Below, one piece after another: positions 1 through 64,000 of a stretch of 64,000 nucleotides of DNA (position 1 is the stretch's first letter; each line of letters starts with the position of its first letter). The stretch comes from a virus, in the IMG/VR virus record IMGVR_UViG_3300025914_000009, positions 60,984 through 124,983 of that record; one strand, 5' to 3'. The notes below the pieces were generated by a model. It saw nothing but the letters and a program-made list of their open reading frames with translations. It was not told the origin of the DNA and did no database searches. The position numbers and the translations under genes were made by a program.

Positions 1-9446: not shown

Positions 9447-10025
9447 ATGAAGCTATCTGAAAAGGGTAAAGATATCATTGAGGTCTTCATATTTAACATG
9501 AAATGGATCTTGCTTGCTTTCCTTATCAAATTAGGATGGGATCTTATGGTTCTAGCCTATTTTGTATACAGTCAGCCTGAACTCACTCAAGCCCAGCTGA
9601 TGCATTTCATTGAGGATGTGGATATTACAATGATTGCAATCCTTATAAAGATGATGATAGCAGGTGGTTATAACTCTTCTATATCCAAGAAACATGATTT
9701 TGATTCAGAGAATATTAGTAGTGGGCAGTTAAAGATTAAGATGGGTACATCTATCATAGGTATCTCTTCTGTTCATATGCTAAAAGTATTCATGGAGTCA
9801 GAGAATTTGACTGTGGAAGAAATATGGAAGAAAACTATTGTCCACTGTGCTTTTATTGTTGGAGGACTAGCACTATCTTTGATTGATTATTTACACTGTA
9901 AAACAGAATCTCATGAGACAATACCTACTTCTGGCTCTTTGCCTCATGTTAATAACATGGGGATGTCTGGAGAACACTCATTTCCACAGATACAAGAAAG
10001 CAAAGGTTTACACGGAGAGAAATGA
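9447..10025 (+). CDS. YqhA/UPF0114-like membrane protein
   Basis: Four TM segments; LKIKMGTSIIGISSVHML motif. Confidence 0.75.
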   Translation: MKLSEKGKDIIEVFIFNMKWILLAFLIKLGWDLMVLAYFVYSQPELTQAQLMHFIEDVDITMIAILIKMMIAGGYNSSISKKHDFDSENISSGQLKIKMGTSIIGISSVHMLKVFMESENLTVEEIWKKTIVHCAFIVGGLALSLIDYLHCKTESHETIPTSGSLPHVNNMGMSGEHSFPQIQESKGLHGEK

Positions 10026-10341
10026 TGATGGATCAGTCTTTCTTTACTATTACATATTAGCTACCTCCAATAACTATGGAGGGTCAAGCTATTATTATTA
10101 CTCCAGTAGGACTGCTGTTACTACATTCTCCCCTGCGGGCTGGTCAAACTCATCAATTGACCCAGTGAGCAAATTTGAAAACCTCAAGGAGGAGGATAAG
10201 GAGGTTGATGTTGATCTTGATGAAGAAGTTAATGGAGATATGATGGAAGAGATGCAAGACGATCCTGATATTTCAGAGGTAGGAGATGACTCAGCAGGTG
10301 ATTCCTCTGGAGATTCATCAGGGGATGGTTCAGGTGACTAA
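9913..10341 (+). CDS. putative lipoprotein with acidic tail
   Basis: Signal peptide ending ITWGC; D/S/G-rich C-terminus. Confidence 0.65.
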   Translation: MRQYLLLALCLMLITWGCLENTHFHRYKKAKVYTERNDDGSVFLYYYILATSNNYGGSSYYYYSSRTAVTTFSPAGWSNSSIDPVSKFENLKEEDKEVDVDLDEEVNGDMMEEMQDDPDISEVGDDSAGDSSGDSSGDGSGD

Positions 10342-10443
10342 TTTCAAAAGGGCACATACAGCAAACATTATAACAATTCACCTACATTTGAATTAAAAGT
10401 GTGCCCTGTTAAGGTCTGCAACAGCAAATATATCCTTGTGGCA

Positions 10444-10510
10444 CTGGGGGTCAGTGGTGGAAATCCACTCTGTGGGGAAACCCAAAGTAGCTTAGTACTT
10501 AGAGCACCAG
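10444..10510 (+). ncRNA. YrlA-type permuted tRNA mimic (unit B cargo)
   Basis: Order is T arm, GAAA-closed acceptor stem, D arm; closed by ctgg/ccag. Confidence 0.8.
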
Positions 10511-10569
10511 TTGGAGAAAAAATGCAGACCTGTTAAGATACCTAACAGCAAACAATTTGATCCTCTTGT

Positions 10570-10640
10570 GGATTAGTAGCTTAATTGGTAAAGCGCCCAA
10601 TTGATAATTGGGAGATCCTAGTTCAATTCTAGGCTTTAAA
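10570..10640 (+). tRNA. tRNA-Ile(GAT)-like element with degenerate acceptor stem (unit C cargo)
   Basis: D arm gcttaattggtaaagc; anticodon arm cccaa-ttGATaa-ttggg; T arm cctag-ttcaatt-ctagg. Confidence 0.6.
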
Positions 10641-10686
10641 GAGGTATCTGATAAGGGTTCTTACAGCAAATATTAGCAAATGGAAA

Positions 10687-10824
10687 CCTTTGGTCGGAGG
10701 TTCAAATCCTCCCCTCCCAACCAGATTTGGTGTCACCCTAAGGTGTTCAGGACAGCCAAATCTGGTGACTAATCAACCTGACCATATCTGGTTGGGAGGT
10801 AGCTCAGTCTGGTTAGAGCAGAGG
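10687..10824 (+). ncRNA. permuted tRNA mimic with encoded ACCA (unit D cargo)
   Basis: 3' half (T arm + cctcccaACCA, 10696-10723) precedes 5' half (tgggagg + D arm, 10793-10820). Confidence 0.8.
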
Positions 10825-11371
10825 ATGCAACAAAAGAACCCTGATAAGGAGACTTACAGCAAAACAACTCAACTTTCAACCGTTTATTTGAAATAGAGAG
10901 TCTCCTGATAAAGTGCCACACAGCAAATATTAATTCTTTTTCAACAAAGACCGCCCCTGGATGGGAGGAAGCTAAAGAGGTTCGATTCCTCAGGCACTTG
11001 ATAAGGTGAGCAGCAGCATTTAACTAAATAATGGCCCTAAGGTTGGGAAAACTGAAACAGTCATACCGATACTCTCATAGGTTAATACGAAAAGAGTAGT
11101 GTCAAAGGCCCCAAGGGGTACTGGCGGCTATACAAAGAATATGCTCATCTGATAAGGTCACATACAGCAAAAAGCTAAAAGCAATCATCTTGTAAATGAT
11201 AAAAACTGTGACCTGATAAGTAGAGTCTGAAAACCTAAAACATTAATTACGTACCCCCACTACAGGTTGGACTATTTCTATTATCCTACGCCAAGTTCAT
11301 TGACATATGGTTGGTGAATTATCTCCTGTTTGATTTGATAGTAGTGGTGGTATGTCTAAAACCACATTAAC

Positions 11372-11749
11372 ATGACCCCTGAACAGGTAAGAGATCTATG
11401 TATCAATATAGACATGAAATGTCTTGGTAATGATTCGTTCTACCTAAGGATAGAAAGGGATAATGAGCAACCTGTCGATGGGAGAGTCTTTATTCAGGTT
11501 AATTACAGTGCTCCTTGCATAAAGACTGGTGAGTTGAGACAATGGAGTGGTAGAAAGTGGTATCTTTCCAGACACATGACTCAAGATGAAGTGATTAAGA
11601 CAGCATTTGCTGCTTTCAAGGCTGCAGTAGAACATGAGATTCTGGAAGGGTTTAGCGTAGGGGGAAAATTACTATTCAATCCTCATGTTGACTTTACAGA
11701 ATTATTATCTATCTCCCAGAGGGAGGTAAAAAGAACAGAACAAACTTAA
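11372..11749 (+). CDS. conserved phage hypothetical protein
   Basis: W.GRKWYLS.HMT..E...TAF...EHE..E.F...FNPH. Confidence 0.8.
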   Translation: MTPEQVRDLCINIDMKCLGNDSFYLRIERDNEQPVDGRVFIQVNYSAPCIKTGELRQWSGRKWYLSRHMTQDEVIKTAFAAFKAAVEHEILEGFSVGGKLLFNPHVDFTELLSISQREVKRTEQT

Positions 11750-11759
11750 AGATTTACTT

Positions 11760-12251
11760 ATGAAGCCGATGGTTATTACAGAAGACTTGGCAACAATTGG
11801 AATGAGAGTAATGAGAGGCCCTAGCTGGGCGTGAGGGGATCAGGATGGAGGGATAGGCGGTAAAGGAACCATTACTAAATTACTACAAAATGGTTGGGTA
11901 ATGGTAAAGTGGGATAATAGCACCTCTGATGCTCTATATAGAGTAGGACATGGTGGTGATTATGATCTTGTGATGTATGATCCCTTTACTAGCACTGGGA
12001 TTAATCTCGCAAACCCTTATTCCAAAAGAGTTAGCCAAGCAAACCAAGCTCTACAAAGCTTGTCGGAAAGTATTAAGAAAACCACTTCTTTAACAGAAAA
12101 ATCAAATACAAAACATGGAAACACAAACACAGGATCAGGCAGCAACAGACCAAACCCCATTAAAGTACGCCGCCCTATTAGCACAATCGAAGGATCAAAA
12201 AGACGAAGCAGAGCGCCAATTAAATGTGGAAGAGGCTCAGCAAGATCTTGA
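11760..12251 (+). pseudogene. MIB/HERC2-domain gene interrupted by in-frame TGA (11832-11834)
   Basis: GMRVMRGPSWA*GDQDGG...GTI...VKWD...YRVG..GDYDL matches the MIB/HERC2 pattern RGPDWxWGxQDGG. Confidence 0.75.
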
Positions 12252-12423
12252 TTCCGCGATCCTTAACCAGAAAAGATCCATTTCTGGAGCAACAAGAAGG
12301 CTGCAGGAAATTAAGGGAAGGTTCCCTCTGGACATTGATGCAATCATTGATGCACAGACAGAACTGAGAGATCTGCAATTAGGTCTTACTGACTTAAATG
12401 CCCTGAAAGTAGAGTTATTCTAA
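12115..12423 (+). CDS. coiled-coil hypothetical protein
   Basis: Helical ORF followed by a terminator. Confidence 0.8.
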   Translation: METQTQDQAATDQTPLKYAALLAQSKDQKDEAERQLNVEEAQQDLDSAILNQKRSISGATRRLQEIKGRFPLDIDAIIDAQTELRDLQLGLTDLNALKVELF

Positions 12424-12443
12424 GGTACACTATGTACTATTTT

Positions 12444-12483
12444 CTGGGAAGGAGAGCACACTTACTCTTTCCCAGTTTTTTTT
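12444..12483 (+). terminator. intrinsic terminator
   Basis: ctgggaaggag...ctctttcccag followed by a T run. Confidence 0.8.
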
Positions 12484-12666
12484 GTAAAGAAGGGATATGA
12501 GAGCAGCTAATATTCAACAGGGCCCCGAGGGAGAGAATGGAGGATGCTTAACATTGATTATCATTATCTTAATCATGATCCTTCTAAAAATATGTATTGG
12601 AAGATAGTTATGAAACAGGGTTAATTTTGAAGTCAACAAAAGGCTTAAACCACAAAATCCCTGAAT

Positions 12667-12900
12667 ATGGTAAAAGGAAGAAGATACAGGCTGGTTTATT
12701 CCAATAGGCCCCCTTTTGACACTAGACCATATGGTCTATATGTCTATACCAATAACTTCGAAGGTCTGGTAAGAGTGATATGCAGAACTGAGATTGAAGA
12801 GGCCCGAAAAAGAGTGAAGGCGAACAAAAGAGGAACCTTTTACAAGTATACTCCATCAAAAGAGTATATGCGTGCATTAAATAAATTTCATAGTCATTAA
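12667..12900 (+). CDS. basic hypothetical protein
   Basis: ORF. Confidence 0.6.
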   Translation: MVKGRRYRLVYSNRPPFDTRPYGLYVYTNNFEGLVRVICRTEIEEARKRVKANKRGTFYKYTPSKEYMRALNKFHSH

Positions 12901-12911
12901 AATTCAGACTC

Positions 12912-13703
12912 ATGTTAAAGTTAAACAAGTTACTGGCACTAGTAGAGTCCTCTACTCCTGTATTCAGAAAACTTATTGCAGAATACAAACTCTTTTTCGA
13001 AAAGAAACAAGGTGAATTTCAAGGTGTTCGAAAGACTTACACCCCAAGGGAAGGTACAAAGGATGAGCCTTCTATGCGACAGTTTAAACAAGTTGTTACT
13101 ACTATTCAGGAGAAGCTCAAATATATGGAACAAAACTCCTTTGAGCACCTAAATAATGTTATGTCTGTAGAAGCTACAAATGCTTCAGGTGCAGCAAAGG
13201 CAGAATTGGTAGTAAATGGTATCAGCTTTGGAAAGCTATCTACGCTAGAGCTTATGAAGCTTAAGTCTATTCTCGAAAAGGAGGGACTGGAAGCTATGTA
13301 TGCAACTATACCTGTAAGAAGTGATGCTGAGATATGGAACCCTACTATTGATCCTCTCTATCAAAATAGAGAGATCATGGAAACTCCAATGCAGACAGGT
13401 GTTAGTAAGAGTATTGAGAAAGAGGAGTATATTCTGGCAGATCCCAATCTAAAGAATATGGCAGACACTTCAAGATATACTCCGGTGAAATCTGTGAAGA
13501 ATACTATTGTTGATTTGGGAGATTATACACTGCAACACTTCTCAGGGGAATCTACTCATAAGTATAGAGCCAGCATACTTAAGAAAAGAAGTGATTTACT
13601 GGAAGCTATCAATGGTGCTATCAAAGAGGCTAATGATGTACCTGTAGTTCAATCAGAATTCAGTGCTTTCAAGTTATTTGATTATCTTCACGGCGAAGAT
13701 TAA
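12912..13703 (+). CDS. conserved hypothetical protein
   Basis: MLKLNKLLA..., G.RKTY.P, IPV......W, FSG, AIKEAN; resembles a widespread uncharacterised family that I cannot name with certainty. Confidence 0.8.
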   Translation: MLKLNKLLALVESSTPVFRKLIAEYKLFFEKKQGEFQGVRKTYTPREGTKDEPSMRQFKQVVTTIQEKLKYMEQNSFEHLNNVMSVEATNASGAAKAELVVNGISFGKLSTLELMKLKSILEKEGLEAMYATIPVRSDAEIWNPTIDPLYQNREIMETPMQTGVSKSIEKEEYILADPNLKNMADTSRYTPVKSVKNTIVDLGDYTLQHFSGESTHKYRASILKKRSDLLEAINGAIKEANDVPVVQSEFSAFKLFDYLHGED

Positions 13704-13713
13704 ATTCTCTTTT

Positions 13714-13920
13714 ATGCCTAAATCTAAAAGGTTAAGACCTTCCAGTACCCCTGGGAGGCAAAAGAACTCCAACTGTCAGAAAAGTGTTGCTAAAAACTTT
13801 GTAACTTTGGACACCAAAGGGTTTAAAAAAGAACCCAATTTGTGGCTTCAAGGATGCATAGAGATTAGCAATATGAAGGGTAACTACCCTACGCAGGAGG
13901 TAATACAATCACGTAACTAA
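13714..13920 (+). CDS. hypothetical protein
   Basis: Likely start ATG 13714 (MPKSKR). Confidence 0.5.
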   Translation: MPKSKRLRPSSTPGRQKNSNCQKSVAKNFVTLDTKGFKKEPNLWLQGCIEISNMKGNYPTQEVIQSRN

Positions 13921-13932
13921 AAACATTGTGAG

Positions 13933-14406
13933 ATGGATGTACAATATTTTATAGATAAGTTTGGGGCTATTCCTGAAGAACAATGGACAACTGAGTGCTA
14001 TCAAGATAACCAAAACAGGAGATGTGCTCTTGGTCACTGCTCTCCAAATGTTATGAGTAAGTATAAAGATGAACGAGTGGAGAGCTTTGTTGAGATAGCA
14101 GAGAGTCAAGAGGAAGAAGGCAGAGTGCTTTTGCAGTTATTTTGGGATCATGAGCTCTGTGTTCCACCAGTGAATGATGGATACGAGATAAGGTACACAC
14201 AAGGTACCCCAAAGCAAAGAATCCTAGCTGCCCTAAGGGATATACAGAAGAAGGAACAGATGAAGACTGCTTCTATAATTCCTCTTTGCTCAGAGTGTGG
14301 CAAACCTATCACAGAATGTGATTGTGAAGAAGAGATTGACGAGGAAGAAGATTGGGGCGCAGGAGCTGCAGAAGAGGTAGATCATATAGTACTAGAAGTT
14401 ATTTAA
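13933..14406 (+). CDS. paralogous family B protein with CxxC...CxC tail
   Basis: IPEEQW...RCALGH...GTPKQRIL. Confidence 0.8.
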   Translation: MDVQYFIDKFGAIPEEQWTTECYQDNQNRRCALGHCSPNVMSKYKDERVESFVEIAESQEEEGRVLLQLFWDHELCVPPVNDGYEIRYTQGTPKQRILAALRDIQKKEQMKTASIIPLCSECGKPITECDCEEEIDEEEDWGAGAAEEVDHIVLEVI

Positions 14407-14412
14407 ATATTT

Positions 14413-14493
14413 GACCTAGACTTAGACTTAGACTTAAGCTCAAATCAGTCCCCAGACGATTTAGACTTAGACTTGTGTCAAAAGACTTAGGTT
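14413..14493 (+). repeat. AGACTT hexamer repeat cluster (6 copies)
   Basis: Copies at 14418, 14424, 14430, 14463, 14469, 14483. Confidence 0.85.
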
Positions 14494-14507
14494 CAGAACA
14501 ACAAAAT

Positions 14508-14942
14508 AAGATGTCAGGTAGTTAATTAAATCCATAGGTCGCAGGTTTGAATCCTGTCTCCGCCTCTGTTCCGTAGCATTTTTTGTTTAAACGGCTGGTG
14601 TTTCTACATTAGCCTCATTTTAAACCAAATACTCATCATATGGCAGGAAAAGCTGGTGGTAAAGGTGGCAGAAAGATCGGAAGAAACAAGCGTAGAAATG
14701 AAAGAAAAGGTAGTCCAATCTCCCTTTTTGTTAGAGGAAAGATCACTGCGCACAAGTATTGGGAATTAACTGGGTTGTCTTCTCGTATTAAGCAGAGAGA
14801 AGCTGCCTAAAGTATCTATTGTCCAATAATAGACAAGTCCAGAGAACTGAGTTTCTACTCCCTTCTCTGGCATTCAAGGCGGAGTAGTTCAGTTGACAGA
14901 ACAATGGAATAATATTAGCTTAAGGCTACTTGAAAACATCTT
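14508..14942 (+). ncRNA. circularly permuted tRNA-like RNA enclosing an ORF
   Basis: 3' half at 14531-14565, 5' half at 14878-14908; perfect ggcggag/ctccgcc and atgga/tccat; outer helix 14508-14521/14926-14942. Confidence 0.75.
14640..14810 (+). CDS. 56-aa Gly/Lys/Arg-rich basic protein
   Basis: Read manually: MAGKAGGKGGRKIGRNKRRNERKGSPISLFVRGKITAHKYWELTGLSSRIKQREAA. Confidence 0.7.
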   Translation: MAGKAGGKGGRKIGRNKRRNERKGSPISLFVRGKITAHKYWELTGLSSRIKQREAA

Positions 14943-14967
14943 GACAGTGAAAAACTGTATTAATTAC

Positions 14968-15010
14968 AGGGAGGGCGGATAGGATAGATTCCCCCCTCCC
15001 CTTTTTTTCT
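14968..15010 (+). terminator. intrinsic terminator
   Basis: agggaggg...ccctccct followed by a T run. Confidence 0.75.
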
Positions 15011-15025
15011 TCTTATCTATCACAA

Positions 15026-15119
15026 GGCGAAGTATGCAAATTGGTAAAGCAGTCCTCGTTGAGAGGATGGGACTAAATTCTGGGTAATGTCCATGGTAGT
15101 TCGAATCTATCCCTCGCCA
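15026..15119 (+). tRNA. class II (Leu/Ser-like) tRNA with aberrant anticodon arm
   Basis: ggcgaag/cctcgcc acceptor, Leu-type D loop, long variable arm, GTTCGAAT; anticodon loop non-canonical. Confidence 0.55.
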
Positions 15120-15132
15120 CTAAAATTCTTTT

Positions 15133-15366
15133 ATGAAAAGACTTCTTTATTTATGTATCATTCTCCTATCCTTTGGGGGATGTGGTGAGAAAAAGCCTAT
15201 AAAGGGTGATTGGATCTGGGTTCATATTGATACAGATCTTAGTGAATTCAATGGTAAAATCATCTCACAAATGATTCCCGGAGATGGAGATCAGATAACT
15301 ATTGTTTTTACTGACACAACTAGAGTTACTCTTAAAGCCTGCTCTAATCTTAAACTCTACAAGTAA
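15133..15366 (+). CDS. putative lipoprotein
   Basis: Signal peptide ending FGGC. Confidence 0.7.
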   Translation: MKRLLYLCIILLSFGGCGEKKPIKGDWIWVHIDTDLSEFNGKIISQMIPGDGDQITIVFTDTTRVTLKACSNLKLYK

Positions 15367-15863
15367 TGAAACCATATTTTGCTAAATATCTTCCTATAGA
15401 AGGAGAAATAAAAGAAGGGGATATAGTACTTATAAAGGGAATATTACAGTTCTACTTTGTTGATCGGGTGAAAGAAACCCCTAGTGAAAAGTATAAGCTC
15501 TTCCTCTGTGGTAGAGATATACAAATAGGAGACTATATTCATGGTTTGAGAGAAGGAGGATGGGATACTGAACATCAGGGAATTGCTTTGGAACAGGACA
15601 GAGGTTACTTTTTTATAGAAGGTATTATCGAAGGGGGGTTGCGCAAATTCAGACTTAGACAATGTTTCAAAGTAATAGGAGAAATATCTCCTGAAGCCAA
15701 AGTACAGGAAGGAGATGAGTTTGATTATGGAGAAGTATTAATAAGCTATTGTTGTGAGAAAGGAGATGAGTGTGATAAGCATTTTGGAGAGCAATTATGT
15801 TCAGCACCCCATGAAATACTAAATCTTATTAAGATTAAGTGTCCTTGGGGTCATTTTCATTAA
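15366..15863 (+). CDS. hypothetical protein
   Basis: ORF coupled to the upstream stop. Confidence 0.75.
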   Translation: MKPYFAKYLPIEGEIKEGDIVLIKGILQFYFVDRVKETPSEKYKLFLCGRDIQIGDYIHGLREGGWDTEHQGIALEQDRGYFFIEGIIEGGLRKFRLRQCFKVIGEISPEAKVQEGDEFDYGEVLISYCCEKGDECDKHFGEQLCSAPHEILNLIKIKCPWGHFH

Positions 15864-15874
15864 AAATTCATGCA

Positions 15875-16306
15875 ATGAAGACGTATAAAGGCTTGATTCT
15901 CAAGCGTTCAGATATCCCAGACAATGGGATATTTGTTTTTGGGGCCAATACTGAAGGTAGGCATAGCAAGGGAGCTGCTTTGGTGGCTTATAGGCACTTT
16001 GATGCAGAGTATCGTAATCCTCAAGGCCCCCAGGGAAGATCATATGCAATAATTACCAAAGACTTACGTAAAAAGGTTCATCCTTCTATTCCAAGGTTCT
16101 ATATAGAGTCAGAGATTAGAGCTTTGTATAAATTTGCAGAGCGCCATACTCATCTGGAGTTCTATATAGCTTATGGTACTGGAAAGAATTTGAATGCTTA
16201 TTCCCCTCAGGAAATGGCAGACATGTTCTCCAAATTCCCTATTCCTGAGAATGTAGTATTCAATGAGGAGTTCTCCAAATTGTTAACATTAAAAACTGCA
16301 GCATGA
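15875..16306 (+). CDS. macro-domain-like phage protein (A1S_2505-like)
   Basis: IFVFGANTEGRHSKGAA, GPQGRSYAI. Confidence 0.8.
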   Translation: MKTYKGLILKRSDIPDNGIFVFGANTEGRHSKGAALVAYRHFDAEYRNPQGPQGRSYAIITKDLRKKVHPSIPRFYIESEIRALYKFAERHTHLEFYIAYGTGKNLNAYSPQEMADMFSKFPIPENVVFNEEFSKLLTLKTAA

Positions 16307-16416
16307 GTGAAGAGATAAAGCCTGGTTGGCAAACCGCATTGTTCCTTATTTTCTTTGTATTATTGCAGTTGTTAGCTTTGCTCCCTATTTACTTAATTTT
16401 AAAAAGCTTACAATGA
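16303..16416 (+). CDS. small membrane protein (37 aa)
   Basis: Read manually; ATGA overlaps at both ends. Confidence 0.55.
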   Translation: MSEEIKPGWQTALFLIFFVLLQLLALLPIYLILKSLQ

Positions 16417-16664
16417 GTGAACAACAAGAGAAAAAGACCACCCTTGGGGATCCTATGTATGTAGAGTCTCTAATGACCCCTGATGAGTGGTCAAGGAGAA
16501 GGAGGGAATACCCATCTACTAGCCACTTTCATTACCATGAGGTTAATAGATTGAAAACCAACTCATTCAAGTGGAGATTTGGTATGGGTGAACGCCTTAG
16601 CCCTACTGAGATTGGTAATATCAACATGAATCTTGATTATTTACGTAAAAAATTCAAAGTATGA
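16413..16664 (+). CDS. hypothetical protein
   Basis: Likely start MSEQQEKK. Confidence 0.65.
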   Translation: MSEQQEKKTTLGDPMYVESLMTPDEWSRRRREYPSTSHFHYHEVNRLKTNSFKWRFGMGERLSPTEIGNINMNLDYLRKKFKV

Positions 16665-16861
16665 TAACACTTAACGTAGTATTAATAATGCTACTATGGT
16701 TAATATTAGGACTTTTCATCTGCCATAAAGCCAATTGGTTCAAACATTTTGGTAATGGTTATGATCCAGAGCCAGCTGCTTGTATATTTGCAGTATTATG
16801 TGCTCCAGTTGTATTCATAGTAAACTTTATAAACCGATTCTTCATCCAAAAATGGCACTAA
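16661..16861 (+). CDS. small membrane protein
   Basis: Two hydrophobic segments. Confidence 0.65.
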   Translation: MITLNVVLIMLLWLILGLFICHKANWFKHFGNGYDPEPAACIFAVLCAPVVFIVNFINRFFIQKWH

Positions 16862-17169
16862 TGAGAAAGAACAAAAAGCACCTTAGGTTTTATAATAGAT
16901 GTATAGAAGGACGTGACATGTGGAAGTTTACTAAGGAGGGTGGTATAAGTCCTCTTTATGGATTATGTCATGCAGTAGATTTAGGTCTGATTGATGAACA
17001 GACATTTGATCGTTTTCACCCAACTGAGGATGATATTAAGTGGCTCAACTGGGAGGGTTATAGCACAGCATTTTGGGGATTAGGTAAAGAAGATGCTGAG
17101 ATAATGGAATTTACTCCTTTAAGACAAACAATTGTACTTTTCATGGCTGCTATAAAAGGGGAGCTATAA
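16861..17169 (+). CDS. hypothetical protein
   Basis: GLC...FTPLRQTIVLFMAA. Confidence 0.7.
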   Translation: MRKNKKHLRFYNRCIEGRDMWKFTKEGGISPLYGLCHAVDLGLIDEQTFDRFHPTEDDIKWLNWEGYSTAFWGLGKEDAEIMEFTPLRQTIVLFMAAIKGEL

Positions 17170-17180
17170 AAACACAACTT

Positions 17181-17606
17181 ATGAATCCAGAAATCAAAAA
17201 AAAGTGGCTAGAAGCTCTTAAAAGTGGTAGATATAAAAGGGTAAAGGGACAGCTAAAACACAGAGAAGGAGAGACTGTTAAACACTGTTGTCTTGGTGTC
17301 CTTTGTGAGCTTCATCATGAAATGACTGGTGAAGGAAATTGGGATAATAATAGCATGGAAGGATATTTCTCAAAAACTAACTCTATTGATAATAGTGCTC
17401 TTGTTCTCCCTGCGATAGTGAGAGATTGGGCAGGGTTAGATAGTCAAAATGCCCTTTTCGTACTAGATGATGATGAACTCAGGGAAAAGGCAAGGAAGAT
17501 GTCAAATGATTATATTCTGACAGAGGCTAGTCTTACTGAAATAAATGATCTGTCTGAAGAAAAAGACTTCTCTGATGTGATTCCTTTCATAGAAAAACTA
17601 TTCTAA
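17181..17606 (+). CDS. conserved phage protein
   Basis: W.EAL.SG.Y....G.L, HCCLGVLC and ND motifs. Confidence 0.8.
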   Translation: MNPEIKKKWLEALKSGRYKRVKGQLKHREGETVKHCCLGVLCELHHEMTGEGNWDNNSMEGYFSKTNSIDNSALVLPAIVRDWAGLDSQNALFVLDDDELREKARKMSNDYILTEASLTEINDLSEEKDFSDVIPFIEKLF

Positions 17607-17607
17607 T

Positions 17608-18174
17608 ATGTATACAAATCATACAGGGGGAGCCAAAGGAGCAGATGCAACATGGAAGGAGCTAGGAAAACCCCATGGGGTGAATACGATAGACTGGAGA
17701 CCTCATCATGTGGCCAGAATAGCTCTTGGGGATGAAAAGTATAATCAAATGATTGAGGCAGTAAAGTCAGCAGCTGAGGTACTTAAGAGACCATGGCAGT
17801 TTCCTGGAGACACACTTGTTCACAGAAACTATCTTCAGCCCCTTAATGCTCAGGCCATCTATGCAGTTTCTTATATCATAGCCCCAGGGGAAATAGACTT
17901 CAAAGGCTTTGAGAACAAGACTGGTAAGGAGATAGTAGCTGGAGGTACTGGTTGGGCTGTAGAAATGGCTATTCAGATGAAGAAGCCTGTGTATGTCTAT
18001 GATATGAGTACTGATCATTGGTATAAATGGGATAGTGCATTTGGTAGATTCTTTGAGCTTCCTGAAGCTCCTACTCTTACAACAATCTTTGCTGGTATAG
18101 GATCAAGATTTCTAACCCCTAAGGGGTATTCTGCAATTGATGATGTATACAAAAAAACTTTCAAGTATGAATGA
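17608..18174 (+). CDS. SLOG/DprA-like nucleotide-binding protein
   Basis: GGAKGAD, RN, GGTGWAV, AGIGSR. Confidence 0.65.
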   Translation: MYTNHTGGAKGADATWKELGKPHGVNTIDWRPHHVARIALGDEKYNQMIEAVKSAAEVLKRPWQFPGDTLVHRNYLQPLNAQAIYAVSYIIAPGEIDFKGFENKTGKEIVAGGTGWAVEMAIQMKKPVYVYDMSTDHWYKWDSAFGRFFELPEAPTLTTIFAGIGSRFLTPKGYSAIDDVYKKTFKYE

Positions 18175-18394
18175 AATATTTCTGATTCAGCGGATTTGGA
18201 TAGATTCTCTTGAAAATCAATCAAGCAATGCAGTAGGATATGAACCTATAGGATGGTTGCCCACTGAAAAAGAAGCTCAGGATTTTGTTTCCAAAGGTAG
18301 GATGTTCACTCGTGCAGATTGCTGGGCCATAGGTTATGTAGAGAAAGAGATGCCTCAATTCACCTATAAAAAGCTAACAAAGTGTACTACGTAA
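18167..18394 (+). CDS. hypothetical protein
   Basis: Overlapping ORF. Confidence 0.65.
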   Translation: MNEIFLIQRIWIDSLENQSSNAVGYEPIGWLPTEKEAQDFVSKGRMFTRADCWAIGYVEKEMPQFTYKKLTKCTT

Positions 18395-19179
18395 TACAAG
18401 AAAACCTGTTCAGAGAATATGGTTTCAAAGCACTCATAAGTCATTTAAATAAAATGAGAGAGAGAAAGGGAGAAGGTTGTGAACCAATCTATGATCCTGA
18501 ACCTAATCATGAAATAGTTAAGTATATTCCCTTCTCTGAACACCTAGAGGTTAAAACCTCAAGAAAAGATGTATTCTTCTTTGGATCCACTAATGCTGGG
18601 CTAGTAGCCAGGAAGAAGTATGACTGGACTCCAGGTCATTTTATCAATGAGAACTTTACTATGGAGAAATACCTACCTGCCTTTGGAGAACACATGCTAA
18701 ATTCTGATGGGAAGATTATAGCAACTGACACTATTTTTACTGAGCCAGAGCATTTCTTTTGTAGACCCTTGGGGGATGGGAAAGAGTTCACAGGCCAATT
18801 ATTTAATATAAAGCAATGGTATGATTATGTATGGGATAATACCGATCTTTTAGAAAAGTGCCCAAATGTGCTTGTAGCTTCTCCAAAAACTACCCAACAG
18901 GAAATCAGGTGCTGGATGATTGATGGTGAACCAGTTACCATCAGTCAGTACAAAATAGGTTCTCGTGGTAACTACTTAAATATGGATCACAATGATGAAG
19001 CTATTATCTTTGCTCGTAAAATGGCTAAGATCTTCCAACCTGCCAGGGCTTTCTGCCTTGATATATGCCTCTATAATGATGAGTACTACATCGTGGAGTT
19101 GGGGTGTATTAACCACTGTGGCTTTTACGATGCTAATATGGGTAAACTTATTGATGCGCTTGAAAAAATGAAATTCTGA
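18382..19179 (+). CDS. ATP-grasp (DUF4343-like) protein
   Basis: F.RP....K.FTG, E.R, LDI, IVELGCINHCGFY. Confidence 0.8.
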   Translation: MYYVIQENLFREYGFKALISHLNKMRERKGEGCEPIYDPEPNHEIVKYIPFSEHLEVKTSRKDVFFFGSTNAGLVARKKYDWTPGHFINENFTMEKYLPAFGEHMLNSDGKIIATDTIFTEPEHFFCRPLGDGKEFTGQLFNIKQWYDYVWDNTDLLEKCPNVLVASPKTTQQEIRCWMIDGEPVTISQYKIGSRGNYLNMDHNDEAIIFARKMAKIFQPARAFCLDICLYNDEYYIVELGCINHCGFYDANMGKLIDALEKMKF

Positions 19180-19379
19180 TGAAAACAAAAAACTCCTATC
19201 TTGTTGAATATAAGATAGATAATGGTACACTTAGAAAAGAGGCTATAGATGTTGAGATAGAGGATGATATGTCAGCAGTCGATATAATGACATGTTTACA
19301 GAGAAAACTACACTATCAACCCGGAAATGTTTATATTTCACAAGTGTCATTACTTGCTTCTTTTCCAATTAACAAATAA
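19179..19379 (+). CDS. hypothetical protein
   Basis: Coupled ORF. Confidence 0.6.
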   Translation: MKTKNSYLVEYKIDNGTLRKEAIDVEIEDDMSAVDIMTCLQRKLHYQPGNVYISQVSLLASFPINK

Positions 19380-19388
19380 AAATTATGT

Positions 19389-19805
19389 ATGACAGGAATT
19401 ATAATCGGGAGATTTCAAGTACCTTTCCTCCATCCAGGGCACCTTCACCTGATCGCAACCTCAATAAGGGAATGCGATGAGACAATCATTTTGCTGGGTA
19501 CCCCGGCTCCAACTGTTGAGTCTATAAATGATGAAAGAAATCCTTATGGACTCCCTTCCAGAATAAGGATGCTTCAACAGATCTTTCCTCAAGTGAAGAT
19601 CCAAGTTTTATATGATTCCCCTACTGATGAGTTTTGGTCAATGGATGTGGATCATATAGCATCCAAGTATAAAAATCCAATCCTTTATCACTCCAGGGAC
19701 AGCTTCAAAAATCACTATGTGGGGAAGATTCCCCTAAAGGAAGTAGAAGAGGTGCCTGGGTTTTCGGGCACCAAACTAAGACAGCATGGAAGTATTCAAA
19801 GTTAA
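19389..19805 (+). CDS. NMN adenylyltransferase-like (HxGH cytidylyltransferase fold)
   Basis: GRFQ..LHPGH, RNP, SGT.LR. Confidence 0.85.
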   Translation: MTGIIIGRFQVPFLHPGHLHLIATSIRECDETIILLGTPAPTVESINDERNPYGLPSRIRMLQQIFPQVKIQVLYDSPTDEFWSMDVDHIASKYKNPILYHSRDSFKNHYVGKIPLKEVEEVPGFSGTKLRQHGSIQS

Positions 19806-19851
19806 AGTACAGATAAAGTAGTTAGTGTTAAGGTTTGACAGCGAAATGGAA

Positions 19852-19952
19852 AGTCAGATAGCTCAGTTGGTTAGAGTACCTGCTAGGGCTTGATCGAAAG
19901 ATCAACGAAGCTGCCGCACAGGAGGTCAGGAGTTCGAATCTCCCTCTGACTT
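19852..19952 (+). tRNA. tRNA-like RNA with expanded anticodon arm
   Basis: Acceptor agtcaga/tctgact, canonical D and T arms; about 36 nt containing a GAAA hairpin replace the anticodon loop. Confidence 0.7.
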
Positions 19953-19953
19953 C

Positions 19954-20205
19954 ATGAAAAGAAGAAAGAAAGCTAGAGGTCTAAGGTACAAGTTAGATTA
20001 CATAGCCTTCTGGAAAACTAAAGGGATATATGGGCAAACTAGAATAGATCGCATGAGAGAAAGAAAAAGAAGAAGATTTGAAAAGTGGTTTGAAAGGAAG
20101 AAGCAGAGAAAATATGGCCCTTGGTGGCAGAATGGAAGAATGGTACAGTGGTGCGAATATCCAGAAGGTTCAATATGTGATTATCCTTGCAATGGTGATT
20201 GCTAG
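19954..20205 (+). CDS. basic protein with C-terminal Cys cluster
   Basis: C....C..PCNGDC. Confidence 0.65.
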   Translation: MKRRKKARGLRYKLDYIAFWKTKGIYGQTRIDRMRERKRRRFEKWFERKKQRKYGPWWQNGRMVQWCEYPEGSICDYPCNGDC

Positions 20206-20212
20206 GATTGAT

Positions 20213-20270
20213 AGGGGGATAGCTCAGTGGTAGAGCATTCTTGTCGGAAGTTCGATTCTTCCTCCCCCTA
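20213..20270 (+). ncRNA. anticodon-less mini-tRNA (58 nt)
   Basis: aggggga/tccccct, D arm gctc-agtggta-gagc, 9-nt linker, T arm ggaag-ttcgatt-cttcc. Confidence 0.75.
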
Positions 20271-20272
20271 CA

Positions 20273-22285
20273 ATGGATGTAGAAATCTATGATATAGAAT
20301 GTTTAGCAGGAATGTTCCTGTATTGTGGGTTTAATCCCACAACTGAAACATGGGTAGAATTTGAGATTTCGGAGTACAGAAATGATCTTTTTGCGCTCTC
20401 AAAGCATCTACAGTCCCTAAGGGGTGTGTATGGCATATCCTATAATGGATTAAGCTATGATTGTCAGGTGCTGCAGTTTATTATGGATAATCATCAGAGA
20501 TGGATTGACTATGATAATATTAGAACCTTGAACATTATTAAAAAGTTCTCCAACAAGATTATTGACGATCAGAAGTATGATCTGTTTCCTCCCTATAGAG
20601 AAGAGGATATAGACAATACTCAGATAGATCTGCTAAAGATCCACCACTTCGACAATGAGAATAAGAGAACATCTTTGAAATGGCTAGAGTTCTCTATGGA
20701 CTTCTACAACGTGGAAGAGATGCCTTATCATCACACTCAGGAGAAATTCACTCCTGATGAGATACAGGAGATTAAGGATTATTGTAGAAATGACGTAGAG
20801 GCTACTTATGAATTTTGGAAGTACACCATTGGGGAAATTGAACATGACGAGTATAAAGGCAAGAACAAAGTACAGGACAGGCTTGATCTGATTGAGGAGA
20901 TGAAATTTCCTACCAAAGCTCTCTCATGGAGTGACGTTAAGATTGGTGATGAGATTAACAAGAAAGTGTATTGTGAGCTTACTAGCTTGACTACCAGACA
21001 GTTGTATGATCTTAAAAAGAAAAGGAAACCTACGAAGAGGTTCAATTATGGAGATTGTATACCAGATTATGTTACCTTTAGAACTAAACCCTTTCAGGAG
21101 TTCTTTGAGAAGATGAAAAAGGTGAGGGTAAATCTGGCTAAAAAAGAGGAATACCCTTTCAGTATCAATGGGTTACATCTGCTCATTGCTAAAGGAGGAA
21201 TCCATTCCAGCGAAAAGAATAGGATAGTAATACCCAAATGGAATGAGATTCTGATGGATGCAGATATTGGTTCTCAATACCCCTGGTCTATCATTAAGAG
21301 AAAGTTATTTCCTTCCCATTTGAGCACAGCATGGCTGGTAGGCTATGAGAGTACTTTTAAAAAGAGGATCAGCTATAAGAAGCTGGCTCAGAACCCAGAC
21401 ATTCCTAAGAGGGATAAAAGGAAATATAAAGGGCTCAGTGAGATGCTAAAGTTAGCCCTAAATGGAGGAGGTTTTGGTAAGACTAATGAGAAGAACTCAT
21501 GGCAGTACGATCCTTTCGTGCAATTTAGCTGTACCATAGGTAATCAGTTTGAGATCCTAATGCTTATTGAAGATCTGCTAATAGCTGGTATTCAGACTAT
21601 TAGTGCTAATACTGATGGTATAGTATGTTTATTTGACAAGAGTTTGGAAGAGACTTACTATAATACCTGCTACGCATGGGAAAAGAAGGTAGGAAACAAT
21701 GAACAGGGTAAGCTGGAGTATACTCAGTACAGTAAAATGATTCAGGCTACTGTGAATGACTATCTGGCTATAAAGCTTGATGGAGAGGTGAAGAAGAAAG
21801 GTGACTTCCTTACCAGTTTTCCGGTAGAGAAGAATAAGAGTAGAAAGATTATCAATCTCGCACTGGAGAAGTGGTTTGTTAATGGTATTAGAGCAGGCAT
21901 TACTATCAGACAGCATTTAAATATCTTTGATTTCTGTATAGGAGTAAAGGCTTCTAAACAATTCCATTATGAAACTATTGATAAAGAGGGGCAGAAAGAA
22001 GTGTTTGACAGAATGATAAGGTATTATGTGTCTACAGATGGAAAGAAGCTACTAAAGATCAAGAATGAGAACTCAGAAGCTGATGGTAATGATGTAACAC
22101 AATGTGAAGCAGGAGAGTGGAAGTGTACAGTGATAAACAAGGTAGATACCAATAAGCCTATAGCAGAGTATAATATCAACTATGATTATTATATAAACAA
22201 GGCTGAAGAGCGTATCTATGCAATTGAAAAAGGAAGGAAAAGAAAAGGTGGAAGACCAGATCCTAACCAAACAACATTATTTTGA
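20273..22285 (+). CDS. polB: family B DNA polymerase
   Basis: Exonuclease YDIE, YN...YD, YC.ND; polymerase DIGSQYP, K...N...GK, NTDG. Confidence 0.92.
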   Translation: MDVEIYDIECLAGMFLYCGFNPTTETWVEFEISEYRNDLFALSKHLQSLRGVYGISYNGLSYDCQVLQFIMDNHQRWIDYDNIRTLNIIKKFSNKIIDDQKYDLFPPYREEDIDNTQIDLLKIHHFDNENKRTSLKWLEFSMDFYNVEEMPYHHTQEKFTPDEIQEIKDYCRNDVEATYEFWKYTIGEIEHDEYKGKNKVQDRLDLIEEMKFPTKALSWSDVKIGDEINKKVYCELTSLTTRQLYDLKKKRKPTKRFNYGDCIPDYVTFRTKPFQEFFEKMKKVRVNLAKKEEYPFSINGLHLLIAKGGIHSSEKNRIVIPKWNEILMDADIGSQYPWSIIKRKLFPSHLSTAWLVGYESTFKKRISYKKLAQNPDIPKRDKRKYKGLSEMLKLALNGGGFGKTNEKNSWQYDPFVQFSCTIGNQFEILMLIEDLLIAGIQTISANTDGIVCLFDKSLEETYYNTCYAWEKKVGNNEQGKLEYTQYSKMIQATVNDYLAIKLDGEVKKKGDFLTSFPVEKNKSRKIINLALEKWFVNGIRAGITIRQHLNIFDFCIGVKASKQFHYETIDKEGQKEVFDRMIRYYVSTDGKKLLKIKNENSEADGNDVTQCEAGEWKCTVINKVDTNKPIAEYNINYDYYINKAEERIYAIEKGRKRKGGRPDPNQTTLF

Positions 22286-22308
22286 TAACAAAGAAGTGGA
22301 GGTTTTAA

Positions 22309-22662
22309 ATGAAAGAGTTTAGGTTTTACACAAAAGGGGAAGGACATGAGCAAACCTGGTGGATTGATCTATGTGCATACATTGCCCAAGGGGGTAACCC
22401 AGCTGATTTACAAATGGTAGCAGGGGCTGATGATTTTCTTGATATATTGAGCGGAGAAAACATGGAAGATGAAGTAAAACTCCAGATCTCTGAACAGAAA
22501 CAAAAAGGGTTCTATGAGCTCAAACGATGTGATGAGATACCTACTGTGTCTGGTAGGTACTATTTTGATGACATGTCAGACAATCTTATGTGGTTATGTC
22601 CAGTTATTATGTGGATATTTGAAGGAAGGTATCCAGAAACTATTTACTATAAACCAATCTGA
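22309..22662 (+). CDS. conserved hypothetical protein
   Basis: W.ID, MVAGADD.LD, WLCPV..W.F..YP. Confidence 0.8.
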   Translation: MKEFRFYTKGEGHEQTWWIDLCAYIAQGGNPADLQMVAGADDFLDILSGENMEDEVKLQISEQKQKGFYELKRCDEIPTVSGRYYFDDMSDNLMWLCPVIMWIFEGRYPETIYYKPI

Positions 22663-22663
22663 T

Positions 22664-23122
22664 ATGAAGCCTCCATTCTATTCCTCGAAAGCATTTGTGA
22701 ATTTACCAGGTTGTAATTCCGATGCTTCGATTTTCTCCCAAATTGTCTTTTATTCAGATGATAGCTCAGGTTATGATGCTACTCTAAAGTTAAGAGACTG
22801 CGGGAACTCTATTCACTTCGCTGTTGGGTTAAACGATGAAGGGGATAGATCATATGAGAACAGCTTATTCAAAGTAGAAGCTCTTATTAAGGAGTTGGTA
22901 GCTTTCAGGGATGCTCTGGTTCAGGCTAAGAGCATTTATGATGAAAGAGCAAAGGTAGAAGAACTTGAGAGACAGCAATATATGAGTAAAAATGAAAATC
23001 ATGAAATGGATCCAAGGCATAGCCATCCTCCTGATATCAGCAGTGTTAATTATTCCACTGATAATTCTGTTAGAGGATTGGAGGACTTACAGGCAGCAGT
23101 CAATGTTGTACCAAATCTTTAG
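22664..23122 (+). CDS. hypothetical protein
   Basis: Likely start MKPPFY. Confidence 0.7.
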   Translation: MKPPFYSSKAFVNLPGCNSDASIFSQIVFYSDDSSGYDATLKLRDCGNSIHFAVGLNDEGDRSYENSLFKVEALIKELVAFRDALVQAKSIYDERAKVEELERQQYMSKNENHEMDPRHSHPPDISSVNYSTDNSVRGLEDLQAAVNVVPNL

Positions 23123-23127
23123 TGATA

Positions 23128-23430
23128 ATGAAGACTACAACACAGATAGTAGACGAAGAGTTTGAGTATCTTAGAGACAAAGCATATTTGGAAGCTGAGA
23201 AATATGAAAGAGAAACCAGACTTATGCAGGAGATCTTCGAAGTGGAGCACGCAAGAGTGGTATTAGGAAAAGTGAGAAAAACTCGCAAAAATGTCCAATA
23301 TGCAACAGTCTCAACAAGAGCAAAACGCCCAAGGTTTATCCGTGTTCAATCTTACCATAGAAGGATTCAGGCAGCTACAGACTTATGGAATAGATCTAAA
23401 CCATCTATTCATACTGGAATGCCTTTCTGA
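23128..23430 (+). CDS. hypothetical protein
   Basis: ORF overlapping the next gene. Confidence 0.55.
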   Translation: MKTTTQIVDEEFEYLRDKAYLEAEKYERETRLMQEIFEVEHARVVLGKVRKTRKNVQYATVSTRAKRPRFIRVQSYHRRIQAATDLWNRSKPSIHTGMPF

Positions 23431-23962
23431 AGGCACTGATGTAGAAAAGCACATGAGTTCTTCTAAGGTAGCAGCATGGAAACAAAATTTGTATAGGAAA
23501 AGCCTCATAACTGAAAAAGGAGAGGTTACTGTCTTAGGTAAAGAATTACTTGTAGCATTATCTTCTGCCAGACCCCCGGGGGAAGTAGTGAGGAAGATTA
23601 GGAAGGAGGTAGATGAGTTATTCGAGTTGTGGTGGAAAGCTTATCCTCCTACTGATATGTTTGAATACAAAGGTAGATCATTCAGTGGCTCAAGGGGTTT
23701 GAGGCAGAAAAAGGAGGACTGTAAGAAGAAATTCAATGAGATCTTACTTGAGGGAGAGCATAGTGCTGAAGATCTTATAAGAGCTTTAGAGAGGGAAATC
23801 ACTTTGAAAAAGGAGCAATCTGTGAAAGACAATGAGAATAAGATGAAGTATATGCAGAATAGTGCAACATATCTTAACCAAAGAACATATGAGAATTTTA
23901 TGTACCCTAAGGAAGGTTTTGTGATTGCTAAAATCACATCACCTGGAGCAGTGGACATCTAA
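23291..23962 (+). CDS. replication-initiator-like protein
   Basis: wHTH-like N-terminus; FELWWKAYP and ATYLNQR.YE motifs. Confidence 0.65.
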   Translation: MSNMQQSQQEQNAQGLSVFNLTIEGFRQLQTYGIDLNHLFILECLSEGTDVEKHMSSSKVAAWKQNLYRKSLITEKGEVTVLGKELLVALSSARPPGEVVRKIRKEVDELFELWWKAYPPTDMFEYKGRSFSGSRGLRQKKEDCKKKFNEILLEGEHSAEDLIRALEREITLKKEQSVKDNENKMKYMQNSATYLNQRTYENFMYPKEGFVIAKITSPGAVDI

Positions 23963-23993
23963 ACTCAGCTGAAAAAGGGATAATAGTAAGCAT

Positions 23994-24104
23994 ACCAACC
24001 CAGTATCCCTGCGAGAGTATAGGCTCAACACCCCGGAGGACTGCTTATACTGAAATATTCCTCTCGTAAATGAGAGGTCACAGTCCTGCCTGCTGTAGGT
24101 TGGT
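23994..24104 (+). ncRNA. candidate pseudoknotted RNA
   Basis: accaacc/ggttggt closing helix; loop aggactg pairs with cagtcct. Confidence 0.4.
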
Positions 24105-24116
24105 TTTTAACTAATT

Positions 24117-24278
24117 AAGATCTAAGGAGGATCGGATATCAACACTAAGATCACACCTGTCCCACGCTCCAATGGCTTAGTAGGAGAAGAGTCATTGCCC
24201 TGCAAGTTACGTTCAGACTACTAGCTTGAGGCACGGATCAGGCTCAACCCTTTGAGATATCCCACCTCCTTAGGTCTT
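24117..24278 (+). ncRNA. long hairpin with central bubble (6S-like candidate)
   Basis: aagatctaaggagg/cctccttaggtctt and ggatatc/gatatcc, then a bubble, then inner helices. Confidence 0.45.
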
Positions 24279-24422
24279 TAAATTTTGACCTATGAAAGGA
24301 TTAGTTTTTATCTTAATGTTACTATTTTGCGCGGTAACATTTCTTCCATTACTAGCCTTAATCATAGATGGATGTAGTTATGGGGAAGACAGTCTTATTT
24401 ATAAAATGTATAAACAAATCTA

Positions 24423-25106
24423 ATGAGTAATCTTGTCATCATTGTCCCTTCAAGAGGAAGACCTAGCTTGATGAAAAGGTTTCTGGATAGCTGGAAACTG
24501 ACAACTCAGGGGAAATCTACCATAAGAATAGGGTTAGATGCTAATGACCCTAATCTAATGGATTACATTAAATCTGAACGAAATGTCTATAAGACAGTGT
24601 TTACCAGCCAATTAGAGTTAAATCAAAAGAATAATTTGCTAGCAATGAGTGAGATAGAAGATGGTGCTAATATAGTAGGTTTGTTGAGTGATGATTTTAT
24701 ATTCCATACACTGGGATGGGAAGATAAGATCATTGAATGGCAGGATCAGAATAAGGGAATATGTTATGGAAATGACCTTTTACAGGGGGCTGCTTTACCA
24801 ACAGCACCTTTTATTCATGAAGATATTATTCTCCCTCTGGGGTATACAGCTCCTCCCATTCTAAAGCATTATTATATTGATAACTACTGGCTTGAGTTAG
24901 GTTTACGTCTTGAGAAGATCAAATATCTTCCAGATATTGTAATAGAACATAGTCACTGGAGCAACAAAAAAGCAATTAAAGATCTAACTTACAGCCAGTC
25001 AGAGGCCCTAATGGGTGAAGATAAGAAAGCTTGGGATCACTACAGAGAAACTAAATTATCTAATGACGTACAAAAAATACAATTATGGCACAAAAAACTA
25101 AAGTAG
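24423..25106 (+). CDS. GT2-like glycosyltransferase
   Basis: IVPSRGRP, SDD, HYYIDN, IEHSH. Confidence 0.8.
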   Translation: MSNLVIIVPSRGRPSLMKRFLDSWKLTTQGKSTIRIGLDANDPNLMDYIKSERNVYKTVFTSQLELNQKNNLLAMSEIEDGANIVGLLSDDFIFHTLGWEDKIIEWQDQNKGICYGNDLLQGAALPTAPFIHEDIILPLGYTAPPILKHYYIDNYWLELGLRLEKIKYLPDIVIEHSHWSNKKAIKDLTYSQSEALMGEDKKAWDHYRETKLSNDVQKIQLWHKKLK

Positions 25107-25288
25107 AAGTGAAAGCAGGTTACAGCACTTGCACTCTATTATTTATCACTTTCCTGGTTCTCAAATTATGTGGAGTAATCAACTGGTCTTGGTGGTGGAT
25201 AACTGCACCAATATGGGGGCCTCTTGCAATCATTGCTCTGCTAATGCTTATTGGACTTATTGGTATGATAGTTACAAAGAAAATCTAA
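25085..25288 (+). CDS. small membrane protein
   Basis: F.VLKL.GVI.WSWWW..APIW. Confidence 0.8.
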   Translation: MAQKTKVEVKAGYSTCTLLFITFLVLKLCGVINWSWWWITAPIWGPLAIIALLMLIGLIGMIVTKKI

Positions 25289-25289
25289 T

Positions 25290-25469
25290 ATGACAAATCT
25301 CGAAAAAGCAACCAGAGCTACTATCCTGCAGTTTGCTCTTGATAATATAGGGGCTACAGAGCTAAATCCTGTCAAGCAGGCAAGAGATCTGGGAGAGGCC
25401 CTCGAAGTAGAAATGGATGATGGAGTAAAGAAGATAGTAACAATCAATGTAACAGATTCAGATGAGTGA
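25290..25469 (+). CDS. hypothetical protein (59 aa)
   Basis: Read manually; fills the gap before the helicase. Confidence 0.55.
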   Translation: MTNLEKATRATILQFALDNIGATELNPVKQARDLGEALEVEMDDGVKKIVTINVTDSDE

Positions 25470-26544
25470 TTTTGATGACTTAGCAGGAGAAGTTCAGAGT
25501 GGCATGGATGGTGCCAATGCTGGTGTACCAATGGGGTTTCAGAGGCTGAACAATCACATAAGTATCAGAAAATCAACTAAGTATTTAATAGGAGGCTACA
25601 CTGGTAGTGGCAAAACTGCTCTACTGGATGATGCCTTTGTGTTAAATCCACTAGATTGGTACATTAGGAATTATAGTACTACGAGAATAAGACTGAAGTT
25701 AGTTTACTTTTCTATGGAGAGAAGAAAGAACTTCAAGTTGGCTAAGTGGATTTCCAGAAAGATATTCATGGATCATGGAGTACTTATTCCTGTGACCAGG
25801 TTAATGGGTTGGTGCCCAAGGGATCAGAGGCTAACTCCTGATGAGCATGATCTGTTCCTAATGCACAGAGAGTATATTGAGGCTCTTATGGAAGTGATTA
25901 TCATGATGGATTACCCAGAGAATCCCACAGGGATAAGGAAGTACATGAGGGAATTATATCTGAGGCACGGTAGGGAGGAACAGGTTACAGAGCATAAAAG
26001 GATATATATACCAAATGATCCTAATTTGATTATCATGAAGATCAAAGATCACTCTGGTCTGATAAAGAAAGAGAGTGGTCTTGCTACTAAAAAAGATGTG
26101 ATAGATAAAGCATCTGAAGATGATCGAATGGAAAGGGATTATTATGGGGGTTCTATAGTAGAGGTTTCTCAGTTCAATAGAGATATCTCAAGTCCCCTAA
26201 GGCTCAAATCAGGTGATGTAGAGCCAATGCTTGAGGATTTTAAGGACACTGGAGCTACTCAGGAGGATTCAGATGTGGTTTTATCACTATTTGATCCTAT
26301 GAGATATAAGGTTCCAGACCCCTCAGGGTATGATCTATCCTTACTCCGCTCCAGAGATGGAATGAAGATGTATAGATCCTTAAAAATCCTGAAGAATTCC
26401 TATGGCTCAGATGATATTAGGATAGGTCTTGCATTCCAACCTGTTGTAGGCATGTTTAAGGAAATGCCAAAGATAGGAGATATGACTCCAGAAGTCTATG
26501 AAACTATTTTGAACAATACGTTCTTTTTACCAGAAAACAGATAA
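25462..26544 (+). CDS. DnaB-like replicative helicase
   Basis: GYTGSGKT, FSME, SQFNR, FKDTG...EDSD. Confidence 0.88.
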   Translation: MSDFDDLAGEVQSGMDGANAGVPMGFQRLNNHISIRKSTKYLIGGYTGSGKTALLDDAFVLNPLDWYIRNYSTTRIRLKLVYFSMERRKNFKLAKWISRKIFMDHGVLIPVTRLMGWCPRDQRLTPDEHDLFLMHREYIEALMEVIIMMDYPENPTGIRKYMRELYLRHGREEQVTEHKRIYIPNDPNLIIMKIKDHSGLIKKESGLATKKDVIDKASEDDRMERDYYGGSIVEVSQFNRDISSPLRLKSGDVEPMLEDFKDTGATQEDSDVVLSLFDPMRYKVPDPSGYDLSLLRSRDGMKMYRSLKILKNSYGSDDIRIGLAFQPVVGMFKEMPKIGDMTPEVYETILNNTFFLPENR

Positions 26545-26545
26545 T

Positions 26546-27394
26546 ATGATTAAAACCATCAATTTGAACACAGGAGAGGGATATACTAAAACCGTATTCC
26601 CTGATTCTCAGCCTCATATTCACGTAGATGTAGCTTTGGAAGAGTACCTGGCCAGAGTAATAGTGTCTCTGGACTCCCCAGCAAAACTTCTTGAGCTATG
26701 TATGATATCTAGTGCTTTAGATCATCATAAGACTATCTCAAAGAGTGAGCTCCACATTACCTACTTATTGGGTGCCAGATCTGATAGAAATCATGATCTT
26801 CCCTTAGGGAGCAGCTTTGGTCTGAAAGTGATAGCAGATATCATTAATTCCCTTGAGTTCTTGGATGTATATCTCTATGATCCTCATTCAGATGTAGCCC
26901 CTGCTTTAATCAAAGGTTCAATTGTGGTTAATAATAGGGAGCTGGTGGAGGCTTATGATAAAAAGGATACAATTCTTATTGTTCCTGATGCAGGTGCTTC
27001 CAAAAAGGCACACAAATATGCTGAGTGGAATCCAAATATTAAAGAATCCATACAGTGTATAAAGCATAGAGACCTTTCTAATGGTAAAATAACTCTTGAA
27101 GTTCTTAACCCTGCAACATGTGCTGGGAGGCATTGTGTGATTATTGATGATATCTGTGATGGGGGTGGAACTTTCATTGCTATTGCTAAGCAGCTTAGAG
27201 ATCAGGGATGGAATCCTCTTTCTATGACTCTCATAGTTACTCATGGGATTTTCTCCAAAGGATTTGAGCCACTGGAAGAGTATTTTGATGAGATAATATG
27301 CTCAGACTCACTAGGAGTATGGATACATACAGGTAAAGTCAAAATAAAACAAATAGCTTATGACCCAGACAAATATGGAATTAATGCAGGATGA
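26546..27394 (+). CDS. PRPP-synthetase-like protein (Adps candidate, NARP1)
   Basis: FPD, ARSDR, DPHS, PDAGA, IIDDICDGGGTF, THG. Confidence 0.9.
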   Translation: MIKTINLNTGEGYTKTVFPDSQPHIHVDVALEEYLARVIVSLDSPAKLLELCMISSALDHHKTISKSELHITYLLGARSDRNHDLPLGSSFGLKVIADIINSLEFLDVYLYDPHSDVAPALIKGSIVVNNRELVEAYDKKDTILIVPDAGASKKAHKYAEWNPNIKESIQCIKHRDLSNGKITLEVLNPATCAGRHCVIIDDICDGGGTFIAIAKQLRDQGWNPLSMTLIVTHGIFSKGFEPLEEYFDEIICSDSLGVWIHTGKVKIKQIAYDPDKYGINAG

Positions 27395-27803
27395 ATATCT
27401 AAGACCTGGGGCCTCTTATAGCAGACTCATAATGGAATATTACAAGCACAAGAGCCTCTGTGTAGGTTTTGACTTTGATGGTACTGTTCATGATTATCAT
27501 AATAATGGATCTACCTATCATCTTGTAATTCAATTACTAAGGGATTTAAAGGAAATAGGTTGCACTATTATCTGCTGGACTGCTTACAAGGATCATGCTT
27601 ATATAATGAGATTCCTTGAAGACAACAATATTCCTTTTGATGGAATAAATACAGATGGCATCAAACTCCCCTGGGAAAGCAGGAAACCATTCTTCAGTGC
27701 TCTTCTGGATGACAGGGCTGGTCTCATCCAGGTATATAATGACCTAAAAGACCTTGTGACAACAGTAAAAAGAGAAAAAAATGATAGACCAGAATGTGGT
27801 TGA
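27360..27803 (+). CDS. HAD-like hydrolase
   Basis: FDFDGT, WTA, LDDRAG. Confidence 0.8.
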   Translation: MTQTNMELMQDEYLRPGASYSRLIMEYYKHKSLCVGFDFDGTVHDYHNNGSTYHLVIQLLRDLKEIGCTIICWTAYKDHAYIMRFLEDNNIPFDGINTDGIKLPWESRKPFFSALLDDRAGLIQVYNDLKDLVTTVKREKNDRPECG

Positions 27804-28071
27804 TTACATGGTTGCTAACAATGGCAACTATAACTACCGTAAAGCAGCAGAAGAGTTAATGGAACTAGCTTTAGTCTTAATACAGACAAGTAACAAGAAA
27901 ATCTCAGGTGCTCCTGATGAACAAGAGATTATAGACGAGATAGGAGATGTGGAGATCAGGATGGAAGTATTAAGAAGGCTATTTCCAAAGGACAAAATTG
28001 AGAAAAGGATCGAGTTTAAGATGGATAAATTCCGAGGTTACATAACAACTAAAAAGTATTCTAAATTTTAA
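27781..28071 (+). CDS. MazG-like nucleotide pyrophosphohydrolase
   Basis: EELMEL...DEIGDV. Confidence 0.7.
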   Translation: MIDQNVVDYMVANNGNYNYRKAAEELMELALVLIQTSNKKISGAPDEQEIIDEIGDVEIRMEVLRRLFPKDKIEKRIEFKMDKFRGYITTKKYSKF

Positions 28072-28073
28072 TT

Positions 28074-28568
28074 ATGAAAGTAGTACAGGCACCACAAAGA
28101 GCAGACTGGTACATACCAGTCAGTATATTTTTGGCAGGATCAATTGAGATGGGACTAGCATCAGGATGGCAGGAAGAGGCAATTGAGTTATTTGAGAAAT
28201 TCATTCCAAAGAAGCTGAACAATAAGTATCAGATTCTCAATCCCCGAAGGGATGACTGGGACAATAGTTGGGATAACTCTTTTGAAGATCCAACATTTAG
28301 TCAGCAGGTAAACTGGGAGCTCAGAGGTCTTGAGAAGGCTGATATGAGACTCTTCTATTTTGATCCAGGAACAATCTCTCCCATCAGCCTACTTGAGTTA
28401 GGTAGATATGGATTCAGTGGAACGGTTGTAGTATGCCCTGAGGGGTATGAAAGGAAGGGAAATGTAGATATCTTCTGTGACAGAATGAGCATTATGCAAA
28501 AGGATACGCTTGAAGAAGCAGCAAAGTACATAATTAAACAAACTAAAAGCAGGGCAAGTTATGGGTAA
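28074..28568 (+). CDS. nucleoside 2-deoxyribosyltransferase-like protein
   Basis: IFLAGSI, NPRR, QVNWE, SPISLLELG. Confidence 0.85.
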   Translation: MKVVQAPQRADWYIPVSIFLAGSIEMGLASGWQEEAIELFEKFIPKKLNNKYQILNPRRDDWDNSWDNSFEDPTFSQQVNWELRGLEKADMRLFYFDPGTISPISLLELGRYGFSGTVVVCPEGYERKGNVDIFCDRMSIMQKDTLEEAAKYIIKQTKSRASYG

Positions 28569-28860
28569 AACAGAAATCACACCTGGAGCCAAACTTAAAT
28601 GTATTTTCTCACAGAAGCTTCCTGGAAAAGAGTATGCTCCTGCATTGAAACAAGATCAAGAGTATGAATGTAAGAGTATCCATCTGGACTCTAAAGGTAA
28701 TCCTCACATTGATGTGGGTCTGCCTTTGGAGCTAAATTATGTAAAAAGTTATGCTACGGGAGAGGAACTTCCTGGTACAACTCATTGGTGTCACCCGAAC
28801 AGGTTTGTTGTAACTGAGCAACCTGCTCACAAATATGCTGATGGAGGTCAGTATTTTTAG
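28561..28860 (+). CDS. hypothetical protein
   Basis: Coupled ORF. Confidence 0.7.
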   Translation: MGKTEITPGAKLKCIFSQKLPGKEYAPALKQDQEYECKSIHLDSKGNPHIDVGLPLELNYVKSYATGEELPGTTHWCHPNRFVVTEQPAHKYADGGQYF

Positions 28861-28862
28861 TT

Positions 28863-30428
28863 ATGAAAATCAATCCACTGAATCTGATAGATTTCTATAA
28901 GGCTGATCACAGGAGACAATATCCTAAGGATACTACTCTTGTTTTCTCCAATTTTACTCCACGGAAGAGCAGAATCCCTGGTGTTGATCATGTAGTATTC
29001 TTTGGTTTACAATACTTTATCAAAGAATATCTGATCAAACAGTGGAATGAAAACTTCTTCCAAAAACCACTAGATGATGTTGTTAAGTCTTTCAACCGTC
29101 GCAAGGATAGTTCACTTGGGCCCAATTCCATTGGTAGTGATCATATTGTTGCTCTTCATGAACTGGGGTATCTCCCTTTACAAATTATGGCTCTACCTGA
29201 AGGCTCGAAAGTCCCAATCAGAGTACCCCCTCTTATAATGTGGAATACCAGACCTGAGTTCTTCTGGTTGGTAAACTATCTAGAAACCTGTATGTCAGCC
29301 TCTTTATGGCAAGGTTCTACCTCTGCTACACTGGCTGCTGAATATAGGAAATTGCTCAATAGCTGGGCTCTTAAGACTGGTAGCCCTAAACAGATCAATG
29401 AGTTTGTGCAGTGGCAAGGCCATGACTTCTCCTTTAGAGGCATGAGCAGTATTGAATCTGCAGCAATCTCAGGAGCAGGACATCTTTTATCTTTCACAGG
29501 TACTGATACTGTCCCAGCCATAGATTTCCTTGAAGAGTACTACAATGCAGATGCAGATAGTGAGCTCATAGGTGGTTCTGTACCAGCAACCGAGCACTCT
29601 GTAATGTGTATGGGTATGCAGGGAGGCGAGTTTGAGACATTTAAGAGACTTATTACTGAAATATACCCCTCAGGGATAGTGAGTATAGTCTCCGACACAT
29701 GGGATCTCTGGACAGTTCTAACTGATTATTTACCAAGGCTTAAGGATGTAATTCTGGCAAGAGAAGGTAAGGTGGTTATCAGACCTGATTCAGGTGATCC
29801 TGTGGATATTATCTGTGGACTTCCTCCAGATTCAGCCAGTCTCCTAGGGAATGGTAAATGGCTACATACATACAAAGGTGGTGTAAAAGAGGGGAGTCCT
29901 CAACAGAAAGGTGTAATAGAACTCCTCTGGGACATCTTCGGAGGTAAAATCAATGAAAATGGATACAAAGAGCTTGACTCTCATATTGGCGCTATCTATG
30001 GGGATTCCATTAATTTGGATCGGGCTAACTCAATTTGTCAAAGATTGGAAGCTAAGGGCTTTGCTTCAACTAATATTGTTCTGGGTATCGGTAGTTATAC
30101 TTATCAGTATAATACTCGTGATACACAAGGCTGGGCTATGAAAGCTACCTATGGGGAGCTTCTCCCAACACCTTATCATAATGTCCCTGTAGAAAGAGAG
30201 ATCTTTAAGGATCCAATAACTGATGATGGAACTAAGAAGTCTGCTAAAGGTCTTATAGCTGTATATAAAGTATATGATGATCCAGAGTCAGATAATTATA
30301 GCTATCACATGACTGATCAGGCTACTTGGGATATGGTAAAAAATTGTGCTCTTAAGCCAGTCTTTATAGACGGAAAACTGATGATAGATGATAGTCTTGC
30401 TAATATTCGGGCAAGAGTAGCAATGTAA
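28863..30428 (+). CDS. nicotinamide phosphoribosyltransferase-like protein (Namat/Nampt)
   Basis: DFYK..H, HDFSFRG, ATEHSVM, SIVSDT, RPDSGDP, KKSAKG. Confidence 0.93.
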   Translation: MKINPLNLIDFYKADHRRQYPKDTTLVFSNFTPRKSRIPGVDHVVFFGLQYFIKEYLIKQWNENFFQKPLDDVVKSFNRRKDSSLGPNSIGSDHIVALHELGYLPLQIMALPEGSKVPIRVPPLIMWNTRPEFFWLVNYLETCMSASLWQGSTSATLAAEYRKLLNSWALKTGSPKQINEFVQWQGHDFSFRGMSSIESAAISGAGHLLSFTGTDTVPAIDFLEEYYNADADSELIGGSVPATEHSVMCMGMQGGEFETFKRLITEIYPSGIVSIVSDTWDLWTVLTDYLPRLKDVILAREGKVVIRPDSGDPVDIICGLPPDSASLLGNGKWLHTYKGGVKEGSPQQKGVIELLWDIFGGKINENGYKELDSHIGAIYGDSINLDRANSICQRLEAKGFASTNIVLGIGSYTYQYNTRDTQGWAMKATYGELLPTPYHNVPVEREIFKDPITDDGTKKSAKGLIAVYKVYDDPESDNYSYHMTDQATWDMVKNCALKPVFIDGKLMIDDSLANIRARVAM

Positions 30429-30457
30429 TCTATTAGTTAAAATTAAATTTTAATCAC

Positions 30458-31303
30458 ATGTTCAAATTACTAAGAAGAGTAGCTAACCCAATAGTAGCTA
30501 TTACTAAATCTGACGCTGCGATAGTTCGTGAAATTCACGATGATTTTGAAACAGCTTCTCAGAAAGCCTTAAATGAGGCTAAAAAGATCCTTGAGAGTTT
30601 GAATAATGCAGATGCTAAAGCTCAGGTAGATGCTTTAAAATCTGCAGGGTTTAATAATGTCCCTATAGTAAAGCAATGGCACGCAGAGGACTTGAAAAGG
30701 GCTGAGGCTGAGAAGAGAATTGCTGCTGTGGAAAAATATGCCATAAAATATCCTGGTCAGAAGTTCATCTTTATAGATCAGGTTAAGGCTATTTGCCAAA
30801 AGTACGGTCTTCTATGTGTTCCTGCATATAAATACAAAGGAGATGTTCCTCAAAAGAACATCTTGGAAATCAGCAAGTTCAAGGCTCTTCCAGAAGATAC
30901 TTATCTGGAACAAACTAATCGCTTTAGTGACAGAGTAGAGTTCGACTTTACTAAGAGGCACAACTTTGTTGATAGCAAACAAGCTCAAAAGATGAGAGAT
31001 GATGTCAACCGTAGAAACTCTTATCTACTGAATGACCAGAGCTTATGGCCTACTGGAACGGCTTTGCCTAGCTACCCTTCCTATACCTCTATGCCAACAT
31101 TCACCTCAGTCCCATTATTTATCTGTGCCCCTAAGGGAGATTTGATAGTGGATGATAATGACAAAGTGCACAATGGGGTCTTTATGAGTAGGGAGATCAA
31201 AGATCCTATTGTCCTGCACTATGTGGGTGATGGTTTCCTGATTGTCTCTAAATGGGGCCCTGAGGCTGAAGATAAAGATCTCGTGAATGAAAATATGAAC
31301 TAA
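30458..31303 (+). CDS. conserved phage hypothetical protein
   Basis: C.KYGL, DPIVL...LIVSKWG.EA. Confidence 0.8.
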   Translation: MFKLLRRVANPIVAITKSDAAIVREIHDDFETASQKALNEAKKILESLNNADAKAQVDALKSAGFNNVPIVKQWHAEDLKRAEAEKRIAAVEKYAIKYPGQKFIFIDQVKAICQKYGLLCVPAYKYKGDVPQKNILEISKFKALPEDTYLEQTNRFSDRVEFDFTKRHNFVDSKQAQKMRDDVNRRNSYLLNDQSLWPTGTALPSYPSYTSMPTFTSVPLFICAPKGDLIVDDNDKVHNGVFMSREIKDPIVLHYVGDGFLIVSKWGPEAEDKDLVNENMN

Positions 31304-31542
31304 TGGGACTATTGGAAGCTCAGATAAAAGCTGCCTTGGCTATTCAAAGGACTGAGGCAGCTCTTTCAGAAGCAAGAGGTAATCTAGCTACGCATTTCCC
31401 TGCTGAAAGTAGAGAACATATGGATGCCTTTCTTGCCTATATAGATTCTCTAATCAGTATTTCCATATCCCTAGGGAGGGTAAAAGAACTTCACGAAAAC
31501 TGCCTAAAAGATGACCAAAGAAACACGCAAAAAGAGGGCTGA
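31303..31542 (+). CDS. hypothetical protein
   Basis: Coupled ORF. Confidence 0.6.
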   Translation: MGLLEAQIKAALAIQRTEAALSEARGNLATHFPAESREHMDAFLAYIDSLISISISLGRVKELHENCLKDDQRNTQKEG

Positions 31543-31699
31543 AATCCTCGAAAAGATTAGGAAATCTGAGGAAAAAGAGGTAAATTTGATACCTTTTTCA
31601 CCTCAATCTTCTAACCAATTCTTTCTGGGTTTCAAACTTAATAGTGACAAGGTAAATCAAATGTGGAGATGGGATACCCTCGAAGATGTTAAATTGTAA
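31511..31699 (+). CDS. hypothetical protein
   Basis: Overlapping ORF. Confidence 0.55.
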   Translation: MTKETRKKRAEILEKIRKSEEKEVNLIPFSPQSSNQFFLGFKLNSDKVNQMWRWDTLEDVKL

Positions 31700-31707
31700 A
31701 TTCATAT

Positions 31708-32403
31708 ATGGCTAACAAAACTATCAGAGATTATCACAAGATTTGCTTGGTAAGCCCCCCAGGGAAGGGTAAGACTTTCAGCTTTAGGAACATGAGTGAA
31801 TCTACTACAGGATTTGTGAATGCTGAGAATAAACCTTTGCCTATTGAGAGAACTTTCAAACACTATGCAAAGCCAAAGAAGTTTGCAGGAGCTTTAAAAG
31901 CTATTGAGGATTATGCAAAGAATCCAGAAATAGACTGCATAGTAGTAGATAGCATGTCTGAAATATTTAACATGTTACTTGAAGAGATGAGAGTTAACTT
32001 TAGGGGATTTGATGTATGGGATAATTATAATAGAGGTATTAGTAAACTTATGAACTTGGTCAAATCTGTGGAAAAGGAAATGTTCCTCACTGCTCACTAT
32101 GAAGTGATAAACATTGAGGGAGAACCTGAGAAAAGGATTAAGACTAAAGGTAAAGAGTGGGAAGGCATGATCGAGAAAGAGTTTACCATTGTCCTGTATG
32201 CTGATAGTAAGTTTGAAAATGATAAACCAAAGTACTTCTTCAAACTGGCTGCTGAAGGTACAAGCGCTAAGTGCCCTCCAGGGGTGTTTGGTACTGATGT
32301 GTTCAAAATACCTAATGATAGCAATGAAGTTCTGAAGAAAGTAGTCGAATTTGCAAAGAAGTCTGAGAGACAAGTAACTGATACAGAAGCTTTATTTAAT
32401 TAA
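31708..32403 (+). CDS. AAA_24/Sak4-like ATPase
   Basis: PGKGKT, ENKPLP, VVDS, AH, SAKCP. Confidence 0.85.
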   Translation: MANKTIRDYHKICLVSPPGKGKTFSFRNMSESTTGFVNAENKPLPIERTFKHYAKPKKFAGALKAIEDYAKNPEIDCIVVDSMSEIFNMLLEEMRVNFRGFDVWDNYNRGISKLMNLVKSVEKEMFLTAHYEVINIEGEPEKRIKTKGKEWEGMIEKEFTIVLYADSKFENDKPKYFFKLAAEGTSAKCPPGVFGTDVFKIPNDSNEVLKKVVEFAKKSERQVTDTEALFN

Positions 32404-32416
32404 TAAAAAGTAATAT

Positions 32417-33250
32417 ATGAGTAAGATCTTCGAAAAACTTTTAGAAGACTTCAAGAAAGCTAATTTGGCTGCTAAGGAAAAACTGGCAGCCAAATATGGC
32501 TTTTCTAGCACTAGTGAATATCTTAAATATCTGGAATCCCAGATTGCTGTAGATACAGCACTAGTTGAGGTGAAGACTACTACACCTAAAACAAAAAAGA
32601 AAACCAAGGTAGTAGAACGTATCACCGTACATAATGTACATATCCTTGATGCCTCAGGGAGTATGTCAGGCCCCAAGTTTAATGCAGCCCTCACAGGTAT
32701 AAATAAGGAAGTAGAAGAGATGAGAAAGGATAACTCTACTGACGTTACCCAAACTGTGGTACATTTCTCCGATCCTTATGATATCCAGACAGCTTTCTGG
32801 AAGACTCCTCTAGGGAAAGTAGGAACCTTTCATGCTGTGACAAGGGGTTCTACTGCACTCCTGCAGACTGTAGGTGAAACACTTACAAAGCTTCTCTCCG
32901 AGGCTAATGGTAAGGATAAAGTTCTAGTGAAGATCTTCACAGATGGTCAGGAGAACTCTACAGCAATGAACTCGCCATGGAGAAGCACTAAAGCAGTAGC
33001 AGATCTCATCAAAGAATGCGAGGCTAAAGGTTTCACTATTACCTTTGTTGGTACAGAGGAAGATGTAGCTTACGTCATAAGACTATTATCTGTTGACAAA
33101 ACCAATACCCTTTCTCATAAAAACACTGCAGAAAGCATTGGTGCTACTTATATGATGTCTACTGTGGCAACTGCTAAGTTCAGAAGTTCTGCTTCTCGCG
33201 GGGAAGATGTGAGCCGTGGATTCTATAGTAAGGAAACTGGTACATTATAA
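32417..33250 (+). CDS. vWA domain protein
   Basis: LDASGSM, GSTAL, FTDGQEN. Confidence 0.88.
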   Translation: MSKIFEKLLEDFKKANLAAKEKLAAKYGFSSTSEYLKYLESQIAVDTALVEVKTTTPKTKKKTKVVERITVHNVHILDASGSMSGPKFNAALTGINKEVEEMRKDNSTDVTQTVVHFSDPYDIQTAFWKTPLGKVGTFHAVTRGSTALLQTVGETLTKLLSEANGKDKVLVKIFTDGQENSTAMNSPWRSTKAVADLIKECEAKGFTITFVGTEEDVAYVIRLLSVDKTNTLSHKNTAESIGATYMMSTVATAKFRSSASRGEDVSRGFYSKETGTL

Positions 33251-33261
33251 ACTACACACAT

Positions 33262-33825
33262 ATGACAAAATTCAGAGATCTAAAAGTTGGTGAGAAACTG
33301 AGCGAAACTCAGTACTATTCAGTGGTTAAGATTGTGGGAGATAAGGTACAATTGAAAGCAGACAATGGAGAGGATATAGTTCTTAATAAAGGCTATGTAG
33401 AAAATCTCCTGACTTCCTCAACTCAGTTCGAAAGAGAGGAAGCCATAACTAAAACAGACGCAGCAGCCCTATTTCTGGCTTCCCCAGGGGTTGTTATGAC
33501 TGTTAATTTTAACACTCAGGTTAAGGAAAAAGATGCCATCGAGCAATTAAGAGACATCTATCCTAACAAAGGTGGGAAAATGACCAGTGAGGCAGATTAT
33601 ACAAAGAAAGTAAAAGAGATCATCTCTTCTGTAATCACTGGTAAAGAGAGAACAATGGTAGGAAGACACTATGGTTCTCAGAATGAGTTTGGAAGAGTTA
33701 GCTTCATTGATATGGAAGTTGATAAAGATCCTTCCAAACCTGACTATGATTCCAGAACAAGACAGGTTGACCCCCGCACAATTAACTGGATGATCATAAG
33801 AAGTGTTAAGTATAAAATAAAGTAA
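33262..33825 (+). CDS. conserved hypothetical protein
   Basis: LSETQYY, R.MVG.HY, RQVDPRTI. Confidence 0.8.
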   Translation: MTKFRDLKVGEKLSETQYYSVVKIVGDKVQLKADNGEDIVLNKGYVENLLTSSTQFEREEAITKTDAAALFLASPGVVMTVNFNTQVKEKDAIEQLRDIYPNKGGKMTSEADYTKKVKEIISSVITGKERTMVGRHYGSQNEFGRVSFIDMEVDKDPSKPDYDSRTRQVDPRTINWMIIRSVKYKIK

Positions 33826-33829
33826 GCAT

Positions 33830-34687
33830 ATGAGTATCAAAGGTAAAGCAAGAGAGCAAAAGGAGTTTGTAAAGAAAACTGGGTTCTTTGAAGGAGAAGT
33901 GATAGCTATTAATCCTGACAGGGAAAAGCTGGAGAAGATTCTCAGTACAACACTGGAAAAAGATCCAGAATATTTAGGTAAGGAAGATAAAGATGGGAGA
34001 GAAATTGTGAAATTAAACATTGTGGCATGGATCAGGGATGTGAAAACAGGAGAACTTCGGAGTATCAGATTCTTTTTGAAAGATGTGGAGAAGGAAAATA
34101 AGGATAAGACCAAAAAGCAGTATATCAATGATGTTGGTATGACTACTTGGGCAGATGATCCCAAGAATCTTGCTGATTGGTTTACATCCAGGTCATATAG
34201 AGTGGCCCATGAAGGTGAAGAGGAATTATATAACTTTGCTATTACCTGGCTGAATAAGCTTGATACCAGAGATGCTGAGACAGTTTTAGCATTTGACTGG
34301 ACTAAACTGATGAGAGGAAATGTCAAGGAGATCGCAGACCAGATAAATGGTGAATATAGTGGTACAATATGCTGCCTGGTGACTATGAGGACTGTCGATA
34401 AGGAAGGTGCACCAATGGAGTATGAACAAGTGTATAATAAAGAGTTCCTGCCTGGTTATGCTATGAAGCAGATCAGATTGAGGAAGATTGATAATAGCTT
34501 CATAGAAGGAGCTAGAGGAACTGAGAAGAAGAAAAGAACCAAACTGCAGAAGTTTGTTCTAAACATTGTTGACCCTCAGTATGGAATAAAAGATCATTTT
34601 ACACTTGGAGAACTAACTCCATATGATTCTACTAAGAATATTACATCTGGAAATTCAGTGATCGCTGAAGACGATACAAGCTATTAG
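33830..34687 (+). CDS. putative ssDNA-binding protein
   Basis: V.AINP...L, K.QYIN..G...W, GEEELY.F; acidic tail; sits before the primase as in crAss-like phages. Confidence 0.6.
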   Translation: MSIKGKAREQKEFVKKTGFFEGEVIAINPDREKLEKILSTTLEKDPEYLGKEDKDGREIVKLNIVAWIRDVKTGELRSIRFFLKDVEKENKDKTKKQYINDVGMTTWADDPKNLADWFTSRSYRVAHEGEEELYNFAITWLNKLDTRDAETVLAFDWTKLMRGNVKEIADQINGEYSGTICCLVTMRTVDKEGAPMEYEQVYNKEFLPGYAMKQIRLRKIDNSFIEGARGTEKKKRTKLQKFVLNIVDPQYGIKDHFTLGELTPYDSTKNITSGNSVIAEDDTSY

Positions 34688-34715
34688 TTCATGATTCGGT
34701 TTTTTTTTCATTTTG

Positions 34716-34746
34716 ACCCTGCTATTCCTAGCGGGGTTTTTCTTTT
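34716..34746 (+). terminator. intrinsic terminator
   Basis: accctgcta-ttcc-tagcggggt followed by a T run. Confidence 0.75.
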
Positions 34747-34754
34747 TAACTTTG
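34747..34754 (+). promoter_or_regulatory. Bacteroidota -7 element TAnnTTTG
   Basis: TAACTTTG, 4 nt before the primase ATG. Confidence 0.65.
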
Positions 34755-34758
34755 TATC

Positions 34759-35757
34759 ATGATAAAAGGAGCTAAAAGAGTAGACCTCTCTATTGATACT
34801 ATCCTTGAGAAGGTGAGTGAGTATGAGATATACAGATACTATATTGGTCATGATTTTGTGCTAGGAAAGACATTCTGTTCCCCTTTTAGGAAGGAGAGCG
34901 ATCCTAGCTTCTCTGTAATAGTTTCTAAATCAGGGAGATTGCATCATCTTGATTATGGAGACTCTACAAAGAGGGGGGATTGTGTAGATCTTGTTAGGCA
35001 AATGTATATGGGTATTAGCTACTGGGCTGCCCTAAGGATGATTGCCAGAGACTTTGGACTACTCCAGTCCCATGGGGCTAAGAGAGAAAAAGTATCTGTG
35101 GCAGATCCACTGCCTAAAAAGGATTACCTTATTCAGGTTGTGACTAGAAGATTTGATAGTGCAGAGCTGGCTTACTGGGCATCCTACCACATTACTGAAA
35201 AGGAACTGGAACAGAATGATGTATATGCAGTTAAGAAGCTTTATCTGGATAGAGAAAGGATAATGATACCACCAACTGATATGGTATTTGGATATCTTAT
35301 GGGTGATAATAAGGACAAGTGGAAGATCTATAGGCCCCTTGGGGATAAGCGGAACAAATGGCTAACTAATGTACCTAATAGATACATTAATGGATTAGAT
35401 AGGATTATCAATAACTGTAAAGTTGGAGTAATAACCAAGTCTAAGAAGGATGAAATGGTTTTAGCTAAATTCCTACCCAATGTAGCTTCTGTGCAGAGTG
35501 AAAATGAGATAGCTATAACAAAAGAAAATATAGATCTTATTACTCAAAGATGTGGTAAAGTTTACCTTAATTTTGATAGTGATGATGTAGGTGTACAAGC
35601 ATGTAAGTACTACAATCAGTTTGGATTCAAGTGGATTAACTGTCCGAAAGGGTATACTACACCCGAGGGCAAAGCAATTAAGGACTTTGCGGATCTGGCA
35701 AAGTATCAAGGATTAGAAGTTGTTATCAATCATTTTAAGCAAAAAGGTGTTATATGA
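34759..35757 (+). CDS. DNA primase
   Basis: SPFR.E..PSF, D.G, KIYRP, TOPRIM ITKS.KD / FDSD..G, KDFAD. Confidence 0.88.
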   Translation: MIKGAKRVDLSIDTILEKVSEYEIYRYYIGHDFVLGKTFCSPFRKESDPSFSVIVSKSGRLHHLDYGDSTKRGDCVDLVRQMYMGISYWAALRMIARDFGLLQSHGAKREKVSVADPLPKKDYLIQVVTRRFDSAELAYWASYHITEKELEQNDVYAVKKLYLDRERIMIPPTDMVFGYLMGDNKDKWKIYRPLGDKRNKWLTNVPNRYINGLDRIINNCKVGVITKSKKDEMVLAKFLPNVASVQSENEIAITKENIDLITQRCGKVYLNFDSDDVGVQACKYYNQFGFKWINCPKGYTTPEGKAIKDFADLAKYQGLEVVINHFKQKGVI

Positions 35758-36359
35758 TTTCATATGGATCACAATTATCAACACTCAAGAGACAAACTAT
35801 TCAATATATACTTGAGAAGGTAAGAGAACCAGGATATAAGAATGATCCTGACCTCTTGAGGGTATGTCAATCTGGAGCTGTAATGGCTGTCTTAAATCTT
35901 GGCAATCTTCAAAAAGATGTGAGAAAGCTGGAAGAGTGTTCAATTGAAAGACTCTGCAATATTGCAGATAAAATACATTTCAAACCTGTTTATGAACCTG
36001 TAAAACCTGTTCTCCCGCACGAAGAGAAGAAAGAAACTATAACTACACAAACAGAAACTATGCCTTTCGAAATTAAACAGAACATCCCTTTGCCAGGAGT
36101 AATTATGGACAAAGCTCAGGTAGTACCTGTTGCCAAAAAGAGATGGAAAAAGACTAACTACAGAGAGCTTCCTCTCAAAGATATGAAAATAGGAGAGTGT
36201 ATCATCATATTCGATGATTGTAATGAACATACCATCTCTGGAAAACTGGCCAATGCTAAGAGTGGTGTAGAGAGATTTGTCAGTTTAATGGATACTAAAA
36301 AGAAGTTCAAAGTAGCCAAAACTGACGATTTTAAAATAGGTGTATGGAGAATAGATTAA
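35754..36359 (+). CDS. hypothetical protein, possible DNA-binding C-terminus
   Basis: I..NIPLP...LPL.DM.IGE...VWR. Confidence 0.7.
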   Translation: MISYGSQLSTLKRQTIQYILEKVREPGYKNDPDLLRVCQSGAVMAVLNLGNLQKDVRKLEECSIERLCNIADKIHFKPVYEPVKPVLPHEEKKETITTQTETMPFEIKQNIPLPGVIMDKAQVVPVAKKRWKKTNYRELPLKDMKIGECIIIFDDCNEHTISGKLANAKSGVERFVSLMDTKKKFKVAKTDDFKIGVWRID

Positions 36360-36547
36360 TCAAAAAAGAGTACCATACTTGTACTGAGAATGATCCATGG
36401 AAGGAAGGAATGGGGCCTTGTGAGCATCCTGATGCTAAAGAAATAGAGGAGGATTATGGGAAAGGAGGAGGAGTAGCAGATGGAGATTATGTGAGATATG
36501 AGTGCCCTAATTGCAAACTTAAATTTTGGGTTGAACTTCCAAATTAA
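36344..36547 (+). CDS. small Zn-finger-like protein
   Basis: HPDA...Y.CPNC. Confidence 0.7.
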   Translation: MENRLIKKEYHTCTENDPWKEGMGPCEHPDAKEIEEDYGKGGGVADGDYVRYECPNCKLKFWVELPN

Positions 36548-36551
36548 CACT

Positions 36552-37358
36552 ATGGATTATGAAAAGATAGCACCACAACTGGGAGACTGGGCTCCAAAGT
36601 TCAAGGAGTTCATAGAATCCCCTGATTTCCAGGATATATATAAGTTCCTGAAGAAAGAGGGTAGAAAACCTCCAGAAGGTGAAGGGAAGATCATATGCCC
36701 GGAGCACTGTAATACCTTTAGAGCTTTCAGGGAATGTCCTTTCTCAAAACTCAGAGTAATCTTCATTCTTCAGGATCCCTATCCATGGGTTAAGGCTGAC
36801 AAAGAAGGTAAACTCATATATACAGCTGATGGTATGGCCATGAGCTGTAGTAATACTGGAGTATGCCAACCTTCTCTGGAACTATTCTATCAAGGTATGG
36901 AAGACAATCTTGGAGTTCCGGTTCCCAGACATCCTGATTTGTCCTATCTAGCCAATCAAGGAGTTCTTCTTCTCAATACCTCTCTTACCGTAGAGATGAA
37001 TAAACCATCTTCCCATGGGGGATTATGGGATAAGTTCATCTTGTATATGTTTGAAAATGTGATCAATTTTTATACAAAGGGACTTATATATGTTTCTTTT
37101 GGTAAGAATGCTCATATCATGGCCAAAACCATCGTTCCTTTCCTGCACTGGGGCTTTGAGATAGAACATCCGGCTGCTGCTGCACATAAAGGAAGAGAAT
37201 GGGAGCATGATAAGATCTTCACTAAGATCAATAAGATTCTGAAGGATTGCAATGAAGAACAAATAAATTGGGTTTATGGGGCAGATAATTCCATGGTGGA
37301 TGAGGGAGCACGCACAGTTCCCAAAACAGGAGTTGGAGGAAAGGTCAGAAAAGACTAA
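36552..37358 (+). CDS. ung: uracil-DNA glycosylase
   Basis: QDPYP, G.A.S, QPSL, QGVLLLN.SLTV, HPAAA. Confidence 0.92.
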   Translation: MDYEKIAPQLGDWAPKFKEFIESPDFQDIYKFLKKEGRKPPEGEGKIICPEHCNTFRAFRECPFSKLRVIFILQDPYPWVKADKEGKLIYTADGMAMSCSNTGVCQPSLELFYQGMEDNLGVPVPRHPDLSYLANQGVLLLNTSLTVEMNKPSSHGGLWDKFILYMFENVINFYTKGLIYVSFGKNAHIMAKTIVPFLHWGFEIEHPAAAAHKGREWEHDKIFTKINKILKDCNEEQINWVYGADNSMVDEGARTVPKTGVGGKVRKD

Positions 37359-37809
37359 ATACGTACAAAGAGATCTAGAAGACCAGATTGAAGAAGAGTA
37401 TGAAGCCCAAGGAAGGGAGTATCAAAGAACAGACATTAATTCTAATAATATGAGTACAAGTCGATTATTACCGACAATTGTAGTACAGGATGTACTAGAC
37501 CTTTTGAAAAAAGGCTACACAAGACTGGCAAAAGATGACACGGGTTATGGAAGCATTCAGTATCATTATAGCTTGAGTGTTGCCCAAGTAAAAGCTTTGT
37601 TTAAGCATCCTAAACTGAAGGCTAAGAAGACAATGCCTCCTATGGGGATAAATATTGTAGATAGAGAAGAACCTGCTCCAAATGTTGCAGAGGTTCTTTC
37701 TACCGGGGGCTTTGCTCCTACACAAGACGTAGTGATATCAGGTACTGAGGAACCAGCAGAGAGTTCTCCTGCTGAATTTATACTTCAGAGAAATCAATTA
37801 TTTAGCTAA
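37276..37809 (+). CDS. hypothetical protein
   Basis: ORF; alternative start at 37450. Confidence 0.65.
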   Translation: MGQIIPWWMREHAQFPKQELEERSEKTKYVQRDLEDQIEEEYEAQGREYQRTDINSNNMSTSRLLPTIVVQDVLDLLKKGYTRLAKDDTGYGSIQYHYSLSVAQVKALFKHPKLKAKKTMPPMGINIVDREEPAPNVAEVLSTGGFAPTQDVVISGTEEPAESSPAEFILQRNQLFS

Positions 37810-37829
37810 ACATTCAAAAAACAAGTAAT

Positions 37830-38363
37830 ATGGCACGTAGAATTATCACTTACAGCACTCTTGGTGACAACATGAAAGAAGTTTTCTCTGATGCGACAAC
37901 ATGGGGGGATCTTCAGCCTGACTTAACAAGAGCAGGTGTTCGATTTGAAGGTATGAAAGCAATGACCAATCCTGGTCAGGTAACTCTGGAAAGCCTGCAG
38001 GCTGAGCTCCCTGATGGAGAATTTCAGCTGTTCATCATGCCTCAGAAGGTTAAATCTGGATATGATCTTATAGAAGATCAAGACTTGATTGATGAAGAAG
38101 ATGGAGAATCATGGAATGAGACTGATTGGAATCTGGATTATGAGAATCCTGAAGAACACATCTTTAAATCTTATAAAGATTTAGCAATTGCACGGGCTAA
38201 GAAAGCCTTTGCACTTTTAGAAAAATCTATCGGTTATTTGACAGGCACAATAAATCGTCCTGTTGGTAAACCTGGTAATGCAATACCAGCTGAAGATCCT
38301 ATTCTGGCTTCATTGAGATCAGAGGCTGCCAAGTTGCAGAAGAACATGGAGATATTTGGATAA
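37830..38363 (+). CDS. putative ubiquitin-like (beta-grasp) protein
   Basis: S.ATTWG.L..DL...LP.G.F.L...P.KVKSG N-terminal domain; context next to JAB and E1. Confidence 0.5.
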   Translation: MARRIITYSTLGDNMKEVFSDATTWGDLQPDLTRAGVRFEGMKAMTNPGQVTLESLQAELPDGEFQLFIMPQKVKSGYDLIEDQDLIDEEDGESWNETDWNLDYENPEEHIFKSYKDLAIARAKKAFALLEKSIGYLTGTINRPVGKPGNAIPAEDPILASLRSEAAKLQKNMEIFG

Positions 38364-38371
38364 TCTAAAAT

Positions 38372-38400
38372 AGAGGGCCTTCGGGCTCTCTTTTTCTTTT
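38372..38400 (+). terminator. intrinsic terminator
   Basis: agagggcc-ttcg-ggctctct followed by a T run. Confidence 0.8.
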
Positions 38401-38403
38401 GTT

Positions 38404-39588
38404 ATGACAGTAAAAGAAAAGATAGAAAAGCTAATTGAGGAATCGGTTGAAGGTACTGATTTTAATGTGGTAACAGAGATAAAGGCAATGCTAAACTCAC
38501 TCTATGGTGAGGAGCGCAATCAGATAGTTAAACCATCATATGAGACTATTAAGAATAGGGCTTCAGAAGTAGGAATTGATGTGAGCAATATTGGAACATT
38601 AGCAGGTTTGACTCCTAATCAACTTCGTACCTATCTAACAAATTATGTCCCAGATGGCTTAAGTTACCAGATCATTATTCATTTCCCTGAGATCACTATA
38701 ACAAATGGCTCTCAGGAACACCTGATTCGAGATATATATGTAAGACTCTTCCTGCGTCCTAATGGTACACTATTCTCAGCAATACAAGGTATGAGGACTA
38801 CTTTCACAGAAGCAGAACTTCTATCCCAATACGTTCATTCTCATCTCCCCAAGGCAGACTTTAACTCTATAATATTCAATAACTTCTGTACAGGGATAGG
38901 TGAGATCAACCAGGTTCTTGCTCTATTGAACTCGAAATTCACATCTGCCAACTTTATGATGCTCTTAATGCATATAAAGAATTTCCTGGAATGGGAGTCT
39001 AAAGAAGGTCATCCTTACATGCTGATAGAGAATATATTCAGAAGAGACACTCGCAGAGGTAGCTATAATGGCGTTGCAGACTATATAGTTATCAAGGCAG
39101 CAGACTTGATTATGACCTGCATAAGAAATAAACTGACAGTCTCTGAAATCATGAATAAGTTCACTTTTACAGTCAGTGAAAGGAATATAGTAGCTACAGC
39201 AACTCTGGATATGGAGAAATGGATGGCAAAAGAGATGGAAAATTGGGATGTAGAGACTCTGTTTGGACACAGCTGGACTCCAAGTAACTTTGTATCCCTG
39301 AGAGATAGTGAGGGGAGGTACCACAATCTTCCCGCAGGGGTAGGGAGGTTGGTATACCAACAAGGATCAATTTTGAATTTTAAGGATCGAAATATAGAAC
39401 TTCAAATAATCGAAAGATCACAAACACAAACATATGAAACGTTCGCAAACCCAAAAATTACAAAAGAGACTTGTAAAAAGCTCTCACGAATCCTCACCAA
39501 AACAGCGCTTACCTCTGCAGGAATTAGGTCAGGTAGTGCCCTTGTTTATAGCGCCGGAACTCCAAGCTCAAATCACATATCTGTGTAG
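38404..39588 (+). CDS. prokaryotic E2-like protein
   Basis: YVHSHLP...FCTG motif with a candidate catalytic Cys. Confidence 0.55.
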   Translation: MTVKEKIEKLIEESVEGTDFNVVTEIKAMLNSLYGEERNQIVKPSYETIKNRASEVGIDVSNIGTLAGLTPNQLRTYLTNYVPDGLSYQIIIHFPEITITNGSQEHLIRDIYVRLFLRPNGTLFSAIQGMRTTFTEAELLSQYVHSHLPKADFNSIIFNNFCTGIGEINQVLALLNSKFTSANFMMLLMHIKNFLEWESKEGHPYMLIENIFRRDTRRGSYNGVADYIVIKAADLIMTCIRNKLTVSEIMNKFTFTVSERNIVATATLDMEKWMAKEMENWDVETLFGHSWTPSNFVSLRDSEGRYHNLPAGVGRLVYQQGSILNFKDRNIELQIIERSQTQTYETFANPKITKETCKKLSRILTKTALTSAGIRSGSALVYSAGTPSSNHISV

Positions 39589-40693
39589 GGAGATCTGGAC
39601 AGATGAATGGTCAGGTATGCTCTTTTATGAGACAGTAGGTAACTTTGGAGAAGAAAACTTCCAGATAAACGCTAAAGGGCTGTTCTTATTGGATATAGGT
39701 TCAGCAGCATATACAGAGTATGATCCCAGTGATCCTGACTTAATAAAGTTCCTGATGTCTAATCCTGATGCCTTGATGATGAAAAAGGGTCATATTCATT
39801 CTCATAATAATATGGATGTTTTCTTCTCAGGCACTGATAATGGTGAACTTGTTGATAACTGCGGATTCCATAACTTTTATGTATCTCTGATTGTCAATAA
39901 TAAAAATGAGATGTGTGCCAAGATTGCCTTTAAGGCAAAGACCACTTCAGAGAATCATATAACTGTCAGTTATCTGGATCAGGAGGGAAAAGAGAGACAG
40001 AAGAGGCTCATGAACAAGAAAGAGGATGAGTCTATATATGTATACAAATGTAAGATCTTTAAACCCACAGAGGCCGTGGAGGACTCTTTTAAGGGCCGAT
40101 TTCAAGAGCTCAGAGAAGCCAAACAGTCTAAGGAAAAGTCTCGAAAAGCTTTTGAAACGGCTTATAAAGAAGGAACCTATAAAGGATTTAATGTTGACCA
40201 AAGATGGAAGCAATCAGGATTATTTGATGACGTTAAAGGATCAAGTAATCTCCCTAAGGGAAAAGAAGGGACAAAGGGCTGGACGGACGATGAAACAGTG
40301 GGATCAGGAGGAAAGAGAGCTTCAGTGGTGGAGCGAGTTGGAAATATAAAAACTGACCCAAGGGTCTATAGTATGCTCACTAAGTTACTCAGTATGGACT
40401 TCATATATGAAGGAACCCTAAGTTCTATCATGAAAAAGCTGAATAATGAGTTCTTTCCTGAGGAGGAAGAGACTACTGCATACCGTACATCTTATCAGCT
40501 TCATCTATATTGTGATGCTATTGAGACAAGAGCAACAGAGTTCTATATTGACTCTTTCCCGGAGGATTGCCAAAAGTTGCTGAATTTTGATGCTACAATG
40601 CAGAAGTGTGTTGAGATCCTGGAGACATATGATGATGAGTATCCAGAGCTTGTGTCCCATCTGACAGAATCATTAAATCTTGAATTAAATTAA
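39434..40693 (+). CDS. JAB/MPN domain protein
   Basis: EWSG, HIHSHNNMDVFFSGTD. Confidence 0.88.
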   Translation: MKRSQTQKLQKRLVKSSHESSPKQRLPLQELGQVVPLFIAPELQAQITYLCREIWTDEWSGMLFYETVGNFGEENFQINAKGLFLLDIGSAAYTEYDPSDPDLIKFLMSNPDALMMKKGHIHSHNNMDVFFSGTDNGELVDNCGFHNFYVSLIVNNKNEMCAKIAFKAKTTSENHITVSYLDQEGKERQKRLMNKKEDESIYVYKCKIFKPTEAVEDSFKGRFQELREAKQSKEKSRKAFETAYKEGTYKGFNVDQRWKQSGLFDDVKGSSNLPKGKEGTKGWTDDETVGSGGKRASVVERVGNIKTDPRVYSMLTKLLSMDFIYEGTLSSIMKKLNNEFFPEEEETTAYRTSYQLHLYCDAIETRATEFYIDSFPEDCQKLLNFDATMQKCVEILETYDDEYPELVSHLTESLNLELN

Positions 40694-40694
40694 T

Positions 40695-41423
40695 ATGTTT
40701 AAAGTCGAAGAAGTTGAATCTCAATTTGGTAGGGTAAAGGGAGCCAGTTGGTTCCCTTTGCTCTATAAAAAAGATGTAATGGTATTAGGACTAGGAGGTA
40801 TAGGAAGCTGGACAGCTCTTCTTTTATCAAGAATTGGCTGCACTTTGCATTTATTTGATATGGATAGATATGAAACACATAATATGACTGGACAGATTGT
40901 AGGGACTAAACATATTGGGGATAATAAAGCAGTGGCAGTAAGTGATGTAATATCGGAGTTTTCTCCAAATTGTAAAGTCAATTCCTATCCCCAGAGGTAT
41001 GATGAGGACAGTTTTACTAATAACATAATGATCTGTGGGTTTGATAACATGGTGGCCAGAAAAGTAGCTTTTGCTAATTGGAAGAAGAGCCTGGAAGGAT
41101 TAAGTATGGAAGATAGAACAAAGTACTTCTTCCAGGATGGAAGATTACTAGCAGAGCAGCTTCAGATATTCAGTATTTCTGGAGACTATTTAGATGGTAT
41201 ACGTGAATATGAGAGAGACTGGCTCTTTAATGATAAAGAGGTAGAGGAGGCAGAATGTACCTTTAAGCAGACTTCTCACTGCGCTGCCATGATTGCATCC
41301 CACATGGTTGGATTTTTGACTAATTGGGTATCAAATGTGGACATGGTAAGTAAGGGATTTCCTGCCATAAAGCAGGTTCCTTTCAAGTATGAATACTTGA
41401 TACCCGCAAATCTCATATCATGA
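40695..41423 (+). CDS. ThiF/E1-like enzyme
   Basis: GLGGIGS, D.D..E.HN..GQ, NKA, DN..AR, DGR, C. Confidence 0.9.
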   Translation: MFKVEEVESQFGRVKGASWFPLLYKKDVMVLGLGGIGSWTALLLSRIGCTLHLFDMDRYETHNMTGQIVGTKHIGDNKAVAVSDVISEFSPNCKVNSYPQRYDEDSFTNNIMICGFDNMVARKVAFANWKKSLEGLSMEDRTKYFFQDGRLLAEQLQIFSISGDYLDGIREYERDWLFNDKEVEEAECTFKQTSHCAAMIASHMVGFLTNWVSNVDMVSKGFPAIKQVPFKYEYLIPANLIS

Positions 41424-42145
41424 CAACACTTGATTTCAAAGATAAATTGACTGAGAATACATTCAGTTATGGTAATGATTTTGTGTATGATGAAAATACA
41501 AAGAAGTCATTTAGTTTGTATTTTAGTCGTGATAGTATCAATTACCCTTATATACTAAAGGGCGGACAGTCTAATGAGGAGGAACTTGAAGTTTCGATCT
41601 ATAGTTACCAGCTAAGAAGTAGAGTACTGAATACCAAGAAGATAAAGGAGATCATGGACAGTTCCAGGCTTCCTCTTTTATTCAATATAAAGAGAAGAAA
41701 CTATCTTCTTGGTAAAGGGTTCCTGGCTGAATATATACACGGGGAAGAAATAAACAAGATTCTCTTTGTTGCCTGTGTAGATGGCTCTAAGAGCGTGAGT
41801 TCAATGGAGCAGGTTAAGTTCTTCGTGTCTAAAGATATTTATACTGATGAACATAAAGCACTTCAGCCTGCAATAAAGGATTTCATAGGAGCTCATCCTG
41901 GAGATGTGATTATATGTAAGAATGTTTTGGACTATGTAGGAGAGAAGATTGTTTTCCCTCGGGGGGTACTTATCTCTGAGCTGATAACATACAAAGATGC
42001 TATTGTAAGAGCTACAGTAGAAAGGGAGTTTGATCTAGAGGCTCCATTAGTAGTAGATGCTACTTTTCAAGATACGACTGCACCTATAACAATTCACGCT
42101 GGTTCTTATATTGCAACTGATAATAGTACTGTTTCACCTTGGTAA
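41420..42145 (+). CDS. hypothetical protein
   Basis: ATGA-coupled to E1. Confidence 0.75.
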   Translation: MTTLDFKDKLTENTFSYGNDFVYDENTKKSFSLYFSRDSINYPYILKGGQSNEEELEVSIYSYQLRSRVLNTKKIKEIMDSSRLPLLFNIKRRNYLLGKGFLAEYIHGEEINKILFVACVDGSKSVSSMEQVKFFVSKDIYTDEHKALQPAIKDFIGAHPGDVIICKNVLDYVGEKIVFPRGVLISELITYKDAIVRATVEREFDLEAPLVVDATFQDTTAPITIHAGSYIATDNSTVSPW

Positions 42146-42151
42146 TTTTTG

Positions 42152-42159
42152 TATCTTTG
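42152..42159 (+). promoter_or_regulatory. -7 element TAnnTTTG
   Basis: TATCTTTG, 4 nt before ATG 42164. Confidence 0.65.
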
Positions 42160-42163
42160 TTGA

Positions 42164-42556
42164 ATGACAAGGTCAAAATCATATTCAAGAAACAAAGGGC
42201 ATAATTGTGAAAGGGATTTCGCTAAGAAGTTTAGAGATTTAGGATTCGAGTTCTGCAAAACCTCAAGGCAGGCAAGTAGATTACTTGATGACAGTGGAAT
42301 TGACCTTAGCGGAATCCCTCTCAATGTCCAAATTAAGTCTGGCTACAAAAAGGCCAGACCAAAGGCTGATGAACTATTTAAAGGAATGAAAGAGGTTCTA
42401 TCCAAGAACTTCCCTCCGGGAGATGGTATACATAAATACCCAAAAGTACTCATCCACAAACTGGATGGTATGGCACAGGAAAACCAACTTGTGACAATGA
42501 CATGGGAAGATTGGGTAGAGTTCCTGAAAGCTTATAAACAGGTAAAAAATCTATAA
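42164..42556 (+). CDS. PD-(D/E)XK Holliday junction resolvase-like protein
   Basis: KG...ER, GIDL, VQIK. Confidence 0.8.
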   Translation: MTRSKSYSRNKGHNCERDFAKKFRDLGFEFCKTSRQASRLLDDSGIDLSGIPLNVQIKSGYKKARPKADELFKGMKEVLSKNFPPGDGIHKYPKVLIHKLDGMAQENQLVTMTWEDWVEFLKAYKQVKNL

Positions 42557-42557
42557 A

Positions 42558-42953
42558 ATGGGGTATAAATTATTTCTGGATGATGATAGGAACCCAGTTC
42601 ATTGTGTGACCTGGATGCATACCAGAATAGGTAGGAAGAACTCTATCTACCTTCAGAATGAATGGGTTATATGTAGAAATTACATCTGTTTTGTGAATAC
42701 CATAGAGCAAATGGGACTCCCCGACTTTATATCATTTGACCATGATTTGAGTGATACTATCTGGAGCCCTGATGAGGTATATGAAGATTCAGAAAAGACA
42801 GGCTATGAATGTGCCAAGTGGCTGGTTAACTATTGTCTCGATCATAAGCTACCACTACCTGACTTTGCCGTACATTCCCTAAACCCCGGAGGGGCAGAAA
42901 GGATTATGGGCTACCTAAAGCAAGCTGAAATATGGACAAGAAAGCAAAACTAA
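42558..42953 (+). CDS. cyclic-phosphate-processing receiver-domain protein
   Basis: LFLDD.R, ISFDHDL, TGYECAKWL, HS.NP.G. Confidence 0.8.
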   Translation: MGYKLFLDDDRNPVHCVTWMHTRIGRKNSIYLQNEWVICRNYICFVNTIEQMGLPDFISFDHDLSDTIWSPDEVYEDSEKTGYECAKWLVNYCLDHKLPLPDFAVHSLNPGGAERIMGYLKQAEIWTRKQN

Positions 42954-42990
42954 TCTGGTGGATACTCCTCATTCTTGAGCTAGGATTATA

Positions 42991-42998
42991 TACCTTTG
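42991..42998 (+). promoter_or_regulatory. -7 element TAnnTTTG
   Basis: TACCTTTG, 4 nt before ATG 43003. Confidence 0.65.
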
Positions 42999-43002
42999 CT
43001 GT

Positions 43003-44112
43003 ATGGTTAATACTCAATCTCAAATGACAGAAGCACAGTATAGAGCACTGGACATAGACTCCTATTCCTCAATTAAGGTCTTTATTGAGGACAGAAAGAA
43101 GTATTATAAAAAATTTGTACTCAAGGAATCTGTAAGAGATGGTGATACTCCAAGTACAACCTTTGGATCTTTGGTAGATTGTCTAATGTTCACACCCGAT
43201 GAATTTGATTCCAGATTTGCACTCTCAATTTCTGACACTCCTAAGGGACAATACGCAAAGCTGATAGATGAGCTAATGAATGTAACAGAAAGATCAGTAG
43301 GGGAGTCAGGTGAAGTTACCAGAGAAATAGAGGATATGCTTGAGGAGGCTTACAATAATGTGAAATATGATAGAAATGGAACAATTGTGGATTTTAAGCG
43401 TGACAGCTTTGAGGTAGTCAAACGTAAGTTTGTGGGATCTGATCTGGAAATTTACTACAAGCAACTCAGAGAAGCTCATGGTAAAGATGTGATTGAGCCA
43501 GTAATGGTAGATAATGCCTTAAACATTATTAATGAGTTGAGAACCAATAGCATCACAGCAGAGATCATAAATATGGTAACAAACTCTAATCTGACTGTGT
43601 ATAATCAGTTCCCTATCATAGGTAATCTGAAAGACTGTTTAGGAGAAGAAATCACAGAAGAAGAATCTAAAGCTAAGTGCTTGGTAGACAAGTTAATCAT
43701 AGATCATACAGCAAGAGAAATACATATATATGATCTTAAGACTGCATGGGATAATGAAGGGGAGTTCCTGAATAATTACTTCAAGTATAAGTACTATATT
43801 CAAGCCTCTCTATATTTCTACTTAGTCGTAGAGTGGAAGAAGAAACAACCAGAGATTAAAGACTATACAGTGAGATGGCCAGCTTTTATAGTAGCTGATA
43901 GTAACAATTATAAAAGCCCTCTGATATATGTGACTGATAATACAAACATGAATCAGGGAATGAGAGGCTTCATAATAAGAGGAAAGTACTATCCAGGTGT
44001 GATAAATGCAGTTAGAGATATGATTTGGCACAAAAGAACAGGAATATGGAACATTTCGAGAGAGAACTATAGGAACAATGGGATAGTGCCAGTTAGAATA
44101 TTTGAGAATTAA
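43003..44112 (+). CDS. PD-(D/E)XK exonuclease (RecE/ExoVIII-like)
   Basis: SYS, FGSLVD, K..VD, DLKT, Y.Y.IQA..Y. Confidence 0.85.
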   Translation: MVNTQSQMTEAQYRALDIDSYSSIKVFIEDRKKYYKKFVLKESVRDGDTPSTTFGSLVDCLMFTPDEFDSRFALSISDTPKGQYAKLIDELMNVTERSVGESGEVTREIEDMLEEAYNNVKYDRNGTIVDFKRDSFEVVKRKFVGSDLEIYYKQLREAHGKDVIEPVMVDNALNIINELRTNSITAEIINMVTNSNLTVYNQFPIIGNLKDCLGEEITEEESKAKCLVDKLIIDHTAREIHIYDLKTAWDNEGEFLNNYFKYKYYIQASLYFYLVVEWKKKQPEIKDYTVRWPAFIVADSNNYKSPLIYVTDNTNMNQGMRGFIIRGKYYPGVINAVRDMIWHKRTGIWNISRENYRNNGIVPVRIFEN

Positions 44113-44122
44113 AGTCAAAAAG

Positions 44123-44674
44123 ATGATAACAGAAAAGGATAAGAAGAATTGTACCACCATATTTCTGCTACCTGGTATAGGGCATACCAGACAGAAGCTG
44201 CTTCCTTATGGGTTCCTAGCTGCTTATCTGGATGATGTTAACCATGAGGTTCATTATGAGGAAGCTATATATCTCCTATTTAAGCCTGAGGACATAGCAG
44301 CTTTCCAGAAGTTTTTAGAAGATGAGTATAAGAAACCAAGTTTGATACTGGAAGATTATGATTATAGAGGAGGATACGTTGTTATTGTGTACAAGATAGA
44401 TGAGAGGTATCTCCCTGAGTATGAGTTATTTTTACAAGGTAAATATTCCAAGTTCAGACCAGAGTATATTGCTCAGTTTCCAGAAGAGATAGTCACACAA
44501 TCCCCCTCGGGGCTAACAGTAAAGCATTCTCTTCACTATCATATCTTCAATAGAACTGATAGAATAAAGGACTATTGGGAGAAGAAGATTGGGGAAAAGA
44601 TTCCCGATGATATGGAACTATGGAGCTCTCCTGATATGGACAAGGAGGTACTTGATATTATATCATTTCATTAA
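44123..44674 (+). CDS. conserved phage hypothetical protein
   Basis: FLLP, AYL.D, GKYSK, ELWS. Confidence 0.8.
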   Translation: MITEKDKKNCTTIFLLPGIGHTRQKLLPYGFLAAYLDDVNHEVHYEEAIYLLFKPEDIAAFQKFLEDEYKKPSLILEDYDYRGGYVVIVYKIDERYLPEYELFLQGKYSKFRPEYIAQFPEEIVTQSPSGLTVKHSLHYHIFNRTDRIKDYWEKKIGEKIPDDMELWSSPDMDKEVLDIISFH

Positions 44675-44687
44675 AAATTATCATAAT

Positions 44688-45059
44688 ATGGCAGTATTTC
44701 CAACACTTGATTTTGTACAAATAAAAGCGAGGTATCCAAAGGCACTGGCAAAGATTCAGAAGTGGGTATTTGAGCAACCAGAACTGCAGAGTGTTACTGA
44801 TGAGTTTGTTGATCCAAAGAACCCCGAGAAGTCAAAGGAGATGTTTGTAGGCTTAATGATCCAGATGGATCCCAGGAAGTTGTATGATATCTTTGATTCA
44901 TTTAACATCTTCATTTCAGTCTCAAAAGGAGAGCTAGATTCATTCAGGTCTCATGTGCTTGGAGAAGATCTCCATGGAGGAAACATTGGCTCTAGTAGGC
45001 ACGAGGCTGAGGTTTCAGCCTTTCATGATGCATTTGAATTACTTGAAAAACAATCGTAA
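44688..45059 (+). CDS. hypothetical protein
   Basis: R.LYD.FD, SR.EAE..AF..AF..LE. Confidence 0.75.
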   Translation: MAVFPTLDFVQIKARYPKALAKIQKWVFEQPELQSVTDEFVDPKNPEKSKEMFVGLMIQMDPRKLYDIFDSFNIFISVSKGELDSFRSHVLGEDLHGGNIGSSRHEAEVSAFHDAFELLEKQS

Positions 45060-45060
45060 T

Positions 45061-45402
45061 ATGAGTTACCTAGATCGAATGTATGAAGCTGAAGAGGCAA
45101 AGGAGAAAAAGGCTCTAAGATATAACCAGGGGAAACCACAATGGTCTATGGTTCACTTTAGATCACTAGAGCCTATGGTCAAAGTACTTATGTATGGTGC
45201 AAATAAATATGCGAGAGATAACTGGAAAAAAGGATTGAACAGACAAGAGATTCTGGACAGCATGCAGAGGCATCTGGCAGCCTTGATTGATGGTCAGGAG
45301 ATTGATCCTGAGAGCCAAGAACATCATATTGGCCACATCATGTGCAACTGCCTTTTCTATTCCTACTTTAATATTGTAGGTGGAGAATTATCTTCCAAAT
45401 AA
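45061..45402 (+). CDS. dATP/dGTP diphosphohydrolase-like (DUF5664) protein
   Basis: RYN.GK, YGA.KY...NW.KG, RH, DPES..HH. Confidence 0.85.
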   Translation: MSYLDRMYEAEEAKEKKALRYNQGKPQWSMVHFRSLEPMVKVLMYGANKYARDNWKKGLNRQEILDSMQRHLAALIDGQEIDPESQEHHIGHIMCNCLFYSYFNIVGGELSSK

Positions 45403-45427
45403 CTTGTCTGGTTATGGGTTTGTGAGG

Positions 45428-45435
45428 TATATTTG
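45428..45435 (+). promoter_or_regulatory. -7 element TAnnTTTG
   Basis: TATATTTG with CTTG about 21 nt upstream. Confidence 0.55.
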
Positions 45436-45463
45436 AAGTTTTCATCACTAAACCTTTTACACC

Positions 45464-45610
45464 ATGGCAGAATATAAACCTGCACTAAATGAGGCAGAAT
45501 ATATTAGAATAGAAGAGCTTATGAAAGAGCTCGTAAGTGTACAACTTAAGGAAGATCAATTGAAAAAAGAACTTCGAAAGTTGGTTTATAAGACGGAATA
45601 CCCAAGATAA
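45464..45610 (+). CDS. small coiled-coil protein (48 aa)
   Basis: Read manually; lies between a promoter and a terminator. Confidence 0.6.
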   Translation: MAEYKPALNEAEYIRIEELMKELVSVQLKEDQLKKELRKLVYKTEYPR

Positions 45611-45629
45611 TTGGGAAGTTGTGTTTGTG

Positions 45630-45662
45630 TGGGGCTGGATTTCTATCTGGCCCCATTTTTTT
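45630..45662 (+). terminator. intrinsic terminator with TTCT loop
   Basis: tggggctggat-ttct-atctggcccca followed by a T run. Confidence 0.8.
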
Positions 45663-45678
45663 CGTAAATTTGTATACT

Positions 45679-46677
45679 ATGGCAGAACAGAATCTTCTCG
45701 AAAAAGAGATTGCTAAACTGGAGAAGGATTATGGAAAAGGTTCTATAATCTCAAGAAAATCAGGGGCAGTCGAAGCAATAAGTACTGGATCACTTAAGTT
45801 GGATTTAGCAACTGGGATTGGAGGACTCCCTCGGGGAAAAGTAGTAGAGTTAATGGGATGGGAATCCTCTGGCAAATCTACTGTAGCTCAAAAGGTTGTA
45901 GCTAATGCTCAAGCTAAAGGTCTTAAATGCTTATATATGGATGGAGAATTTAGTCTCGATCCTACATATGCTAAAGCATTGGGTATCAACATGGAAGAGC
46001 TTATGGTATATCAGATAGATGAAGGGGGAGGAGAGAAATGCTATAATGTGGCTGAGAGATTAATACGAACAGGAGAAATTGGGGTGGCAATCATTGATTC
46101 TCAGACTTCTATGCTGCCTAAAAAAGTAATGGAAGGTGAGGTTGGAGATAGTGCTATAGGTCTACACGCCAGGCTTATGAGTACTGCAGTACCAAAGATT
46201 ATGAATGCTGCTGCTATAGGTAACTGTCTGGTTATCTTTATATCCCAGTTCAGAGAGAAGATAGGTGTGATGTTTGGTAGTCCTGAGACTACAAATGGTG
46301 GTAATGCTTTGAAATTCTATGCTCACATGAGAATAGAAGTTCGTAAGAGCATTGTGAAAGAAGGAGATCTGGCTGTAGCCAATAAGACCAAATGTAAGAT
46401 TATAAAGAATAAACTGTCAGAGCCCTTTGGGACAGCAGAGTTTAATATAATCTTCGGAAAAGGCATTGATAGGTTAGGGGAGCTTATAGACCTGGCTGTA
46501 GACTATGAGGTTGTAAAGAAGGGAGGAGCATGGTTCAGCTATGGAGAGGGAGAGAATCTTGTTAAGGCCCAAGGGGAAGATAAATTCAGAGAGCTGCTAG
46601 AGGCAAACTCTGACTTTGCACAAGAGATTGAAAATCAAGTAATACAGAAAGTCAATGCTAACACCACAAGCACTTAG
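45679..46677 (+). CDS. recA: RecA recombinase
   Basis: STGSL.LD.A.GIGGLPRG, GWESSGKST, ARLMS, GGNALKFYA; start MAEQ after TAAATTTG. Confidence 0.97.
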   Translation: MAEQNLLEKEIAKLEKDYGKGSIISRKSGAVEAISTGSLKLDLATGIGGLPRGKVVELMGWESSGKSTVAQKVVANAQAKGLKCLYMDGEFSLDPTYAKALGINMEELMVYQIDEGGGEKCYNVAERLIRTGEIGVAIIDSQTSMLPKKVMEGEVGDSAIGLHARLMSTAVPKIMNAAAIGNCLVIFISQFREKIGVMFGSPETTNGGNALKFYAHMRIEVRKSIVKEGDLAVANKTKCKIIKNKLSEPFGTAEFNIIFGKGIDRLGELIDLAVDYEVVKKGGAWFSYGEGENLVKAQGEDKFRELLEANSDFAQEIENQVIQKVNANTTST

Positions 46678-46885
46678 AGATAAAGGATTTGTATACCATG
46701 CTGCGGGAATATCTGGAGCTGATCAGTGGCAGGGAATGTCTCACTGGATAAATAAAGAAAGAGGTATTCACCTAAGGGGGAATGTTTCAACTGCTAAAGG
46801 TGGAACACTAACCCTATGGGATTATCCACAGATCCAAATTGATAACATAGAGGAGTTGGACTTCCTTTTAAAACTAGTGAAATGA
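46655..46885 (+). CDS. hypothetical protein
   Basis: Overlapping ORF. Confidence 0.6.
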   Translation: MLTPQALRDKGFVYHAAGISGADQWQGMSHWINKERGIHLRGNVSTAKGGTLTLWDYPQIQIDNIEELDFLLKLVK

Positions 46886-47253
46886 AAAGAACGCCACTTA
46901 AAAGGAAAAATAGTAGGATGAAGAATAGCTCTTTGAGGAGAAAGAGAAAAATAGCAGAAGAGAAAATTGAAGAAGAGAGTTTGAGAATGAAGAACTTCTT
47001 CCAAGGTCTCTGGAACAAAATACCTGCTTCCCTGAGACACTGCTGGTCTTGTGATAAGCTTCTATATGAGCCTGTAAGAAGCTATTACTTTGATCATTTA
47101 ATCGAAAAGAGTAAGAAACCAGAACTAGCATATGACGAGTATAATATATTCTTATGCTGTCTGGAATGTCATGCCCTTAAAACAGATGGGCATCCTACAG
47201 AAGTACATCAAAAAGCTATAGAAGCTGCAAAAAGAAGATTTGGTTTAGTGTAA
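46882..47253 (+). CDS. HNH/NinG-like nuclease
   Basis: MKRTPLKR, CWSC, DH, N...CC..CH. Confidence 0.75.
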   Translation: MKRTPLKRKNSRMKNSSLRRKRKIAEEKIEEESLRMKNFFQGLWNKIPASLRHCWSCDKLLYEPVRSYYFDHLIEKSKKPELAYDEYNIFLCCLECHALKTDGHPTEVHQKAIEAAKRRFGLV

Positions 47254-47259
47254 ATTTTC

Positions 47260-47267
47260 TATATTTG
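47260..47267 (+). promoter_or_regulatory. -7 element TAnnTTTG with -33 TTTG
   Basis: TTTG at 47239, TATATTTG, then 4 nt to ATG 47272. Confidence 0.7.
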
Positions 47268-47271
47268 CACT

Positions 47272-47535
47272 ATGGCAACACTCGAAACATTACAAGCACA
47301 GGGACATCCTGTTACTTTAAGCTATGGTCAGAAAGCTGTAGGTCTTACATTCAATCCTGGTAAAGATCCAGCAGTAGAGTTAGTAAAACAGAAATATGCT
47401 GATCTCATTGATCTACTAGATTCTATGAGGACTGCAGCAGAAGGATCAGAGAAGAAAAGAATGTATTCTGTAGCTATCACAGATGCCCAAGCAAGCCAGA
47501 TGTGGGCAGTAAAAGCAATAACCTGGCAATATTAA
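47272..47535 (+). CDS. Acb2/Tad1-like cyclic-nucleotide sponge
   Basis: VGLTFNP...K...A.LID...KR..SVAIT..Q...MWAVKA.T. Confidence 0.65.
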   Translation: MATLETLQAQGHPVTLSYGQKAVGLTFNPGKDPAVELVKQKYADLIDLLDSMRTAAEGSEKKRMYSVAITDAQASQMWAVKAITWQY

Positions 47536-47539
47536 AACT

Positions 47540-47902
47540 ATGTCTAACATTTTCTTCTATCAGAGAGAAGTAACGAGAAAAGTAAAAGTGGAAGATCCGA
47601 AAGAAGGAGAGCCCACAGAAAAAGATGTAACAGAAACTTATTGGGATTGTTTCAACTTGAACAAGGTAATTAGAGGTCATTGGACAAGCCCTGACACCTT
47701 CACAATATTGATGGATGATGGGCATGAGCAGACAGATTCAGTAGATAACCCTGTATTTGGGAAGAGTGGAAAGTTAGTGAAGATTGATAAAGTGAGACAG
47801 AGAGATTGGTATATGTCCCAAATACCTCTCAACAAGCAGGATGCACTGAGGTACAGAGCAACAGTGGAAGCAAGGGTACAGACAGGTTTTATGGAGGGTT
47901 AA
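47540..47902 (+). CDS. conserved hypothetical protein
   Basis: FFY.R, FNLNKVIR, DDGHE. Confidence 0.8.
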   Translation: MSNIFFYQREVTRKVKVEDPKEGEPTEKDVTETYWDCFNLNKVIRGHWTSPDTFTILMDDGHEQTDSVDNPVFGKSGKLVKIDKVRQRDWYMSQIPLNKQDALRYRATVEARVQTGFMEG

Positions 47903-47906
47903 AATG

Positions 47907-47940
47907 AAAAAGAGGGGTACAAAACCCCTCTTTTTTTTTT
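47907..47940. terminator. bidirectional terminator at the strand convergence
   Basis: A5-gaggggt-acaaa-acccctc-T10. Confidence 0.85.
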
Positions 47941-47941
47941 C

Positions 47942-48070
47942 TTACTGTCCTCTACCACCAGTTTTATAACCGTAGGGATTTTTCCCTGTACCAGTTCCAC
48001 TTCCAGGCTTTTTAGGGCCCCTAGGGGGAACTGGGGTGGCAGACATCTTCTTCGCTTTCTTTTTGGCCAT
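47942..48070 (-). CDS. small basic Gly/Pro/Lys-rich protein (42 aa)
   Basis: Read manually: MAKKKAKKMSATPVPPRGPKKPGSG... Confidence 0.55.
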   Translation of the reverse strand: MAKKKAKKMSATPVPPRGPKKPGSGTGTGKNPYGYKTGGRGQ

Positions 48071-48076
48071 TTTTCA

Positions 48077-48394
48077 TTAGGATTTAGGCTTGAATAATTG
48101 ATTTACACCATCTTCCAGCTCTTCAAGATCATCTTTAGAAATATCACTAGCCTCTACGATTACTCCTTGCTCCACTCCATTTTTGAATATCTCCTGTACA
48201 GTATTAAAAGCCTCATATTTCAGAGCTATACTAGAACCTTCTGCAGTATTCACTTCTCTTGTAAGGCAGTGGTATAAAGCAGCTAGTTGCTGACCTGTGA
48301 TTTCAAATACATCTGTTGGCTCCCACTTGTAATTTGCATTGGGATTAAAAACAGGCTTAGTTTTGGAAGCCTTCATTGCTGTTACTTTTGCCAT
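48077..48394 (-). CDS. hypothetical protein
   Basis: Y.W.P.D.F.ITG. Confidence 0.75.
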   Translation of the reverse strand: MAKVTAMKASKTKPVFNPNANYKWEPTDVFEITGQQLAALYHCLTREVNTAEGSSIALKYEAFNTVQEIFKNGVEQGVIVEASDISKDDLEELEDGVNQLFKPKS

Positions 48395-48399
48395 TGGTT

Positions 48400-48681
48400 T
48401 TAGAAATTTATTAAATATGAAATATTGTTTCCTGCCTTCATGCTCTTTGAGAACTCAACGTGTATTCCCAGCATAGTATGAAACCTTTTTATAACATCAA
48501 AGATAGTAAGAAAGGTCAATGGAGTAGAAGGGCATATTCTTACCAGAACTCCATCTTCTTTTCTATATATCATCATGTCAGAATCAAAATCTACTGCCTC
48601 TATAAGACCCTCAAGGTAGTTTAAGTAGGTAGATTCATTATCTGGAATTACTGGTGGAAAGTTAAGTCTCTGAACTTGCAT
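48400..48681 (-). CDS. hypothetical protein
   Basis: Coupled ORF. Confidence 0.7.
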   Translation of the reverse strand: MQVQRLNFPPVIPDNESTYLNYLEGLIEAVDFDSDMMIYRKEDGVLVRICPSTPLTFLTIFDVIKRFHTMLGIHVEFSKSMKAGNNISYLINF

Positions 48682-49085
48682 TAGGACAAAGTTAGTAAAT
48701 ATTTTACTCTGTACCCAAGTCCACTTAAATCTGCTGCTTTATTTGATAAGGCCCACCACTTAGTTTCTTCCCCATACTCATAGAGCTCATCTGCAAACTT
48801 ACAGAGCTCATCAAGAAGTTTATCATGGTTTGCATTTTTATCTACAGGAATCTTAGGAGAGTCAGTAAATCTTTTAGGTCTTATATACCCAAGGAGGAGC
48901 TCTGAGATCTCATCCTTAAACTCTACGAGGCCCTTATAAAGCTTATCAAGAGCTTTATGCTCAGCGAATGAAGTGGTCTGTAGATGCTTGAAATGAGCCC
49001 AGTCATGGAAGTAAAATAACATCTGCATTGCCCTATCGGGCGTCATCTTCCCTCCTCCCTGAGGGGTAGGTAAATAACTTGCCAT
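48681..49085 (-). CDS. ferritin/Dps-like (DUF5856-like) protein
   Basis: H..HLQTTSFAEHKAL..LY, KYLLTL. Confidence 0.75.
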   Translation of the reverse strand: MASYLPTPQGGGKMTPDRAMQMLFYFHDWAHFKHLQTTSFAEHKALDKLYKGLVEFKDEISELLLGYIRPKRFTDSPKIPVDKNANHDKLLDELCKFADELYEYGEETKWWALSNKAADLSGLGYRVKYLLTLS

Positions 49086-49567
49086 TACTTATTGATTATT
49101 GCTTTAAAGATAGGTGGCCCAAGAAAGTATAGAATAATACCTACAAGCATTATCCATGCCCATAGAGGAGTCTTTTTCTTCACAACAGGAACATCTATAG
49201 TCTTTGTCTCCGAATGATATACTTGTGCGGTCTTTAATTTGACCAAACTATCTATCACTCTAACTAAGCTATCTGTCTTGCAATTCACAGTCAATCTACC
49301 TTTACTTATATCCACTTTAGCCTTTACTCTCCCTGAGGGAGATGTAGCTTCGTTATGATACTGAATATCTGGATAGGGGATACTATCATGTATTATAACA
49401 GCATCTGCAGGAACGACGTCTGTAACTGTTACATAAATAGTAGTATCTTTCACCACAATACTATCTTTTGTGACAATTTGTGGAGGAAATTTCTGAAGGC
49501 ATCTCTTCTGAGTAACACAAGATGCAAGAAACAGTATCAGGAGTCCTATTGTGATTATCCTTTTCAT
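49085..49567 (-). CDS. unimolecular spanin-like lipoprotein
   Basis: Lipobox LASC, beta-rich body, C-terminal TM segment. Confidence 0.6.
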   Translation of the reverse strand: MKRIITIGLLILFLASCVTQKRCLQKFPPQIVTKDSIVVKDTTIYVTVTDVVPADAVIIHDSIPYPDIQYHNEATSPSGRVKAKVDISKGRLTVNCKTDSLVRVIDSLVKLKTAQVYHSETKTIDVPVVKKKTPLWAWIMLVGIILYFLGPPIFKAIINK

Positions 49568-49752
49568 TCTTTTTCCTTTTCTTTCTTACCTCTTAGTGCC
49601 TTCACTATGACTATGCTATAGTGAACAATTGCTAATATTGATACGATTGAGCTTAACACAACTCCGATTGGTGGTAGGCTTGCGACCATGTTTAATAATA
49701 GTGTTACGGGCCACAGAACAGCACTGAAAATTTTGTCTATTTCTGAAGACAT
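49564..49752 (-). CDS. holin-like membrane protein
   Basis: Two TM segments, charged C-terminus, next to the spanin. Confidence 0.5.
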   Translation of the reverse strand: MSSEIDKIFSAVLWPVTLLLNMVASLPPIGVVLSSIVSILAIVHYSIVIVKALRGKKEKEKE

Positions 49753-49810
49753 TATTTTGACTTTTTAGGTTAACAAAATTAGGGGGGTTACTGCCCCCCT
49801 AATAAGGTCA

Positions 49811-50305
49811 TTAAGTAGTAGTTGTAGTAGTTGTTGTGCTGGTTGTTGTAGTAGTAGTTGTTGGGCCTGCATGTGCTACTATTGTATACACATCGCCTGC
49901 TGCAGTGAATGTATAAGTCAATGTGCCTGTAGTGCCTGTCTGGTTGGACAGGATAGCTCCTGTAGTGTCGTCAACAACAATGAGGCTCTTAGTAGTATCA
50001 GTTCCTGTCACAGTTACTGTAACGCTCTGTCCACTTCCTGCAGCAAATGTACCTGAAGCACTTGTAAGAGTATCTTCTACAGTTGCTCCACCTACAGTTA
50101 GTACAAATTCCCCATTTGAAGCAGGTGCCAGATAGGCATAATTTGACATTGGGAGAGCACAACATTCATCGTTGGTGATTTCTTTCCAGAAATATCCTCT
50201 ACCTCCTTCAGGGGGAGCATATCTTAATATTAATGTTCCTGGAACCACCTGTCCAAGTTTGTCGAACTTGACAAAAGCCCTTAATCTAGGGTTTCGCTTT
50301 GCCAT
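49811..50305 (-). CDS. probable virion protein with C-terminal poly-Thr tail
   Basis: Beta-rich body ending PTTTTTTTSTTTTTTTT. Confidence 0.75.
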   Translation of the reverse strand: MAKRNPRLRAFVKFDKLGQVVPGTLILRYAPPEGGRGYFWKEITNDECCALPMSNYAYLAPASNGEFVLTVGGATVEDTLTSASGTFAAGSGQSVTVTVTGTDTTKSLIVVDDTTGAILSNQTGTTGTLTYTFTAAGDVYTIVAHAGPTTTTTTTSTTTTTTTT

Positions 50306-50317
50306 TTTGGGTAAAGT

Positions 50318-51382
50318 TTAAATGGTTATTGGCGGTATGGCCTTATATGGATCATACCCTACAACATACCTTGCAGGGTTAGCTTCTTGAATTTCTTTTA
50401 CATAGTTTTTAGAGCAATATTTCTCATCCACATCGGAAAGATCATCTTCAAAAGGAGTACCTTGATTATTTACATACTTAAGTTCCCTTTTATGAAACAA
50501 GATTGCATTATCATGATTTCTGCTGGTAGCCCCAGCATCATGGTAGATCTGAACCTGATCCCATTTCCCTATGGGATCTGTAGCCCAGCAGAAGTCCATT
50601 TCCCAGGGGCAGTTAGTTTTGTACCCTTTTGCCCATAGGTTAAACAAGATGCTCCACATATCAGCACACCATGACTGGAATCCCTTATCTTCATTCTCAA
50701 AGAATCTTCTATTCACACTCCTTAAATTAAGGAGAACTTTAATACATCCCTGGAAAACATCCATCCAGAACTGGGCATCAATTCCTTTAAGGAGGTATTG
50801 TGCTCCTCCTGAACCCTCTTCATTCTTCACAGCGTCCTCTCTAGTCAGACCAAATTCTCCCATCAGCTCGTCCAGAACATCTATCTGGTTGTATGCTTCC
50901 AATCTCTCTGGCAGAACGTCTTTTACCTTACTATCAAAATATGAAGCAGCTATATAGCTCTTAGTGTCACTTAAGTAGCAGGAATTATCATATAGGATAC
51001 TGTCAAGCTTTGGTTTTCTGGTGAAAATCACATCACTATCTATGTATAAGATAGCATCATTTACCAGATCAGGTCTCTCTGTAAAGTACTTATGAAGAAG
51101 CCATGGTCTTAGCAGAGGGATATAGTTCATTACTCTTATAAGACGAAGTAGTTCTCCAGTTTCATCTTCATAGAATTTAAAGCTGGCCTCTGGATAATCT
51201 GACTGTAATGCCTTCCATTCTTTCTCAAACATCTCTCCCCCATTTCTATCACTATGTTTCCAAATGAGAGCTGTGTATTGGCCCGAAAGTCCATGTTTTC
51301 TGAGATTATGGAGTTGAACTCTTAGCTGCCAGTTAAAATAGAGATCATTAGGCTGGCAGGTTATTATTCTTAATTTCTTCAT
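50318..51382 (-). CDS. GT-A fold glycosyltransferase-like protein
   Basis: Y..WQ, RPW, DSDVIF (DxD), WCADMW, H. Confidence 0.7.
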   Translation of the reverse strand: MKKLRIITCQPNDLYFNWQLRVQLHNLRKHGLSGQYTALIWKHSDRNGGEMFEKEWKALQSDYPEASFKFYEDETGELLRLIRVMNYIPLLRPWLLHKYFTERPDLVNDAILYIDSDVIFTRKPKLDSILYDNSCYLSDTKSYIAASYFDSKVKDVLPERLEAYNQIDVLDELMGEFGLTREDAVKNEEGSGGAQYLLKGIDAQFWMDVFQGCIKVLLNLRSVNRRFFENEDKGFQSWCADMWSILFNLWAKGYKTNCPWEMDFCWATDPIGKWDQVQIYHDAGATSRNHDNAILFHKRELKYVNNQGTPFEDDLSDVDEKYCSKNYVKEIQEANPARYVVGYDPYKAIPPITI

Positions 51383-52076
51383 TCATCTTGGTTTTAAAGT
51401 CTTCTACTGATATAAGATTTAATATCTCATATCTGTCATTGTCAAGAGCTTCATAGTCTATTTCCTCTACAGGGAAATTCAGTGGCCTTGCTGGGATATT
51501 AGGATGAATTACTCCTACTCCCCAGTCAGTATCTATTGTATAAGTCAGATAAGGTAGCTCGATTCTGGCTTTTATAAAGGCTTTATATACATCCCCATTC
51601 CAGTTTCCATGCTTATCTCCAATTGTAGAGTGCTGTAGGGTAGGAGGGTTACAGTCATGCAGAACTATAGTTCCCCCAGGGGATAAGTGTTTAAGGGCAT
51701 TTTCAATATCTCTGCTTACCTGGGTCGCTTCATGAAGACCGTCTATAAATATGATATCCCACTTTTCATCTTCATCTATCTTGGAGAAGAAGTAGTCTGA
51801 AGTACACTTATGAATATCACATCCTCCATCTGACACTAGTATGGAGTTTGGAGGCATTGATTGTTGAAACTCATTCTTACATGGATTAGGGTCTGTGGCA
51901 GTCTTATCCTCACATTTAACCTGATCAAATGACCAGCCTTTGTAGTAACCTATCTCTAAATACGACTTGTAGTTATGCTTCTGTATGAAGCTATTGATTA
52001 TATCCCATCTGTTCATATCAAACTTTGGTTTTTTTGTCAGTTTAGATGATATGTATCTATGTAGTTTGCTTATCAT
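51348..52076 (-). CDS. class I SAM methyltransferase (Methyltransf_24-like)
   Basis: YLEIG, DIIFIDGLH, GG.IVLHD. Confidence 0.85.
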   Translation of the reverse strand: MISKLHRYISSKLTKKPKFDMNRWDIINSFIQKHNYKSYLEIGYYKGWSFDQVKCEDKTATDPNPCKNEFQQSMPPNSILVSDGGCDIHKCTSDYFFSKIDEDEKWDIIFIDGLHEATQVSRDIENALKHLSPGGTIVLHDCNPPTLQHSTIGDKHGNWNGDVYKAFIKARIELPYLTYTIDTDWGVGVIHPNIPARPLNFPVEEIDYEALDNDRYEILNLISVEDFKTKMNEEIKNNNLPA

Positions 52077-52077
52077 C

Positions 52078-52731
52078 TTACAAAGATAGCGAATCTACAA
52101 ATCTCTTTGTGGTGGAAAATTCTGAGCTTGAGTGGGTTATGATATATAGTTCTTCCTCACTTAAGTTTTCATAATCCAAATACCAGGGAATATGTCTGGC
52201 AGTACAGTCTCCTGCGATCCTTATAGCCTCATAAGTAAAGCACTGACCGACTATAATAGTAGAGAAAGTTGTATCAACATCTGCCTTAAACACCTCAGGC
52301 TCAAGCTCTTGTCTCCAGAACTTCTGCTCTTCTCCCTTTACATAAGATCCATATATAGTTGAAGGAAGATCATCTATCCTGAGTGCTAGTCCAGCTTTTA
52401 CTTTTTGGTATTTCTCAGCCGTAGAGCACATCTTTTCTACAAACCCCCTAGGGGTGTTAGGGTTAAGCTCAATATCAGCATCGGAATAAGCTACCCACCC
52501 TTGGAATTTATTGATGTAGTCACTGTTATAGATAGCAAGTTGTCCAAGGTTTCTACCTAATAGTTCAACTTTGTAAGGGCAACTATTGTACCATTCCAGC
52601 AAAGGAGGGTAGGTTGAGTTATTGTCAAGGATGTGAATGTTGCTATAGCCCAGCTTTGAAAGATCGTCTGCCAGTTTTTTAGTCGTGCTTAACCTATTAA
52701 AATTATTTATTATAATTGGTATATCACTCAC
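52078..52731 (-). CDS. GT2-like glycosyltransferase
   Basis: IINNFNR, ILDNNSTYP, SDAD, DTTF; likely GTG start at 52731. Confidence 0.8.
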   Translation of the reverse strand: MSDIPIIINNFNRLSTTKKLADDLSKLGYSNIHILDNNSTYPPLLEWYNSCPYKVELLGRNLGQLAIYNSDYINKFQGWVAYSDADIELNPNTPRGFVEKMCSTAEKYQKVKAGLALRIDDLPSTIYGSYVKGEEQKFWRQELEPEVFKADVDTTFSTIIVGQCFTYEAIRIAGDCTARHIPWYLDYENLSEEELYIITHSSSEFSTTKRFVDSLSL

Positions 52732-52889
52732 TATGTTGTAGTTGTTGTGGTAGTAGTAGAAGTAGTTAGGGTTGGAAGCACTGCTCCAACATAACACAGG
52801 AATCTATGTATTATCCTAAAGCGTCTATCTATTTCCTGTCTGGACATAGTGCTTAGAGGCTCATATTGGCAGATGTTACTTGTTGACAT
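52731..52889 (-). CDS. 52-aa peptide with poly-Thr tail
   Basis: Read manually: MSTSNICQYEPLSTMSRQEIDRRFRIIHRFLCYVGAVLPTLTTSTTTTTTTT; overlaps both neighbours. Confidence 0.7.
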   Translation of the reverse strand: MSTSNICQYEPLSTMSRQEIDRRFRIIHRFLCYVGAVLPTLTTSTTTTTTTT

Positions 52890-53631
52890 AGACTAAATCA
52901 TAATATTTTTGAACTTCTTCTTTCTTCCATGGTGTTAGAATCTGGTCTCCATGATCTCTTGAAAAGTTCCTATAGTTACTAAAGTTGTTTGGATGCCCCG
53001 CATTCCCTGAGGTCTTGAAGGTAGGAATGTCTGTATCGCCCCAGTTATAAATCAATGTAGGAGCACCAGAGTCATCCACACGTATCTTTTGCTCATATAC
53101 AAGAGGATTAACCCATTGGAGGTGTTGATCCGTAGTACCTTGGCTGTACCCATATTTTTGTATGTGTTCTGCTGCAACAAAGATTGATGGTTCCAAAGTG
53201 TTACTCATTAACTCTATCCCTCCAGGGTGTCTGTAATAAGACTTTGAAGGTTTATATGCGACTTTCCCTTCATCAATTCCTCTACGGAGACCTTTTATCC
53301 CCTCTGATATATGATTGGGAAGGAAAATATCATCATCATCCCAATGTATAATTACCTGTGTATCAGGAGAAACATATTTCAAAGCATCATTATATATATC
53401 TCCCAGGTTATTATAGGGCTCATTAGTCCTATTACAATTAGACTGATTTATAAGAGTAACTAACTTATTTGGTTTCTCTGTTGAGAAGTTGAATAGACTT
53501 TGAGAAACAGGTGAGTTATTATAGATAAGAAGCTCATGTATACCTTCATAGTCTTGTTCGAGGAACAATCTTATGCTTCTCTCCATTAGCTTATGTCTAC
53601 CACAGGTAGCAGCAATTGCACATACTTTCAT
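52876..53631 (-). CDS. GT2 glycosyltransferase
   Basis: T.GR, FLEQDY, WDDDD. Confidence 0.85.
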   Translation of the reverse strand: MKVCAIAATCGRHKLMERSIRLFLEQDYEGIHELLIYNNSPVSQSLFNFSTEKPNKLVTLINQSNCNRTNEPYNNLGDIYNDALKYVSPDTQVIIHWDDDDIFLPNHISEGIKGLRRGIDEGKVAYKPSKSYYRHPGGIELMSNTLEPSIFVAAEHIQKYGYSQGTTDQHLQWVNPLVYEQKIRVDDSGAPTLIYNWGDTDIPTFKTSGNAGHPNNFSNYRNFSRDHGDQILTPWKKEEVQKYYDLVYVNK

Positions 53632-53966
53632 TATGGTTTTTTGAATATGTGATTATAGAATACATTGAATGTCAGCATAATAATAAGTCCAATGATTAGA
53701 AAATCAAGGTACGAGTTGAACATTGGGCCATATTTATGATAAGCTATTGCCCCGAGGGATATAGAAGTCCACATAAGACTCTTAGCCAAATGCCATGCAT
53801 CTACAGGATAGCTAAATATCCTCTTGGCATACTTCCAGCTTTCCCATCTATACCAGAATCTTGGATTCCAGTTTCTGAATATAGAATTAGAAAAGTGCCC
53901 TTCATCTACACTATCCATGAAGGCATTACAGAGTCCTGCCAAAAAGAAGAAAAACAGACTTATCAT
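53631..53966 (-). CDS. membrane protein
   Basis: AG..NA.MD, SW, DAWHLAK. Confidence 0.75.
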   Translation of the reverse strand: MISLFFFFLAGLCNAFMDSVDEGHFSNSIFRNWNPRFWYRWESWKYAKRIFSYPVDAWHLAKSLMWTSISLGAIAYHKYGPMFNSYLDFLIIGLIIMLTFNVFYNHIFKKP

Positions 53967-54175
53967 TATTGTCCCCCTTTACGAGTCCAGAAGTATATCC
54001 ATCCACCAACTACACCTAATCCACATACTACTGCAGCAACATCCCAGAACTTCCACCAGAAAGAGTGGTTTGCATAGTCACTAAGCCCAGGGAATATTAC
54101 AGCTCCGAAGATACCAACTAGTGCAGTAGCTACATAGAGCCAGTCTTTCAAGTACTCTTTAGAAAAAATTGACAT
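53966..54175 (-). CDS. small membrane protein
   Basis: Two TM segments. Confidence 0.7.
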   Translation of the reverse strand: MSIFSKEYLKDWLYVATALVGIFGAVIFPGLSDYANHSFWWKFWDVAAVVCGLGVVGGWIYFWTRKGGQ

Positions 54176-54196
54176 AAATTATAGTTTTTTGTAAAA

Positions 54197-54433
54197 TTAA
54201 GGTTTTTTATCATCTGCTGGAGGAACTTCCCCCATAAAAAATATACCAATAGCCTTCACAAAGAGTGTAAGGCCAGGAAGAATGACAAGGCTAATATCAT
54301 TTTTTAGATCAGGAGATATACCCTTCATTAGGGTTACAAGAGGTATTGCTCCCATAAAAAGGAAAATTAATGCTGTCTCAAGTCTCCTGAACCATAAAGG
54401 AGCAGGTTTATTCATATTATCATTGATTGCCAT
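54197..54433 (-). CDS. small membrane protein (holin-like)
   Basis: Two TM segments; P.WFR motif. Confidence 0.6.
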   Translation of the reverse strand: MAINDNMNKPAPLWFRRLETALIFLFMGAIPLVTLMKGISPDLKNDISLVILPGLTLFVKAIGIFFMGEVPPADDKKP

Positions 54434-54435
54434 AT

Positions 54436-64000: not shown

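Follow-up and report, generated by a model that had tools for sequence, protein, structure and literature searches.

Particles of Ro60 and Y RNA occur in animals, in some bacteria and in a few phages, and the Y RNAs at one locus are usually few. The locus considered here lies in a viral stretch of 64,000 nucleotides (the window), where the initial annotation had seen a clear YrlA-type permuted tRNA mimic, and it raises the question of what such an RNA is when it is found as one of several tandem units near the gene of a Ro-like protein. The answer that is developed below, and that we consider rather probable, is that this RNA, called unit B, is a gene-sized unit of a polycistronic Y-RNA-like array, consisting of a handle that docks a Ro60-fold protein and of a tRNA-like body.

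An Array of Eight Handle-Bearing Units

Unit B (10411-10532) is the second of eight units, A to H, in an array at 10348-11222 on the + strand, where the last unit is followed by a terminal half-repeat. The array lies in a complete phage genome of 125 kb, and the Ro-like gene is 1.1 kb upstream. Each unit has its own closing stem of 9 bp within invariant AAG...CUG and carries ACAGCAA after the 5' strand of the stem; together these elements form the handle. The repeat between units, CUG-(A/U)U-AAG-N7-ACAGCAA, has 11 matches versus 1.73 expected, and 11 matches were reached in none of 100 shuffles.

Units are compared in the following with a covariance model, R1, whose seed consists of 12 units that come from other viral contigs, with the window sequence excluded. 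Units A (10348-10408), E (10846-10907) and H (11154-11215; R1 31.5 bits) are small and have the handle only. Unit C (10535-10650) joins the handle to a non-permuted tRNA-like core, with D, anticodon (loop UUGAUAA) and T arms and with the handle in place of the acceptor stem. The Rfam tRNA model scores this unit at 52.6 bits, in a match at 10575-10635 that covers model positions 6-65 only, and ARAGORN makes no tRNA call there. Unit D (10653-10843; R1 80 bits, E 3e-13) has the handle and a permuted tRNA-like body, in which the acceptor 3' strand is followed by an encoded CCA and the acceptor loop holds a long insert. Unit F (10910-11000; R1 20.6 bits) has the handle and a body with a T-arm-like hairpin, while unit G (11003-11151) has a variant handle, GCAGCAU, and a structured body of unknown type; both have a homolog at locus L004 by blastn. 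All units are on the + strand. In the region 7300-11500, a scan for promoters and terminators gave no more than shuffle level.

Three other identities for the array were dropped. A CRISPR array disagrees with the unit lengths, which vary from 55 to 190 nt. Hammerhead and other known ribozymes have no match in Rfam, and CUGAUAAG differs from the core of the hammerhead. Canonical tRNA genes were set aside on the ARAGORN result and on the presence of separate such genes: the phage has about 18 of them, away from the array and on the opposite strand, from which follows that the array is not the tRNA set of the phage.

The Neighbouring Protein and Its Start Codon

The gene upstream of the array (7548-9254, + strand) encodes a protein of 568 amino acids with a match to Pfam DUF7788, a weak match to DUF2828, and a match to PHROG 850, 'RNA-binding protein', at E 1.6e-28. 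Its AlphaFold2 model (pLDDT 76.9) has a helical N-terminal part and an alpha/beta C-terminal part. When the model is compared with the PDB by Foldseek, the top 11 matches are all Ro60/TROVE proteins, aligned over their full length at E 2e-6 to 5e-4; phage Ro60 is among them, with entries 9KOP and 9L5Y within the top three. The alignments have 496-609 columns, with moderate TM scores of 0.32-0.51 and identities of 10-14%. The protein is thus predicted, by fold, to have a HEAT-repeat ring and a vWA domain as in Ro60/TROVE, and in this respect the Ro interpretation of the initial annotation is supported. Pfam TROVE (PF05731) is absent from the protein at E<=10, and a sequence search of the PDB gave chance-level matches only, with Ro60 absent at E<=1. 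By tblastn there are weak matches in mycobacteriophages, to proteins that bear the annotation 'Ro-like RNA binding protein'. At 90% identity the protein family falls into at least 2,008 clusters, and the recorded taxa are mostly phages.

The start of this gene coincides with a handle-like element at 7545-7608 (+ strand; R1 28.6 bits), laid out as AAG, a stem with the AUG inside, ACAGCAA, and then ...ACAUCUG as 3' strand. In 12 of 15 homologous loci the gene has an AAG-ATG start that is followed downstream by CATCTG at a distance of 38-65 nt, and CATCTG is present in 12 of 14 ORF heads versus 0.017 expected per interval searched. In the protein model, the 44 N-terminal residues encoded in the start-codon handle copy have pLDDT below 50.

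To see how the array and the protein are distributed, consider 56 viral loci that were selected by the exact repeat pattern, and in which homologs of the protein were found by tblastn. A homolog is present in 24 of the 56, and the repeats are clustered in 29, with up to nine tight tandem repeats in an array. Clustering and homolog go together: within the sequence available for each locus, the homolog is found in 21 of the 29 loci with clustered repeats versus 3 of the 27 without. In cellular genomes, one of 120 pattern matches is clustered. Unannotated units abut the homologous gene in Leptolyngbya phage Lbo-JY46 and in Listeria phage cka15, and in the latter R1 locates three handle-bearing units 74-338 nt upstream of the gene. 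The best reading of these observations is that the arrays are a widespread, phage-borne new variant of the Ro/Y-RNA system.

Two side observations may be recorded here. Read by eye, the cka15 units seem to have promoter-like sequences of their own; and among named phages, blastn with the array gives a single match of 50 nt, in Klebsiella phage FBKp34.

The handle may be read differently. Its invariant bases fall exactly on the junctions between units, and its binding by the Ro-like protein is inferred only; AAG-stem-ACAGCAA...CUG could then be a signal for processing by a host or phage RNase, or for stability, instead of a protein site, and the shared neighbourhood could reflect co-expression only. 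The apparent promoters of the cka15 units and the eight of 29 array loci where no homolog is seen would be in line with this. Several of those eight loci are however short, at 1.5-4.8 kb, or carry the array at their edge, and the co-occurrence of array and homolog given above speaks against this reading. Furthermore, the handle copy at the start codon, in 12 of 15 homologs, has no upstream junction, and fits recognition of the own mRNA better than it fits processing. A mere processing signal is therefore unlikely, and we proceed with the reading of the handle as a putative docking site.

The Structure of Unit B

Read from the sequence, the closing stem of unit B pairs 10412-10420 with 10523-10531 over 9 bp and is bordered by A10411 and by G10532, the last G of CUG. 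The conserved single-stranded motif ACAGCAA follows the 5' strand at 10421-10427. The body is enclosed by an anticodon-stem-like helix of 5 bp, ACUGG at 10443-10447 with CCAGU at 10507-10511, inside which comes the variable loop GGGUC (10448-10452) and then the T arm (10453-10469; AGUGG/UGGAAAU/CCACU, 5 bp and loop UGGAAAU), which is identified both from the sequence and by R1. The acceptor-like hairpin (10470-10487), CUGUGGG-GAAA-CCCAAAG, has six of seven positions paired, a single G.A mismatch and a GAAA loop. UA at 10488-10489 separates it from the D arm (10490-10505; GCUU/AGUACUUA/GAGC, 4 bp), with A10506 directly 3' of the latter; hairpin and D arm are both found in the sequence, by R1 and by RNAfold. 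On its outer side, the enclosing stem opens to an internal loop of 22 nt and 11 nt and to the handle, and unit B has therefore no anticodon loop.

All helices that the initial annotation had named are thus found within 10411-10532. Its enclosing stem is present, with four of the five pairs given; its acceptor hairpin with GAAA tetraloop is present as well, the G.A mismatch having gone unmentioned. The arm order it ascribed to YrlA agrees with Chen et al. 2014 (PMC4201824), and its remark that the T loop deviates applies also to the D loop, which is without GG, so that both loops are off the tRNA consensus. The core positions U8, A9, A14, G15-C48, A21 and U54-A58 are retained, while G18, G19, U55 and C56 have become C, U, G and G. 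From this follows that the canonical elbow contacts G18-psi55 and G19-C56 are impossible as such; a swapped pairing, C18-G55 with U19-G56, is possible on the evidence of this one sequence. Among 49 units aligned over both loops, a UGGAAAU T loop occurs together with a D loop without GG in unit B only.

How often such an arrangement arises by chance was estimated with a strict descriptor, which demands a T arm of 5-7-5 layout directly adjoining a 7-bp hairpin, where one mismatch is allowed and the loop may have 3-12 nt, followed by 2 nt, by a D stem of 4 bp whose loop has 7-11 nt, and by 1 nt; all of this must lie within an enclosing stem of 4 bp, with a variable loop of 4-5 nt. Unit B has one match; among 20,000 shuffled versions of the unit with its dinucleotides preserved, one has a match as well, and when the enclosing stem is left out of the descriptor, 68 of 20,000 shuffles match. 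The minimum-energy fold from RNAfold has -40.0 kcal/mol (z -2.13), and 5 of 200 shuffles are equally stable. This fold retains the closing stem, the acceptor hairpin and the D arm, and has CACUG/CAGUG and GUGG/CCAC hairpins instead of T arm and enclosing stem. The tRNA-like parse has -32.9 kcal/mol, so that the fold with the other T region is favoured by 7 kcal/mol.

YrlA-Like in Architecture, a Different Family

The search with the Rfam YrlA model (RF02553, gathering score 69 bits), which the initial annotation had proposed as a check, leaves unit B unmatched at E<=10, whether 136 or 961 bases are searched. In the search of 961 bases there is a sub-threshold match on unit D, at 31.9 bits, over model positions 23-89 with a 74-nt insert, and other phage units score 24.6-37.9 bits. 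The motif of the Ro-binding module of YrlA, GNCGAA(N0-1)G, is absent from the 5' strand of unit B, where ACAGCAA is found instead. The Rfam tRNA model RF00005 and ARAGORN also miss the unit. Unit B has, in other words, the arm order of YrlA with another handle and with no YrlA match, and it is therefore a YrlA-type tRNA mimic in architecture that comes from a different RNA family. What stands of the 'clear YrlA-type' designation is the arm order; the silence of the YrlA model, the missing GNCGAA(N)G motif and a neighbouring protein that is not Pfam TROVE speak against the rest.

This different family is the one described by R1. The model aligns unit B over its full length, model positions 1-134, at 60.2 bits and E 2e-9, and it does so in the very register that the initial annotation had read; about 40 foreign units share this register, and unit D is also aligned full length. 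Units that are matched by the handle alone receive 20-29 bits when the window is searched and, at other loci, up to about 39 bits. In the seed of 12 units, the modelled positions are paired to 100% in the closing stem, 95% in the T stem, 96.6% in the acceptor and 93.8% in the D stem, versus 36-42% in slid controls, and the covariation score was attained by none of 500 shuffles. When 97 distinct units from 29 sources are aligned, in an alignment fitted to the model, the corresponding values are 99.1, 97.6, 90.6 and 95.6%, and compensatory changes occur in all six modelled pairs of the closing stem. The enclosing helix is the weakest of the family, with 55% paired in the seed and 71.8% in the 97 units. 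Units were kept only if they abutted another unit, as the permissive finder gave 82 control matches versus 297 real ones. A close homolog of unit B was not found by blastn-short in the 56 viral loci, and its own helices are for this reason without direct covariation support.

The departures just described could mean that unit B is a decaying copy of a tRNA mimic like unit D, where elbow and mimicry have been lost and the handle remains. The T loop departs from UUCRANY together with the loss of GG from the D loop, in a combination unique among the aligned units; the Rfam YrlA and tRNA models are silent; the T region is refolded in the minimum-energy fold; and the acceptor hairpin has its G.A mismatch. 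Yet all five helices of unit B are intact, with one mismatch overall, the core positions listed above are kept, and the four deviant loop positions could pair mutually. In addition, the R1 score exceeds those of handle-only matches by roughly 20-30 bits or more. Decay is accordingly quite unlikely.

Nor is unit B likely to be a permuted tRNA gene, maturing to a decoding tRNA by circularisation or end-joining and opening of the acceptor loop. The T-before-D order is like that of permuted tRNA genes of some algae, and in unit D an encoded CCA follows the acceptor 3' strand. It may be added that YrlA of M. smegmatis is cleaved by RNase P and receives CCA (PMC4201824). Unit B, however, has an internal loop of 22 nt and 11 nt where an anticodon loop would be required, neither ARAGORN nor the Rfam tRNA model makes a call, the phage has its own canonical tRNA cluster, and RtcB ligase is absent from the phage, which makes this reading highly improbable. 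That the cloverleaf-like parse consists of chance helices within a real handle-bearing unit, as their shortness (4-7 bp) and the different minimum-energy fold could suggest, has a very small probability in view of the single match in 20,000 shuffles and of the full-length R1 alignment in a register common to foreign units.

Likeness to Known Systems

The preferred reading, a unit of a Y-RNA-like array, can be compared with four systems, of which YrlA is the first. As described in the sections of PMC4201824 drawn on here, the YrlA gene is near that of a Ro60-type ring protein; the RNA ends form a terminal stem, and the internal loop next to it has a conserved motif on the 5' strand; the tRNA-like module is ordered V region, T arm, acceptor-like stem-loop and D arm, with no anticodon loop; one precursor can yield several Y RNAs; and a 7-bp acceptor is a possible substrate of RNase P and of the CCA enzyme, to be compared with the CCA encoded in unit D. 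This layout is shared with the phage units, for which the Ro60-type fold of the neighbouring protein is predicted and processing from one precursor is probable. The differences are the Ro-binding motif, GNCGAA(N)G versus the phage handle AAG-stem-ACAGCAA...CUG; the number of RNAs, one to few in YrlA bacteria (PMC4201824) versus arrays of up to nine repeats; the partner, a TROVE-domain Ro60 for YrlA and a putative one for the arrays, a DUF2828/DUF7788 protein that is not Pfam TROVE; and the tRNA nucleotides, invariant in YrlA and non-canonical in the T and D loops of unit B.

Thermus phage phiLo has a Ro60-type protein and adjoining Y-RNA-like genes, Yrl1 and Yrl2 (PMC12135203; PDB 9KOP, 9L5Y), and its RNAs share with the present units a 5'-3' stem and, beside it, an internal loop in which a short motif is conserved. 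They differ in being two, in having a CGAA motif, and in that no tRNA-like module is described in the sections of PMC12135203 used here; phiLo Ro60 and the window protein are 13-14% identical by Foldseek. The protein CKA15_055 of Listeria phage CKA15 is homologous to the window protein at 25% identity. It has been matched to Rsr by HHpred, and nearby abundant non-coding transcripts have been proposed as Y RNAs (PMC12282133). In the parts of that paper considered here, the motif and structure of these RNAs are left undefined, and the coordinates, 26,236-26,727 or about 500 nt, denote another region than that of the R1 units, for which the interval in OR088597.1 is 25,289-25,553. Two further highly transcribed regions of that phage may correspond to these units.

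The fourth system is eukaryotic. The Dictyostelium Class I RNAs (RF01414) start with AAG, have a terminal stem that is conserved in structure and not in sequence, a motif ending in ...ACAGCAA directly 3' of the 5' stem strand, a variable body and a CUG(U) end (PMC7919456); the units of the Listeria phage also end in CUGU, and small phage units, at 55-70 nt, are comparable in size to Class I RNAs of 42-65 nt. RF01414 scores units A, E and H at 21.9, 24.7 and 24.6 bits, and 13 units in 10 other loci at 23.4-39.7 bits, where these loci had been chosen by a pattern that overlaps the conserved bases of the model. The alignments in the arrays are all full length, on unit boundaries and inside the arrays. 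Every score is under the gathering score of 41.5, a search of the whole window gives two matches at E about 3, and unit B, searched as 136 bases, has no match. There are also differences. The phage stem has 9 bp versus 6 bp for the Class I stem, whose motif has 11 nt; each Class I RNA has a single eukaryotic gene of its own, preceded by a DUSE promoter, and these RNAs are reported as unique to dictyostelids; and the protein known to bind them directly, Rnp1A/CIBP, is of the RRM type and not Ro-like (PMC7919456). The likeness of the handles, below the Rfam threshold, is only a lead, and that the phage handle is the same RNA element as that defining Class I RNAs is a doubtful proposition.

In a literature search that was scarce in subscription journals, and that covered passages from the main texts of Chen et al. 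2014 and Kjellin et al. 2021 (PMC7919456), whose supplementary tables list phage YrlA RNAs and non-dictyostelid candidates, respectively, neither the motif, nor the array, nor an RNA partner of a DUF2828/DUF7788 protein was found described. The RNA family to which unit B belongs is distinct from YrlA, and undescribed in the literature and databases searched.

Discussion

The following scheme is suggested by these results. The conserved handle, a 9-bp stem framed by AAG and CUG together with ACAGCAA, would be the dock for the DUF2828/DUF7788 protein with its predicted Ro60 fold. The body of unit B would be the 'top half' of a tRNA in permuted order, i.e., a T arm, an acceptor-like hairpin closed by GAAA, and a D arm. 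As Ro60/Y RNA particles suggest by analogy, the handle would be gripped by the protein, and the tRNA-like body would recruit or titrate a factor specific for the acceptor and elbow region. Such a factor could be RNase P or Z, a CCA-adding or T-loop-modifying enzyme, an exonuclease, or a tRNA-targeting defence nuclease of the host. The array is probably cut within the 2-nt linkers, from CUG to AAG, and the Ro-like protein probably represses its own translation through the handle copy that may sequester its AUG.

The locus points to a far larger branch of Ro/Y-RNA systems, absent from current annotation, in which the RNAs of an array combine one invariant handle with tRNA top halves, an acceptor-less tRNA, a lone T arm or no body at all. 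For a protein that carries a 'domain of unknown function', a concrete and testable RNA motif is gained, and an autoregulatory site on the mRNA of the Ro-like protein itself is suggested. The abundant non-coding transcripts near the homologous gene of Listeria P100-like phages, which are used in biocontrol, may find an explanation in the same way.

Class I RNAs have so far been without a known mechanism, and DDB_G0281243 is an uncharacterised protein from a pull-down (PMC7919456 and preprint, in the sections considered). If the phage handle were the Class I element, then these RNAs would act as Y-RNA-like partners for a protein of Ro fold and DUF2828 type, with an ancestry common to, or acquired in exchange with, a very large family of phage arrays. 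DDB_G0281243 would then be the first candidate partner, and this would be the first mechanistic lead for these RNAs.

For the phages themselves, partial tRNAs on a protein handle suggest that enzymes that recognise tRNA are recruited or decoyed, which bears on the anti-phage defence systems that target tRNA.

Structure of unit B

Unit B belongs to an unannotated family of phage RNA arrays, within which it is divergent; the family is widespread, covaries strongly and occurs together with a protein predicted to have the Ro60 fold. Unit B is the second of eight units (A to H) in a tandem array on the plus strand (10348-11222, read from 9800-11420), and within 10411-10532 all elements listed in the initial annotation are present. 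An enclosing stem ACUGG/CCAGU contains, in order, the variable loop GGGUC, the T arm AGUGG-UGGAAAU-CCACU, an acceptor-like hairpin CUGUGGG-GAAA-CCCAAAG with one G.A mismatch, the dinucleotide UA, and the D arm GCUU-AGUACUUA-GAGC followed by A. The arrangement is real and non-random: a strict descriptor of it gives one match in unit B and was matched in 1 of 20,000 shuffles that preserve dinucleotides. The initial observation is confirmed, with the caveat that the minimum-energy fold (-40.0 kcal/mol, z -2.13), which keeps the closing stem, the acceptor hairpin and the D arm, has a refolded T region, and the fold proposed at the outset evaluates to -32.9 kcal/mol.

The deviating T loop, UGGAAAU, also stands. 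When the units of the family with letters in both loops are aligned, 44 of 49 have a 7-nt T loop that starts with UUC, most have GG in the D loop, and only unit B combines UGGAAAU with the D loop AGUACUUA. Relative to the family consensus D loop, AGUUGGUA, positions 18 and 19 change from G,G to C,U, and positions 55 and 56 of the T loop change from U,C to G,G. As read from this one sequence, the changes could allow pairing of C18 with G55 and of U19 with G56. The tRNA core positions U8, A9, A14, G15-C48, A21 and U54-A58 are kept.

The architecture equals that of YrlA, the bacterial Y RNA with a tRNA-like domain, as described by Chen et al. 2014 (PMC4201824). The label "YrlA-type" holds for the topology of unit B but fails as a family assignment on two counts, the Rfam score and the Ro-binding motif described there. 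The Infernal comparison with the YrlA model (RF02553) that had been proposed as a check gave no unit B match, neither at gathering level nor at E<=10 over 961 or 136 bases, and ARAGORN and the Rfam tRNA model detected nothing in the unit.

The array and its handle

The source virus record has 124,983 bases and is rated 100% complete. The window, its second half (60984-124983), is gene-dense, has a G+C content of 38-41% and encodes phage-type DNA polymerase, DnaB-like, RecA-like and beta-helix tail-fibre-like proteins.

The units of the array are separated by the repeat CUG-(A/U)U-AAG-N7-ACAGCAA. With at most three mismatches it occurs 11 times in the window when 1.73 occurrences are expected, a number reached in none of 100 shuffles; seven of the 11 lie inside the array, and six of these seven have one mismatch or none. 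In all units the AG+N7 that follows one repeat is complementary to the N7+CU ahead of the next. It follows that every unit has a closing stem of its own, 8-9 bp long and flanked by an invariant AAG and CUG; this stem and the ACAGCAA after its 5' strand are here called the handle, and the remainder of a unit its body.

The bodies differ. In unit C the tRNA-like core is not permuted (Rfam tRNA 52.6 bits, model positions 6-65), and the handle takes the place of the acceptor stem. Unit D scores 31.9 bits with the YrlA model, against a gathering threshold of 69, over model positions 23-89 (the tRNA-like domain) only; 74 nt are inserted in its acceptor loop. Its 5' part (10661-10710) is 86% identical over 50 nt to an unannotated spot in Klebsiella phage vB_KpM_FBKp34 (MW394390.1, 106482-106531).

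That the units serve as decoding tRNAs of the phage was rejected, since about 18 canonical tRNA genes lie elsewhere, outside the window and on the opposite strand (47254-50268 (-) of the full record), and no RtcB was found in the phage. One further tRNA gene lies at 59591-59663 of that record. The window also holds a second kind of permuted tRNA-like element, lacking the ACAGCAA handle, at 14505-14922 (+). Its T arm and acceptor 3' strand (about 14530-14566) are some 300 nt from its acceptor 5' strand and D arm (about 14876-14905), with a 56-codon basic ORF (14640-14810) in between. Three non-standard tRNA-like genes are found at 19852-19952, 20213-20270 and 15026-15119 (all +); among them are one with a 36-nt insert replacing the anticodon loop, a 58-nt form with about 4 nt replacing the anticodon arm that ends 2 nt before the DNA polymerase ORF, and a tRNA-Gln call of 94-95 nt with an insert.

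A covarying RNA family

A scan of viral contigs for the exact repeat gave 56 loci, 29 of which have clustered repeats, in arrays of up to nine counted repeats. Among the matches listed for cellular genomes, all 120 loci have a single exact match, about the chance expectation for 16 fixed bases, and a second relaxed repeat lies nearby in one. This locus, the one of the 120 with two clustered repeats (6468-6560 (+) of its contig), is from an uncultured Lachnospiraceae metagenome-assembled genome and could be either a prophage or a binned phage.

The permuted tRNA-like body of unit B is common to many units of other arrays, some of which also have a four-base loop closing the acceptor stem. Twelve such units from 10 foreign loci were aligned. 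In this alignment 100% of the cells in the closing stem are paired, 95% in the T stem, 96.6% in the acceptor stem and 93.8% in the D stem; slid controls are 36-42% paired, and the enclosing stem is poorly aligned (55%). Of the 25 pairs, 22 show compensatory changes, and the covariation score was reached in none of 500 shuffles.

A covariance model, R1, built on these foreign units alone recovers unit D with 80 bits (E 3e-13) and unit B with 60.2 bits (E 2e-9), both at full length, and aligns unit B in the register parsed initially. Matches to the handle only score 20-29 bits in the window search and reach about 39 bits in other loci; on the element without a handle R1 gives weak matches (14505-14642, 14.4 bits; 14799-14922, 21.5 bits). 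Over 57 sources there are 109 matches at E<=0.01. The 97 distinct ones are paired to 99.1% in the closing, 97.6% in the T, 90.6% in the acceptor and 95.6% in the D stem, in an alignment that is fitted to R1 and therefore biased towards it.

No close homolog of unit B was found in the 56 viral loci. In the nearest relative of the phage, whose Ro-like protein is 70% identical, units D, F, G and H have homologs and unit B has none. In another related locus a phage-encoded tmRNA (1-337 (-), Rfam 52.3 bits, truncated by the end of the locus) directly adjoins an array of handle units.

A protein of predicted Ro60 fold

Upstream of the array an ORF at 7548-9254 encodes a 568-aa protein with a Pfam match to DUF7788 (E 3e-10), a weak one to DUF2828 and, up to E<=10, none to TROVE. 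Its match among the PHROGs is PHROG 850, "RNA-binding protein" (E 1.6e-28), and a PDB sequence search gave nothing relevant. An AlphaFold2 model from a 13-sequence alignment (pLDDT 76.9, pTM 0.72; residues 1-44 below 50) has, as its best 11 Foldseek PDB matches, exclusively Ro60/TROVE structures (Thermus phage phiLo, Xenopus, human, Deinococcus). These alignments span 496-609 columns, at E 2e-6 to 5e-4, TM 0.32-0.51 and 10-14% identity.

Among 8,000 scored candidates the protein family comprises at least 2,008 clusters (90% identity) at E<=0.001, and the taxa recorded are mostly viral. Of the named phages, Leptolyngbya phage Lbo-JY46 (125,312 bp) gives the best match, with 45.7% identity. Others match less well, at 23-26%; among them are 54 Listeria phage records (P100/A511 type), Enterococcus phages and mycobacteriophage proteins that carry the annotation "Ro-like RNA binding protein".

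A GIY-YIG/NUMOD homing-endonuclease-like ORF, the sole reverse-strand gene in that stretch, lies directly upstream of the Ro-like gene (6924-7499 (-)). A NADAR-domain protein is encoded 1.8 kb upstream (5203-5751 (+)), and genes annotated as tRNA splicing ligase, YbiA-like and RNA ligase are found close to the homologous gene of Listeria phage cka15 (8582-12294 of the extracted locus). These neighbours suggest a recurring RNA-repair neighbourhood.

Two links between RNA and protein

Within the sequence extracted for each viral locus, a homolog of the protein is encoded in 21 of the 29 that have clustered repeats, compared with 3 of the 27 others. Several of the eight array loci that lack one are short, or their array lies at an edge of the locus. 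In Lbo-JY46 four unannotated R1 units lie 7-360 nt past the stop of the gene, and in cka15 three, ending in CUGU, lie 74-338 nt upstream of CKA15_055. According to the available text of the cka15 paper (PMC12282133), CKA15_055 was matched to Rsr by HHpred and nearby abundant non-coding transcripts were suggested to be Y RNAs; that text does not define the RNA motif, and the sole transcribed region for which it gives coordinates differs from the three R1 units. This region, the most transcribed non-coding one reported there (about 500 nt; OR088597.1 26,236-26,727, locus positions 4219-4710), has no handle motif and so may be a separate large structured RNA.

A handle copy over the start of the Ro-like gene is a second, independent link. 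At 7545-7608, AAG, an AUG-containing stem and ACAGCAA are followed by ...ACAUCUG (R1 28.6 bits), and the N-terminus encoded there is predicted to be disordered in the AlphaFold2 model. In 12 of 15 homologous loci AAG precedes the ORF and CAUCUG follows 38-65 nt downstream, with 5-8 contiguous pairs; in the three loci lacking AAG, CAUCUG is absent too. CATCTG occurs in 12 of 14 ORF heads, whereas the remainder of these ORFs gives an expectation of 0.017 per window; the heads are related sequences, so the occurrences cannot be counted as independent. Repression of its own translation by an RNA-binding protein would leave such a pattern, and we infer from it that the Ro-like protein may act in this way.

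Relation to known systems

The main texts of the literature accessible to us gave no description of the handle, the arrays or an RNA partner for DUF2828/DUF7788 proteins. A few jumbo phages are on record as having a "ROT/TROVE with a tRNA-like partner", and the closest phage precedent is the phiLo Ro60 with two Yrl RNAs (PMC12135203).

The handle has the same layout as Dictyostelium Class I RNAs, a likeness that is a lead and not a finding. As described by Kjellin et al. 2021 (PMC7919456), these start with AAG and have a short terminal stem of which the structure alone is conserved, a motif of 11 nt beside the 5' stem strand that ends in ACAGCAA, a variable body and a CUGU end; their terminal stem is, however, shorter than that of the phage handle, and the direct binder named there is an RRM protein. 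The Class I model (RF01414) gives 21.9-24.7 bits on units A, E and H and 23.4-39.7 bits on 13 units in 10 related loci, all below the gathering threshold of 41.5. The latter alignments are all full length, on unit boundaries and inside arrays, in loci selected by a pattern that overlaps the conserved bases of the model; the same search gave five YrlA matches at 24.6-37.9 bits. An unbiased RF01414 search of the whole window gave two matches with E of about 3.

A possible adaptor function

The units resemble adaptors of the Y RNA kind. Their handle would bind the Ro-fold protein, and the body would display the top half of a tRNA in units B and D, a tRNA without acceptor stem in unit C, a T arm in unit F, another structure in unit G, and almost nothing in units A, E and H. 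By analogy with the Ro60/Y RNA/PNPase complexes (PMC4201824, PMC12135203), the body may serve to recruit, or else to titrate, a factor able to recognise the shape of a tRNA.

Follow-up and report, generated by a model that had tools for sequence, protein, structure and literature searches.

A circularly permuted tRNA look-alike in a phage array of handle-bearing small RNAs beside a gene for a protein of predicted Ro60-like fold

YrlA (Y RNA-like A; Rfam RF02553) of bacteria and mycobacteriophages is a partner of Ro60/Rsr and is built from a closing stem that carries the protein-binding module, followed by an anticodon-stem analogue, a T arm, an acceptor-like hairpin, and a D arm. Its Ro60-binding stem bears the conserved motif GNCGAAN0-1G, and the Mycobacterium smegmatis member, which has a 7-bp acceptor stem, is cut by RNase P in vitro and in vivo, after which its 5' fragment gains CA to give a CCA end; the 7-bp acceptor stem was named as the key RNase P determinant (PMC4201824). 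YrlA is encoded beside a TROVE-domain Ro60 ortholog and is bound by Ro60, and its T and D loops are modified by TruB and DusA. An origin of YrlA from tandem tRNA genes, by way of a dimeric pre-tRNA, has been proposed (10.1101/312249). Ro60/Rsr-Y RNA particles have also been described or suggested in phages, namely Thermus phage phiLo Ro60 with Yrl1/Yrl2 (PMC12135203) and CKA15_055 of a P100-like Listeria phage, which was suggested to be an Rsr with nearby Y RNAs (PMC12282133). In two-piece (circularly permuted) tmRNA genes, the T arm, the acceptor 3' strand, and CCA come first, followed by an intervening segment and the acceptor 5' strand. In the permuted tRNA genes of Cyanidioschyzon merolae and some archaea, the 3' half precedes the 5' half and the acceptor is initially closed by a linker (10.1101/312249), but these genes mature into real tRNAs with an anticodon loop by way of a splicing endonuclease and a circular intermediate. 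Dictyostelium Class I RNAs (RF01414; PMC7919456) are RNAs of 42-65 nt from single genes with a DUSE promoter, in which a short stem with a conserved first G joins the 5' and 3' ends, an adjacent motif CCUUACAGCAA and the ends AAG ... CUGU are conserved, and the interior is variable. Four Class I RNA-binding proteins are reportedly listed by Avesson 2011, and the only one named in Kjellin 2021 is the RRM protein Rnp1A.

Here, a 64,000-nt stretch of the viral record IMGVR_UViG_3300025914_000009 (positions 60,984 to 124,983; hereafter the window) was analyzed. A first-pass annotation had described, at 10655-10841, a permuted tRNA in which a 3' half ending in ACCA precedes a structured spacer of about 70 nt and then the 5' half, with the anticodon loop replaced by a handle. 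It had inferred that RNase P plus 3' trimming could excise the spacer, as in two-piece tmRNAs, to give a chargeable acceptor end tethered to a Ro-like protein. The described arrangement was confirmed, as every named element was found on the plus strand within 10655-10848 (unit D). The interpretation, in contrast, was only partly supported.

Table 1. Positions of the Ro-like gene, the RNA array, and the elements of unit D in the window.
Feature	Position	Strand	Composition	Support
Gene for a 568-aa protein of predicted Ro60 fold (DUF2828/DUF7788)	7548-9254	+	HEAT-like helical ring plus vWA domain with a DxSxS motif; presumed binder of the handle	Pfam DUF7788 40.1 bits (cut-off 27.1); DUF2828 21.8 bits (below its cut-off of 29); phrog_850 'RNA-binding protein', E 1.6e-28
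Solitary handle unit directly after the stop codon of the Ro-like gene	9255-9346	+	Stem GGGGCAGC/GCTGTCCC plus ACAGCAAA, without the UGAUAAG tail	
Array of eight contiguous units, A-H	10350-11220	+	AAG/G-stem (6-8 bp)-ACAGCAAA-cargo-stem-C/UGAUAAG; joined by UGAUAAG-type linkers; fixed 7 nt between CTGWTAAG and ACAGCAAA	ACAGCAAA occurs 11 times in the window against 2.84 expected; 0 of 100 shuffles reach 11
Unit B	10414-10537	+	Second permuted tRNA mimic, acceptor stem closed by a GAAA tetraloop	R2 66.4 bits, E 7.1e-11; R1 72.7 bits
Unit C	10538-10655	+	tRNA-like cargo in normal order (D arm, anticodon arm with loop UUGAUAA, T arm); the handle replaces most of the acceptor stem	Rfam tRNA 52.6 bits, model positions 6-65 of 71
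Unit D, handle stem, 5' strand	10655-10662	+	GGGTTCTT	Pairs with 10834-10841; the handle stem covaries in 25 aligned units
Unit D, handle motif	10663-10670	+	ACAGCAAA	In 116 units placed in register by CAGCA (100% by construction), the preceding A is present in 91% and the following A in 93%
Unit D, anticodon-stem analogue (3'-side strand) and variable-loop analogue	10688-10695	+	CUUU (pairs with 10820-10823), then GGUC	YrlA alignment and MFE fold
Unit D, T arm	10696-10712	+	GGAGG-UUCAAAU-CCUCC	
Unit D, acceptor stem, 3' strand	10713-10719	+	CCUCCCA	7 of 7 Watson-Crick pairs with 10793-10799; acceptor pairs covary
Unit D, ACCA	10720-10723	+	tRNA positions 73-76	Predicted always paired, with 10789-10792 or alternatively with 10763-10766
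Unit D, structured insert (spacer)	10724-10792	+	69 nt, closes the acceptor helix; direct repeat CCAAATCTGGT / CCATATCTGGT, either copy of which can pair with ACCAGATTTGG	Only 5 of 87 related units have inserts longer than 30 nt
Unit D, acceptor stem, 5' strand	10793-10799	+	UGGGAGG	Expected RNase P site, if the unit is cut, 10792/10793, inferred by analogy to M. smegmatis YrlA
Unit D, U8-A9 analogue	10800-10801	+	TA in the DNA	
Unit D, D arm	10802-10819	+	GCTC-AGTCTGGTTA-GAGC (RNA GCUC-AGUCUGGUUA-GAGC)	
Unit D, anticodon-stem analogue, second strand	10820-10823	+	AGAG	
Unit D, handle stem, 3' strand	10834-10841	+	AAGAACCC	
Unit D, linker leading into unit E	10841-10848	+	CTGATAAG (UGAUAAG in the RNA)	

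The significance of unit D was examined using covariance models and folding. The Rfam YrlA model matched 10688-10827 at 31.9 bits (E 1.5e-4 in an 1801-nt search), which is below its gathering score of 69, and aligned over model positions 23-89 in the order anticodon-stem strand, T arm, acceptor-like hairpin, D arm, and anticodon-stem strand; relatives scored 24.6-37.9 bits. A model built only from 22 units of other phages, with no window sequence (R2), scored 10656-10848 at 89.1 bits (E 2.5e-15 over the whole window). Compensatory changes were found at 22 of 23 predicted pairs in 25 aligned units, covering the handle stem, T arm, acceptor, and D arm. The MFE of the unit was -72.4 kcal/mol (z = -4.37), and 0 of 200 shuffles folded as well. 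The acceptor helix was also found to continue through ACCA, a point absent from the first-pass annotation, since arms 10713-10731 and 10781-10799 are 19 nt long and 95% complementary, indicating that the 'end' is predicted to lie inside a duplex in the primary transcript. The stretch between the acceptor strands is 73 nt, where the YrlA model has 2 nt.

No tRNA was called at 10655-10848 by ARAGORN or Rfam tRNA, and no tmRNA was reported by ARAGORN. For two-piece tmRNA (RF04321 / RF00023), the tmRNA_permuted model gave 12.5 bits (E 8.5) against a gathering score of 47, and an 18.2-bit tmRNA hit covered the T arm and ACCA only. The unit shares with two-piece tmRNA genes an acceptor 3' piece ending in CCA upstream of the acceptor 5' piece; however, it has a D arm, no tag reading frame, no pseudoknots, and no G3:U70 alanine identity pair, as pair 3-70 is G10795-C10717. 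The comparison with two-piece tmRNA is an analogy only.

Next, the handle was compared with known motifs. In the phage units, the stem is flanked by conserved single-stranded sequence, with UAAG on the 5' side, ACAGCAAA just inside the stem, and YUGAUAAR after it. The Ro60-binding motif of bacterial Y RNAs is lacking, as no CGAA was found in 10655-10695 or 10820-10848, and thus binding cannot be assumed from Ro60. The handle, but not the cargo, resembles Dictyostelium Class I RNA: unit D reads UAAG/GGGUUCUU-ACAGCAAA ... AAGAACCC/UGAUAAG, the phage counterpart of the adjacent motif is UUACAGCAAA, 9 to 10 of the 11 motif bases are shared, and the ends are UAAG ... CUGA, or CUGU in Listeria phage P100. 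Phage units hit RF01414 at 21.9-39.3 bits, all below the gathering score of 41.5; window units A, E, and H scored 21.9-24.7 bits, the best score was obtained in Leptolyngbya phage Lbo-JY46, and unit D, at about 190 nt and as one of several tandem units, was not hit. The cargoes are varied tRNA pieces, with unit F carrying a T arm only, and many units have short cargoes with no tRNA features. The start of the Ro-like gene itself mimics the 5' half of the handle (AUAAG-AUGUUUG-ACAGCAAA). A scan of 7300-11600 found 12 promoter-like and 2 terminator-like sites against 12.9 and 2.9 in shuffles, which is at chance level; a hairpin plus T-run at about 9399-9436 has a 13-nt loop and was not called. 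In viral contigs, the handle pattern gave 83 stretches, of which only 7 of 80 examined had two or more matches, single matches being about what chance is estimated to give for 15.5 specified bases, and in genome contigs, it gave 120 stretches, the 80 examined all being single matches at or below the estimate for chance, so that no host information was obtained.

The predicted structure of the 568-aa protein (AF2 model, pLDDT 86, pTM 0.85) was searched with Foldseek against the PDB. As a result, the top 10 hits were all Ro60/TROVE (E 3.1e-7 to 9.3e-5, best 9kop) over 548-627 aligned columns, with moderate TM-scores of 0.41-0.56, consistent with a helical-repeat ring followed by a vWA domain with a MIDAS motif on the predicted model only. 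The DxSxS motif (D365-T-S367-G-S369) was invariant in 40 sequences. At the sequence level, however, no Pfam TROVE (PF05731) hit was listed at E up to 10, and phmmer and profile searches of the PDB gave only weak LIMP-2 and other hits (E >= 0.011), with no Ro60. In an independent published HHpred analysis, the P100-like homolog CKA15_055 best matched Deinococcus radiodurans Rsr (PMC12282133); CKA15_055 occupies the gp165 position in a stretch 97.4% identical to P100.

DNA similarity search of 7000-12000 against GenBank phages gave no match, and a search for related loci with the single protein found nothing, so that an alignment was needed. Among the loci recovered, 55 of 80 IMG/VR loci and 36 of the 72 metagenome loci searched carried at least one model hit, with 139 hits downstream and 43 upstream at a median of 551 nt from the gene end. 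All 133 hits of the model designated R1, in 81 sources, lay on the strand of the protein gene. On the other hand, 25 of the 80 IMG/VR loci had no R1 hit, 20 of them with at least 1500 nt of downstream flank. The handle units persist beside homologs that are only 45.7% identical (Lbo-JY46, 5 units directly after the gene, with the array at PP438436 6925-7280) and 24.7% identical (P100, 3 units directly before gp165). In P100, the neighborhood also holds RtcB, as in the Salmonella rsr-yrlBA-rtcBA operon (see also PMC7790460). The very abundant CKA15_059-061 transcripts, proposed as Y RNAs in PMC12282133, were considered as possible evidence for expression of handle RNAs, but this was rejected because they map to the position of a ROOL RNA match in P100, whereas the handle units lie in the unannotated 396-nt gap between CKA15_056 and CKA15_055. 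Time-resolved RNA-seq of Listeria phage CKA15 has been published (PMC12282133). A search for sequencing runs found two, both of DNA from rhizosphere metagenomes and both possible sources of the contig, and none of RNA.

The acceptor ends were then compared across the family. At least 6 of 7 acceptor pairs form in 101 of 184 model hits. Among 87 related units, C74 is kept in 49 of 60 with 9-30-nt linkers but in 5 of 22 closed-loop units (Fisher p = 1.4e-6, or 1.9e-5 after collapsing by acceptor strand). Those linkers are 82% A+T, and positions 73-76 of these units are predicted to be unpaired (median P(unpaired) 0.755; 49 of 60 exceed 0.5). One example of a unit with a 9-30-nt linker is L085:5931-6077. 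The same N73-C74 signature is found in all 23 tRNA genes of this phage, 21 of which lack CA. Full CCA is encoded in only 10 of 87 units; given C74, CA follows in 10 of 54 against about 6% expected (p about 1e-3), although 7 of the 10 come from three loci that share unit types (L112, L117, and L161) and are not independent. A tRNA search in the three fragmentary records of these loci, intended to compare tRNA 3' ends with their NCCA units, found only 1 tRNA and was uninformative. In unit D itself, ACCA and the last 7 leader bases have a predicted P(unpaired) of 0.00. An alternative fold, a hairpin of 10720-30 with 10756-66, would free a 26-nt leader, but it is 6.1 kcal/mol worse and still pairs ACCA. 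The closest ortholog, in locus L084, has ACAA at this position and an unrelated 87-nt insert.

In summary, unit D appears to be one module of a phage-encoded array of Y-RNA-like small RNAs, an explanation held with moderate confidence. In this view, the handle would be the binding site of the Ro60-fold DUF2828/DUF7788 protein encoded just upstream, and the array would be cut into units at the UGAUAAG linkers. The cargo is a YrlA-type circularly permuted tRNA mimic with the handle standing where the anticodon loop would be; it should therefore present a tRNA elbow and acceptor helix on the Ro-like particle, where it could engage host tRNA-binding factors. As transcribed, the acceptor helix would be closed and extended to about 19 bp by the lineage-specific insert that buries ACCA, and the closed rod is thought to be the default form. 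This last reading rests on thermodynamic prediction alone, and the C74 and A/T-linker signature favors an opened, two-piece form for most relatives. Opening by RNase P plus 3' trimming and CCA repair is plausible for the family and judged likely for the units with 9-30-nt linkers, whereas for unit D it is possible but not required. The analysis itself establishes the sequence anatomy, the covariation, the synteny, and the predicted fold; that the protein binds the handle, that the RNAs are processed at the linkers, and what they do are inferences, with no experiment or RNA read showing that any of these RNAs is made, cut, or bound.

The processing model of the first-pass annotation, in which RNase P cuts unit D at 10792/10793, the 3' side is trimmed back to the encoded ACCA, the spacer is lost, and a two-piece, CCA-ended and possibly aminoacylated molecule remains tethered to the protein through the handle, is considered unlikely for unit D, though it is the strongest of the alternatives. 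It draws on the M. smegmatis precedent, the 7-bp acceptor stem, and the end signature of the wider family, but the predicted pairing of ACCA and the leader, the ACAA of the ortholog, and the non-independence of most NCCA cases weigh against it, and the C74 signature could be a relic of origin from tandem tRNA genes. No CCA-adding enzyme, RtcB, or RNA ligase encoded by the phage was found, so every step would depend on the host. Charging is unsupported, as there is no anticodon, no G3:U70, and no long variable arm.

It is also conceivable, but improbable, that the array works independently of the Ro-like protein, with the handle only a processing or stability signal and the units acting as free tRNA-shaped decoys or sponges for host tRNA-targeting defenses or tRNA enzymes. 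The varied tRNA-derived cargoes, the heavy investment of the phage in tRNA, and the lack of resemblance between the handle and the known Ro60 site would fit this view; however, the protein and handle RNAs stay linked and co-oriented from 75% down to 24.7% protein identity, a handle-like sequence overlaps the protein's own start codon, and many cargoes lack tRNA features. A permuted precursor of a real tRNA matured through a circular intermediate, or a decaying, functionless relic of tandem tRNA genes, is a remote possibility. The order of the halves and the N73-C74 end are those of a tRNA-tRNA junction, but there is no anticodon loop, and the ends are joined by an 8-bp stem with asymmetric internal loops of 17 nt (10671-10687) and 10 nt (10824-10833; 24 and 9 nt if the ACAGCAAA motif and the optional C10687-G10824 pair are counted) without a bulge-helix-bulge motif. 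The strong covariation and conservation of the whole unit across phages argue against decay.

A tRNA-mimicking Y RNA beside a Ro-shaped protein is already known, including RNase P opening and CCA addition in one mycobacterial case, and thus the central idea of the first-pass annotation is not new in principle. What appears new is that the partner belongs to a large, uncharacterized protein family (2014 proteins with E <= 1e-3 among the 8000 candidates scored) with the Ro60 fold only at the structural level; that the RNAs use a different, sharply conserved handle that is absent from Rfam 15 at gathering level and is reused on up to eight tandem units with swappable cargo; that a subclass of units keeps tRNA-gene-like 3' ends, which predicts systematic opening into two-piece molecules; and that the handle is close to that of Dictyostelium Class I RNAs. 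Literature searches on DUF2828 and its Pfam/InterPro identifiers, on YrlA, Ro60/TROVE, Y RNAs, and Ro-like proteins in phages, and on permuted tRNAs in phages found no description of this system, although Supplemental Tables S1/S2 of PMC4201824 list YrlA candidates in phages and may bear on whether a member was already listed. The system is present in cultured phages (Lbo-JY46, which infects Leptolyngbya boryana, and P100/A511-type Listeria phages), which makes these points directly testable.

A more far-reaching reading, which is doubtful on present evidence but would be of high interest if true, is that DUF2828/DUF7788 proteins and 'stem + ACAGCAA' handle RNAs form a second, previously unrecognized lineage of Ro/Y-RNA-like particles. 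This lineage would span tailed phages of cyanobacteria, Firmicutes, and many uncultured hosts and, through the eukaryotic DUF2828 proteins, would also reach the dictyostelid Class I RNAs, whose function and main partner have been open since 2004. In phages, the handle would serve as a universal adaptor that loads interchangeable cargoes onto the particle, including split tRNA mimics that would be opened by RNase P, completed to CCA by the host enzyme, and perhaps charged.

To verify the permuted tRNA-like structure that the first-pass annotation had described in unit D, the T arm, the acceptor strands, ACCA, the spacer and the D arm were read directly from the sequence, and every listed element was found, so that the observation itself was confirmed. 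The whole unit is closed by an 8-bp stem, with ACAGCAAA just inside the stem and CTGATAAG following it. ARAGORN and the Rfam tRNA model did not call the unit, whereas the Rfam YrlA model aligned to it at 31.9 bits (E 1.5e-4 in an 1801-nt search), which is below its gathering score of 69, with a 74-nt insertion where the model has 2 nt. The unit folded far better than shuffled sequences (-72.4 kcal/mol, z -4.37, 0 of 200). As a control against circularity, a covariance model (R2) was built from 22 units of other phages only, and it scored unit D at 89.1 bits with E 2.5e-15 across the 64-kb window.

Coordinates of the features described in the text (window positions unless another record is named)
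Feature	Position	Sequence or remark
GIY-YIG / NUMOD homing-endonuclease-like gene	6924-7499 (-)	opposite strand, immediately upstream of the Ro-like gene
Second ACAGCAAA near the gene start	7520	
Start region of the Ro-like gene	7543-7562	AAG-ATGTTTG-ACAGCAAA
ORF of the Ro-like protein	7548-9254	568 aa
Solitary ninth unit	9255-9346	follows the stop codon of the Ro-like gene
Hairpin plus T-run	about 9399-9436	follows the solitary unit
Two ORFs between the Ro-like gene and the array	9411-10341	a UPF0114 membrane-protein-like ORF and an overlapping 152-aa acidic ORF with Gly/Asp/Ser repeats
12-nt period in the acidic ORF	10288-10337	
Array of eight contiguous units	10350-11220	
Anticodon loop of unit C	10603-10609	UUGAUAA
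Inter-unit linker heptamer	10648-10654 and all linkers	CUGAUAA
Unit D, closing stem, 5' strand	10655-10662	GGGTTCTT
Unit D, handle motif	10663-10670	ACAGCAAA
Unit D, Rfam YrlA alignment	10688-10827	
Unit D, T arm	10696-10712	GGAGG-TTCAAAT-CCTCC
Unit D, acceptor 3' strand	10713-10719	CCTCCCA
Unit D, arms of the extended acceptor helix	10713-10731 and 10781-10799	19 nt, one mismatch
Unit D, ACCA	10720-10723	
Unit D, spacer	10724-10792	69 nt
Unit D, acceptor 5' strand	10793-10799	TGGGAGG, followed by TA
Unit D, D arm	10802-10819	GCTC-AGTCTGGTTA-GAGC
Unit D, closing stem, 3' strand	10834-10841	AAGAACCC
Unit D, sequence after the stem	10841-10848	CTGATAAG
Unit F-type cargo	10912-11006; L084:6877-6974; L244:5797-5894; L091:6649-6745; L123:6182-6277	L numbers denote related phage loci
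Weak R2 hit	14802-14937	22 bits, E 0.035; just upstream of tRNA-Gln(UUG)
tRNA-Gln(UUG), ARAGORN	15026-15120	95 nt, long extra arm
tRNA-like element with a 36-nt insert in the anticodon loop	19852-19952 (+)	Rfam tRNA 45.1 bits
tRNA-like element with 4 nt in place of the whole anticodon arm	20213-20270 (+)	49.7 bits
PolB gene	20273-22285	
Phage tRNA genes (contig coordinates)	47098-50268, 59591-59664 and 76009-76103	23 genes in the whole contig
tmRNA genes next to handle-unit arrays in two related phage contigs	L139:3508-3802; L028:1-337	64.3 and 52.3 bits, gathering score 47
ROOL RNA match in Listeria phage P100	NC_007610, 1911-2462	86 bits, gathering score 99.1, E 2.1e-16; between tRNA-Pro and gp166
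Corresponding position in phage CKA15	OR088597, 2060-2370	CKA15_059-061

The window is the right-hand half of a 124,983-bp phage contig, which is rated complete by IMG/VR and CheckV and carries 23 tRNA genes and a PolB. Unit D is the fourth of eight contiguous units, each of the form G-stem(6-8 bp)-ACAGCAAA-cargo-stem-C, which are joined by UGAUAAG-type linkers with exactly 7 nt between CTGWTAAG and ACAGCAAA. The motif ACAGCAAA occurs 11 times in the window against 2.84 expected, and 0 of 100 shuffles reached 11. The cargoes differ among the units. Units A, E and H are short hairpins, unit B is a second permuted tRNA mimic closed by a GAAA tetraloop (66.4 bits with R2), unit C is a tRNA-like module in normal order that keeps an anticodon arm (Rfam tRNA 52.6 bits, model positions 6-65), and unit G is a larger fold. 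Unit F is a recurrent cargo type conserved from the window to the Leptolyngbya phage Lbo-JY46, in which a conserved CCUG(G/U)..GG..GG element is followed by a T arm, AAAG(R)GGUUCGAnUCC(Y), without a D arm or acceptor. The linker heptamer has the form of an anticodon loop with anticodon GAU and resembles the anticodon loop of unit C, which may be chance or a trace of the origin of the array from tRNA-Ile-like genes. Elsewhere in the window, two further odd tRNA-like elements flank an 83-aa ORF just upstream of the PolB gene and lack the ACAGCAAA handle, and the long extra arm of the called tRNA-Gln(UUG) is unusual for tRNA-Gln.

Next, the protein encoded upstream of the array was examined. The ORF matched Pfam DUF7788 at 40.1 bits, DUF2828 at 21.8 bits, which is below the cut-off of that family, and PHROG 850, annotated as 'RNA-binding protein'. 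No Pfam TROVE hit was obtained at E up to 10, and neither the sequence nor a 40-sequence profile found Ro60 in the PDB. However, the AlphaFold2 model (pLDDT 86, pTM 0.85) had Ro60/TROVE structures as its ten best Foldseek matches in the PDB, covering 548-627 aligned columns with E 3.1e-7 to 9.3e-5 and TM 0.41-0.56; these included the Thermus phage phiLo Ro60 (9kop, 9l5y), Xenopus and human Ro60, and D. radiodurans Rsr. The vWA MIDAS-type DxSxS motif is invariant in the alignment. Consistent with the predicted fold, an independent published HHpred analysis found D. radiodurans Rsr as the best match of CKA15_055 in Listeria phage CKA15 (PMC12282133), and CKA15_055 occupies the position of P100 gp165 in a stretch 97.4% identical to P100. 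The 'Ro-like protein' of the first-pass annotation is therefore supported at the level of predicted fold, but not of sequence family.

The link between the protein gene and the handle RNAs was then assessed across phages. The protein family is large, as 2014 of the 8000 candidates scored had E <= 1e-3. Using an alignment of 40 members, 80 loci were collected from IMG/VR and 80 from metagenome contigs, of which 8 metagenome loci duplicating IMG/VR contigs were left out. A second covariance model (R1), built from 25 permuted units including those of the window, found 133 matches at E <= 0.01 in 81 sources, all on the strand of the protein gene, and 51 matches at E <= 1e-4 in 73 further sources. 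At least one match was found in 55 of 80 IMG/VR loci and in 36 of the 72 metagenome loci searched; 139 matches were downstream of the gene and 43 upstream, with a median of 551 nt from its end. The remaining 25 IMG/VR loci had no match, although 20 of them have at least 1500 nt of downstream flank. In 25 aligned units, RNAalifold predicted 23 pairs in the handle stem, T arm, acceptor and D arm, and 22 of them showed compensatory double changes. A logo of 116 distinct units, placed in register on the string CAGCA so that those five columns are fixed by construction, gave 5' A-U-A-A-G|R...W-A-C-A-G-C-A-A-A, with the flanking A's at 91% and 93%, and on the 3' side AAA..stem-Y-U-G-A-U-A-A-R, with G at 98% and U at 93%.

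This association persists at great distance. The cultured phage Lbo-JY46 (45.7% protein identity) has five contiguous units directly after the gene in an unannotated gap, and Listeria phage P100 (24.7% identity) has three units of the form G-stem-AACAGCAAU...stem-CUGU directly before gp165. In addition, the start region of the protein gene often mimics the 5' half of the handle. In the window it reads AUAAG-AUGUUUG-ACAGCAAA, with the same 7-nt spacing and overlapping the start codon, and among 101 distinct homolog starts 17 have the exact ACAGCAA within the first 21 nt of the ORF, many starts being preceded by UAAG. This hints at autoregulation, for which the start region may be a site, but none of these results demonstrates binding.

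To determine whether the ACCA is meaningful, the 184 hits of the two R1 searches were taken from the model-fitted alignments, and the 101 hits with at least 6 of 7 acceptor pairs were kept; the 83 hits dropped are mostly short units matched through the handle alone. After removal of duplicates, 87 units remained, which were divided by the length between the acceptor strands. Of 22 units with 8 nt or less, 5 had C at position 74 and none encoded NCCA; of 60 units with 9-30 nt, 49 had C74 and 9 encoded NCCA; and of 5 units with over 30 nt, all 5 had C74 and 1, that of the window, encoded NCCA. The difference in C74 between the first two classes was strong (Fisher p = 1.4e-6; 5 of 22 against 38 of 49 after collapsing by acceptor sequence, p = 1.9e-5). 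The 9-30-nt linkers are 82% A+T, and positions 73-76 in this class were predicted to be mostly unpaired (median 0.755, with 49 of 60 above 0.5). The same signature marks the tRNA genes of this phage, all 23 of which have C at position 74 while only 2 (His and one Met) encode the full CCA. Full CCA was only modestly enriched once C74 was given (10 of 54 against about 6% expected, p about 1e-3), and seven of the ten cases come from three loci that share unit types (L112, L117 and L161).

Unit D itself is atypical, because it is one of only 5 of 87 units with a long insert and its acceptor helix runs on through ACCA. A direct repeat inside the insert (CCAAATCTGGT / CCATATCTGGT) offers a second partner for ACCAGATTTGG. 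In the thermodynamic ensemble, P(unpaired) was 0.00 for each base of ACCA and for the last seven bases before the acceptor 5' strand, and the alternative fold with the local hairpin was 6.1 kcal/mol less stable and still paired ACCA. The closest relative is locus L084, with 70% protein identity, whose fourth unit shares the same handle strand and the same first 26 nt. There the cargo has diverged, with a different acceptor sequence, an unrelated 87-nt insert, and ACAA instead of ACCA. Given the column frequencies of the family (C74 59 of 87, C75 16 of 84, A76 47 of 83), a full CCA is expected in about 1 unit in 12, and thus the ACCA of the window needs no special selection.

The signature of the 9-30-nt linker class is what would be expected if these units were matured like tRNAs, by RNase P at the 5' side, then trimming, and then completion of CCA by the host enzyme. 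No CCA-adding enzyme, RtcB or RNA ligase gene was found in the phage, which therefore relies on host 3'-end repair for its tRNAs. Such maturation also fits the one experimental precedent, M. smegmatis YrlA, which is cut by RNase P and whose 5' fragment carries an added CA (PMC4201824; restated in 10.1101/312249). Alternatively, the signature could be a relic of origin from tandem tRNA genes (10.1101/312249). For unit D, we read the closed, rod-extended form as the default, and opening in vivo appears possible but unlikely. Nothing supports charging, as there is no anticodon, pair 3-70 is G-C, and there is no long variable arm. The interpretation of the first-pass annotation was accordingly borne out only in part: the permuted tRNA reading is right and the tether to a Ro-like protein is in keeping with the predicted fold and the conserved linkage, although binding is inferred, whereas a real, removable and chargeable end is plausible for the family but unsupported for this unit.

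Compared with known families, unit D appears to work like YrlA, by analogy, but it does not reach the YrlA gathering score and lacks the Ro-binding motif, and its neighbouring protein gave no Pfam TROVE hit while having a Ro60-like predicted fold. It is not a tmRNA. The handle is closest to Dictyostelium Class I RNA, which has a short terminal stem with a conserved first G, the adjacent CCUUACAGCAA motif, and conserved ends AAG and CUGU (PMC7919456). Phage units matched Rfam RF01414 three times in the window at 21.9-24.7 bits, nine times in 14 other loci at 27.1-34.1 bits, all nine lying inside or next to the arrays by comparison of coordinates with the R1 and regular-expression hits, and three times in Lbo-JY46 at up to 39.3 bits (E 1.7e-4). 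All these scores are below the gathering score of 41.5; the Class I study used a score of at least 25 plus a stem as its candidate criterion and reported no such RNAs outside Dictyostelia (PMC7919456). The resemblance may reflect either homology or convergence. Apart from tRNA on unit C, no Rfam 15 family reached its gathering score on the units.

No description of this protein-RNA system was found in the literature searches, in which most papers were seen only as listings and abstracts. The CKA15 study proposes that its Rsr-like protein may use nearby Y RNAs (PMC12282133), but the loci to which it points, the three 'small ORFs' CKA15_059-061, coincide with the position of the ROOL match in P100, not with the handle units. 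These ORFs were reported to draw about 67% of phage transcripts at 40 min, and the hyper-abundant RNA of that study is therefore probably ROOL. The P100 RefSeq record also lists its tRNAs on the strand opposite to the Rfam hits.

In summary, the system belongs with Ro/Y RNA pairs but has a different handle and a protein that resembles Ro60 in predicted fold only, and it occurs in cultured phages, where it is open to experiment. The anatomy of the units, their covariation and their linkage to the protein gene were observed in the sequences, whereas transcription, cutting, binding and function are inferred. In the mechanism we propose, the array would be transcribed on the strand of the Ro-like gene and cut at the single-stranded UGAUAAG linkers, and the stem plus ACAGCAAA and its flanks would be bound by the Ro-fold protein, as inferred from synteny, predicted fold and the start-codon mimic. 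The cargo, here an intact tRNA core with U8, A14, G15 with C48, G18-G19 and the T-loop UUCAAAU, positions that serve tertiary pairing in tRNA, would recruit or compete for host tRNA-binding factors by analogy to YrlA. In P100 the gene sits in an island with five tRNAs, a ROOL RNA match, an HD phosphohydrolase and an RtcB ligase, which fits an RNA repair or quality-control role, as for Ro60 with RtcB in enterobacteria.

Follow-up and report, generated by a model that had tools for sequence, protein, structure and literature searches.

In the maturation of mascRNA from MALAT1, and in mitochondrial 'tRNA punctuation', RNase P and RNase Z use tRNA shapes to set the ends of RNAs. Permuted tRNA genes, in which the 3′ half lies upstream of the 5′ half, occur in Cyanidioschyzon merolae, some green algae and archaea; their transcripts are circularised at a bulge-helix-bulge, RNase P and the 3′ pathway remove the intervening sequence, and decoding tRNAs result. 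Two-piece tmRNAs are made from permuted ssrA genes, with the reading frame outside the acceptor loop, an alanine identity and pseudoknots. The YrlA RNAs are permuted tRNA mimics, and according to Chen et al. 2014 (PMC4201824) the Mycobacterium smegmatis member is the only one with a 7-bp acceptor stem; RNase P RNA cuts it in vitro, and in vivo it is cleaved and CCA-tailed, giving two fragments. In the same study, Salmonella YrlA and Deinococcus radiodurans Yrn1 are described as uncleaved at the analogous site.

The locus analysed here belongs to a phage and combines a tRNA-shaped RNA in permuted order with a protein gene placed between its acceptor strands. The window, that is, the whole stretch of DNA that was analysed (64,000 nt), corresponds to bases 60984–124983 of an IMG/VR virus record of 124,983 nt that is rated complete; its G+C content is ~38%, and its genes are on the + strand up to ~48 kb. 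The phage DNA was found in rhizosphere runs and its relatives in soil and viral metagenomes; among the runs listed as carrying 14300–15200, none is of RNA. The carriers of the element are a clade or group of large soil phages. A Shine-Dalgarno motif was present at 4 of the 96 ORF starts of the phage (background 14%), and an A-rich stretch is found at −10 to −14 of the starts. The near absence of Shine-Dalgarno motifs suggests that the host may be of Bacteroidota type, which is a guess. The tRNA genes of the phage include a normal cluster of 21, and one more lies elsewhere in its genome.

Layout and tRNA character of the element

The 3′ tRNA half (14531–14565) lies 312 nt upstream of the matching 5′ half (14878–14908), and the two together build a cloverleaf that is complete except for the anticodon loop and is lengthened by an outer helix of 14–16 bp. 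A first-pass annotation made from the letters of the window had proposed these paired halves, an anticodon stem running on into an outer helix, some 310 nt in between holding a 56-aa basic ORF and two TTCT-loop hairpins, and a terminator following the element. Each part was recovered: the halves by both sequence and minimum free energy (MFE) fold; the outer helix, where relatives carry double changes; the insert, measuring 312 nt with hairpins at 14593–14614 and 14839–14870; and a terminator-like hairpin with T-run at 14969–15008. The features are, in order:

14407–14500, + strand: conserved leader with TTAGAC-type hexamer repeats, immediately behind the stop codon that ends the preceding gene
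14508–14523, + strand: outer helix, 5′ strand, in place of the anticodon loop; pairs with 14924–14942
14531–14566, + strand: 3′ tRNA half, made of the anticodon-stem 3′ strand, variable loop, T arm, acceptor 3′ strand, U73 and C74
14593–14614, + strand: 5′-untranslated hairpin of the insert with a TTCT loop, identified by folding
14640–14810 including the stop codon, + strand: gene for a 56-aa basic helical protein, supported by homologues and purifying selection
14839–14870, + strand: conserved hairpin of 12 bp, interrupted by a 2x2 internal loop and capped by a TTCT loop, ending 7 nt before the 5′ half
14878–14908, + strand: 5′ tRNA half, made of the acceptor 5′ strand, U8, D arm and anticodon-stem 5′ strand
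14909–14925, + strand: 17-nt internal-loop strand leading from the anticodon stem to the outer helix, 14 of 17 positions invariant in three relatives
14926–14942, + strand: outer helix, 3′ strand, with AAA bulge 14933–14935, supported by the fold and double changes
14944–14958, + strand: small 5-bp hairpin between outer helix and terminator, present in 3/3 relatives with unrelated sequences
14969–15008, + strand: terminator-like hairpin with T-run and a conserved 16-nt loop, 3 of 10 pairs with double changes
15026–15120, + strand: tRNA-like RNA whose 'anticodon' loop measures 5 nt and whose variable insert measures 24 nt, outside the permuted fold

In the 3′ half, a variable loop of 5 nt is followed by a 5-bp T stem with a 7-nt loop (U at position 56) and by the 7-nt acceptor strand; in the 5′ half, the 7-nt acceptor strand is followed by U8-A9, a 4-bp D stem with an 8-nt loop (A at position 19) and A26. 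At the place of the anticodon the RNA has an asymmetric internal loop (7–9 nt on one side, 15–17 nt on the other) that opens into the outer helix, in which 14508–14521 pair with 14926–14942 as 7 + 7 bp around the 3-nt AAA bulge. Two extra pairs between 14522–14523 and 14924–14925 are U.G in the window and in the relative L003, and C-G in the relative L002. The length of the insert between the halves differs among the three relatives (the window, L002 and L003), being 255, 312 or 402 nt. Its 5′ untranslated part is variable, at 74, 17 and 166 nt, and its 3′ untranslated part measures 67, 67 and 62 nt. The hairpin at 14839–14870 keeps a fixed distance of 7–8 nt to G+1 as well as its spacing to the stop codon. 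At the same relative place as the 14593–14614 hairpin, L003 has a hairpin of other sequence; L002 has no hairpin of this type, only 17 nt separating U73 from the ATG.

The MFE fold of 14500–14950 includes all of the proposed helices (−121 kcal/mol, z = −2.29, equalled by 2 of 100 shuffles), and when the element is folded alone the long-range acceptor helix reaches pairing probabilities of 0.87–1.0 in all three relatives. In its natural order the element was not called by ARAGORN, and Rfam made no call at its gathering score, with only chance-level matches at E <= 10 (14400–15130). Once a script had joined the halves, ARAGORN recognised a cloverleaf of 73 nt in each of the three sequences (window, L002 and L003). 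The tertiary signature of tRNA is present, comprising U8, A14, R15:Y48, G18:U55, A21, G53:C61 and T54:A58, with positions numbered from established tRNA knowledge and read off the window sequence. In place of the elbow pair G19:C56 all three relatives have A19:U56, which, to go by the sequence, is a covarying version of it. Among the 23 ARAGORN tRNA genes of the phage, 22 have TTC at 54–56 (21 in the register of the script, where the tRNA-His gene is shifted by one base); in one gene the elbow pair is a swapped C19:G56. The 3′ half ends in U73-C74 without an encoded CA in 3/3 relatives, and C74 is found in 23/23 of the tRNA genes, against a C frequency of 0.19 in the genome; the element thus ends like the phage's own tRNA genes. 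Only two of the 23 encode a full CCA; for trimming of the 3′ end and completion of CCA, the phage's tRNA genes must depend on the host. Acceptor position 3:70 is C-G or G-C across the relatives and never G.U.

The leader at 14407–14500 is nearly invariant in the window, L002 and L003, and its repeat is local to that spot. It was considered as a structured RNA and rejected, since of 30 predicted pairs none is compensatory and five are broken by changes in the window itself; promoter or operator DNA, or an RNA element, are candidate identities. A possible pairing of leader positions 14429–14451 with 14906–14928 is kept only by way of G.U wobbles and overlaps the outer helix. A sigma-70 scan found no promoter on the + strand upstream of the element, where no promoter of Bacteroidota type could be placed by eye either. 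Read-through of the terminator-like hairpin appears likely because the next tRNA-like gene is only 17 nt away; the anticodon that ARAGORN assigns to this tRNA-like RNA (15026–15120) differs in each relative (Gln, Leu, Val).

Around the element, Y-RNA-like units and anticodon-less tRNA mimics make up an island of 13 kb, and a Ro-like gene and Y-RNA-like units lie 3–7 kb upstream. ORF 7548–9254, 5.3 kb upstream, matches phrog_850 ('RNA-binding protein') and DUF7788/DUF2828 and gave no Pfam TROVE match; the L003 phage (G002) encodes a 74%-identical homologue at ~5 kb from its own element, as reckoned from coordinates. Another permuted tRNA-like element of this phage lies at 10696–10799 (halves at 10696 and 10793); a non-coding hairpin of 73 nt forms its acceptor loop, and an encoded A-CCA follows its 3′ strand. 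Its region matches Rfam RF02553 (10688–10827) at 31.9 bits, below the gathering score of 69.

Conservation of the frame and of the enclosed gene

Scans with the ORF yielded four loci from 45 pattern matches in IMG/VR and six loci from 58 pattern matches in JGI metagenomes. L008 and L009 equal L002 across the region and L012 is the same contig as L005, and merging left two distinct loci with the frame (L002-type and L003), where both halves flank the ORF, and five with the ORF only (L004, L005, L010, L011 and L013, at 52–70% identity). At these five distant loci, blastn-short found neither half, and a relaxed scan for a bracketing T-arm/acceptor/D-arm arrangement gave 0/5, the same scan recovering L002 and L003. 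The first-pass annotation had asked for homologues with and without the insert; it is the ORF that occurs without the frame, at 5/5 distant loci, and no frame without the ORF was found among the relatives seen. A secondary joining of ORF and frame fits these frame-less homologues. By reading of the neighbourhoods, two of the distant loci adjoin chaperonin-like genes; the L013 ORF precedes three tRNA genes, the L005 ORF lies ~0.8 kb from a tRNA-Met gene, and the L011 ORF is near a group I intron. Other searches added no relatives: blastn of 14400–15150 against 50,697 GenBank phage records gave no match, the exact 24-nt T-arm/acceptor pattern had no match in IMG/VR, a further element pattern search returned only two already known contigs, and of the 25 pattern matches from a scan of genome contigs with the ORF alignment none was confirmed.

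Structure was scored on the alignment of the window, L002 and L003, which gives 47 pairs and 141 cells. The first-pass annotation had let its proposal hinge on pairing being conserved in relatives, and conserved it is: 97.9% of the cells pair, and sliding the partners by 1–3 columns lowers the figure to 35–45% with 0–2 double changes. Compensatory changes on both sides were seen in 15 of the 47 pairs, a number reached by 0 of 500 shuffles, although such counts, coming from three full-length sequences, amount to consistency and not to statistical proof. The double changes are spread over the acceptor stem (4/7, in pairs that span the enclosed gene), the T stem (2/5), the distal outer helix (3/7) and the 14839–14870 hairpin (6/12, with 97% of its cells pairing). 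The D stem and the anticodon stem are fully paired and invariant, and so uninformative on covariation. A lax motif scan (T-arm, 7-nt complement, D-arm) returned 3 + 1 matches in the genome against 0–3 in shuffles. The element is beyond chance, and it is conservation that carries the case, whereas the motif alone does not.

Contigs from four further runs, belonging to three soil or viral studies, cover the halves at 80–99% likeness. One of them (X9, 3,720 nt) runs from the 3′ half across to the 5′ half, its stretch of 309 letters corresponding to 279 in the window; as a fourth relative it adds a double change to the outer helix (G14521A with C14926T). The halves are 86–95% identical across relatives, and synonymous sites of the ORF are near saturation (pS 0.7–0.9). 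Since the halves are more conserved than these sites, the RNA frame must be under a constraint of its own. The fold is shown to be under selection and is not due to chance.

The enclosed ORF is a real protein-coding gene. Fifteen homologues of 47–58 aa share a strongly conserved core and the ATG, and a profile search of 1.84 billion representatives gave 49 clusters at 50% identity with lengths of 45–82 aa. Over 47 ungapped codons pN/pS is 0.08–0.15, indicating purifying selection, and third codon positions hold 19–26 of the 33–35 differences. The protein is basic with a Gly/Lys/Arg-rich N-terminus, and AlphaFold2 predicts four helices (mean pLDDT 77). No significant family match was obtained in Pfam, NCBIfam or PHROGs; the best PDB hit by profile was an EF-hand fragment at E 0.53, Foldseek with the model gave no PDB match and a best E of 4.2 in BFVD, and the ESM Atlas returned nothing significant (best score 0.75). 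An XkdX-like identity from Pfam was considered and set aside, being weak (3 of 49 members, best E 0.0036) and mirroring a short GKI(T/S)xxxYxxxTG-type motif. From its composition, one might guess at a role in nucleic acid binding.

Proposed excision of the enclosed mRNA and competing explanations

The explanation that we favour, at a probability of about one half, is that the locus is a 'gene-in-a-tRNA' cassette from which host tRNA maturation would excise a mini-mRNA, leaving a two-piece tRNA mimic; it draws on the sequence and on analogy with characterised RNAs. The halves, separated by 255–402 nt on a single transcript, would come together as an entire L-shaped tRNA body with an acceptor stem of 7 bp, a T arm, a D arm and an anticodon stem of 5 bp; its acceptor 'loop' would be a whole small mRNA. 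To the host tRNA machinery this fold would be a pre-tRNA with its 5′ leader and 3′ trailer formed by the two ends of a single RNA. The RNase P cut would fall between A14877 and G14878, and that of the 3′-end pathway at or beside U14565/C14566, with CCA completed by the host. An mRNA of ~310 nt would be released, its terminal hairpin (14839–14870) shielding it against 3′ exonucleases, and in the nicked two-piece tRNA mimic that remains, acceptor stem, anticodon stem and outer helix would keep the pieces together.

The 7-bp acceptor stem, the intact tertiary signature nucleotides and the U73-C74 context all support excision, for which M. smegmatis YrlA is a precedent. The fold appears to offer what bacterial RNase P needs, namely an acceptor stem of 7 bp stacking on the 5-bp T stem, an intact elbow, and a leader before G+1 that is predicted to be single-stranded and is A/U-rich; the A at −1 is common to 5 of the 23 phage tRNA genes. 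In 3/3 relatives this A(−1) can pair with U73 to give an 8-bp stem, which counts against excision as it could shift or weaken RNase P cleavage. Also counting against this explanation is the MFE fold of L003 in long context (leader and terminator included), from which the cloverleaf is absent. CCA is not encoded, and neither a CCA-adding enzyme nor RtcB nor a TROVE protein (canonical TROVE was searched) was found among the phage's own genes; every step of the excision would hang on the host. Simple excision does not require the outer helix and the 17-nt strand 14909–14925 to be as strongly conserved as they are, and the RNA body probably has a function outside the excision model. Excision could further be the first step towards an RNA–protein pair, in which the CCA-tailed two-piece mimic, with its A19:U56 and no anticodon, would bind the 56-aa protein made from the excised mRNA, and the particle would act on host machinery directed at tRNA, one example being a decoy role towards defence toxins or surveillance factors directed against the acceptor end or the elbow of tRNAs; we consider this extension improbable.

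The same conservation of the fold and the same pairing probabilities would be met if the RNA stays uncut and the fold clamps the 5′ and 3′ ends of the mRNA in cis, giving protection from exonucleases or allowing a tRNA-binding factor that recognises elbow or acceptor to control translation. A scaffold of this kind would agree with the 8-bp stem that the A(−1):U73 pair would create and with a conserved outer helix that would hold the transcript ends paired, and the uncleaved Salmonella YrlA and D. radiodurans Yrn1, as reported in PMC4201824, would be its parallels. On the other hand, the 7-bp stem, the single-stranded leader and the C74 context are the very features that make M. smegmatis YrlA a substrate, the start codon of L002, at 17 nt from the stem, would leave ribosomes little room unless the RNA is cut, and a conserved hairpin just before G+1 is better explained as a new 3′ end. 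An uncut scaffold is possible but rather unlikely. The gene could also be a passenger that landed in a tolerant loop of a tRNA mimic functional by itself, as a YrlA-like decoy or adaptor, the two being uncoupled. This would sit well with a region rich in tRNA mimics and Y-RNA-like units, with the 73-nt non-coding acceptor insert of the second permuted element, with the variable length of the insert and with the free-standing state of the distant ORF homologues (5/5). Yet ORF and frame occur together in every frame-bearing relative seen, despite synonymous divergence of 0.7–0.9, no ORF-less frame was found, and conservation of the frame extends to the 3′ untranslated hairpin and to its distance from G+1; we hold uncoupled passage of the gene to be possible but rather unlikely.

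Two further explanations fare worse. A tandem tRNA-ORF-tRNA arrangement that lost its outer halves would account for the pairing by shared ancestry, the remnant being functionless and decaying. As an origin this is plausible, given that ORF homologues of other phages are found in or near tRNA genes (L013 and L005), and in the window 14494–14512 resembles 14897–14915 (79% of 19 nt), which might be a relic of a D-arm/anticodon-stem. This weak repeat was not seen in L002 or L003, however, and functionless decay is contradicted by the double compensatory changes in 15/47 pairs, by halves that are more conserved than the synonymous sites of the ORF, and by a covarying outer helix of 14–16 bp that is foreign to any tRNA, so that we hold it to be very improbable. 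A two-piece tmRNA-like RNA made from a permuted gene would likewise have a permuted tRNA-like domain with an open reading frame nearby. Here the ORF is found inside the acceptor loop instead of past the anticodon stem, its ATG is conserved and selection acts at the protein level along its entire length, position 3:70 is not G.U, and no standard or permuted tmRNA model matched at E <= 10; we regard this identity as nearly excluded.

Comparison with known systems

If excision takes place, the phage would set both ends of an mRNA with one host-recognised fold and make a split tRNA mimic in the same process, which would bear on the ways in which phages use or block the tRNA biology of their hosts and would provide a natural design for RNA scaffolds. 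For the study of phage non-coding RNA, the entire 13-kb island is promising.

When compared with tRNA as defined by RF00005 and ARAGORN, the element has the four stems and the tertiary nucleotides, and lacks the contiguous order and the 7-nt anticodon loop. Like permuted tRNA genes of the Cyanidioschyzon type, it has the 3′ half first and acceptor ends linked by an intervening sequence. It differs from them in that the intervening sequence is a gene, in that there is no anticodon loop, and in that no bulge-helix-bulge is present: the outer helix has a single one-strand 3-nt bulge and no 3-4-3 arrangement. With the tmRNA of permuted ssrA it would share a permuted tRNA-like domain that is processed into two base-paired pieces, as proposed here, whereas the frame outside the loop, the alanine identity and the pseudoknots are all absent. 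As in MALAT1/mascRNA and tRNA punctuation, a tRNA-shaped element is found inside a longer transcript; in those systems the elements have the normal contiguous order and act on one flank each, whereas here one permuted body would serve both ends of an mRNA, and would do so in a phage.

The element also resembles YrlA (RF02553; PMC4201824). It has the same order of T arm, acceptor-like stem and D arm, enclosed by a terminal helix, and a 7-bp acceptor stem as in the M. smegmatis member; the anticodon stem runs into the terminal helix, the tRNA tertiary nucleotides are kept, and a Ro-like gene and Y-RNA-like units occur in the same phage. The first-pass annotation had already pointed to a YrlA-like topology without the handle, and both observations held: the T arm is followed by an acceptor stem closed on its far side and by the D arm, and the phage's own handle ACAGCAAA, of which the window has 11 copies, has none in 14400–15130. 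The published Ro-binding motif GNCGAAN0-1G (PMC4201824) is likewise not found within 14508–14942. The element further differs from YrlA in having no RF02553 match at E <= 10 (14400–15130), in its elbow pair A19:U56 and in its acceptor loop of 255–402 nt, which is a translated gene. Full-text literature searches turned up no paper on a protein gene enclosed by a permuted tRNA or by a mimic of one, with the reservation that the phage YrlA RNAs listed in the supplements of PMC4201824 may include long acceptor inserts, and a permuted tRNA body enclosing a conserved protein gene appears to be undescribed. We infer that the element may work like a YrlA-type permuted tRNA mimic combined with tRNA-shaped processing signals. 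Both of these are already known; what appears to be new is the enclosed, translated and conserved gene, an arrangement absent from Rfam.

Sequences flanking the ORF-bearing permuted tRNA-like element

Upstream of the permuted tRNA-like element that encloses the 56-aa ORF lies a leader (14407-14500) made up of TTAGAC-type hexamer repeats, which are absent elsewhere in the window. The leader shows nearly no variation among relatives, and a covariation test gave no support for a fold in it.

On the other side of the element, a tRNA-like RNA (15026-15120) begins 17 nt past the T-run of the terminator-like hairpin. Its 'anticodon' loop measures 5 nt and its variable insert, which is conserved, 24 nt. 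Since ARAGORN assigns this RNA to Gln, Leu and Val across the three relatives (the window and the related loci L002 and L003), we conclude that it is not a decoder. Within the window, its T arm (15103-15112) is complementary to the terminator loop (14982-14991). Two further aberrant tRNA-like genes were found at 19852-19952 and 20213-20270. In one, 36 nt stand where the anticodon loop would be; in the other, 4 nt replace the entire anticodon arm. Beside this pair, an R2K-type ATP-grasp gene occupies 18382-19179 and a cytidylyltransferase-like gene 19389-19805.

Neighbours of the free-standing ORF homologues

At three of the five distant loci, where the homologue of the 56-aa ORF is free-standing, its neighbours were noted as well. 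In L011 it is adjoined by a group I intron (843-1082; RF00028, 95.5 bits), ahead of which a stretch at about 440-520 resembles, by eye, the 5' end of a tmRNA, ARAGORN making no call there. By-eye reading of the translations revealed a GroEL-like gene downstream of the homologue in L004 (from about 3205 onward) and a GroES-like gene upstream of it in L010 (about 1300-1700), so that in our reading the homologues of these two loci neighbour putative chaperonin-like genes.

Ro-like gene and tRNA genes of the phage

The window carries a Ro-like gene:

7548-9254, Ro-like gene, matching phrog_850 'RNA-binding protein' and DUF7788/DUF2828

No match to Pfam TROVE was obtained for this gene. It has ACAGCAAA motifs (sites 7520-7562 and 9263-9270), located at 7520 and 7555 around the start and at 9263 right past the stop, and its mRNA may possess Y-RNA-type handles of its own. 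Immediately upstream, on the opposite strand, is a GIY-YIG/NUMOD-type homing-endonuclease-like gene (6924-7499, minus strand).

Across the whole phage genome, ARAGORN predicts the following:

47098-50268, 59591 and 76009 (genome coordinates), 23 tRNA genes

All 23 have C at position 74 and only two encode CCA; in one tRNA-Arg (49959) the elbow pair is swapped to C19:G56.

Tandem Y-RNA-like array and a second permuted element

About eight Y-RNA-like units stand in tandem at 10340-11220, a region that holds 7 of the 11 copies of ACAGCAAA in the window. Each unit has a short terminal stem, with ACAGCAAA past its 5' strand and (C)TGATAAG past its 3' strand, and the inner modules vary between units:

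10575-10635, tRNA body without acceptor stem (RF00005, tRNA; 52.6 bits)
10688-10827, permuted YrlA-like body (RF02553, YrlA; 31.9 bits)
within 10340-11220, plain hairpins

A second permuted tRNA-like element of the window is found at 10696-10799, within the 10688-10827 body, in which an encoded A-CCA follows the acceptor 3' strand and a 73-nt non-coding hairpin forms the acceptor loop. It is an analogue of the main element with the 56-aa ORF, but is shorter and ORF-free.
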